A stretch of 36,068 nt of DNA from a virus (taxonomy: Duplodnaviria; Caudoviricetes). The notes below the pieces were generated by a model that did not search any database, was not told where the DNA came from, and saw only the letters and a program-made list of their open reading frames with translations. The position numbers were made by a program, and so were the translations under genes. Within the stretch, counting starts at the first letter, position 1, and the number at the start of each line of letters is the position of its first letter. Positions 1 through 36,068 of this stretch are shown in pieces. The stretch spans positions 1 to 36,068 of IMG/VR virus record IMGVR_UViG_3300027659_000102; one strand, given 5' to 3'.

Positions 1-170
1 ATAATCCCCCCCAAAAGTTCATATAAACTATCTTTTTCTTTTTTGCTTCTTTTTTCTTTTTCAGCATCATCATTTTGCATCATTTTGAGTGTTTGGGCAA
101 TGTCTGCCAAATGAAGATCAATTGATTCCAAAAGAATCAGGAAATGCATCATTTTGTTTGTTTTCTCCAT
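1..170 (-). CDS. N-terminal part of a protein spanning the window junction (continues at 36068..35657); possible replication protein
   Basis: ATG at 170 preceded by GGAGA; MEKTNKMMHFLILLESIDLHLADIAQTLKMMQNDDAEKEKRSKKEKDSLYELLGGI runs to the edge without a stop. Read manually, not in the ORF track. Confidence 0.65.
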   Translation of the reverse strand, partial: MEKTNKMMHFLILLESIDLHLADIAQTLKMMQNDDAEKEKRSKKEKDSLYELLGGI

Positions 171-234
171 TTTTGATATCTCCGATTGATTGTGAATAGT
201 CATTTTTGCCGTCTTAAATGCTCGCCATTGAATG

Positions 235-274
235 AAAGGGCATGAACATATATGAATTATCATTCACGCCCTTT
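235..274. terminator. Intergenic stem-loop, probable intrinsic terminator
   Basis: Minus strand AAAGGGCGTGAATG...TGTTCATGCCCTTT, a 14-bp stem including G-U pairs, just downstream of the 297..908 stop; the U-tract is weak on the minus strand and T5 on the plus strand. Confidence 0.55.
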
Positions 275-296
275 TTCGCGCCTTAGAATCAATTTA

Positions 297-908
297 TCAA
301 AGTTTTGCTTTTTTCTCTTTGCCTTCCATAAATCTTGCTTTTTGAAAAGGATTGCACATCAAATCTGTCACATGTCTCTCAGTGAATTCCATTCCCTTTG
401 GTGTTCGATGTCCAAGTGCATTTAATTTGCCTGCAATTTGAACTTGATTGAATCCTGCTTTTGTATATCCATGTGCAATAGCATATGATGCTGCATACCT
501 TGTATCTGAATAAGTGTTTTTCATTCTTCTGAATTTAGGAATCCTGATTTGTGATTCTTTTGCCTTAACTTCAGAAATTGACTGTTGTGGCATGCTTTGA
601 TTTTCAAGTGCCTTGACTTTATTATCCAAATCAGTAATTGTATTGAATGCTGCTTTAAAAAGTTCTTTGAATTTATCCATACCTTTTTCAAGTTCTTCAA
701 TTCTTGATGTTTGCTTGTCTATAACTGACTTGATATTGCCCAATTGAAAATCTGTATTTTCTTTCAATGTTTGCAAGTCAATGCGCTGTGCATTAAGCCG
801 TGCATGATGTGCATCAATGTTTGTATTTTGAACATCAATTTGCGCTTGAAAATTATTGTTGTCATTGAAACCTGATGTTTCTTTTGTGCTGTTGATAAAC
901 CATCTCAT
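297..908 (-). CDS. Coiled-coil protein with C-terminal recombinase-type DNA-binding motif
   Basis: Heptad-rich N-terminal half; C-terminal QIAGKLNALGHRTPKGMEFTERHVTDLM resembles the IAxxLNxxGxxTxxGxxW motif of the serine recombinase 'Recombinase' DNA-binding domain; no catalytic resolvase domain seen. Confidence 0.55.
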   Translation of the reverse strand: MRWFINSTKETSGFNDNNNFQAQIDVQNTNIDAHHARLNAQRIDLQTLKENTDFQLGNIKSVIDKQTSRIEELEKGMDKFKELFKAAFNTITDLDNKVKALENQSMPQQSISEVKAKESQIRIPKFRRMKNTYSDTRYAASYAIAHGYTKAGFNQVQIAGKLNALGHRTPKGMEFTERHVTDLMCNPFQKARFMEGKEKKAKL

Positions 909-920
909 TGTTTTGCTTCT

Positions 921-1568
921 TTAAAATGTGTCAAATAATATTTCATCTGCATCCATCTGCATATCAGATTCAATGCCTTTTGCTTTAATAAATTTACATA
1001 AATTGTTGATAATTGCATCAATGCTTTCTTTGTCATCTTTTGGTTTTGGCAAAGTGAACATGTGCATTGCCTTATATTGCAATTCGATGTTGATGTCTTG
1101 CATTGATTTGAATTTTGTTGATAGTGATGGAAATTCAAATATCACATATTCAAATTCATTCGCATCAAATAGCCTGCAATATATTCGCCATTGCAATGAA
1201 TCCAAATATTTGTCAATGCTGAATGAACCCCACGTTGTCTTTGCTTCCATAACCTTCCTCCCAACCAAATAATCCGCAACACCTGTGATTGCAATATTGC
1301 CAATGCATGATGCGAAAACTTGTCTTGTCTTGACTTCATGCATTCCATCTGTGAATTTTTCTCTTGCATGATTGATTTGTTCCTGATTGAAGATTGCAGG
1401 ACATTCAGCATCCTGCAATTCAATCAATTTGTGAAACATACTGCCCAATTCCATTTTCAGATTTGGTTTTCCGCGCCTTAACAATGTGTCCATGATTTGC
1501 TCTTCTGTCAATATGCCATTGACATATTTCCAATAAGAATCAATCTGTGTGGTTGAAACTTTAATCAT
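921..1568 (-). CDS. PD-(D/E)XK nuclease (Cas4/RecB-like phage exonuclease)
   Basis: Motifs STTQIDSY, GSMFHKLIE, ITGVADYL, MEAKTT, LQWRIY; start moved to ATG 1568, which overlaps the upstream stop (ATGA). Confidence 0.75.
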   Translation of the reverse strand: MIKVSTTQIDSYWKYVNGILTEEQIMDTLLRRGKPNLKMELGSMFHKLIELQDAECPAIFNQEQINHAREKFTDGMHEVKTRQVFASCIGNIAITGVADYLVGRKVMEAKTTWGSFSIDKYLDSLQWRIYCRLFDANEFEYVIFEFPSLSTKFKSMQDINIELQYKAMHMFTLPKPKDDKESIDAIINNLCKFIKAKGIESDMQMDADEILFDTF

Positions 1569-2467
1569 GCTGCAATCCCTTTGAATTGCTTTTCTTTTGT
1601 GTCGAATTCCAAACCTGAATTGATTGCATGATTCAAGAGAGCATTCCAAATTTGAGTCTTTTCACCTTTGCCAAGTCCTTTTGCCTGCAATGCTTCAAAG
1701 AATGCATTGAATTCATCCACTGATTGCAAATTGTGCGCCTCTCTGATTGTTGCTTTGATTGTGTCAATTGCCTGTGCCTGTGATATTCTGTTTTGGTTAA
1801 ATGCCTCTTTTGTGTCATCAATGATTTGTTGCAATAGCATTCCCATTTCTGAATAATGTGGAATAGCATATGGTGTAAGTTCTGCACTATTTTTACCAAC
1901 CTTCCAATCATATGCATTGAAATCAATGATTGTGTTGCCTGCTGAATCTTTGTGCAAATATCCAATCATGTCAGACTTGGCAATGATTTGATCATATGAT
2001 GAACCCTCTGCCAATGGTTTCAATCTTCTCATTTCACCTTCAAATGTTTCTTTGCTGTGCATGATGAAAACAATATTGATTCCTAGTGATCTGATGAACT
2101 TATGGAATGTTGTGAATTCAGATTTTATTTCACCATACATCTGCAATTTCTGTGTTGCCAATTGTGGTTTCTTTTCAATCAAATAATCCTTGATTGAATC
2201 AATCATTGCACCCGCCGTATCAATTACAATTGTGTCATATCCTGTGAGCAATGCACGCAATTTTGATTCTGTTGCAATTTCTTTGTAATTGACACGCTCG
2301 AATACATCAGAAGAAAGTTTTGATCTTTGATGCCCTTCATCAAAGTCAAATACAATTGCATTCTTTGCCGTATTGCCAAGTGTTGTTTTTCCTGCTCCTG
2401 CTTCTCCATAGATTGTGATGGTAAATGATTCAAGTTTCAATGATTCATCTTTCTTTGTTATTTGCAT
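1565..2467 (-). CDS. AAA_24-family P-loop NTPase (Sak4-like single-strand annealing protein)
   Basis: Walker A IYGEAGAGKTTL, DFDEG, Walker B IVIDTAG, FIMHSKE; adjacent to an exonuclease gene. Confidence 0.85.
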   Translation of the reverse strand: MQITKKDESLKLESFTITIYGEAGAGKTTLGNTAKNAIVFDFDEGHQRSKLSSDVFERVNYKEIATESKLRALLTGYDTIVIDTAGAMIDSIKDYLIEKKPQLATQKLQMYGEIKSEFTTFHKFIRSLGINIVFIMHSKETFEGEMRRLKPLAEGSSYDQIIAKSDMIGYLHKDSAGNTIIDFNAYDWKVGKNSAELTPYAIPHYSEMGMLLQQIIDDTKEAFNQNRISQAQAIDTIKATIREAHNLQSVDEFNAFFEALQAKGLGKGEKTQIWNALLNHAINSGLEFDTKEKQFKGIAA

Positions 2468-2697
2468 GGTTCATGCTCCTTTGTGAATAGTGCTTTGACT
2501 TCATTCATGTCAACCAACATCATTTTCTTATTCTTGATTGACATTTGATATTTGATATGTTTCAATTTTGGTTCAACATACCAAATCTTTTTTCCCTTTT
2601 GCCGTTTCCTGCCACAACATAGAAACTGAATGTATCTTTGTGTGACTCCAAATATTTCCGCTGCCTCTGCTGTTGTTATCCATTGTTTTGTTTTCAA
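2458..2697 (-). CDS. Small helix-turn-helix DNA-binding protein (excisionase/MerR-like)
   Basis: WITTAEAAEIFGVTQRYIQFLC matches the HTH_17 pattern; TTG start overlaps the upstream TGA. Confidence 0.75.
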   Translation of the reverse strand: MKTKQWITTAEAAEIFGVTQRYIQFLCCGRKRQKGKKIWYVEPKLKHIKYQMSIKNKKMMLVDMNEVKALFTKEHEPCK

Positions 2698-2867
2698 TAC
2701 GGTGCCTTTGATATATTTTTAATAATTAGTTCAACGCATATTGTCAATACAATTGCAAGTGTGATTGTGACAAAGAATTCAACATCTTTTCTATATTCAA
2801 TGAATCGATGCTTCCAATAGTCTCTGTCCTCTTTCAATTGCGCAGGTGATTCGTATTCGTTATGCAT
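2694..2867 (-). CDS. Small membrane protein, 57 aa
   Basis: Read manually: MHNEYESPAQLKEDRDYWKHRFIEYRKDVEFFVTITLAIVLTICVELIIKNISKAPY; GGAGAA upstream; fills the gap between its neighbours; one hydrophobic segment. Confidence 0.7.
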   Translation of the reverse strand: MHNEYESPAQLKEDRDYWKHRFIEYRKDVEFFVTITLAIVLTICVELIIKNISKAPY

Positions 2868-3225
2868 GTTCATTCTCCACTTGTGATTTGAGTGATTTGT
2901 ATTCTTCCATCAAGTTCAACCAATCATCAACCAAATCTGAATAAGATGGTGATGTCAATTTATCTTTCACGAATTTCTCATTTGTGTACTGTTCCAAATC
3001 TCTTTCATATACATCAGGCATTGCATATTTGATTGCTATGGATGCCTTGATCCATCTGCCATGATATTGCACGCCCTCTCTTGTTGAGTCAAGCCATTCA
3101 TCAAATGATTTGACATAGTCATGAGAATCAGGCACAAAGGAATTCATCAGTTTTCCTATCTTACTCATTTGTCCTTTGATGTGTGCCATTTCATTCATGA
3201 TTCTGTTGCCTTGTTTGTCTGTCAT
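2860..3225 (-). CDS. Hypothetical early protein
   Basis: Start moved to ATG 3225 (GGAGCAtaagATG); the longer track ORF runs through the hairpin at 3254-3269. Confidence 0.75.
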   Translation of the reverse strand: MTDKQGNRIMNEMAHIKGQMSKIGKLMNSFVPDSHDYVKSFDEWLDSTREGVQYHGRWIKASIAIKYAMPDVYERDLEQYTNEKFVKDKLTSPSYSDLVDDWLNLMEEYKSLKSQVENEHA

Positions 3226-3253
3226 CTTATGCTCCAATTGTTTTGAATAATAA

Positions 3254-3269
3254 GGGCGGCGAACCGCCC
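3254..3269. terminator. GC-rich hairpin with UUCG tetraloop
   Basis: Minus strand GGGCGG-TTCG-CCGCCC followed by TTATTATT; the plus strand is followed by CGCGTTTTTT; intergenic. Confidence 0.6.
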
Positions 3270-3283
3270 CGCGTTTTTTATTT

Positions 3284-3496
3284 TTAATTCCACACATTAA
3301 ACTTAGGGAACCAATACCCGTCAATTTCGCGCGCTCCCAAATAAACTAAATTTGATCCCCACCATTTACATAATAAATTCGCATACTCGTTTGCCTGCTC
3401 TTTTTTTGCGTATCCATATACTGTTTGATTTGGCAACAATACACCATTCGTTTTTTCGTATGATTTGTGCGCTGATTTTTTTTGTTCTGTTGTCAT
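3284..3496 (-). CDS. Hypothetical early protein, 70 aa
   Basis: ATG with GGAGCA RBS directly downstream of the promoter repeat at 3541-3574. Confidence 0.75.
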   Translation of the reverse strand: MTTEQKKSAHKSYEKTNGVLLPNQTVYGYAKKEQANEYANLLCKWWGSNLVYLGAREIDGYWFPKFNVWN

Positions 3497-3540
3497 GTCT
3501 CTGCTCCAAAAAATAATTGTGTGTGTGTTTAATTACAAAT

Positions 3541-3574
3541 GCAATATATGATATATGCGAACCACTTCCAAACA
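3541..3574 (-). promoter_or_regulatory. Early promoter P2, Bacteroidota-type; contains 23-bp repeat copy 1 (3552-3574)
   Basis: TTTG (3572-3569), 20-nt spacer, TATATTGC (3548-3541), a variant of the -33 TTTG / -7 TAnnTTTG consensus. Confidence 0.6.
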
Positions 3575-3579
3575 AAAAA

Positions 3580-3762
3580 TTAAATTCCCAAAAAAACTTC
3601 TTCGCAAATTTGCATTCCATTATGTCTGAAGATTCTTTGTCCTATCGAATAGTCACAAAGTGCTTTTGCCTGTTCGCATGTGAACCAACTGTCAAGACCT
3701 GTGTTTGCATTCAAGAAAGTTCCATCAGCATTCAAGATTCTAAGTTTGCCATCTAACCACAT
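3580..3762 (-). CDS. Hypothetical early protein, 60 aa
   Basis: Start moved to ATG 3762 (GGAGCAggaaaATG); lies between the two 23-bp repeats. Confidence 0.7.
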   Translation of the reverse strand: MWLDGKLRILNADGTFLNANTGLDSWFTCEQAKALCDYSIGQRIFRHNGMQICEEVFLGI

Positions 3763-3803
3763 TTTCCTGCTCCGATATTGTTTGTGTTTCAATTATTACA
3801 TCA

Positions 3804-3837
3804 CAAACATACGGTATATGCGAACCACTTCCAAACA
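3804..3837 (-). promoter_or_regulatory. Early promoter P1, Bacteroidota-type; contains 23-bp repeat copy 2 (3815-3837)
   Basis: TTTG (3835-3832), 20-nt spacer, TATGTTTG (3811-3804), an exact TAnnTTTG match; repeat TGTTTGGAAGTGGTTCGCATATA is identical to 3552-3574. Confidence 0.7.
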
Positions 3838-3853
3838 TTATTTTTAATTACTC

Positions 3854-3896
3854 AAAATAAAAATGGCTAACTCATTACATTTGAATAAGTTAGCCA
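3854..3896 (-). terminator. Intrinsic terminator ending the structural operon
   Basis: TGGCTAACTTATT...AATGAGTTAGCCA stem followed by TTTTTATTTT on the minus strand. Confidence 0.75.
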
Positions 3897-3912
3897 CGAA
3901 ATTTTTTTTTAT

Positions 3913-3941
3913 TTAGACATTCTTAGACATTCTTAGACATT
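3913..3941. repeat. 10-bp tandem repeat TTAGACATTC, about 2.9 copies
   Basis: Copies at 3913-3922, 3923-3932 and 3933-3941; the last includes the stop codon of 3933..4118. Confidence 0.9.
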
Positions 3942-4118
3942 ACCACCATTTGGTGGCAATTCACCAACCAAATATGCAAATGTTTCTGTGACATCATAGA
4001 TACTTCCGTTTGCCATCAGTATCATTCGATAGATATCCATTTCATAAACTGCCCTTATTGCATTTTCATCAATGATGATTGATGCACCATCATTGACATC
4101 TGTCACTGTTATTGCCAT
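3933..4118 (-). CDS. Small protein, FlbD-like pattern
   Basis: ITVTDVNDG..IIIDENAIRAV..ILMANGSIYDVTET resembles FlbD-family spacing; AAGGGG RBS. Confidence 0.55.
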   Translation of the reverse strand: MAITVTDVNDGASIIIDENAIRAVYEMDIYRMILMANGSIYDVTETFAYLVGELPPNGGNV

Positions 4119-4129
4119 CTAAAATCCCC

Positions 4130-4627
4130 TTAATCAATTGCAATGACTGCTGTGCCTGTAATCTTTGCAGTGCTGTGGAATGTGTGAGCTGATCGAATTT
4201 CAGGCACCATATATATTGATGTTGATGTTGGTTGCAATCCATACGGCAAATTGATTGATGCCTGAATGAATGCTGTTCCAACACCACCATTCAACCAATT
4301 ACCATTTGCAATGTCAAAATATCCAATGCAAACATCAAATTGTGCTTTTGTAAATGCCTGTGCTGAATTCCTTGATGATGGTGTGATGTTCTGTCCAAAT
4401 AACCACAACCGCAAATTCGGCTTTTGTAAAGTTCCTGATGTTGATTCCACAAAATCAATATTCAATATTGTGCCTGTGTCTCCTGCAAATCTTGATGCAT
4501 TTGGAATTGCAATTGCTGATGATGTGAGAATATCTCCTGATGCATAGGCAACTGTGTCTAATGTGCCAAAATCAAATATTGATTGGACCTTTTCTTGTCC
4601 TGTTTGTCCTGCGTAAAAAATAGGCAT
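4130..4627 (-). CDS. Hypothetical virion-associated beta-rich protein
   Basis: End of the tail operon; G/S/T/A-rich with beta-strand patterning. Confidence 0.6.
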   Translation of the reverse strand: MPIFYAGQTGQEKVQSIFDFGTLDTVAYASGDILTSSAIAIPNASRFAGDTGTILNIDFVESTSGTLQKPNLRLWLFGQNITPSSRNSAQAFTKAQFDVCIGYFDIANGNWLNGGVGTAFIQASINLPYGLQPTSTSIYMVPEIRSAHTFHSTAKITGTAVIAID

Positions 4628-4632
4628 GATGT

Positions 4633-5361
4633 TTATACGGGTATTGTGAATAATCTATTTGCTTCAAAAATGTCTGCCAATTTGAAAACATTCAATGTGC
4701 ATTGTGTATTGGAATTCAGGAATGATGCAAAACCCATTGTGCCGTGCAAATATATCCTGAATCCATACCTGCCCGCTTGGTTCAATCTTGAATCTTGATT
4801 TGGCAAATTGACAATTGCTGTGCCATTCAAATTTGGGTGCTTGTTTGTGCTCCGAAAATCCATGAAAGGTGTATAGACTTCATTGAATCCACCACCACCT
4901 ACATTTGTTTCTAATGACAATGCATAGTCATGATTCCCCTGCACTGTTGTTGAATAGAAAAAGCACTGCACCAAATACCAACCTGCTTCATTGACATATA
5001 TCATTCTGTCTCTTGCATCATATTGGAAATTGCTATTCAATACATTCACAGTACGAAAGGGAATCAATGTTTTTGTTGTAATTGCTGCCAATCCTGACAA
5101 TGCAAAATCTGTAACGCCTATCATTCCAAATGGATAGTTCTGTGACTTTTTATGTGCATCCGATGCTGCTGCTGTTGCACTTGATTTTGCAATGCCAATT
5201 GCATTCGATATTCTTGCTTCAATTTGACTTCCTGTTGAATCATTTGCAATTGTATTGAAATCAATTTCAAGTGATTGTAGTTCTGATGTTTGGTTTCCTG
5301 TTGGAAATGCAACTTGTTTCCTGCCAATTCCTGCAGGTCTTATTGGTTCATTATATTTCAT
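4633..5361 (-). CDS. Tail tip/receptor-binding protein with C1q/BclA-like C-terminal domain
   Basis: Follows the large tail protein; IYVNEAGWYLVQCFFY fits the V/IxxxGxYxV jelly-roll motif. Confidence 0.55.
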   Translation of the reverse strand: MKYNEPIRPAGIGRKQVAFPTGNQTSELQSLEIDFNTIANDSTGSQIEARISNAIGIAKSSATAAASDAHKKSQNYPFGMIGVTDFALSGLAAITTKTLIPFRTVNVLNSNFQYDARDRMIYVNEAGWYLVQCFFYSTTVQGNHDYALSLETNVGGGGFNEVYTPFMDFRSTNKHPNLNGTAIVNLPNQDSRLNQAGRYGFRIYLHGTMGFASFLNSNTQCTLNVFKLADIFEANRLFTIPV

Positions 5362-7229
5362 GCATACATCCTTGCAGTCAATTCAACATCTCCTGAAAAC
5401 ACATCCAAATCATGTTTTGTTATCACTGCTGTTCCTGTGTTCGCATTGTAAATTTTTGTTATCAATGAATTCATATCATTCATATTGATTGTGCAATTTG
5501 CACCAACATCTTCAAAACCACAAATGGAATGTTTTGTCTTGAATGATATTTCCGTTTCCTTTGCATTTCCTAATGCTTTGACAAGTGAATAAGCCATTGT
5601 ATATGGCACGCCTGCTGTCTGCTGTTCAACAATCATTGCAGCACTTAATGCATCATCTTTTCCATATGGTTTGTTCTCACCTGATGATGGCACATCAGTA
5701 TATTGCAATTTAATTGCATCGGTATTTGAATACTTGAATTGACATGTTGAATCAACTTTCTTTGCCCTTCCGAGCTGTGTAATTACATACAAAATCATGC
5801 CTGTATTGATTGCGTTTCTGACGTAATCATTTCCCCTGTTTGTTGCACTTGGTAAATTATGGAAAACAATTTCAACATCTTTTGAATTGTCTCCTGATGT
5901 TCCCTGTTCTGAATATGGGAATACCTTATTGTCTTTTTCACCTTGCAATGTAGAACATGAAATATCTACTGATTTAACAGTCTCTTGGAATAATTTGAAT
6001 TTGACATCACCATATGTATTTGATGAATTGAATGTGATGCCACTGCCTGTCAATGGTCTGATGAAATCAGCCGTGTATGTTGCCGAAAACCAACCCGATA
6101 CCGAAGACCATGCATAAACAATGCGATAATTTTCCAAAGTGTTTTCAACAATCAATTTCAATATTTCATAAGCATTCCCAACTTTGCCTAATGCTGTTGG
6201 ATCTTTCAATGCACCACCCATCAATTTAGGCGTTGTTGAACCTGTGCCATCAGGCAATTGCCACATCTCACTAATATATGCAGGTTTTGAAATCGCATTT
6301 GTTGGAACGCTCCCATGAATTGTCCTTTGCTGATAGAATGTCCATGCCTTTGCAAAAGGAATAGGCAATGAAATTGATGATGATAAATTCCATGTGAACC
6401 CTCTCATGTATCTTGTAAACAATGCTTGCATCTTTGTCCGCATTCTTTCAAATGTCGATGTATTGTACACAATATTATTTGGTGCATAATCCCTTGCATA
6501 TCTTACATTTCCACGCGAATCTGTGTAATTGTCTTCATATAAATCAACACGATATTTTTGCTCACTTGATAGTTCAACATATCCATCACCATAATCAATT
6601 GTGATTGGTGGTGTCAACATGCCTTCAATCATATCATTCACAAACATATTGTGGTTGATTGCCTCTCCGATGCATCTCATGACATCAAAGCATTCAATCT
6701 TGAATTCCAATATCTCTGACAACTTATTGACTGTCAATTCATTCTCTGCACTGTATTTTTGGCATCCAATAAAAATTGGTCTCAATCCACTTCCATCATT
6801 GACCATCAAAATGAATGTGTTGAATTTTTGAAAACTACCAACACCAAAATCATAATAGTTTCCAAACTTATCATATAAACTTCCACCCTCTCCTATGTCA
6901 TTATAGTCAATGCCTTTTGATGTTGAACCCTGCAATAATTGCTCACGTAATTCATCATAATTTGCAGTGCCCTGCAATGCTGCAATATTCAATGTCATTT
7001 GCAAAGTTTGTGATACAAGTCCAACAGGAATTTCACCAAGTTCTGTTGAAAGTTTCATATCTCTCATTATGAAATCATCAGGCAATTCAACCAATGTGAA
7101 AGTGCTGTCAAAGAATCCTGCTTGACTTGGGAATGATGGATTGATGTTTGCATTGCTTGGAATGATATACAATGTATATTGCCAATCATTTTCATCTGTC
7201 CATTCTGAATAGAATCTTTTGTATGCCAT
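5358..7229 (-). CDS. Minor tail/baseplate hub-like protein, 623 aa
   Basis: Size and position (second gene after the tape measure); function inferred from synteny only. Confidence 0.6.
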   Translation of the reverse strand: MAYKRFYSEWTDENDWQYTLYIIPSNANINPSFPSQAGFFDSTFTLVELPDDFIMRDMKLSTELGEIPVGLVSQTLQMTLNIAALQGTANYDELREQLLQGSTSKGIDYNDIGEGGSLYDKFGNYYDFGVGSFQKFNTFILMVNDGSGLRPIFIGCQKYSAENELTVNKLSEILEFKIECFDVMRCIGEAINHNMFVNDMIEGMLTPPITIDYGDGYVELSSEQKYRVDLYEDNYTDSRGNVRYARDYAPNNIVYNTSTFERMRTKMQALFTRYMRGFTWNLSSSISLPIPFAKAWTFYQQRTIHGSVPTNAISKPAYISEMWQLPDGTGSTTPKLMGGALKDPTALGKVGNAYEILKLIVENTLENYRIVYAWSSVSGWFSATYTADFIRPLTGSGITFNSSNTYGDVKFKLFQETVKSVDISCSTLQGEKDNKVFPYSEQGTSGDNSKDVEIVFHNLPSATNRGNDYVRNAINTGMILYVITQLGRAKKVDSTCQFKYSNTDAIKLQYTDVPSSGENKPYGKDDALSAAMIVEQQTAGVPYTMAYSLVKALGNAKETEISFKTKHSICGFEDVGANCTINMNDMNSLITKIYNANTGTAVITKHDLDVFSGDVELTARMYA

Positions 7230-7232
7230 GTA

Positions 7233-7715
7233 TTAAACCCTTGATGCAAGATCGCGTGAATAGCAAGTCAATGTCAATTTCTCATTTCCTGATGCCCATG
7301 CTTTTTCATTTGCAATTTCACACCGGACAAAAACAAATGGAATCAGTGCTGATGTTCTCGGAAAATTTGTTGAATCTCGGTATCTATCAGGTAATACTTT
7401 TGGAGCATCAGGTGCATTCAATCGAACAAACTTTCTTTGCAATACAGAATCCAAAAGAAACATAATTGAATCAGTATTCAAATAGGTTGTTGGATTGTCC
7501 ATCCATGTACTATTTGGAAAACAAACAAGTTCCAATGCACGCCTGATTTTTCTTTGTCCAATTTCTCTGCCTTGCATTGATACATCACTGCCTGATTCAA
7601 TATCGAATGATGGAAACATTCCCAAAATTGGAATCTGAATTGCAGTATAGGTTGCATTTCCTGTGCTAAATGTATCAACATCACAGCCTTCAATTTTTAC
7701 CCAAAATCGTGCCAT
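7233..7715 (-). CDS. Distal tail protein-like
   Basis: 160 aa, immediately after the tape measure with a TAATG overlap; synteny only. Confidence 0.55.
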   Translation of the reverse strand: MARFWVKIEGCDVDTFSTGNATYTAIQIPILGMFPSFDIESGSDVSMQGREIGQRKIRRALELVCFPNSTWMDNPTTYLNTDSIMFLLDSVLQRKFVRLNAPDAPKVLPDRYRDSTNFPRTSALIPFVFVRCEIANEKAWASGNEKLTLTCYSRDLASRV

Positions 7716-10700
7716 TAAAATCTCCTAGAATTCTTTTTGCGATTTGCTTCAATCATTGCACTTATGGAATTTCCATCAGCGTGCAAAACACCATGCACAT
7801 CAACTTTTGTATTGCGAGTAATTTGCACACCAAGATTTTCAGTCACTTGTTTCAACTGTCGAATTTCATGCACCAATTGACCATCCTCACTTACTGATGT
7901 ATGTGACATTTGCATTCTGTAAAATTCCCTAATTGGCAAACCTGTCTCATTCATCCATTTCAATTCATCAACATTGTTTTTCGTGGCACGGGCTGTGATA
8001 ACTGATTCACCTTTTGAGAGCCATGCGGGAATGCTGTCCGATGTTTCCGTGCCATCACCTTCCAACGATACAACACCATCTTTGAATCCTGCTGCTGATT
8101 GTGCTGCTGCAAATAATCCATACAATGCACCTGTCAATACACCTGCTGTTGCAATACCTGCCAATCCCATCTTTGATACCTCTGTTCCAAATATTGATGC
8201 TACCCAAATTGGTATCTGTTTCTGCAATAATTCAAATGCAATTTGCAATGTCACTTTTCCAACATCTGCCAATGTTGCTTTTCCTGATGCTGCCAAAACA
8301 GACAATTGTGTGATTGCTTTGCCTGCATATTCTTCCAATATGGATGTCCTGAATCCATAGACATCTTCATCATTCTTTGCTGCCTCTGCCTGTGCTTTGT
8401 TCAAATCAGTTTGTGCTTTTGCAAATTGATCCAATGTTCCTTTTCCTTCCAATTCTGCCAATGCTTTTCTTGCTTCAGAAACTTTTGCATCAAGAGCAAT
8501 TTGCTTTTGCGCTCTTTCATTTGCGGATGCTGTCAACTTATTGCCTTGATCTGTCAAGATTGTTGACAATGCTTTGTCACCTGCAAGTTTCAAATCTTTC
8601 AAAAGAGAATCACCAAGTTTTTCCTGTTCCAATCCTGCATCAATTCTTTTCTGTTGAATCTCTGCAATCTTTGCTTGGTATTCTTCAAACGATATTGACC
8701 TGTCTGCCAATGATTTTTCAAGGTCTGATTCTTCATCCTGCAATGCCTTTTGTTTTTCCTCCCTTAATGCTCTGCCCGCCTCTCTTTCTTCAATCAATCT
8801 ACCAATGTTGAACTGCTCCATCATGGATGTTTGCAGTGCCATTTGCACACCATACAAGATGTTGTTTTGCCTGTCAAATTCTTCCTGCAATCTTGCTTTT
8901 TCAATTAGGTATGCTGTCTCTAATTCTTCGAGCTTTGTATAGTTCCCTTCATTTGCTTTTCTCTCTGCATCAAATTTCACACGCAAATCAAATAGTGCCA
9001 AATCCAAACGCCTTTTGTCTGCATCTGTTTGCCTTTCAATCTTGACTCTTTCAATGATGTCTGCTGATTGCGTTTCGATTGTTTCTCTTTGCTTGACATT
9101 ATCTTCCAACAACTTTTGAATTTCTATCTTTTGCTTTTCATCTGCATTCACTGCAATGGCATTCAATTCATTGTAGGTATTTTGCAATCTTGCTTTCAAT
9201 TCATCAACCTCTGATTCAAATTCAGCATCAGTGATTTTGAATGCAAATGTTGTTGTAAGTTTTTCAGGCACTGCCTTTTTCAAATCATCAGATTGTTTTT
9301 TCAATCTTTCAAATTCAGATTTGAATGCCTCTGCTGTTGATGTTGCTGAAATCTTATTCAATTGCAATCCAACATCTGTGATTCTCTTTTGCAAATCAGT
9401 ATAGTATTTTGCTGCCTTTTCTCTTTCCTGTTCATTCCCTTTGATTCTTGCAATTGTTTTTCCATCTGCTGTTGTTTCAATGTTTGCAAGGTCGTTCAAG
9501 TTCTTTGTTGTTTCACCAAAATATGTCACCTGTTGCCTTTGCACTGATAGCAACAATTCAAGTCTTTGCCTTTCCTCTTCCAACATTTCCTTTTTCTTAT
9601 CAATGGAAATATCTGTCAATCCTTGGTCAACTGCTTCCTGCTTTGCTGTTTGTTCTTTTGTTGCCTGCAGTCTTTTTTCTTCATTCACCAAATCTTCAAT
9701 GGCTGCCAATTCTTTATTCTTGCTATCACTCTTTTTCTTTGTGTTCAAATCGGTATTCTTTGTTGTATCATCATCAGAATTTTTCACAACGGTATTTGTT
9801 TCAACCGCCTTCTTTTTGTAGAAATCTAAATATGCTGCTGATTGCTGTGCTGCATTGCGAATTGTTGCAACAAATTGATTTTTCTTTTCTGCACTTCCAA
9901 AACCTGCTTCACCTAATCTATTTGCAATGCCTACTAATTTCAGTGTTGCTGAATCAATTTCTGCTGTTGATTTTGCGCCAAATATTTCATTCTTGAATTT
10001 TTCAACTTCATCTGTTAGGGCTGTTGCACCACCTACTAAATTGGTTGTTGAATCGTACAAATCTGTCAAAGCCAAATCCCTTTTGCCCCTGATTATTTCC
10101 CTTGATGCTCTTGCAAATTCTTTTTCTAATTGCACACTTTGGTCGCGCAATTTCCCCAATGTTGCTGTTGATGTTTTCCCTATCTGTTCAACACCTGATA
10201 AATTTTCTTTGTAGGATTTTGTGGCATCAATCAACTTTGGATATTTTTCTTCCAACTTGGATTGAATTTCCTGCATCCTTTTTTGTTCATCAGCACTTAG
10301 TTTTGTTTTGCCCGCTAATGTTTGGAATTCATTGACAAGTGATTGTGTCTGAATTTCGCCCTGTTGCATTTCCTTATTCATCTGCTGTTGCGTTTCAATA
10401 TTCTTTTGCTGTGCTTCTGCATTTGATATTGTTTCTTCTGCAGATACATTCATGGCATCAGCAATTGCAACAATACCAACAACGGCTGCTGCTGCTGCTG
10501 CTGCAATCAAGAATATAGGATTTGCAAGTAATGATGCTGTGAATGTAATCACTGCAGAATTTGCAAGAAATGTTGAAAGTGAAAACGCTTGGAATCCCGC
10601 TGATGATGTGAATGCTGCAATGCCCGCTGCTGCCAATCCAACTGCAATTGGTGAAAGGACTGTTGCAATGGTTGCAAAGTTATCAAAGACAAATTTCACA

Positions 10701-11848
10701 ATTGGTGTCAATGCTTGGAATGCCTTAATCAATCCGACTTCAATCGCTGCCTTAACTTTTTCAAATCGTGATGCCAATGTGTCTTGATTGATTGCTGCCT
10801 GCACTGTTGCTTCATTCGTACCCGTCACACCCTCTGTGAACAATTTAATATTGTCAACTTGATCCAAAAGAATCCCCGCTGCACTTGCATTTTCTGCACC
10901 AAATAATTTTCCCGCTGCTGCTGCTCTTTCTGCAGGATTTTTGATTTGATCCAATCCACCTTTCAACATTTCCAATGCTGATGCAAGACCGCCACCATCT
11001 TCTGCCGATGTTGTCAATGTATTGCCAAGTTTTTCATATGACAATCCAACCTTTGCCAAAACCCCCTCTTGCTCTTTTCCACCATCAATCAATTTTCCAA
11101 TAACATTTCTAAGTGCAACACCCGCTTCACTTCCAACTTTGCCACCAACTGCAAGACCTTGAATCGCTGCGTTAGTTTCTTCAAATGACAAGCCCGCGCC
11201 TTTTGCAGCAACACCCGCTTGCAATATGGCTTCTGATACCTGTGGAATTTCCGCTGCACCAACCTTTGCCGATGCTGCCAAAACATTGATGAATCTTCCT
11301 GATTCCTGTGCCAATTTTGCAGGGTCTGATGCATCAACACCAAATTGCAACATGGCATTTGACAAAGCATCAACTGATTGCTTTGCATCCAATCCTGCTG
11401 CTTTGCCAAGTACATTCACTGATTCAGCAACAGTTCCAAGTGCTTCAGGTGTCTTTGCCAAATCAGGCCCAAATTTTGAAAGGACTGTTTGGAACGCTTC
11501 CAATTGTGTCGTGGCGCTTCCACCAAATTGCAATGCCAAATCCTGTGCCCTTGTACCTAAATCATCAAGGCCTGCACCCGTCACACCTGTCACAGCGGAA
11601 ACGGATTGCAATGCCTTTTCAAAATTGTTTCCTGCATCAATTGCTGCTGTCACTCCCTCTTGCAAAACACCTGCAACTTGACCGCCAATGTTAGCCAATG
11701 CACCACCTGCAAATGCACCTTTGAAAACATCACTGAATTGTGACTGTGCTTCTGATGCAGATTTTGTTGCCATCTGCACAACATCTTTGAATCCATCTTC
11801 TGCATCTTTGGTATCAACACCAACTTTCATTGTTATGTCATTTGCCAT
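7715..11848 (-). CDS. Tail tape measure protein (TP901-type core)
   Basis: 1377 aa; FEKALQSVSAVTG, GSEAGVALRN and KLFGAENA core motifs; hydrophobic segments and long helical regions; follows the chaperone genes. Confidence 0.93.
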   Translation of the reverse strand: MANDITMKVGVDTKDAEDGFKDVVQMATKSASEAQSQFSDVFKGAFAGGALANIGGQVAGVLQEGVTAAIDAGNNFEKALQSVSAVTGVTGAGLDDLGTRAQDLALQFGGSATTQLEAFQTVLSKFGPDLAKTPEALGTVAESVNVLGKAAGLDAKQSVDALSNAMLQFGVDASDPAKLAQESGRFINVLAASAKVGAAEIPQVSEAILQAGVAAKGAGLSFEETNAAIQGLAVGGKVGSEAGVALRNVIGKLIDGGKEQEGVLAKVGLSYEKLGNTLTTSAEDGGGLASALEMLKGGLDQIKNPAERAAAAGKLFGAENASAAGILLDQVDNIKLFTEGVTGTNEATVQAAINQDTLASRFEKVKAAIEVGLIKAFQALTPIVKFVFDNFATIATVLSPIAVGLAAAGIAAFTSSAGFQAFSLSTFLANSAVITFTASLLANPIFLIAAAAAAAVVGIVAIADAMNVSAEETISNAEAQQKNIETQQQMNKEMQQGEIQTQSLVNEFQTLAGKTKLSADEQKRMQEIQSKLEEKYPKLIDATKSYKENLSGVEQIGKTSTATLGKLRDQSVQLEKEFARASREIIRGKRDLALTDLYDSTTNLVGGATALTDEVEKFKNEIFGAKSTAEIDSATLKLVGIANRLGEAGFGSAEKKNQFVATIRNAAQQSAAYLDFYKKKAVETNTVVKNSDDDTTKNTDLNTKKKSDSKNKELAAIEDLVNEEKRLQATKEQTAKQEAVDQGLTDISIDKKKEMLEEERQRLELLLSVQRQQVTYFGETTKNLNDLANIETTADGKTIARIKGNEQEREKAAKYYTDLQKRITDVGLQLNKISATSTAEAFKSEFERLKKQSDDLKKAVPEKLTTTFAFKITDAEFESEVDELKARLQNTYNELNAIAVNADEKQKIEIQKLLEDNVKQRETIETQSADIIERVKIERQTDADKRRLDLALFDLRVKFDAERKANEGNYTKLEELETAYLIEKARLQEEFDRQNNILYGVQMALQTSMMEQFNIGRLIEEREAGRALREEKQKALQDEESDLEKSLADRSISFEEYQAKIAEIQQKRIDAGLEQEKLGDSLLKDLKLAGDKALSTILTDQGNKLTASANERAQKQIALDAKVSEARKALAELEGKGTLDQFAKAQTDLNKAQAEAAKNDEDVYGFRTSILEEYAGKAITQLSVLAASGKATLADVGKVTLQIAFELLQKQIPIWVASIFGTEVSKMGLAGIATAGVLTGALYGLFAAAQSAAGFKDGVVSLEGDGTETSDSIPAWLSKGESVITARATKNNVDELKWMNETGLPIREFYRMQMSHTSVSEDGQLVHEIRQLKQVTENLGVQITRNTKVDVHGVLHADGNSISAMIEANRKKNSRRF

Positions 11849-11851
11849 TTG

Positions 11852-12133
11852 CTATCCTTTGTGGTTTCTTTCTTTGTGGTAAGTTAGATTCATTGCATAC
11901 AAACGAAACATTTGCAACCTGCTCACTTCATTCCAAAGGTGAGTGAATTCAACTGTGCTCCCATTTGCAATGTTTCGAAAAACAAAATATTCATCAATGA
12001 TTGATTCATCCAAATACCTCAATGCCAATGGTTCTTCATCCTGCACATACTTATCATCATCAGGGTCATTGAAAACAACCCATTCATTCAGCATCTCAAA
12101 TACTTGTTTTGATTCTGCCCAATACATTGCCAC
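11852..12133 (-). CDS. Tail assembly chaperone C-terminal extension (gpT-like), probably reached by frameshift
   Basis: Overlaps the 3' end of 12096..12608 in the +1/-2 frame; the frame opens right at a T6 run; immediately precedes the tape measure. Confidence 0.7.
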   Translation of the reverse strand: MAMYWAESKQVFEMLNEWVVFNDPDDDKYVQDEEPLALRYLDESIIDEYFVFRNIANGSTVEFTHLWNEVSRLQMFRLYAMNLTYHKERNHKG

Positions 12134-12608
12134 GAAAAAATTTCAATTGTTCAAGGATGGAATTCAAATCCTGCTCCTGCCAAAATTCAGATGATGATTC
12201 TGATTTGAGTGCTGCCAAGAATTCAGCATCAGGATATTGTGATTCAGCCTTTTTCCAATTGATACAAATTTTCAGCATGTTGAATATGATGCCAATGGTC
12301 TGTTCATTCAATGAAATATGTTCAAAGATATTTTCACGAATTGTCAATATCACTTCCGCAACAATTTCCTGCAATCTGAAATCATCTTTGACATTTGCCC
12401 ATGCGTTGGAACCTTCGAGCAAATTGATTTTGCCCTTGAAATAATCATCACCAAGAATTCTTTTTTGCAATAAAGATTCATAAGCGCTTTGTGCTCCCTG
12501 CGATCTTTCAAGTTCATTCAATAAAGGTGTGACTTCATTGTATAGTTTCTGTGACAAAATAGATTGCAATTCAATTTTGTATTCTTTGCCGTTGTAATAA
12601 ATAGTCAT
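12096..12608 (-). CDS. Tail assembly chaperone (gpG-like)
   Basis: Between the tail tube and tape measure genes; start moved to ATG 12608, downstream of the hairpin. Confidence 0.75.
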   Translation of the reverse strand: MTIYYNGKEYKIELQSILSQKLYNEVTPLLNELERSQGAQSAYESLLQKRILGDDYFKGKINLLEGSNAWANVKDDFRLQEIVAEVILTIRENIFEHISLNEQTIGIIFNMLKICINWKKAESQYPDAEFLAALKSESSSEFWQEQDLNSILEQLKFFRGNVLGRIKTSI

Positions 12609-12633
12609 AAAAGCCCTATAAATGCCCATGGTT

Positions 12634-12673
12634 AAACAAAACAAAAGGACAGGACACAATCTATGCCCTGTCC
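12634..12673 (-). terminator. Intrinsic terminator/attenuator after the major tail gene
   Basis: GGACAGGGCATA-GAT-TGTGTCCTGTCC followed by TTTTGTTTTGTTT. Confidence 0.75.
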
Positions 12674-12686
12674 ATATTTCAATCAA

Positions 12687-13256
12687 TTACGCTGATGCTG
12701 TGAGCCAAACTTCAACATATCCTCTGTCTTCAGGAATTGTCACAAATGTGGCAGGAGCCAATGTGACAAATTTGCTTTGGAATGCTGATGCAGGAACTGT
12801 CACAAATGAGTCATTGTTGACAATTTCGCCACCAACTTTTGGCTTGGTATATTTGCCTGATTCCATGTCGAACGCCCCAACATCCTGTGCCAATTTGCAA
12901 AGCATGATGACAACTTTTCTTTTGTTCTGATATTCAGGAACCGTGCCTGCATATTTTGCACCATAAGTGATTTTGCCAAGTGTTTGTGATGATGCTGTTG
13001 CTGAATTAAATTTGACCCCATCTTCATATTCGCCTGAATCTGATGCCGCCTGTGTTTGTGGTGCATAGTCAGTCAGAAATGCTGTGAGCTTAGGATCATC
13101 TTCATTTTGGTCAATTGTGAAATTTGTTCTTGTTACTGATGTTTTGATTTTCTTTGTCAATGAAACTAACGGGACCGTTGTGGTTGCCCATAATGGAACA
13201 CCATTTGATTCAAATGCTGTGAAGAAATCGGTATGATTTGCGCCACCTACTAACAT
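12687..13256 (-). CDS. Major tail (tube) protein
   Basis: 189 aa, T/A/S-rich; upstream of the chaperone and tape measure; followed by a terminator, as is common for high-copy structural genes. Confidence 0.7.
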   Translation of the reverse strand: MLVGGANHTDFFTAFESNGVPLWATTTVPLVSLTKKIKTSVTRTNFTIDQNEDDPKLTAFLTDYAPQTQAASDSGEYEDGVKFNSATASSQTLGKITYGAKYAGTVPEYQNKRKVVIMLCKLAQDVGAFDMESGKYTKPKVGGEIVNNDSFVTVPASAFQSKFVTLAPATFVTIPEDRGYVEVWLTASA

Positions 13257-13260
13257 AGTT

Positions 13261-13947
13261 TTATTCCTTGCTTAAGTGTGTAAATGTCTTTACTAAATAA
13301 TTCCAAACCCTTTGTGAGGGTTTTCTTGTATATTCTCGAATCAGCAATTTTGCGTTTCTCTCTGCCTTTGGATTGAATGAATCTTTTTCAATTGCATATC
13401 CATCATGAATCAAAATGATATTGGTATCATGAAACGGCAACTCATTTCCATTTGTTGTTGGTATCTCATGACATATCCCTTCCCAATTGATGCCTGAATT
13501 CCTTTTGAACAATCTACAATTGTGCAGTGCATATCTTTCACGAACATGTGCATTTTCAGGTTTGTCAAATGTAATTCCTGCAATTGATGTCCAACCTGCA
13601 ACAACACCTTCTGCATCCATTGACTTTATTTCATCAATCACATCATCAGGATGATTTGCAATATATTCATCAGAGTCAATATGCAAGACCCATTTTCCTG
13701 ATGCATGAAAATCCATCATATTTCTAATTGCACTGAAATCAAAGTCAATGCCATAATCCTTGTATTTATATTGCAATGTCACAATCTTTGGTGTGTCTGC
13801 AATCAATTCAAATTGTTCATCATATTCATCAACCTGTTGAATCATGCATGAAACAATCTGTGCATCTTTTGGCAATCTTGAAATCAGCATTGATAGATTG
13901 CATTCCTTTGGATGCATCACACAAACTGATAGCAATTGTTCTTTCAT
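13261..13947 (-). CDS. GT2-family glycosyltransferase inside the tail module
   Basis: FDFSAIRN, KWVLHIDSDE (DxD), RLFK..WEGICHE, ILIHDGY..KAERNAKLL: the motif set of SunS/beta-4-glucosyltransferase-like GT2 enzymes. Confidence 0.88.
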   Translation of the reverse strand: MKEQLLSVCVMHPKECNLSMLISRLPKDAQIVSCMIQQVDEYDEQFELIADTPKIVTLQYKYKDYGIDFDFSAIRNMMDFHASGKWVLHIDSDEYIANHPDDVIDEIKSMDAEGVVAGWTSIAGITFDKPENAHVRERYALHNCRLFKRNSGINWEGICHEIPTTNGNELPFHDTNIILIHDGYAIEKDSFNPKAERNAKLLIREYTRKPSQRVWNYLVKTFTHLSKE

Positions 13948-14405
13948 GAAATCCTTGTGTAAAAAATTCTGAATGTCATCAATGTCAATCCCTTTGTTTC
14001 ATCATCTGAAAATGTAACAGGTTCCGAGCCAATAAAGTGAACAGATGAAAATGTTGTTTGTTCATAATCAGATACATATTTTTCAACTTCCAAATCTGTC
14101 AAGCACCATTCAGCTTTTTCTGCCAAATCTTGCATGGCATATCTTAGTGATGCCTTGCCAAGTGTTGGTTGCTTCTTGACTGCATTTCCAAGCAAAAGAT
14201 AGATATCAATTTTGCCCAAATCGGAAACGGCTGACATATCTTCCAAAGACTCTGTGAATCTTTCATCAGTGCTTCCATAAATGCCTACATAATCAAAGCC
14301 ATATGATTCATATTTGTGCAATAGTATTTGTTCATATACTTTCACACCTGACATTGTATTCAATTGATTTGTTATGGCATCAGTTAAATGTTTTTCTCTT
14401 GACAT
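13944..14405 (-). CDS. Tail terminator/completion protein (putative)
   Basis: Position, size and the C-terminal LMTFRIFY strand; start moved to ATG 14405. Confidence 0.6.
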   Translation of the reverse strand: MSREKHLTDAITNQLNTMSGVKVYEQILLHKYESYGFDYVGIYGSTDERFTESLEDMSAVSDLGKIDIYLLLGNAVKKQPTLGKASLRYAMQDLAEKAEWCLTDLEVEKYVSDYEQTTFSSVHFIGSEPVTFSDDETKGLTLMTFRIFYTRIS

Positions 14406-14409
14406 GTTT

Positions 14410-15000
14410 TTAGTTCCGTGTTCTGTTTTGCAGTTCAATGATACCTTGGACAATTGCCTGTTTCATTTGCTTTTCAAATTTCGGTTGTCCATTCCTTTTG
14501 AAATCTTCAATCGCAGGTTTCCAATATGGTCTTGCTTTGATATTCACACCACCTTTATTTTCAATGGACAATGCAATCCTTTTGAAAAATGGTGCTTTTG
14601 TTTCCATGTATTTGCGCCAAAAGAATTGTGCCATCACATAAGTTTCTTTTTTCCTTTTGACTGATGATGCTCTTTTGATTGCATTGATGAATCCACCAAC
14701 TTCATGAATTTTTGCATAGGGAATTTTGCTTCCATATTCCAAAGTAAATTGGCTGCCTGATTGCGATGCCTTGTAAACATTGTTTTTATTATTCTTGATG
14801 AATGATTGAAACAAACCACCACTAACAGAAAACAAAGAATTTCCCGTATTGAAAACAGGCGCACGATTTGTTGCACCACCTGTTGCACCTTGATTCTTGA
14901 TAAACTTTGCAATGGACAATTGCATGAATGCAGGGAACTGTTGTAATTGGTCCGCAACAACAGGTCTGATGATATTTGTGATTTGTTCCTTTGAAAACAT
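14410..15000 (-). CDS. Virion morphogenesis protein (Mu gpG/HK97 gp10-like)
   Basis: EYGSKIPYAKIHEVGG and IKARPYWKPAI motifs. Confidence 0.82.
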   Translation of the reverse strand: MFSKEQITNIIRPVVADQLQQFPAFMQLSIAKFIKNQGATGGATNRAPVFNTGNSLFSVSGGLFQSFIKNNKNNVYKASQSGSQFTLEYGSKIPYAKIHEVGGFINAIKRASSVKRKKETYVMAQFFWRKYMETKAPFFKRIALSIENKGGVNIKARPYWKPAIEDFKRNGQPKFEKQMKQAIVQGIIELQNRTRN

Positions 15001-15626
15001 TAGACTGTTGCAATCCTGAATTTTTCAAAATGTCTTTGCCATTTGATGTCAGTGCTGATTGATGCATTGATGCTTTGACCTGCGCCACCTGTTGCAACAG
15101 AATTCAATCCAAACCAATTACCGCCTGTTGCTGAATTCTTGTATATCCATGATGCCATTTCCGTAATGCCTTGCAAAACATTATTTGGCATTGTTGAATC
15201 TGAATACCCTGTTGACAATGTTGCGCGGAACATCCCTGAATTGATACTCCTATATATCACGAAATTCAATCCATTGTCAGTACTGAATGCATAATTTTGA
15301 GCATTGACATTTGCATAGGTTGCAAATTCATCTGCCTTCCATTGCAATGCTGTCAGAGCCGTGTTTGCTGTGTAGGGTATATATTTCCACCTGTGCTCAC
15401 TTTCTAAGCCGTGGCGGGCTTGAGAATGCGTAAAAACATAATTTACCGATGATGCACGCAAGGGCTGACCACAATATGATTCAGCCTCTGCATAGCATAT
15501 ATCAAAAACATCATCAAACCATTCATACAATACGGCATCCTCTGATGATTGATCGCCTGATAATTCCAAATTATTGTATTGAAAGAATGATGCCTGCAAT
15601 CTTGGGTATGCCGTTGAATAACTCAT
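15000..15626 (-). CDS. Head-tail connector/adaptor
   Basis: AEAESYCGQPL, TGYS..MPNNVLQGITEMASWIYKN and C-terminal FEKFRI, typical of gp6/gp15-like adaptors. Confidence 0.8.
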   Translation of the reverse strand: MSYSTAYPRLQASFFQYNNLELSGDQSSEDAVLYEWFDDVFDICYAEAESYCGQPLRASSVNYVFTHSQARHGLESEHRWKYIPYTANTALTALQWKADEFATYANVNAQNYAFSTDNGLNFVIYRSINSGMFRATLSTGYSDSTMPNNVLQGITEMASWIYKNSATGGNWFGLNSVATGGAGQSINASISTDIKWQRHFEKFRIATV

Positions 15627-15796
15627 TTTGTATTTGCCTTTTTATCTGATGTTTTCTTTGTTGTTTCCGATGCCTTTGCATCCTCTCTCACTACATATCC
15701 ACGCTCTTCCAACTTGGCAAAATCTGCATCATTCAATTCCGTGATTCTGCCTTCATCCAAACCGCCAAATGCTCTTATCACTTTTGCATGTATCAT
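15623..15796 (-). CDS. Small capsid-associated protein, 57 aa
   Basis: Read manually: MIHAKVIRAFGGLDEGRITELNDADFAKLEERGYVVREDAKASETTKKTSDKKANTK; AAAGGA RBS; ATGA overlap with the connector gene. Confidence 0.8.
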   Translation of the reverse strand: MIHAKVIRAFGGLDEGRITELNDADFAKLEERGYVVREDAKASETTKKTSDKKANTK

Positions 15797-15810
15797 ATTT
15801 CATTCCTTTG

Positions 15811-15843
15811 AAAAATCGGATGCAAGACATTTGCCCTGCATCC
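15811..15843 (-). terminator. Intrinsic terminator/attenuator after the major capsid gene
   Basis: GGATGCAGGGC-AAAT-GTCTTGCATCC followed by GATTTTT. Confidence 0.7.
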
Positions 15844-15860
15844 TTTTCATTCATTCAAAA

Positions 15861-17075
15861 TTAGGTTGTTGATGTTTTGAGAACGCCGATTGCTGATGGT
15901 GCAGGGAATGCAATTCCAATTGATTCAGTGACCATGATTCCGCGTTGTTGTGTTCCACCAAGACCTGTTGCTGCAAAGTATTCTTTGTATTCATCAACTG
16001 TGATATCCTCACGAATACCAAGGATTGAATACTGTGAAAAATCTGCATAAACCGCTGATGCAACATTTGCTGCTGATGTCGCAAACAATGAATCAGGAAC
16101 AACATGCATTGGGCGACCTGTTGGTGTCACATAGGTATTGTTTTCAAGTGCTGTGAGTCCAATTGATGTCACTTCCAAAGGACGAATCATATCCCAAATA
16201 GGACGGCCATTTACTGCATCAGTTTCTTTCAAGAGGTAACCAAATACAGATTGTGGCACAACAAATACACCATTTGCACCAACACCTGAATTCACACCAA
16301 GGCGAAGATTGATTAAGTCCTTCCATGAGATATCTTCAAATGCATCTTTGCCTGAATTATTTGCACCGCCTTGTCTGATAACTGATGTACCTGAAAGGAT
16401 TGTGCAACCTGTGAATTCGGGTGCATTTCCTGTGCCCTTGAAAAACTGCTTATCCTCTGCTTCTGCAATTGCCTGTGCCAAACCTTGAATTGTGTAATCA
16501 AGGAATGCAGGTGTTGCATCACGCAATTGTTCATCAGACACAATACATCCACCAACAATTTTCTTGGCTGTGAGTGCTGTGCCTGTGTAGAAATTTGCAC
16601 TGTCTGTCAATGTGAGTGATGAACCTTCGGCAACAACGGCTGCACTGAATGCACCTGATGATGTGATGTTTTCTGTCTTGCCTCTCATTGGATAGATTTT
16701 TGCAAGTGCTCTTGCATATCCAAATCTATCAGCAAATGACATAATTTCTTCAACCCAAAATTGAGGAACCGCAAATCCACCCTGTGCATTTGTTCCTGTG
16801 TTGAAATTTGCTCTTGTCAAATACTTTTCATTTGCTCTGTTTGCAATATCTTCTGCAATACCCAATTTGCCTTTTGTCAATGCTGTGATGTATTCACCAA
16901 CAATGCGGGCTTGCTCATTCTTTGTGTCATGATCGGCTTTGACTTTTACATATCCAACTTGCGGTGCATTCATTGGATTCATGCTACGCACTCTTTCTGT
17001 TGCAATTTCATTTGCACGGGATTCAATCGCTTTTGTCAAATCCTCTTTTGTTGTTGTAATGATATTACTATTCAT
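15861..17075 (-). CDS. Major capsid protein, HK97 family
   Basis: GGFAVPQFWVEEI, VSDEQLRDA, EDKQFFKGTG, NGRPIW and YADFSQY motifs. Confidence 0.95.
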   Translation of the reverse strand: MNSNIITTTKEDLTKAIESRANEIATERVRSMNPMNAPQVGYVKVKADHDTKNEQARIVGEYITALTKGKLGIAEDIANRANEKYLTRANFNTGTNAQGGFAVPQFWVEEIMSFADRFGYARALAKIYPMRGKTENITSSGAFSAAVVAEGSSLTLTDSANFYTGTALTAKKIVGGCIVSDEQLRDATPAFLDYTIQGLAQAIAEAEDKQFFKGTGNAPEFTGCTILSGTSVIRQGGANNSGKDAFEDISWKDLINLRLGVNSGVGANGVFVVPQSVFGYLLKETDAVNGRPIWDMIRPLEVTSIGLTALENNTYVTPTGRPMHVVPDSLFATSAANVASAVYADFSQYSILGIREDITVDEYKEYFAATGLGGTQQRGIMVTESIGIAFPAPSAIGVLKTSTT

Positions 17076-18061
17076 TATTTGTTTCCTTTGATAGATTCCA
17101 AAATTTCATCTGCATTCAATTTCTTGATTGTTGCAATTGAAAAACCACGCTCTGTATTGATTGCTTTTGTGATTTTCTTATTGCCTTCATTTATCATTCC
17201 GACACCTTCCATAATCATTGCCATTGTTGTTGCACTGATTTTCTTTCCTGCTCTTGTCTCAAATGATGCTGCAACAGGTGCTGTTGGTTCTGCTGTTGCT
17301 GGTTCTGGTTCAACCTGTGGTTCAACTTCTGCTGTTGCATCGGGATTCAAAATTGCCATGACTTTTTCTGCCATTGCAACTGTTCCTTCTTCTGCTGCTT
17401 GTGTTGCCAATGTTTCATCAATTGCCAATTCCTCTTTCAAGAATAGCAATGCTGCTTCCTTGATAACAGGCAACAATTGATCTTCGATTGCAACAACTTG
17501 TTCAGGTGTTAACATTCTCTTGATTCCAATTTGTTTCAAAATTTGTTTGTATGTTTTTTGCTGCTGATTCTCAAATGTTTTCTTAATCAATGCATCCCTA
17601 TTTGCAGGGATTGTCACAACACTAAATTCAACCAATTCTGATTTGGTATATGTCGTAACTTTTTCGCCATCTATATTTTGTTCTGTTTGTTCAATCGGAA
17701 TGATGCCAACGGAAACTGCACTGACAAAACCATTCTTAATTTTGTCATTGACTTTGATTGCCTTTTCATCATTCATATCCAATTGTATTGTTGCTTCTAA
17801 ATTTTCACCATTCAGGAAAAATCCTAAGCATTTCCCAATTGGCAAATAGTCTGATTTGTGGTTGATAAGCACAACAGGATTGTTCATGTATGCTGAATAG
17901 TCTATGCCTGATGGCACAATGATGGTGCCGTATCTATCCACATCAGGTGTGCTGATTGTGAATGACCATATGCCATCATCTTTTGGTTCCATTCCTTCCA
18001 TCTCATAATCTTCGCCATTGCGCTTTATAAGATTGAATTCACGGTGAATAATATTACTCAT
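17075..18061 (-). CDS. HK97-type prohead protease with C-terminal extension
   Basis: DRYGTII, NPVVLINH, AVSVGIIP and ELVEFSVVTIPANRDA; start moved to ATG 18061 (AAGGA RBS). Confidence 0.92.
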   Translation of the reverse strand: MSNIIHREFNLIKRNGEDYEMEGMEPKDDGIWSFTISTPDVDRYGTIIVPSGIDYSAYMNNPVVLINHKSDYLPIGKCLGFFLNGENLEATIQLDMNDEKAIKVNDKIKNGFVSAVSVGIIPIEQTEQNIDGEKVTTYTKSELVEFSVVTIPANRDALIKKTFENQQQKTYKQILKQIGIKRMLTPEQVVAIEDQLLPVIKEAALLFLKEELAIDETLATQAAEEGTVAMAEKVMAILNPDATAEVEPQVEPEPATAEPTAPVAASFETRAGKKISATTMAMIMEGVGMINEGNKKITKAINTERGFSIATIKKLNADEILESIKGNK

Positions 18062-18084
18062 TTGTATTCCTTTGTTTTGTTTTG

Positions 18085-20121
18085 TTATTGCACGGGAAAT
18101 AGATAACATCTGCACCTAACTACATTTGATGCCTTGACTGTTGTGCCACCTTGCGATTCTCCTGCAGGTCTGTCAATCAATGAACCATCATCAAATTTAA
18201 ACCAACCAAGCTCATTTTCAATTTGTCCATCAATTGCCTTGTGTGATGGTCTGACTTTTCCATCCCTTTGTGAATTCCACATTGATTTGACTTTGAAAGA
18301 TTTGAATACCGTCTTTTGTGTGCCTGTCGTCACTGATGTTGCCGTTGTCTGTGCAATCATTTGGACACGGGATGTTGAAAGTGTTTTGAATTCCCTTTGC
18401 AATATTTCTTCAATCACTTCCTTTGGCTGCGTTGCATTCTCTGCAATAGTTTCAATCACATCTTGTTTTATCAAGTCCATTGAATCCGAAACTGATGCAA
18501 CAATCTTTGAATTCAATTCCCTTGACATTGATTGCAATTGCTGTCCAAGTTCACCTGTCAAATCCTCTTTGCCCATTGAAAAATCTTTCAACACTTTTTG
18601 TGTAATTGTATCAACTGATTCATTCACGACTTTTTGCAATTGCTGCTGTTGGTTTGCATTCAATCCATAAGATACAACAGGGTCCTGACCATTGTCAATT
18701 GCATTCATCGTTTCTTGATTGAATTCATTGACAAAAGATTTGACTATGATTCCCAATTTTCCTGATATACTTTGTGACATTTCATCATATTGTCTCCATG
18801 ATTCAGCTCTTGCCTCTGCTGTTTGCATAGGGAATGACCGTGGCACAATACTCATTTTTGCCCCCTGCAATGACTTCTGTTGAACGGAAACAGGTTTTGG
18901 CATATTCACTACCGTATCAATGGGAACTAAGCCATTGACAAGCATTGGAACATCGCCACCGTTTATTGCATCATATCCTCTTTCACGTCTTGCATCATTG
19001 ATAGTTTTGATGCCATATTTCAATTCAAATTCTTCCTGCTTGATTTGACTTTCAACATCAGCAAATTCATATGGCTGTGCTTGAATCAATACATCATTTT
19101 CAAATCTTCTGAAATGCCTTGTCAATTCTTCTGCAATATACATTGCAACAGGGTCAATTGTTTGCTGTCTGAATACTGCATATTGCACTTCCGCTGTTGC
19201 CCTGTTTTGGAATTCACCTGTGAGCATTCCCGATGGCACCCCAAACACCTGTGCAATCTGTGACCTCACATCCTTTGAAACGGAATCATATGAAATACCA
19301 ATTTGCATTTCAGGTGGCAATGACATATTGAGTCCACCCGATAACAATGCTCTCAATTTGTAATTTGGCAGGGCTTCATTCCATTGCTCTTTCAATGATT
19401 GCCATAATTCAGCATCAACATTTTCTGATGATGTTACAACCAATGGTGGAACCGCATTATTTGCAAACAATCTTTGTAAGTAGTCCGATACCTCACCATC
19501 AATTTGTGCATATGGCAAAACAGCCGAAACAAGACCGCGTCCAAATATGTTCATGCCAATAAGTTCATCAGGTTTTGATGATGATGGAAATATATTTGCA
19601 ATGTGGCATATTTCATTTTCAGGAATTTCAAATGCACCATCATTTGCGGATTGATACACATATTTCTTGATGAAATTATCACCACCCCTAACAACTCGCA
19701 TTCTAGTAGGATTCAGCACCCACATTTGCAATGGCACATCATGCCCCATTGTTGGTGTCCATAGGAAAACATTTCCATTCACATCATACCAATTTGAAAT
19801 TCCTTTCATGATTTGTGATGTGGTGAAATATGGATTTGGATTTGACAAAAGTCTATTGATCCAATGACTGTTTGCAAGTTCCTCTTTTTCCCAATTCAAT
19901 TCCCTGAATGATTCCATGTCAACAGACATTAATCCGTTGGCTCTCATTTGCAAACATGCGAAAACAGTGCCATAAGCCGACACAGTCAATTCATTTCCTG
20001 ATGTTTGACTTGTCATGCCTCTGCCATCATTCAGGTATGCTATTGGTGGTTTATTGCGTTTTTCAGCAACTCCACCTGCAATGAATTTGACTCTTTCAAG
20101 AATGTTGTTGTAAAGTGACAT
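18085..20121 (-). CDS. Portal protein (HK97 family) fused to a MuF/SPP1 gp7-like head morphogenesis domain
   Basis: Portal motifs VFACLQMRA, GNVFLW, IAQVFGVP, TINDARRERG; MuF motifs RVQMIAQT, WNSQRDGKVRPSH..DG, RCRC. Confidence 0.92.
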   Translation of the reverse strand: MSLYNNILERVKFIAGGVAEKRNKPPIAYLNDGRGMTSQTSGNELTVSAYGTVFACLQMRANGLMSVDMESFRELNWEKEELANSHWINRLLSNPNPYFTTSQIMKGISNWYDVNGNVFLWTPTMGHDVPLQMWVLNPTRMRVVRGGDNFIKKYVYQSANDGAFEIPENEICHIANIFPSSSKPDELIGMNIFGRGLVSAVLPYAQIDGEVSDYLQRLFANNAVPPLVVTSSENVDAELWQSLKEQWNEALPNYKLRALLSGGLNMSLPPEMQIGISYDSVSKDVRSQIAQVFGVPSGMLTGEFQNRATAEVQYAVFRQQTIDPVAMYIAEELTRHFRRFENDVLIQAQPYEFADVESQIKQEEFELKYGIKTINDARRERGYDAINGGDVPMLVNGLVPIDTVVNMPKPVSVQQKSLQGAKMSIVPRSFPMQTAEARAESWRQYDEMSQSISGKLGIIVKSFVNEFNQETMNAIDNGQDPVVSYGLNANQQQQLQKVVNESVDTITQKVLKDFSMGKEDLTGELGQQLQSMSRELNSKIVASVSDSMDLIKQDVIETIAENATQPKEVIEEILQREFKTLSTSRVQMIAQTTATSVTTGTQKTVFKSFKVKSMWNSQRDGKVRPSHKAIDGQIENELGWFKFDDGSLIDRPAGESQGGTTVKASNVVRCRCYLFPVQ

Positions 20122-20131
20122 TATTCAAATC

Positions 20132-21286
20132 CTATACATGTACTGATGGTGTTTTTCTAATTGCACTGAATGCCATTGACAAGGCATCAATCATATCATC
20201 ATGCCTGTCTTGTTTCGTGCCCGTAAATGATAACAATTCATCTGTGAATTCAGGCATCAAATGTGGCACATGATATACAAGCCCTCTTTCATATTTCGCT
20301 TCAATCGGTTGGAATCTTATCATCTTGTCTTTTGTTGATGGAATGCCAATCACATTCATTCTTGTGTTCCTTTTGAGTTCCTGTACCAACCATGCCTGTG
20401 CCTGATTCGATTCAATCGCAACAACCTTTGGTTTCCACTTGTTTTCCATTTGCACAATCTTTTCACCAATTTCAACAAATGACCATCTGCCACGAATCAC
20501 ATCCACAATCACAATTTCCTTTTTCGCTGTAATGCCAATGACACAAATTGCCGTGTAATCTGCATTCTCTTTTTCACTGATTGCCAAATCAACACCAATA
20601 TAATACGCCTGTGGTTCCAATACATTTGATATCCTAATCCATTCTCTTTTGACTTTTGCTGCATCCCTGTCAACATATTCTGCCAAGTATTCCTGTGCAA
20701 AAACAATTGATGGCAATATTGATTTTTGCCTTTCAATTTCATCAGCATCCATCAATGGATTTTCATATGTTGAATAATGAAAGGACTTCCAATCATCATA
20801 TGAATTTTCAAAATTGTCAAGGTGGTGAAAATGATTTTTTCCTTTTGGTGTTGAAAAGAAATATGCATCACCTTTGTAATCAGTGAGCATAGGGCTTAAC
20901 ACAAAGTTCCAATCATCTTCTGCATTCTCACAATGTGCCCACTCATCACAAATCATCCTATGATACTTGTTGCCTCTCAATGCATCAGCACGCCAAATGC
21001 CCTTCAAATTCAGGATTGATTCACCAAGTCTTATTTCGCCTTGTTTGCATTCGGCACCAAGTTTCAAAAACATCTGCTGTGCTTCCTGCTCTCTACCTTT
21101 GAGTTCCTCATTCGATGGTGCCGTGTATAGCACTTTGCTTCCTTTGTGCTCAACCATTGTTTCAAGTGCTAAAGCAAATGCCAATGTTGATTTTCCCCAT
21201 CTCCTGCCACATCGAATAGTGTTGAACCTTTTGCGCTGTTCAATCACTTGCCTTTGTGTTTTGTGCAATGAAACATCAACCTGCAT
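20132..21286 (-). CDS. terL: Terminase large subunit
   Basis: Walker A CGRRWGKS, Walker B MICDEWA, FSTPKG, FAQEYLAEY; nuclease motifs IGVDLA and HDDMIDAL. Confidence 0.95.
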   Translation of the reverse strand: MQVDVSLHKTQRQVIEQRKRFNTIRCGRRWGKSTLAFALALETMVEHKGSKVLYTAPSNEELKGREQEAQQMFLKLGAECKQGEIRLGESILNLKGIWRADALRGNKYHRMICDEWAHCENAEDDWNFVLSPMLTDYKGDAYFFSTPKGKNHFHHLDNFENSYDDWKSFHYSTYENPLMDADEIERQKSILPSIVFAQEYLAEYVDRDAAKVKREWIRISNVLEPQAYYIGVDLAISEKENADYTAICVIGITAKKEIVIVDVIRGRWSFVEIGEKIVQMENKWKPKVVAIESNQAQAWLVQELKRNTRMNVIGIPSTKDKMIRFQPIEAKYERGLVYHVPHLMPEFTDELLSFTGTKQDRHDDMIDALSMAFSAIRKTPSVHV

Positions 21287-21638
21287 TCAAATCATTCCAT
21301 TTGATAACAAGTGCATCTTTGTCTTGCTTCTGCTCTCTTGGTGTGCCTGATAATCGTGCTGCTTCATCATCCGTTGCAATGAGTTTCATCAATGCAACTT
21401 GCAATGTGGCGTTGTCCGATTGATACCACTTTTTGCGCATGTTTGACTTCATGCTGATTCTGTTTTTGTCAAGCAATCTTTTTATATCGTGTAATTCGTC
21501 ACATTCAGGTGTGAACCATAGATAAAAAGTTTTCTTGCTTATTGGCAATAATCCAACAACATCATCAATGAAAATCAAGTGATGTTTTTCAATCAATTCC
21601 AATGCATCTTTCAATATTTTCTTTTTGTCGTATGCCAT
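21276..21638 (-). CDS. terS: Terminase small subunit (putative)
   Basis: 120 aa, overlaps terL; HTH-like ISKKTFYLW; C-terminal LVIKW strand. Confidence 0.75.
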   Translation of the reverse strand: MAYDKKKILKDALELIEKHHLIFIDDVVGLLPISKKTFYLWFTPECDELHDIKRLLDKNRISMKSNMRKKWYQSDNATLQVALMKLIATDDEAARLSGTPREQKQDKDALVIKWNDLNAG

Positions 21639-22888
21639 TATTTCTTGTATGCTTTTCCGTTGATTTTGACAGGCAATTCAGGAAACGCTTTCATCATTCT
21701 GTCAATTATCACTTGACAATACTTTGTGTCTAATTCCATACCATAGCAAATGCGATTCAATTGCTGTGATGCAACCATTGTTGTGCCTGAACCGCAAAAG
21801 GGTTCAATCACAATATCTCTTTCATCTGTGATTGCTTTGATATATTCAGCAGGCAACTCAATCGGGAATGTTGCAGGATGATGTGCAAGTACGTCGCCTT
21901 TTTCAACATGAGAAATGAAAACAGATTCCATTTCTTTGTTCACACCTTGATAGCCAATCGATGATTCTTTCATTGTGCCATCTGCTTGTCTTACCTTCCT
22001 TTTGTGTGTTCTGTTTTCGCTGCTTCGTTCCCATGTTCTGTTGATGTGCTTGAATTCTTTTCCAAACACAAATATGAATTCATGATATATGGGAATGAAT
22101 GCTGATTGCTGTCCAACGGAAACTGTTGTTTTTTTCCATACATTCCATGATAGGAATTTATATCCACATGCACGAGCGTTATTGATGTAGTCATCCCAAT
22201 ACTGAACAATGTCATTGTCTTTTCTTTGAATGCCAAGATTGACAACCTGATATTCAGCATATTCATAATATGTGGGGATGAATTCGCTGATATGGTCAAC
22301 TGTCAAATCCTTATTGCCATTGTATGTTCTCATGTCTGAATATGGTGGGGATGTGAAAAGCAATTCAGCATGTTTGCCGTTCATCAACTTTGCAACTGCA
22401 TCTGAATCTGTTGAATCACCACAAAGCAATCTATGCTCACCAATTTCAATCAAATCACCAAGCACAACATCAGAATGAATTTCATCAGGCATTTCATACT
22501 CATCATCAACTGCATCCAAGGTTTCAACATCAACATTCACAGGCAATTCAAGTCCCCAATCTTGCAATTCAATTGCATCCCATTCATTTGCCAATTGTTC
22601 ATGATTCCATTCACCAAATGAAACATTGTCTTTGATGATGAATTCTTTTTGCTTTTGTTCATCCCAATCAACAATTTCAACATCAATTTCCTTGATGCCT
22701 GCTGATTGCAATGCCTTCAGTCTCATATTGCCACCAAGCACAATCATGTCAGGTGTGCATACCAATTTACGCACTGATAACATTTCAGGGAATTCCTGAA
22801 TACTTTTGACAAGTTTCTTGAATTGTTCATCCCGAATCACTCTTGGATTGTTTGGATTTGCTTTGATGTCTTTGATCTTTACTTTCAT
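21638..22888 (-). CDS. ParB-like N-terminal domain fused to a beta-class N4-C/N6-A DNA methyltransferase
   Basis: IKANPNNPR..VLGGNMRLKAL (ParB); HRLLCGDS, FTSPPY, HPATFP and EPFCGSGTT (MTase); start moved to ATG 22888. Confidence 0.92.
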   Translation of the reverse strand: MKVKIKDIKANPNNPRVIRDEQFKKLVKSIQEFPEMLSVRKLVCTPDMIVLGGNMRLKALQSAGIKEIDVEIVDWDEQKQKEFIIKDNVSFGEWNHEQLANEWDAIELQDWGLELPVNVDVETLDAVDDEYEMPDEIHSDVVLGDLIEIGEHRLLCGDSTDSDAVAKLMNGKHAELLFTSPPYSDMRTYNGNKDLTVDHISEFIPTYYEYAEYQVVNLGIQRKDNDIVQYWDDYINNARACGYKFLSWNVWKKTTVSVGQQSAFIPIYHEFIFVFGKEFKHINRTWERSSENRTHKRKVRQADGTMKESSIGYQGVNKEMESVFISHVEKGDVLAHHPATFPIELPAEYIKAITDERDIVIEPFCGSGTTMVASQQLNRICYGMELDTKYCQVIIDRMMKAFPELPVKINGKAYKK

Positions 22889-23364
22889 TTTGTTCCCAAT
22901 ATGCCTATTGTTATTCCTGCAATGAATGATGCCACTATCCATCCAAAATCTGTTCTGTCTTCTGTCTTGACTTTTTCCACCACTATTTCACGAAAAATAA
23001 TTGAATCAGGCCTTGGTTTCACAATCATGTGGAAAAATGATTCAGACAATGGATTGTGTGAAAATGCAACATTGATTGTATCACCTGTTGTTGTGATAAC
23101 TGAATCTGCCTGTGCAATGAATGCTGAATCACATGGCAATTGCTCTGTGACATACATTGTATCACGATAAGGTACCAAAATTGACTTGATGCGTACATCA
23201 GGTTTAACGAAAACCTCGCGGGGCTGTATTCTTACCTTTTCAATGGTATCGTGTCTTAGAATCAATTTGTGGCTGTTTTCTTGACATCCTTTGCCTATTA
23301 AGAATCCAAGTGCCAAAACACATGCCATCATGCCCAAAACTATCCAATGCATTTTGTCTGTCAT
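22885..23364 (-). CDS. Membrane protein, spanin-like
   Basis: N-terminal hydrophobic signal ending in Cys (FLIGKGC), beta-rich HDTI/RDTMYV/DSII segments and a C-terminal TM helix. Confidence 0.55.
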   Translation of the reverse strand: MTDKMHWIVLGMMACVLALGFLIGKGCQENSHKLILRHDTIEKVRIQPREVFVKPDVRIKSILVPYRDTMYVTEQLPCDSAFIAQADSVITTTGDTINVAFSHNPLSESFFHMIVKPRPDSIIFREIVVEKVKTEDRTDFGWIVASFIAGITIGILGTK

Positions 23365-24236
23365 CTTTTCACCTTCCCATCTTCAATCCTGATATTCTGA
23401 AATTCACCATCTTCATGAATGAATGCAAAACCATGATTGCTTTGTGAATATGGTGAATAACCTCTTTTGAGTTTTGACAATGTGCCAATGACATCAGCTC
23501 TCAAGAATTCGCCTTCCAATGTTTTCTTCTGAATTGTTTGTGTTCTATGCAAATGCCCCATGCATGTATTTGTCAATGTTTTGTTCATCAATGCAACAGC
23601 AGGATTTGCACCACCATTTACCTTAATTTCGTGTCCATGTGCAATCCATGTGCCATGACAAAACATCAATTGATTAGAGTCAACAAATTTGATGCCTTTT
23701 TTGTCTAATTCCAATAAAGACTGCCAAGTGATGATGCCTGCAAATTGATCTGCTTTTTCCTGAATGAAATGTTCCAATCTATCCTCATGATTGCCTACTT
23801 TGAAATAGATTTTTGCTTTTGGAAAAGTCATTCGCAAATTGTCAATGAAATTGCGTGCCATTTGCAATTCCGTTGTGAATTCAATATCATCTTTTCGCTT
23901 TGCCCATCTTGACAACTTATGAGCATCAACAGTATCACCATTCAATACAATGTTGTCCACTTTCAATTTGCGCAAATATTGAATGCATGCCCTGATTGCA
24001 TCAATGTCATGAAAACCCAAATGCACATCACAAATGATTGCCGTATTGCCTTCAATCACAACATGGTCACTGACTTCATCTTTGCCATCTTGCATATCAA
24101 TCAACCATTCAGGCAAATCATCAAATGAATCCGTTTGCAATCTGTGCCTGATAAGCATTTCCATTTCATCAGGTTTCAATCTGAATCTTTGATTGCCATC
24201 TTTTTCTCTGTTTCTATTTCGTGGTGAATCACTCAC
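23361..24236 (-). CDS. Calcineurin-like metallophosphoesterase
   Basis: DVH, GDTVD, GNHE, HGH and GHLH motifs in canonical order. Confidence 0.92.
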   Translation of the reverse strand: MSDSPRNRNREKDGNQRFRLKPDEMEMLIRHRLQTDSFDDLPEWLIDMQDGKDEVSDHVVIEGNTAIICDVHLGFHDIDAIRACIQYLRKLKVDNIVLNGDTVDAHKLSRWAKRKDDIEFTTELQMARNFIDNLRMTFPKAKIYFKVGNHEDRLEHFIQEKADQFAGIITWQSLLELDKKGIKFVDSNQLMFCHGTWIAHGHEIKVNGGANPAVALMNKTLTNTCMGHLHRTQTIQKKTLEGEFLRADVIGTLSKLKRGYSPYSQSNHGFAFIHEDGEFQNIRIEDGKVKR

Positions 24237-24399
24237 TAATTACACTTGCAAGAATGATTGATGCTGCATCCTCTTCCGTTCCATCAATTGGCGTTTCCGT
24301 ATTCCATAGATTGCCATTTTCATCAATGAATTTCCACAACATAACGGGAATATTTTCTTCGTTTATGGCTTCAGTATTTTTATAGAATGTTAGTTCCAT
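24229..24399 (-). CDS. Small acidic protein after the fibre gene (possible fibre chaperone), 56 aa
   Basis: Start moved to ATG 24399 (TAATG overlap with the fibre stop). Confidence 0.65.
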   Translation of the reverse strand: MELTFYKNTEAINEENIPVMLWKFIDENGNLWNTETPIDGTEEDAASIILASVISE

Positions 24400-25202
24400 T
24401 ATGCAACTTCCCAAATAATCATTTGACTTCCTTTCATCATTCTTATGCCTGTGTTTACCGATCCTGTTGCTTGTGCAAATAGCAATCGGACTGTGAAATC
24501 TGTTGACAATTTCAAACGCATAAACATAGTCTGTGGCCAAGGGATTAATGCTGTACTATTCATACTTGTCGCATTTGTCCCTTTTGCCCCATTTGCCAAA
24601 AAACCTGCAGAAAAAGCTTCGAACAACGAAACACCGCCTTCACTATTTCCCGCTATTCCAATTCCCATGCCTGGTGCATCAGTGGTGTTGGTTCTGCATG
24701 TTAACAACTTGAATTCAATGATATAAGATTTTCCACCTGTCAATGCTTGGAATAACTCATCATCATTTTGAACTGTTGTTGAATTAGTCACTGTCTCATC
24801 TGCTGTTTTTGTCACTACATAAGTAGGGGCTCCAAGGGCACCACCGCCACCGCCCGCGCTCAATGTTGTGCCTGTCAATGTCAATCCACTGCCAATTGTT
24901 ATTTCCTCAACATCACCTGCGCCTGCTGATGCTCTGCCAAGCAATGTTGATGTTGCTGACACATTCTGAATTTTTGCATATGTCACAGAATCATTGTCAA
25001 TTGTCCATGTGGCACCTGATGAACTTACTGTGATGTCACCTTTGTCGCCATCAGAAATGCCACCGCCAACAGCAACACCGCCCGCCGTGCTTCCATCACC
25101 AATGTACAATTGTTTTGTATCTGTTGTGAATATTGGTTCACCTTCTGCGGGTGTTATTGCTGTTCTGCCTGCATTGGTTCCGCGTCTTAATTTCAATGCC
25201 AT
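24399..25202 (-). CDS. Fibre protein with Mtd_N/hyaluronidase-type N-terminus
   Basis: LKLRRGT...AEGEPIFTTDTKQLYIGDG; DGDKGDITVS..TWTID..VTYAKIQNV fibre shaft motif; globular C-terminus. Confidence 0.85.
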   Translation of the reverse strand: MALKLRRGTNAGRTAITPAEGEPIFTTDTKQLYIGDGSTAGGVAVGGGISDGDKGDITVSSSGATWTIDNDSVTYAKIQNVSATSTLLGRASAGAGDVEEITIGSGLTLTGTTLSAGGGGGALGAPTYVVTKTADETVTNSTTVQNDDELFQALTGGKSYIIEFKLLTCRTNTTDAPGMGIGIAGNSEGGVSLFEAFSAGFLANGAKGTNATSMNSTALIPWPQTMFMRLKLSTDFTVRLLFAQATGSVNTGIRMMKGSQMIIWEVA

Positions 25203-25203
25203 T

Positions 25204-25464
25204 TCAAAATCCTCCCAAATCTAAATTGTATGATGATGGTGCATCAAATGTTCCAAAATCATAAAATGTGCCCAAATCAATATCACCACCTGCAACTGAT
25301 ATCCATGACAATGTTCCACTGCCATTTGTTGACAAAACTTGACCATTCGTGCCACCTGAAATCACCAACCTTGCAAGAGTAGTATTGATGTCATTTGAAC
25401 TATCAATTGTCTTTGATGAAAATACATTTGGCAACTGTCTATTGTTCAACTTTGTTTCAGGCAT
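25204..25464 (-). CDS. Small fibre-associated protein
   Basis: GTNGQVLSTNGSGTLSW fibre motif; C-terminal DLGTF/DFGTF/DLGGF repeats. Confidence 0.75.
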   Translation of the reverse strand: MPETKLNNRQLPNVFSSKTIDSSNDINTTLARLVISGGTNGQVLSTNGSGTLSWISVAGGDIDLGTFYDFGTFDAPSSYNLDLGGF

Positions 25465-25468
25465 ATTA

Positions 25469-26293
25469 TCACTTCATGTAATTTGCTTGCAAGACATCAC
25501 CGCTGACGGGTGCTGTTGTCATTGAAATTGTATTTGTTGACAATGTGTAATCATTGCCCGCTCCTGCTCTCAATAGTAAACCATTCAAATACAAACCAAG
25601 TGTGCTTGATGTTGGTGTGACACTGATTGTGAATGTTGTATTGCTTCCATCGATTGCACCTGATGGAATTTCACCAAACACAAAATTGGTTGGTGATAAT
25701 GTCCCTGCTGTGTCCTGTGCATATGTTACAGCTGTTGAACCTAATGTGCCACCCGTATTTGATGTACAAAAGAATCTTTTGTCACCATACAATGTGCCCT
25801 GATCAACATATACCAAAGTGCCTGTCAATTCATCCCATGCATCGGAATCCGTTGCCCTTGTCAATGCTGATGATGAACCATTGAAGACATAGATACCATT
25901 TTGACTTTGTGTTGACTGTTGCCATACCAACAATCTCTGCCCTGATGTCAATACATGGGAATCAAATGTATCTGTTGCAGGATTCGACAAATCAATATTG
26001 CCTGTTGTCGCTGCATGAACATTTCGATATTTGTATGCTGATGGCAATGCTGCAATCAATCCATCAACATATGATTTGGATGTTGCATCACCATTCGATG
26101 TTGGTGTGCCTACATTCACAACCTTTTGATTGTTTATGTCCAAATTTCCTGTCATTGCAATAGTGCCATCTTTCTTGATGAAATTTGCACCATCAGCCAA
26201 TTTGGATGTATCTATATTTGCGCCCGCTGCAATCTTCGCATTTGATATTGCACCGTCTCTAATTTGTCTTCCTGCAATTGTAGTTTCAGGCAT
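25469..26293 (-). CDS. Fibre/decoration protein
   Basis: GTPTSNGDATSKSYVD, GQRLLVWQQSTQSQNGIYV and C-terminal GEIPSGAIDGSNTTFT modules, common in phage fibres. Confidence 0.82.
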   Translation of the reverse strand: MPETTIAGRQIRDGAISNAKIAAGANIDTSKLADGANFIKKDGTIAMTGNLDINNQKVVNVGTPTSNGDATSKSYVDGLIAALPSAYKYRNVHAATTGNIDLSNPATDTFDSHVLTSGQRLLVWQQSTQSQNGIYVFNGSSSALTRATDSDAWDELTGTLVYVDQGTLYGDKRFFCTSNTGGTLGSTAVTYAQDTAGTLSPTNFVFGEIPSGAIDGSNTTFTISVTPTSSTLGLYLNGLLLRAGAGNDYTLSTNTISMTTAPVSGDVLQANYMK

Positions 26294-26299
26294 GATATA

Positions 26300-26662
26300 T
26301 TATCCCAATTTATAATTCAATCTTAAAATATCACCAACAACAGGTGCAACATTCAGAATGATTGTGTTTGTGCCCGTTGTGTAATAGTCAACACCATATG
26401 TTTGTATAGTGGAATTCAGAATCACATCCACAGTCAATGGTTCAAAGTTTTGCAATGATGTGAATGTGGCATTTTGTCCATTGATTGCACCCGTCGGTGT
26501 TTCACCAATTACTGATGATTCACCGCCCGTTGTCAATAGTGAATTTGTTTGCACAGTGATTGATTCAGCATTGACAAAAATGCTTTGAATATCATCTTGC
26601 AATTCAATTGTAATCTTTTCAGGATTTACAATAATATCAACACTATCATTGCTTATGCTCAT
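26300..26662 (-). CDS. Fibre-associated protein
   Basis: C-terminal GETPTGAINGQNATFT...APVVGDIL domain is paralogous to the C-terminus of 25469..26293. Confidence 0.75.
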   Translation of the reverse strand: MSISNDSVDIIVNPEKITIELQDDIQSIFVNAESITVQTNSLLTTGGESSVIGETPTGAINGQNATFTSLQNFEPLTVDVILNSTIQTYGVDYYTTGTNTIILNVAPVVGDILRLNYKLG

Positions 26663-27000
26663 GCCGTAACTGTGTCCACAATTTGAACATCACCACCCAA
26701 ATATCTTTTCACAGTTCCATTTGTCCATGCAATTTTGACATCATAGATTGCATTCTTTTGTGCTGTCAATGTTGCTGATGTTGATGCGCCTAATGACAAA
26801 ACAAATGCACCATTTGTTGCGGGGGCAGTCACAGTACAAACAAATGAAAACAGCACGGCATTGGATGATTTATCCCTGCACTGTGCTGTCAATGTTGCAT
26901 TTGTCAAATCAATTGCAGTTCCTGTTTTATCTTTCAATGCAACTGCCAATGCCAATGATTCATTTTTGTAAATTGTGATATTGTATCTGTCTCTTTTCAT
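26659..27000 (-). CDS. BppU N-terminal-like virion adaptor protein
   Basis: LKDKTGTAIDLTNAT, GAFVLSL, YDVKI and RYLGGDVQI pattern. Confidence 0.7.
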   Translation of the reverse strand: MKRDRYNITIYKNESLALAVALKDKTGTAIDLTNATLTAQCRDKSSNAVLFSFVCTVTAPATNGAFVLSLGASTSATLTAQKNAIYDVKIAWTNGTVKRYLGGDVQIVDTVTA

Positions 27001-27536
27001 CAGTTTTCTATGAGGATATATGGAATGTTTTTGCCTGATGGAAAATACGCTTTGACTAGTGTCATGAATTCATCCCATTGCGATGGATGAATTGTTTGGC
27101 ATCCCTCTGATGATGTTGTATTGAATCCACCTTTGTGAATATTGATGCCAAAAAATCCTTTGTGCTCTGTTTCTGTGACATCCCTTTTGACAGTCACAGT
27201 TTCTTCCTGCACTAATGCTTCGTATTGCTTTGATTTTTCTTTTGACACACCATGAATTCCAATCTTGTATTCATATTTGCCAGCTTTCAATGATGCAAGA
27301 CCTTTGCCAATTTTGTGATTCATGCCATGCCTTGATGGATCTGTATTGCCATTGAATGCAAATGCCAAATTTGCTTCAACAATATAGATTGCATCATCAT
27401 ATACGCCTCTATCATTCACACCCTTTTTGCCAAATTCATCTTTGAAATATCCCCTGATTCCAACAATACATGGGAATGATGTGCCTGATGGCAATTTGCT
27501 GATGATTTGCCCTCTTGATAATCTTGGTCTTGTCAT
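27000..27536 (-). CDS. Putative peptidoglycan enzyme with YkuD/L,D-transpeptidase-like His-Cys motif (candidate endolysin)
   Basis: IVGIRG, YDDAI and GINIHKGG...SEGCQTI; directly after two holin-like genes. Confidence 0.7.
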   Translation of the reverse strand: MTRPRLSRGQIISKLPSGTSFPCIVGIRGYFKDEFGKKGVNDRGVYDDAIYIVEANLAFAFNGNTDPSRHGMNHKIGKGLASLKAGKYEYKIGIHGVSKEKSKQYEALVQEETVTVKRDVTETEHKGFFGINIHKGGFNTTSSEGCQTIHPSQWDEFMTLVKAYFPSGKNIPYILIEN

Positions 27537-27775
27537 TGTTCAAGTTCTCCAAACATCTGTGAAATGAATGTGCCACCAACTGTCATCACCAAACACAAAA
27601 GTGCTATTCTTTCATATTCCATTATGTAGCAAATACCCGCGCCCGCTGTGCCTGATGCTGCAATGGCAATTCCAAGCCGTTTCATTGCCTGTGGTGTTGT
27701 CAATTTGAGTCCCTTGAATCCAAATAAGACTTTTTTGCTTTCACGCTTCCTGCGAGGTTTTGGCACATCAGTCAT
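27533..27775 (-). CDS. Holin-like protein (2 TM)
   Basis: Basic N-terminus and two hydrophobic helices; start moved to ATG 27775. Confidence 0.65.
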   Translation of the reverse strand: MTDVPKPRRKRESKKVLFGFKGLKLTTPQAMKRLGIAIAASGTAGAGICYIMEYERIALLCLVMTVGGTFISQMFGELEQ

Positions 27776-28070
27776 GTTGATTGCCTTTGATGTTTGCAAT
27801 GGCAATGAACAATTGATCCAATCTTTTGTTCAATGAATTATTCAAATCCTGAATTGCTTTTGTGTTCTCGGCTTGTATGTCTTCAATTTCTCGGACTCTT
27901 GATTCAATGTGACTCACTTGAAATGCCTTTTGTGTTGCATCTCGGATTGTGTCTGCAATCAATTTTGCATTGCTCACATCCCTTTTGTGCAAATAACGAA
28001 ACAGCATAAACATCAAAGTGACAACAGATACCAATGATGCCAATATATTTTTCAAAATCTCAAATTCCAT
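27768..28070 (-). CDS. Holin/antiholin-like membrane protein
   Basis: One N-terminal TM helix plus coiled coil; first gene of the late operon. Confidence 0.6.
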   Translation of the reverse strand: MEFEILKNILASLVSVVTLMFMLFRYLHKRDVSNAKLIADTIRDATQKAFQVSHIESRVREIEDIQAENTKAIQDLNNSLNKRLDQLFIAIANIKGNQHD

Positions 28071-28092
28071 TGCCTTATTTCATATTAAATTA

Positions 28093-28175
28093 TCAGGGCA
28101 TCCCAAATGAATGAAACGCCCTGACAGGGCATAGGGATGATGAAATGGATGACCATTCACAGTGGTGAATTTCGT
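28093..28175 (-). promoter_or_regulatory. Structured leader upstream of the lysis/late operon
   Basis: ATGCCCTG occurs twice around a complementary CAGGGCGT; additional CATCCC/GGGATG and ATTCAC/GTGAAT pairings. Confidence 0.45.
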
Positions 28176-28227
28176 GAATTCAGGAATGCAAAATGAAATT
28201 GTGGAAAAATAAATTTGGAATGCACAT

Positions 28228-28261
28228 AAAAAAAGCATAGCAATTTTTCTGCTATGCTTTT
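28228..28261. terminator. Bidirectional intrinsic terminator at the end of the middle operon
   Basis: Perfect 12-bp inverted repeat AAAAGCATAGCA / TGCTATGCTTTT with a 7-nt loop; T7 tail on the minus strand. Confidence 0.8.
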
Positions 28262-28294
28262 CTACTGAAATTTGATTCAAAGTCCCCACATCAA

Positions 28295-28483
28295 TTACGA
28301 TGTGCCACATGTATCATTGGTGTCAATATTTTGCGTGTCTGAATGCATCGCATAAATTATCCTAAGTGCTGTGGAGTCTGCATCTTGTCTTGACATCTTA
28401 GCATCAAATTCCAATATGCCTGCAATTTCATCAAATAATTCATCATAACCATCAGGAATTGAATATTGTGGAATAATCATCAA
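28295..28483 (-). CDS. Small phage protein
   Basis: FDEIAGILEFDAKMSRQDAD resembles the widespread EERAAIxEFDGGxSRxEAE phage motif. Confidence 0.65.
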   Translation of the reverse strand: MMIIPQYSIPDGYDELFDEIAGILEFDAKMSRQDADSTALRIIYAMHSDTQNIDTNDTCGTS

Positions 28484-29052
28484 TGATGCCTTCCGATTAT
28501 GTCACTTGAATATCCAATCTTGATGTCATTTTCTATGCAGTATTTTTCGCATGATTTGATAAATGAAAAATCTGCTGAATATTCCAAAACATTCCATTCA
28601 AATTTCTGTGCAATATCTTTTCTCACTACAAAATTCAATGAATCAATTGCACCTAATTCAATTTCATTTTCTCTTGGTATGATTGATGCTGTATTGTGCC
28701 ATATCCTGAATATCATGATGCCATGATTGTCAATTGAATCCTTTGCTGCTTTCAAATAGTGTGGTAATATGGAATTATCATCATCCAAAAATATCAAGTA
28801 TTCACCTTTTGCATCCTGAATCAATTTGTTTCTTTGCTTACTTCCATAATAGCATTTGCCATCCCTTTCAACATGACTATATTTGATGCGTTTGTCTTTG
28901 TAGGATTTGACACATTGTTCATCTGATGCACTGTGACCATCAGAACAAATCAAATGTTCATATTTTTGGTATGTCTGTGCCCTCACTGATTCAATACATC
29001 TAACAAGTTCCGATGGTCTTGAATATGTTGGTGTAATGATGCTGAATTTCAT
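28480..29052 (-). CDS. GT2-family glycosyltransferase
   Basis: FSIITPTYSR, CIESVRAQT, ICSDG, AKGEYLIFLDDDN and YSADFSF; ATG 29052 overlaps the upstream TGA. Confidence 0.93.
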   Translation of the reverse strand: MKFSIITPTYSRPSELVRCIESVRAQTYQKYEHLICSDGHSASDEQCVKSYKDKRIKYSHVERDGKCYYGSKQRNKLIQDAKGEYLIFLDDDNSILPHYLKAAKDSIDNHGIMIFRIWHNTASIIPRENEIELGAIDSLNFVVRKDIAQKFEWNVLEYSADFSFIKSCEKYCIENDIKIGYSSDIIGRHH

Positions 29053-29255
29053 TTCCAATTTGCCCTTTCAAATCTTATTGCATACCTTCCATCATTCATC
29101 TTTGCCACATAAACACACCTGAAAACCTCGACACGCCTCCAAAACCTATGAATGCATAGTTCATTCAGGTATGGTGTGTTTTCCCTCTCTGTGGTGCCTT
29201 CAATTGCATCCAATGTAATCTTTGATGGATATATATAATTTGAAACAGGAATCAT
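29049..29255 (-). CDS. Hypothetical protein, 68 aa
   Basis: ATGA overlaps at both ends. Confidence 0.65.
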   Translation of the reverse strand: MIPVSNYIYPSKITLDAIEGTTERENTPYLNELCIHRFWRRVEVFRCVYVAKMNDGRYAIRFERANWK

Positions 29256-29428
29256 TCTGCAAAGACTTTGAATGTATTGATGAATTCACCACTAACCTTG
29301 TATAGCAAGACTGCCATTGTTGCACAAACCAATGTGATAAGACTCCAAATAATTTCAACAGCATTTGCATCGAGCCATTTGCCAAATCTTTTCAAATATT
29401 CTGTTGTTTTTCTTGTCAATGTTTTCAT
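29252..29428 (-). CDS. Small membrane protein, 58 aa
   Basis: Read manually: MKTLTRKTTEYLKRFGKWLDANAVEIIWSLITLVCATMAVLLYKVSGEFINTFKVFAE; AGGA upstream. Confidence 0.7.
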   Translation of the reverse strand: MKTLTRKTTEYLKRFGKWLDANAVEIIWSLITLVCATMAVLLYKVSGEFINTFKVFAE

Positions 29429-29451
29429 ATCAAATTCCTGAATAATGATTC

Positions 29452-29492
29452 AAAATAAAACCTTGCCAAATTCCACTGATATTCGACAAGGC
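29452..29492 (-). terminator. Intrinsic terminator
   Basis: GCCTTGTCGAAT...ATTTGGCAAGGT 12-bp stem (its G-U pairs work only on the minus strand) followed by TTTATTTT. Confidence 0.72.
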
Positions 29493-29531
29493 TTGGAGCA
29501 TAACATGAGAAAAACCAAACCACACAAAACC
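29452..29531 (-). ncRNA. Candidate 3'-UTR-derived base-pairing sRNA
   Basis: Unpaired UCAUGUUAUGCUCCAA directly 5' of a terminator hairpin, complementary to the RBS+AUG of several phage genes. Confidence 0.35.
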
Positions 29532-29696
29532 CTATGCCTGATTTTCTGTTTCATCCCAATTTAATGCAAAGTAATATGCCAATTGACTAACTTCCAAAGG
29601 TGTCAATTCATGTCCATCAATGACAAACATTTGCGGATTTTTCAATTCTTCGCAATACAATGTGCCATCCTCTAATTCACTACAATTCAAATTCAT
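29532..29696 (-). CDS. Hypothetical acidic protein, 54 aa
   Basis: Read manually: MNLNCSELEDGTLYCEELKNPQMFVIDGHELTPLEVSQLAYYFALNWDETENQA; overlaps the upstream gene end. Confidence 0.6.
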   Translation of the reverse strand: MNLNCSELEDGTLYCEELKNPQMFVIDGHELTPLEVSQLAYYFALNWDETENQA

Positions 29697-29943
29697 TCAT
29701 GTCACCATTTATTGCGTTGATTGATTCCAAATAATTATCTGCCGTCTTTTTAGCTCTTGATTCTGATTTTGTATTTAATGGAATATTGACAGGCATTGGA
29801 GCATTCACACCATAGACACGCAAAATGAATTTGCCATCATCCTGCTTTTTCAAAACGGCTTTGAAATAGCAATCATGTACGCCACCTGACTTGATGATGG
29901 CATTCATTTCGGGAAGCCATAAAGAATCTTGATTCTTTGCCAT
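29680..29943 (-). CDS. Hypothetical protein
   Basis: Start moved to ATG 29943, after the stop of the SSB-like gene. Confidence 0.65.
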   Translation of the reverse strand: MAKNQDSLWLPEMNAIIKSGGVHDCYFKAVLKKQDDGKFILRVYGVNAPMPVNIPLNTKSESRAKKTADNYLESINAINGDMNEFEL

Positions 29944-29956
29944 GTGCAAATTTATC

Positions 29957-30292
29957 TTAAAATGGTGCTGTGAGATGCTGTATGCTGTTATCACGGAATT
30001 CTGCCTGTTCATATCGAATATCCCATGCCACTACTGTATTCATCTGTCCTTTTGTGCCATCTTTCTTCTGATATACTCTGCCACGCAAATCACATTTTGC
30101 AAAGACTTGACTGCCAATTCTTGCACCATCTAATTTTGCGCATGTTTGTCCTGTTGCTTCGCATTTGATGTATTGCAAATAATTTCCATTTGGAATTTCA
30201 AGAATGAAATCTCGCTTTGAAAATTTGTCTGATATTTGCTGTGTGCCTGATAATTCATGCAATGTTCCGTTTAACTCTAATGATAACGACAT
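29957..30292 (-). CDS. DUF3127-family OB-fold protein (SSB-like)
   Basis: LELNGTL, FSKRDFILE, CDLRGRVY and NTVVAWDI, with an SSB-like C-terminal PF; start moved to ATG 30292. Confidence 0.82.
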   Translation of the reverse strand: MSLSLELNGTLHELSGTQQISDKFSKRDFILEIPNGNYLQYIKCEATGQTCAKLDGARIGSQVFAKCDLRGRVYQKKDGTKGQMNTVVAWDIRYEQAEFRDNSIQHLTAPF

Positions 30293-30293
30293 T

Positions 30294-30419
30294 TCAATAA
30301 GTCCTGAAATATTCATATAAAAACAACAATTCTTTGACGGCATGAATCGTGACTGCAGTGCATAATGATATGATTGCCATGCCCAACATCACATCAATCC
30401 ATTTTGGTCTTTTGTCCAT
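30294..30419 (-). CDS. Small membrane protein, 41 aa
   Basis: Read manually: MDKRPKWIDVMLGMAIISLCTAVTIHAVKELLFLYEYFRTY; GAGG RBS; fills the gap after GH19. Confidence 0.65.
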   Translation of the reverse strand: MDKRPKWIDVMLGMAIISLCTAVTIHAVKELLFLYEYFRTY

Positions 30420-30428
30420 TCTGCATCC

Positions 30429-31031
30429 TCACTGTATGTTCAACAACTGATAGTAATATACCAACATTTTGTACCGTGCTTGCAAACCAAGTTTTCCACC
30501 ATTGACTTTTTTTGTGACCTTTTCACAAACTTCAAATGTTGCGCCTTTGTCTGCAATGGAATTCAAATCTGCTGAATGCCAAAACCATCCTGCACTATAC
30601 AATGGATATTTTGTTGCAATCAAATCAGGATTGTCAACAATATCTTCATCCAAATAATTGTCAAGAATGATATACTTGTTTTTACCTGTGCATTGGATGT
30701 ATCCCCTGCCACGATACCGGAATCCATCACCACTTGATTCATCACCATTGCCAAGTCTATTTGCATAGACCTTATTGCCAATTCTCTCAGGGTGCATTGC
30801 ATATCCTTTCGTATCATCCAATGATTTGAAATGCCTTGGAAAAACTTGCAATAATCTTGCTGCTGAATATTTCATGTTTTCCGTTGTGCTTTTGAATCCA
30901 CCTGATTCATGATGGCATTGTGACAGAAAATGTGACATCCGTAGTGGTGTGTCAATTTGATAGTTCTTGATGATTGATGGCAATTCATCCAATACTCTTT
31001 TGGGTAGTTTTGTCAATTGTGCAATGTTCAT
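30429..31031 (-). CDS. Glycoside hydrolase family 19 endolysin
   Basis: HFLSQCHHESGGF, ENMKYSA, GDGFRYRGRGYIQCTGKNKY, SAGWFW and VTKKVNGG. Confidence 0.93.
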   Translation of the reverse strand: MNIAQLTKLPKRVLDELPSIIKNYQIDTPLRMSHFLSQCHHESGGFKSTTENMKYSAARLLQVFPRHFKSLDDTKGYAMHPERIGNKVYANRLGNGDESSGDGFRYRGRGYIQCTGKNKYIILDNYLDEDIVDNPDLIATKYPLYSAGWFWHSADLNSIADKGATFEVCEKVTKKVNGGKLGLQARYKMLVYYYQLLNIQ

Positions 31032-31294
31032 TTTGCTATTCCAAAGTTATCTTTTTCATTTTTAATTTTAATTTCTTTCAATACAGAAATTTCATTTAGT
31101 CTTTCATAGACTTCATGAATATTTCCATGCAAATGAAATTCACTGCCATCTGTCATTGTAATTACGCAAAATTCAGAATCATTTGCCAATGGCGTATCTC
31201 TATACTGTGACTGACCTGAATCAACACATACAATATAGTCAAGATTAACTAATGCAACCTCTTTGTTTGTCTGAATAATTTTGACAAGTCTCAT
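31028..31294 (-). CDS. Hypothetical protein, FlbD-like pattern
   Basis: LVNLDYIVCV..CVITMTDGSEFHLHGNIHEVYERL; start moved to ATG 31294 (ATGA overlap). Confidence 0.55.
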   Translation of the reverse strand: MRLVKIIQTNKEVALVNLDYIVCVDSGQSQYRDTPLANDSEFCVITMTDGSEFHLHGNIHEVYERLNEISVLKEIKIKNEKDNFGIAK

Positions 31295-31797
31295 GCTGAT
31301 GTTCCAAAAAATAGTTTGTATTCTTTTACCATAAATTTCCATACTGACAATTCATCTTTCAATGGTTGTATTTCTTTTTCATATTTCTTCGCAAGTTCGA
31401 TTGCATGAACAATTGATTTTGGCGCACTTTTGCCCGTGTGCTCACACCATGCATCGAGCGTTTCAATATGGCTCGGAGTGACAAGGCGCACAAACTTATC
31501 TGCATGTTCTGTTTGCTTTTCACTTGCATCCGTTTTGTGTCTGCCTCTTTTCAATTTTCTTTTTTCATTTTCTATCAAATCCAAACGAATCAATGAAATT
31601 CCTGTGACATGTGGACTCAATACCCTTGCAAAGTTTATCACATCCATATTGCCTGATAAGATGTCAAATGTTTCTTTGTCTTTTGATTCAAGTTCAACCA
31701 TGCCATTATCAATCCTTTTGAATGCTCTGTAAAAAGCATTTCGCGTTTCTTCGGGAATTTCATAATACTTTGTTTTGAATTCTTCTGCTTCCATCAT
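31291..31797 (-). CDS. Hypothetical protein
   Basis: Start moved to ATG 31797 (GGAGCA RBS, ATGA overlap). Confidence 0.7.
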   Translation of the reverse strand: MMEAEEFKTKYYEIPEETRNAFYRAFKRIDNGMVELESKDKETFDILSGNMDVINFARVLSPHVTGISLIRLDLIENEKRKLKRGRHKTDASEKQTEHADKFVRLVTPSHIETLDAWCEHTGKSAPKSIVHAIELAKKYEKEIQPLKDELSVWKFMVKEYKLFFGTSA

Positions 31798-32129
31798 GCT
31801 ATTTGCTCCAAACAATTTTGAATGATTTTGTATGTTTCTTCTTTCTTGATTTGCTGTGGTGTGAATCTCAAAACACGCCACCCTGCTTCTGCTGCCAAAT
31901 TGTATTTTTCCATATCCTTGACATACCCACTGCCACGGGTGTGCCTTCCTTGAATCCAAACACCGCCTTCAATTTCAACTGCAAGTTTTTCATCAATCCA
32001 TGCAAAGTCAAATCTGAATTTTCGTTTGTCCATGAATTTGAATTCCTGCTGTGGTGATGGAATCTTGAATGATCTGCATAATGCCATGAAAAGAATTGCA
32101 TTTGATTTTTCTTTTTGCCTTCCTACCAT
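31794..32129 (-). CDS. DUF559/Vsr-like PD-(D/E)XK endonuclease
   Basis: RKFRFDFAW, LAVEIEGG, GRHTRG, DMEKYN and GWRVLRFT. Confidence 0.88.
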   Translation of the reverse strand: MVGRQKEKSNAILFMALCRSFKIPSPQQEFKFMDKRKFRFDFAWIDEKLAVEIEGGVWIQGRHTRGSGYVKDMEKYNLAAEAGWRVLRFTPQQIKKEETYKIIQNCLEQIA

Positions 32130-33844
32130 TGAACCCCCTCAAATGATTTGACTTCTGAATATGATTGTGTGAATGTGTCATATTCAAATGGAATGCCTTG
32201 TTTGTTTACTTTGCCAATATACTTATTCTTGACTTTTGCAATCATGATTCTTGCAAGTGATTTGCCATCAGGTTCAAAGTCTCTATGCACAATCATGATG
32301 TTATGTGGAATGTTGTAAAAATTGGATGAACCTGAAATTGAATAAGGTGTTGGTATTTCAAAGTTTCCAAAGTGATCCAATGATTGCATCTTTTTTGGAT
32401 GTGCAATCAAGACAATGTGAATCCCAGTTTTCATTGCAAACATTCTCATTTTAGCAAGCATTCTTCCAACATACAAATTTTCTGTTTCACCTTTTTGCAT
32501 TTGCATTTCTAAATTATTCCAAGGGTCAATGACAAGCAAATTGATTCCAAATCTACGCAAGAGCAATCTAGCCGTTGCCAAAACATCATCAAGTGCAAAT
32601 GTTTCTGAATCAGGCATGATATAAAAAACATTTTTTGCAATCCATTCCATTGCCTTTTGCATTGTTTCTTTTGACATCCTGTTGTGTGTGCCATTCTCAA
32701 ATGATTGTTTTGTAAATATCTCACAAAGGCGAATAAGCCAAATTTCAGGTGATGGATTTTCAGGTGAAAATACTGCTGTTTTCCATCCTGCATTTTGAGC
32801 CAATGCAATTGTAATATGGTCAATGAAATTTGACTTACCGAATGATGGAACGCCTGTCACTACTGTCAATTGTCCTGTGTGCCATGTGAAATGATTATCA
32901 AAGCGCGGAAAAATTCCTGTTGTTGCACCATCTTGGAATCCATGTTCATAAATGTCATTCATGCTGTGAATGAAATCTGTTGCCAATTTCACACCTTCAA
33001 TTGGGTATGCTTCTGCCTTTGCAATGCATCCAATCAATTCAACTTGACCATCAGGCAATTTCAGGACATCATTTGCATCTTTGCATCCATCAGGAAAACG
33101 GACAATTCTGCATCTGTCTTTTCCAAAACGCCGTGCTAATTCTTCGCATAATCTTCTGCCAACTGCATCATTGTCAACTGCAATGTATATTTCATTGATG
33201 CCATCAAAATAATCAATGCAATTATCAACATAACTCATTTTTTGAGTCACATTTTTTGCATCAGGATTGATACCACCTTCAGGAACGGAAACAACATTAG
33301 TAATTCCTGCCTGAACAAATGACAATGCATCAATTTCACCTTCACAGATGATAGCATATTTGGCATCTCTGATGGCATCTAAGCGATAAAAACATTTGTA
33401 CCCATCCTTTGATTGCCTGAATTCCTTTTGGCTCAATCCACGGTATTTGACATTGACAATTTCATTTTCAATTTGATAGGGAAATGCAATCCATTCTTTG
33501 CCGTATGCACTTACTGTGACTATCTTTTCTGATTCCAACACATCTTTTGTGATGCCTCGCGACTTGAAATATTCAACCATCGCATCTGATTTTGTATCAT
33601 TGTGGAATCTTACTGCCTGTGGTTTAGGTGCATCCTGCCATGTTTTCCTTGCATCTTTTTCTTTGATTCCACCTGACCATGCACAATGATGGCAAAGCCA
33701 TGTTTTATCATCAACATTCACAGAGAGACATTTTTCATTTGGGTGGTTTTGCCTGCTGTGTGAACATTCAGGACACAATGTCCTTTGCTGTCCACCCGCT
33801 CGCAAATCAATGCCTTTGATTCCATAATCAATAAACAGATTCAT
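32123..33844 (-). CDS. Bifunctional primase-helicase (T7 gp4/Twinkle-like)
   Basis: Zn finger CPEC..CHHC; TOPRIM CEGEIDALS, AVDNDAVG, CKDAND; SF4 helicase TGVPSFGKS, LVIDPWN, LIAHP, ISGS. Confidence 0.95.
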   Translation of the reverse strand: MNLFIDYGIKGIDLRAGGQQRTLCPECSHSRQNHPNEKCLSVNVDDKTWLCHHCAWSGGIKEKDARKTWQDAPKPQAVRFHNDTKSDAMVEYFKSRGITKDVLESEKIVTVSAYGKEWIAFPYQIENEIVNVKYRGLSQKEFRQSKDGYKCFYRLDAIRDAKYAIICEGEIDALSFVQAGITNVVSVPEGGINPDAKNVTQKMSYVDNCIDYFDGINEIYIAVDNDAVGRRLCEELARRFGKDRCRIVRFPDGCKDANDVLKLPDGQVELIGCIAKAEAYPIEGVKLATDFIHSMNDIYEHGFQDGATTGIFPRFDNHFTWHTGQLTVVTGVPSFGKSNFIDHITIALAQNAGWKTAVFSPENPSPEIWLIRLCEIFTKQSFENGTHNRMSKETMQKAMEWIAKNVFYIMPDSETFALDDVLATARLLLRRFGINLLVIDPWNNLEMQMQKGETENLYVGRMLAKMRMFAMKTGIHIVLIAHPKKMQSLDHFGNFEIPTPYSISGSSNFYNIPHNIMIVHRDFEPDGKSLARIMIAKVKNKYIGKVNKQGIPFEYDTFTQSYSEVKSFEGVQW

Positions 33845-33969
33845 TTTCGTTTTCCTTTTTCAAATATGTATTCCAAAAATAGCAATGTTGCCGTAATGAT
33901 TGCACCTGATCCAAGAATTGCAAGTGCTGTCAACATTGTCCAATATATCAATTCAATCACAAATGACAT
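33841..33969 (-). CDS. Small membrane protein, 42 aa
   Basis: Read manually: MSFVIELIYWTMLTALAILGSGAIITATLLFLEYIFEKGKRK; ATGA overlap with the primase start. Confidence 0.65.
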   Translation of the reverse strand: MSFVIELIYWTMLTALAILGSGAIITATLLFLEYIFEKGKRK

Positions 33970-34667
33970 TGTTCTAATTTCCGATAATATGATGGATGGT
34001 TTTCTTTGATGTAATTTAGTGAATTTGCAATTTCAATTTCAGGGCTTTGCATTGATTGACTTCCAACATGATGAACATACGCTGTTGACACAATATTGTG
34101 CATTCCTTTTTCTTGCATCATCATGCATTGAATATCATCAGAGTACCAATTTATAGGCAAAAAATCAATCCATGAATCACGATGGATTGCAGCGCAAATT
34201 GGAGCAATGATATCCGTTTCAACTGCTGTCTTTTCATGTGCAAATTTTAACCCTTCCATGATTCCATTTGCCTGCCATCTTATGTTTTGAATTCCTGCTG
34301 AAAAATCATTTCGACACGCTACCCATCCAAGAGCATTTCCAATGCCATCATGCAAATATGAATATTCATGATTTAGGATTGTATATGTATCGGGATGGAA
34401 AACAATATCATCATTGCACACAATAATTGATTCATGCTTTTCAAATGCTCTTTTGCAAATGAAATTGTAAGCATCACCAAAGTTTGTTGCATCCGATTTG
34501 ACAAGATGCATTTTGTGCACTCTTGAATGATAATCCATCAATGCAATTCCATTGTGAGCAATGTATATTTCAACATCAGGTGGAATGTACTGTTCAATGC
34601 TTTTCATCATGACAGGCAATCGTTTGCCCTTGATTGTTGATATCACAATTGCTGATAGTTTATTCAT
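33957..34667 (-). CDS. GT2/GT-A fold glycosyltransferase
   Basis: NFGDAYN, IIVCNDDIVF, WYSDDIQC and YVHHVGSQS motifs. Confidence 0.85.
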   Translation of the reverse strand: MNKLSAIVISTIKGKRLPVMMKSIEQYIPPDVEIYIAHNGIALMDYHSRVHKMHLVKSDATNFGDAYNFICKRAFEKHESIIVCNDDIVFHPDTYTILNHEYSYLHDGIGNALGWVACRNDFSAGIQNIRWQANGIMEGLKFAHEKTAVETDIIAPICAAIHRDSWIDFLPINWYSDDIQCMMMQEKGMHNIVSTAYVHHVGSQSMQSPEIEIANSLNYIKENHPSYYRKLEQCHL

Positions 34668-35119
34668 GCCTTTTGTTCCTTTGTCACATAATCATGAATA
34701 TACTTGATGACATATTGTGCTTGTCTATCTTTGTCAATTGAAAACATGCCTATCTTTTCAACAATCCTAATTGGCAAATTGTAAATTGCCGATGCATGTC
34801 GAAGAATGCAAAATCTTTCATGTTCATCCAATACCCAATCCTGAAATCTGATTGAATCATAGGTGTATTCTGTGTCATGTTCATTTCTTGAAAACGCTTT
34901 GAATCCTTCATATTCAATGAAATCTTCCGAGCGAATCCATGCAAGTGCTTCCCAAAAATTGCCACGGAATCCTGAATTCTTTTCCCATATCCTGTCTAAA
35001 AACACATCCAAATCTTCAGGACTTCTCACCGCTGAATTTACAGACAATCCATCATAATTTGATTCGGGAAAATGGTCTGCAAAATACAATGTGTCTTGTT
35101 TCAAAATATCAAATCTCAT
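34664..35119 (-). CDS. Hypothetical protein
   Basis: AGGAG RBS; overlaps both neighbours. Confidence 0.7.
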   Translation of the reverse strand: MRFDILKQDTLYFADHFPESNYDGLSVNSAVRSPEDLDVFLDRIWEKNSGFRGNFWEALAWIRSEDFIEYEGFKAFSRNEHDTEYTYDSIRFQDWVLDEHERFCILRHASAIYNLPIRIVEKIGMFSIDKDRQAQYVIKYIHDYVTKEQKA

Positions 35120-35660
35120 GTTTTCTCCTGTTGCTTATTTCGTGTAAAAATTTATCAACTTTATTTGCAATGTCTCTTGATCTTGCGTAGCATTCCAAAT
35201 CATCAATGGCATCCTGAATTGATGTCGTGATTGTGCTTCGCTCTCTGTTGATTATTGGTGCAATCTGTTCATGCGTTTTCATAAAATAATAGTATGAAAA
35301 GAATGCAAAATATTTGCGTACCATTGGCAACGGTATTTTTCGTGATGCACCTAATACATCCACCACATCAACATCGAATTGCTGTGCCAAAAATATCAAC
35401 ATCAATTTGATATCATGTGGTGTTTTGTGTGAATGCTTATATCTGTTCCTGAACCTCTCTGCTGATTCTGAAAAATAGGATGCCGTTGGTGTTTCTTCAA
35501 TCATTGTATTTGCACGCCTTTGCGCTTTTGTTGGCATTGATCTTTTGAATAACTTTTCACGCTCTTTTCTTAAAGCCTCTGCCATGCTTCCATGATGTCT
35601 TTTGTTTTCCGCAACATTTGCAATTGCAGGAATTATTGTCATATTTCCCATTGCTTTCAT
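35109..35660 (-). CDS. Protein with DnaA domain IV-like HTH
   Basis: LAQQFDVDVVDVLGASRK..VRKY..THEQIAPIINRERSTITTSI aligns by eye with Bac_DnaA_C; no AAA+ domain. Confidence 0.78.
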   Translation of the reverse strand: MKAMGNMTIIPAIANVAENKRHHGSMAEALRKEREKLFKRSMPTKAQRRANTMIEETPTASYFSESAERFRNRYKHSHKTPHDIKLMLIFLAQQFDVDVVDVLGASRKIPLPMVRKYFAFFSYYYFMKTHEQIAPIINRERSTITTSIQDAIDDLECYARSRDIANKVDKFLHEISNRRKHEI

Positions 35661-36068
35661 CCTCTGTATTGTGCCATGACAGGTGCTGTCACTTTCGTGT
35701 TGCCTGCATTGATTTTGAGTAAATTGACAATGACAAGACTGCCATTCTTGGATGTGTTTGCAAGTGCCTTGAAATGTCTGATGTGCTTATGCCAAAACCC
35801 ATCATTGTATGCATTATGCAATGCCTGTTGAATTACACCATCATCAAATCCAAGTTTGTTCAATTTCTCATAAGCACGATAAGCATGAATCAATTGTTGC
35901 CTTGACTCAATATACATACATTCCTGAATTGTCAAATGCTTTTTTATCAAATCATTGAATTTATTGACTGAATTCTTGGTGCCATCTGAATAATCCTTCA
36001 AAGCATTGCCATTTTCTTTTGGCTTTGACTCTGATGAATCATCACAAAATTCCCCCCCTTTTTTCCCC
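35657..36068 (-). CDS. C-terminal part of the junction-spanning protein
   Basis: The frame is open from the right edge (GKKGGEFCDDSSESKPKENGNALKDYS...) to the stop at 35657, in frame with 170..1. Confidence 0.65.
   Translation of the reverse strand, partial: GKKGGEFCDDSSESKPKENGNALKDYSDGTKNSVNKFNDLIKKHLTIQECMYIESRQQLIHAYRAYEKLNKLGFDDGVIQQALHNAYNDGFWHKHIRHFKALANTSKNGSLVIVNLLKINAGNTKVTAPVMAQYRG

Follow-up and report, generated by a model that had tools for sequence, protein, structure and literature searches.

A short stretch at the junction of the replication and late genes of a virus contig (record G000, 36,068 bases, analysed whole and called the window below) is almost complementary to the translation start of a distant early gene. 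A sequence-only reading had proposed that this stretch specifies a small RNA directed at the early genes of the phage itself. We asked whether the complementarity is conserved, whether it follows the early genes when these change, which transcript would carry it, and what the pairing would do.

Genome organization of the phage

All convincing genes of the window are on the minus strand. PHROGs and Pfam recognised a Sak4-like recombinase (2467), a primase-helicase (33844), a DUF3127 single-stranded DNA-binding protein (SSB, 30292) and an endolysin (31031), and likewise the terminase, portal and capsid. The early/replication module runs from 3835 down to 1 and continues from 36068 down to the element. 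One contig end truncates the ORF at 170, whose homologue spans the other end; thus, the contig probably represents a nearly complete circle that was opened at this ORF.

No convincing integrase match was found in the window (one weak match, E 2e-4, without a passing stretch), and the scan of GTDB genomes with terminase and capsid alignments yielded no relative, hence neither a prophage nor a host. Judging from these searches, the phage is likely lytic. Its capsid matches to cultured phages are all below 60%, the ten listed being at 22–24%.

The earlier statement that the genome has no recognisable repressor holds at the level of families, as neither Pfam (24 proteins scanned) nor PHROGs (29 proteins) found one, but it has to be qualified by three early proteins with weak helix-turn-helix matches below the cut-off: 35109–35660 (Bac_DnaA_C, E 0.002), 2458–2697 (HTH_59, E 1e-4) and 297–908 (Recombinase/HTH_62, E 0.05). 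By sequence, they are candidates for transcription control or antitermination. No Q-type antiterminator family was recognised among the window proteins scanned with Pfam and PHROGs, which gave weak helix-turn-helix matches only.

Structure of the element

Read along the minus strand, the element is preceded by a 54-aa ORF (29532..29696), which is conserved in the window's clade and has no Pfam or PHROG match. This ORF hosts a predicted promoter (29566..29598) composed of TTTG (29598–29595), a 21-nt spacer and TACTTTGC (29573–29566), with the start site predicted near 29560. Two early promoters are predicted on the same strand, TTTG-N20-TATGTTTG at 3804..3835 and TTTG-N20-TATATTGC at 3541..3572. 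Both fit TTG-N17-23-TANNTTTG, given as the RpoD consensus of Bacteroidetes/Flavobacterium (bioRxiv 10.1101/172254). All three predicted promoters have TTTGGAAGT in common; it occurs six times on the minus strand, three times with a correctly spaced −7 box (3835, 3572 and 29598). The −7 box within the 54-aa ORF also encodes Tyr-Phe-Ala, and hence its conservation is not independent proof of a promoter.

There follow a GU-rich arm (29510..29531), the seed (29493..29512), in which an anti-SD CUCC (29498–29495) and an anti-AUG CAU (29507–29505) have the spacing of a start site, a hairpin that is likely an intrinsic terminator stem (29458..29494) and a U-rich tail (29452..29460), all on the minus strand. 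The start of the next gene lies 32 nt beyond the tail onset. Four small genes lie between the element and the 100-aa gene that opens the late module (27768..28070, start at 28070). This gene, which is not a predicted target, has no family match above the cut-off and is holin-like by inference only.

The hairpin and U tail, previously read from the letters, were borne out by folding: on the minus strand 29494..29458 with the tail reaches −16.5 kcal/mol (z −3.8, 0/200 shuffles), whereas the fold of the plus strand of 29440–29531 reaches only −6.7. A simple terminator scan of the window did not list this hairpin. The seed of the window overlaps the stem base by 2 nt. In isolated folds, the unpaired probability of the CUCC core is 0.24–0.73 in the window's clade and 0.76–1.0 in the sister clade described below. 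If the window RNA is taken as 80 nt, the seed is partly hidden, with a mean unpaired probability of 0.32, compared to 0.58 for the 109-nt form.

Complementarity to early gene starts in the window

The plus-strand sequence of the seed, TTGGAGCATAACATGA (29493–29508), has a sole other site with at most two mismatches on either strand of the window. This site (3222..3237, minus strand) is the start of the 121-aa early gene 3225; it has one mismatch (15/16), and the next best sites have four, so the match from which the sequence-only reading argued is real. At the same threshold, shuffled sequences yielded 0.15 matches on average, and at least two matches, the number observed, in 1/100 cases.

The motif GGAGC occurs at the SD distance in 5/20 early/replication starts (3762, 3496, 3225, 2467 and 31797) and 0/35 late ones in the hand-curated set (Fisher p = 0.0045). 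When the 20-nt seed (29512–29493) was paired with the 55 starts, the top five were all early: the 145-aa gene 31797 (31793..31811, −22.5), gene 3225 (−21.8), gene 3496 (3493..3509, −20.7), the 151-aa gene 35119, which had been overlooked earlier (35113..35130, −17.5), and gene 2467, which encodes the Sak4-like recombinase and is the predicted target that varies least across the family (2464..2479, −16.6). All these sites are on the minus strand. The top-five mean of −19.8, obtained with seed limits that were chosen after the match was known, compares to −14.1 ± 1.2 for the best five of shuffled seeds (0/400). Thus, the early starts do outrank the shuffled-seed controls, and of the additional targets named before, 3496, 31797 and 2467 are retained. 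The remaining one, early gene 3762 (3760..3773, minus strand), shares GGAGCA only and pairs weakly (−13.2, rank 8–9).

The suggestion that the GU-rich arm works as in GcvB, where a conserved GU-rich region pairs with CA-rich enhancers, did not hold. Adding the arm to the seed cuts specificity (7/400), the late starts 27536 and 21638 entering the top six, and the arm alone does not discriminate: its pairing energy is −15.0 for the leader of 3496 and only −8.2 for that of 3762, and several late leaders reach −13 to −13.5. The G+T fraction is 0.88–0.96 in 3/17 elements listed, all of them close kin of the window, and 0.38–0.71 in the other 14. The arm is lineage-specific, neither conserved nor selective, and could provide auxiliary pairing at most.

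Immediately upstream of the 3225 start, at 3248–3287, the gene strand carries a GC-rich hairpin with a UUCG loop, and there is a long T-run on the plus strand. This hairpin beside the best-matching target may be a two-way terminator or a stabilising 5' hairpin.

Conservation of the element in related phages

In six close relatives (83–90% in the primase-helicase) and eight metagenome loci (three of them duplicates, the window itself among them), GCTCC(A/G)A is found directly before the hairpin in the same slot, and the hairpin letters turn over with the pairs retained. A sister clade was reached via a capsid scan, from which 80 of 150 loci were kept; 27/30 and later 11/15 more were analysed. 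The anchor-gene scan yielded 70 loci, of which four with almost no upstream DNA and three too short were omitted, leaving 63 loci, many of them near-identical or repeat records. The element is present in 58 of the 63: in 55 according to a fixed detector (CTCC directly 5' of a hairpin with a T-tail), in two on inspection (L232 and L240) and in one as a TTCC variant (L289, genome G038). In these 58 loci a promoter-like region, clear in most, precedes the anti-SD/anti-AUG seed, which is followed by the hairpin. As for the misses, the DNA of L231 stops short of the slot, the upstream DNA of L239 and L279 (809 and 592) does not reach the smallest observed distance (923), and L294 and L295 share the anchor gene only. 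The detector gave false positives in 4/30 control windows (5/98 hairpin sites).

In the 14 sister-clade rows, two-sided changes are seen in 5/11 stem pairs, and 92% of cells are paired. The covariation score of 0.41, computed with a structure drawn from one row and hence favouring that structure, was reached in 0/500 shuffles, and the slid controls gave at most 0.12. In 23/23 elements, the gene strand gives the better hairpin fold. For seven window-clade rows RNAalifold produced no consensus stem, though each row folds alone, since the stems of this clade align out of register.

The seed is kept and re-tuned over phages with 60–97% capsid identity, while the flanks and stem turn over; a direct comparison of seed and flank identity was discarded as circular, the rows having been selected by seed. 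The anti-start triplet is CAU in 16/23 elements. The L002 group (CGU) and G010 (UAU) keep the pairing to AUG by means of G-U and destroy the mirrored ATG, L096 reads CAC, and L238, L232 and L293 have no anti-AUG. Group I has two seeds in tandem. The exact 16-nt pattern had seven matches across viral contigs, none with flanking homology. A search for RNA datasets containing the phage listed none; a relative at roughly 90% is present as contigs with flat depth in two runs (uncertain type, one study), which speak neither for nor against expression of the element.

Several observations concern the neighbourhood of the element in individual relatives. A second CTCC-hairpin-T site occurs near the main element in L182 (G010, coding position 6884) and about 100 nt upstream of the element in group H (L189/L192); it is possibly a second RNA or an upstream terminator. 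In L001, at 12610–12800, the duplicated 3' end of a DUF559 nuclease gene is fused to a methyltransferase-like start; this marks a gene-swap hotspot, where the inserts of relatives differ, several having GGAGCA starts.

Co-evolution of the seed and the early start sites

The 16S tail too pairs better with early than with late starts on average in nearly all genomes. As early starts generally have stronger SDs, the comparison that matters is between the own and foreign seeds. With automatically called starts (22 genomes, 14 groups), the own-seed preference of early starts was reached in 0 of 100,000 permutations, and in 2 and 0 of 100,000 when permuted within the two main clades; these counts overstate independence, the groups being related to one another, and the start calls are noisy, with 3225, 3496 and 31797 of the window missed. 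For late starts the preference is weaker yet real (240 and 1,422 of 100,000), the mean residuals of early and late starts being −1.73 vs −0.92 (best-five) and −0.99 vs −0.29 (mean). If only GGAG-bearing starts are considered (15 genomes, 9 groups), the seed again prefers its own early starts (197 and 80 of 362,880 permutations; 1 of 5,040 for seven merged groups), and in this test neither late starts (p 0.24) nor internal occurrences of GGAG (p 0.52) display such a preference. Thus, the covariation between seed and ribosome-binding sites that had been named as a test is indeed observed in the relatives.

The seed tracks the early SD flavour, which may be GGAGC, GGAGT, GGAGA or GGAAT. The 5-mer predicted from the seed is the commonest or tied among early starts in 12/14 groups, groups C and D failing. 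GGAGA being a widespread default (7 groups), the telling cases are those of GGAGC (groups A, B and K), GGAGT (I) and GGAAT (Q). GGAGC is found at 16/57 early starts in K and 6/21 in B, and GGAGT at 25/137 in group I. In the terminase tree K is situated inside the sister clade, away from A–C, and hence GGAGC, judging from this tree, was probably reached twice. For G038, with its TTCC core, the prediction of GGAAT was noted before its sequence was seen, and it held (10/31 early starts); GGAAT is also at 5/29 late starts, and the top three duplexes of this genome involve late genes. A gene block (starts MVVPNYEW, MDNKDILI and MELKAAIE) appears twice in G038 (L312, L311), due to either an assembly overlap or a terminal repeat, and hence a few of its starts are counted twice.

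At the level of individual genes, the most frequent target is Sak4, among the top-six duplexes in 14/20 genomes; the SSB gene is among them in 8/21 and is a target in the sister clade, not in the window's clade. In 18 genomes with consistent start calls, the median rank percentile of the Sak4 start is 0.05 with the own seed, 0.25 with the 16S tail and 0.18 with the seeds of other groups. The Sak4 orthologues covary with the seed (4 of 100,000 permutations, 11 groups), with poor pairing in B and Q. The Sak4 starts of G003 and G038 pair poorly (−10.9 and −5.5), and in G003 a U-to-A change in the seed mispairs with its own GGAGCA sites. The capsid gene and the first late gene are spared, with the median percentiles of 0.80 and 0.85.

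These data bear upon the possibility that the RNA is a broad anti-SD sponge damping any mRNA with a strong SD, host ones included, so that the seed merely tracks a general start-site style. Its core is indeed a generic anti-SD CUCC, late starts do have some own-seed preference, late genes are among the top-ranked duplexes in five genomes (G033, G034, G037, G038 and G022), and G038 is poorly class-specific. Nevertheless, the early preference is several-fold stronger than the late one and is absent for internal GGAG, Sak4 covaries at the level of orthologues, and the capsid is spared. Hence we consider general damping rather unlikely. The comparison across relatives indicates that this is a real, conserved anti-RBS element co-evolving with its predicted targets.

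Position at the early/late junction

In the genomes compared, the element always lies between the replication and late modules. In the sister clade and in G038 it occupies an intergenic gap, and the gene immediately behind it is the homologue of 28070. The sister-clade element stands alone as a unit, and in most groups a −7 box is located about 45–50 nt upstream of it; groups H and F and loci L274, L232 and L263 have no clear box there. A search for TAnnTT(TG/GC/CG/GT) within 140 nt found no box in 6/23 elements and only a distant one in two more. In G038 the element is 1.3 kb from the homologue of the 54-aa ORF, ahead of the late module.

The distance from the tail to the next start codon is 7–56 nt (23 elements), with no room for a promoter after the tail; hence the late genes would be reached by read-through of the terminator. 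Origin from a 3' UTR, as initially proposed, agrees with the local arrangement in the window's clade, but not with the intergenic position behind a promoter-like site in the sister clade or with the displaced element of G038; family-wide, the terminator is not shared with a fixed upstream mRNA. A predicted promoter, a short leader and a predicted terminator ahead of the late operon are what a leader of the pR'/tR' type consists of, and an origin as such a leader, running from promoter to terminator in the lambda layout, is more likely for the element than processing of a 3' UTR.

Two relatives differ in the surroundings of the promoter. In L006 a tRNA-like insert (3522–3590, plus strand; Rfam tRNA 38.6 bits, missed by ARAGORN) separates the 54-aa ORF and promoter from the seed, and its processing could set the 5' end of the RNA in this phage. 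In G025 (L208) TAAGTCCCTTG is common to the element promoter and a second one, which precedes the genes of the SSB region (coding-strand positions about 13930–13960 and 16500–16530); this shared sequence suggests a middle/late promoter class.

The same position could serve an RNA-sensing attenuator, in which pairing of early mRNA, or long-range pairing within the same transcript, to the seed alters read-through of the terminator, coupling late transcription to early mRNA levels. This would agree with the seed always abutting the stem, and overlapping its base by two nucleotides in the window, with the lack of space for a promoter between the tail and the late operon, and with the single-strand gene order, all genes of most relatives being on one strand. 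However, pairing invades at most A-U pairs at the stem base, and no alternative antiterminator fold was found in the folds of the element. In G022 (L185, L186) the early module is inverted relative to the late one, the element being on the late strand at the divergent junction, and hence same-transcript pairing is excluded there. We regard attenuation as distinctly unlikely.

Other explanations of the complementarity

Very improbable, in our view, is that the seed masks the start of the next gene in cis or is a functionless inverted copy of an early start that happens to lie beside an ordinary terminator. Anti-SD elements often act in cis, and copying might explain the 15/16 identity with 3225. 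Masking is at odds with the weak pairing of the next gene, 29428 (−11.1), and with the high percentile of the first late gene; a functionless copy would not be expected to persist and be re-tuned as the seed does, at capsid identities over which its surroundings turn over.

The host clues are relevant to a reading of opposite sign, an activating adaptor that, in an SD-ignoring host, supplies the anti-SD or opens early starts and thus promotes translation. The predicted promoters follow the RpoD type of Bacteroidota/Chlorobi, groups reported not to use SDs (PMC3155529, on Bacteroidetes and Chlorobi genomes; also PMC9976891). On the other hand, the duplex also covers the AUG, needed by the initiator tRNA, and ordinary AAGGA-type SDs at normal spacing at 8/35 late starts of the window imply SD-reading ribosomes. 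An activating role is therefore hard to credit.

The combination of Bacteroidota/Chlorobi-type promoters with clear SD use is unusual given the account in PMC3155529, and it hints at a host in a neighbouring lineage; no literature on SD use in Kapabacteria was found. A Methylophilaceae label on a metagenome-assembled genome in one homologue cluster was rejected as host evidence, given the promoter type. No usable host emerged from the sources named for the capsid and SSB homologues, and the provirus L294, which has only the anchor gene, from the tail region, in common, gave no clue. L294 also encodes a stand-alone EAL-type c-di-GMP phosphodiesterase domain (14691–15398, plus strand; matches below the cut-off).

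That the seed is in fact the translation start of a short antisense peptide on the opposite strand (GGAG-N6-ATG; 19 aa for the window) scarcely deserves belief: its mirror image is a textbook start, and L096 has GTG at the mirrored codon, but the mirror ORFs are of 2–25 aa, unrelated and frame-shifted between close relatives, 3/9 groups have no start codon at the SD distance, two of them via changes that keep G-U pairing to AUG, and the hairpin with its U-tail is oriented along the gene strand. A peptide encoded on the sense strand across the element was also rejected; frames of 25–37 codons are open in three lineages, and the products are unrelated.

Proposed mechanism

The explanation that we favour, and hold to be reasonably probable on the sequence evidence, is a trans-acting repressor of early translation produced as a terminated leader RNA of the late operon. 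A short RNA, predicted to be about 110 nt in the window and about 75–80 nt in the sister clade, would start at the predicted promoter at the head of the late operon and end at the predicted intrinsic terminator there. Its seed, complementary to the SD, spacer and AUG of several early genes of the same phage, would pair in trans with their mRNAs and block ribosome loading; repression is the expected outcome because the duplex covers both the SD and the AUG. Late genes would be transcribed via read-through of the element's terminator, as at lambdoid pR'/tR', and the build-up of the leader RNA would act as a delayed brake on the synthesis of early and recombination proteins as assembly begins.

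In this scheme a private SD flavour would serve as an address label for one class of genes. The broader proposal, that a lytic phage family runs its early-to-late switch by such an RNA address code, we consider evenly balanced between true and false. The code would comprise the private SD flavour of the early genes and its exact complement on the terminated late-operon leader, the two being rewritten together. The Sak4 recombinase family is reported to be necessary for phage replication and to be sensed by anti-phage systems (PMC5499656, PMC11846896), and hence limiting the Sak4 dose may matter.

Early-protein shut-off in lytic phages without known repressors or nucleases is mostly unexplained, and a class-wide, co-evolving anti-RBS RNA, if true, would add a general timing mechanism. 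The natural panel of matched seed/RBS pairs would also provide ready-made orthogonal translational repressors.

Comparison with known systems

Rfam 15 gave no matches in the window at the gathering score, including C4, cuckoo/ar14 and GcvB, and in L245, L238, L291 and L289 only one tRNA located elsewhere; an E-value scan of L006 3300–3900 gave a tRNA and two chance-level matches. The sequence-level features of trans-encoded small RNAs are nevertheless present: the element is distant from its predicted targets, has short imperfect complementarity to several mRNAs and a conserved covarying seed, and ends in what fold and covariation indicate to be an intrinsic terminator with a U-tail. The literature yielded no direct precedent (few subscription papers; the 38 phage sRNAs listed without a function in Table S1 of PMC12197685 were outside the comparison). 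The available part of a 2025 review of phage sRNAs deals mainly with lysogeny and host-directed cases (PMC12197685), and a 2010 review of T4 noted that no small RNA acting in trans had been characterised in this phage (PMC3014915).

Phage RNAs that pair at or near translation starts of the phage itself are known, namely c4 of P1/P7, sar, OOP, aQ and 24B_1; as described, they control the lysis-lysogeny decision of temperate phages, with one target gene or operon each (PMC8201110, PMC12197685). Unlike the c4 group, the element has no Rfam C4 match, and its predicted targets are scattered over the early region of about 10 kb. An anti-SD-like CU-rich motif is also found in the Cuckoo/ar14 RNAs, chromosomal RNAs of alphaproteobacteria reported to have CCUCCUCCC in the loops of 2–4 hairpins (PMC4615179). 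Here, in contrast, CUCC occurs once (twice in group I) and not within the hairpin, but in a linear seed 5' of one hairpin, with an anti-AUG and varying together with the targets.

With respect to its origin, the predicted RNA resembles StxS and lambda 6S, leaders of the pR'-tR' type, as early termination behind a late promoter would yield a base-pairing regulator. StxS is described as Hfq-bound, processed to 74 nt and made in lysogens, where it represses stx1AB and activates the host rpoS (PMC7547250). In contrast to StxS, the targets predicted here form a class among the early genes of the phage itself, and no Q-like antiterminator was identified.

With respect to its logic, the closest parallel is the marking of early mRNAs as a class in T4, where, as reported, an extended GGAG motif at the RBS exposes early mRNAs to RegB and they are shut off together, while late mRNAs escape (PMC3014915). 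Whereas the nuclease RegB is a protein and requires ribosomal protein S1, the predicted reader here is an RNA, which may be re-tuned by sequence change. If the address code proves true, it would be the RNA counterpart of T4 RegB.
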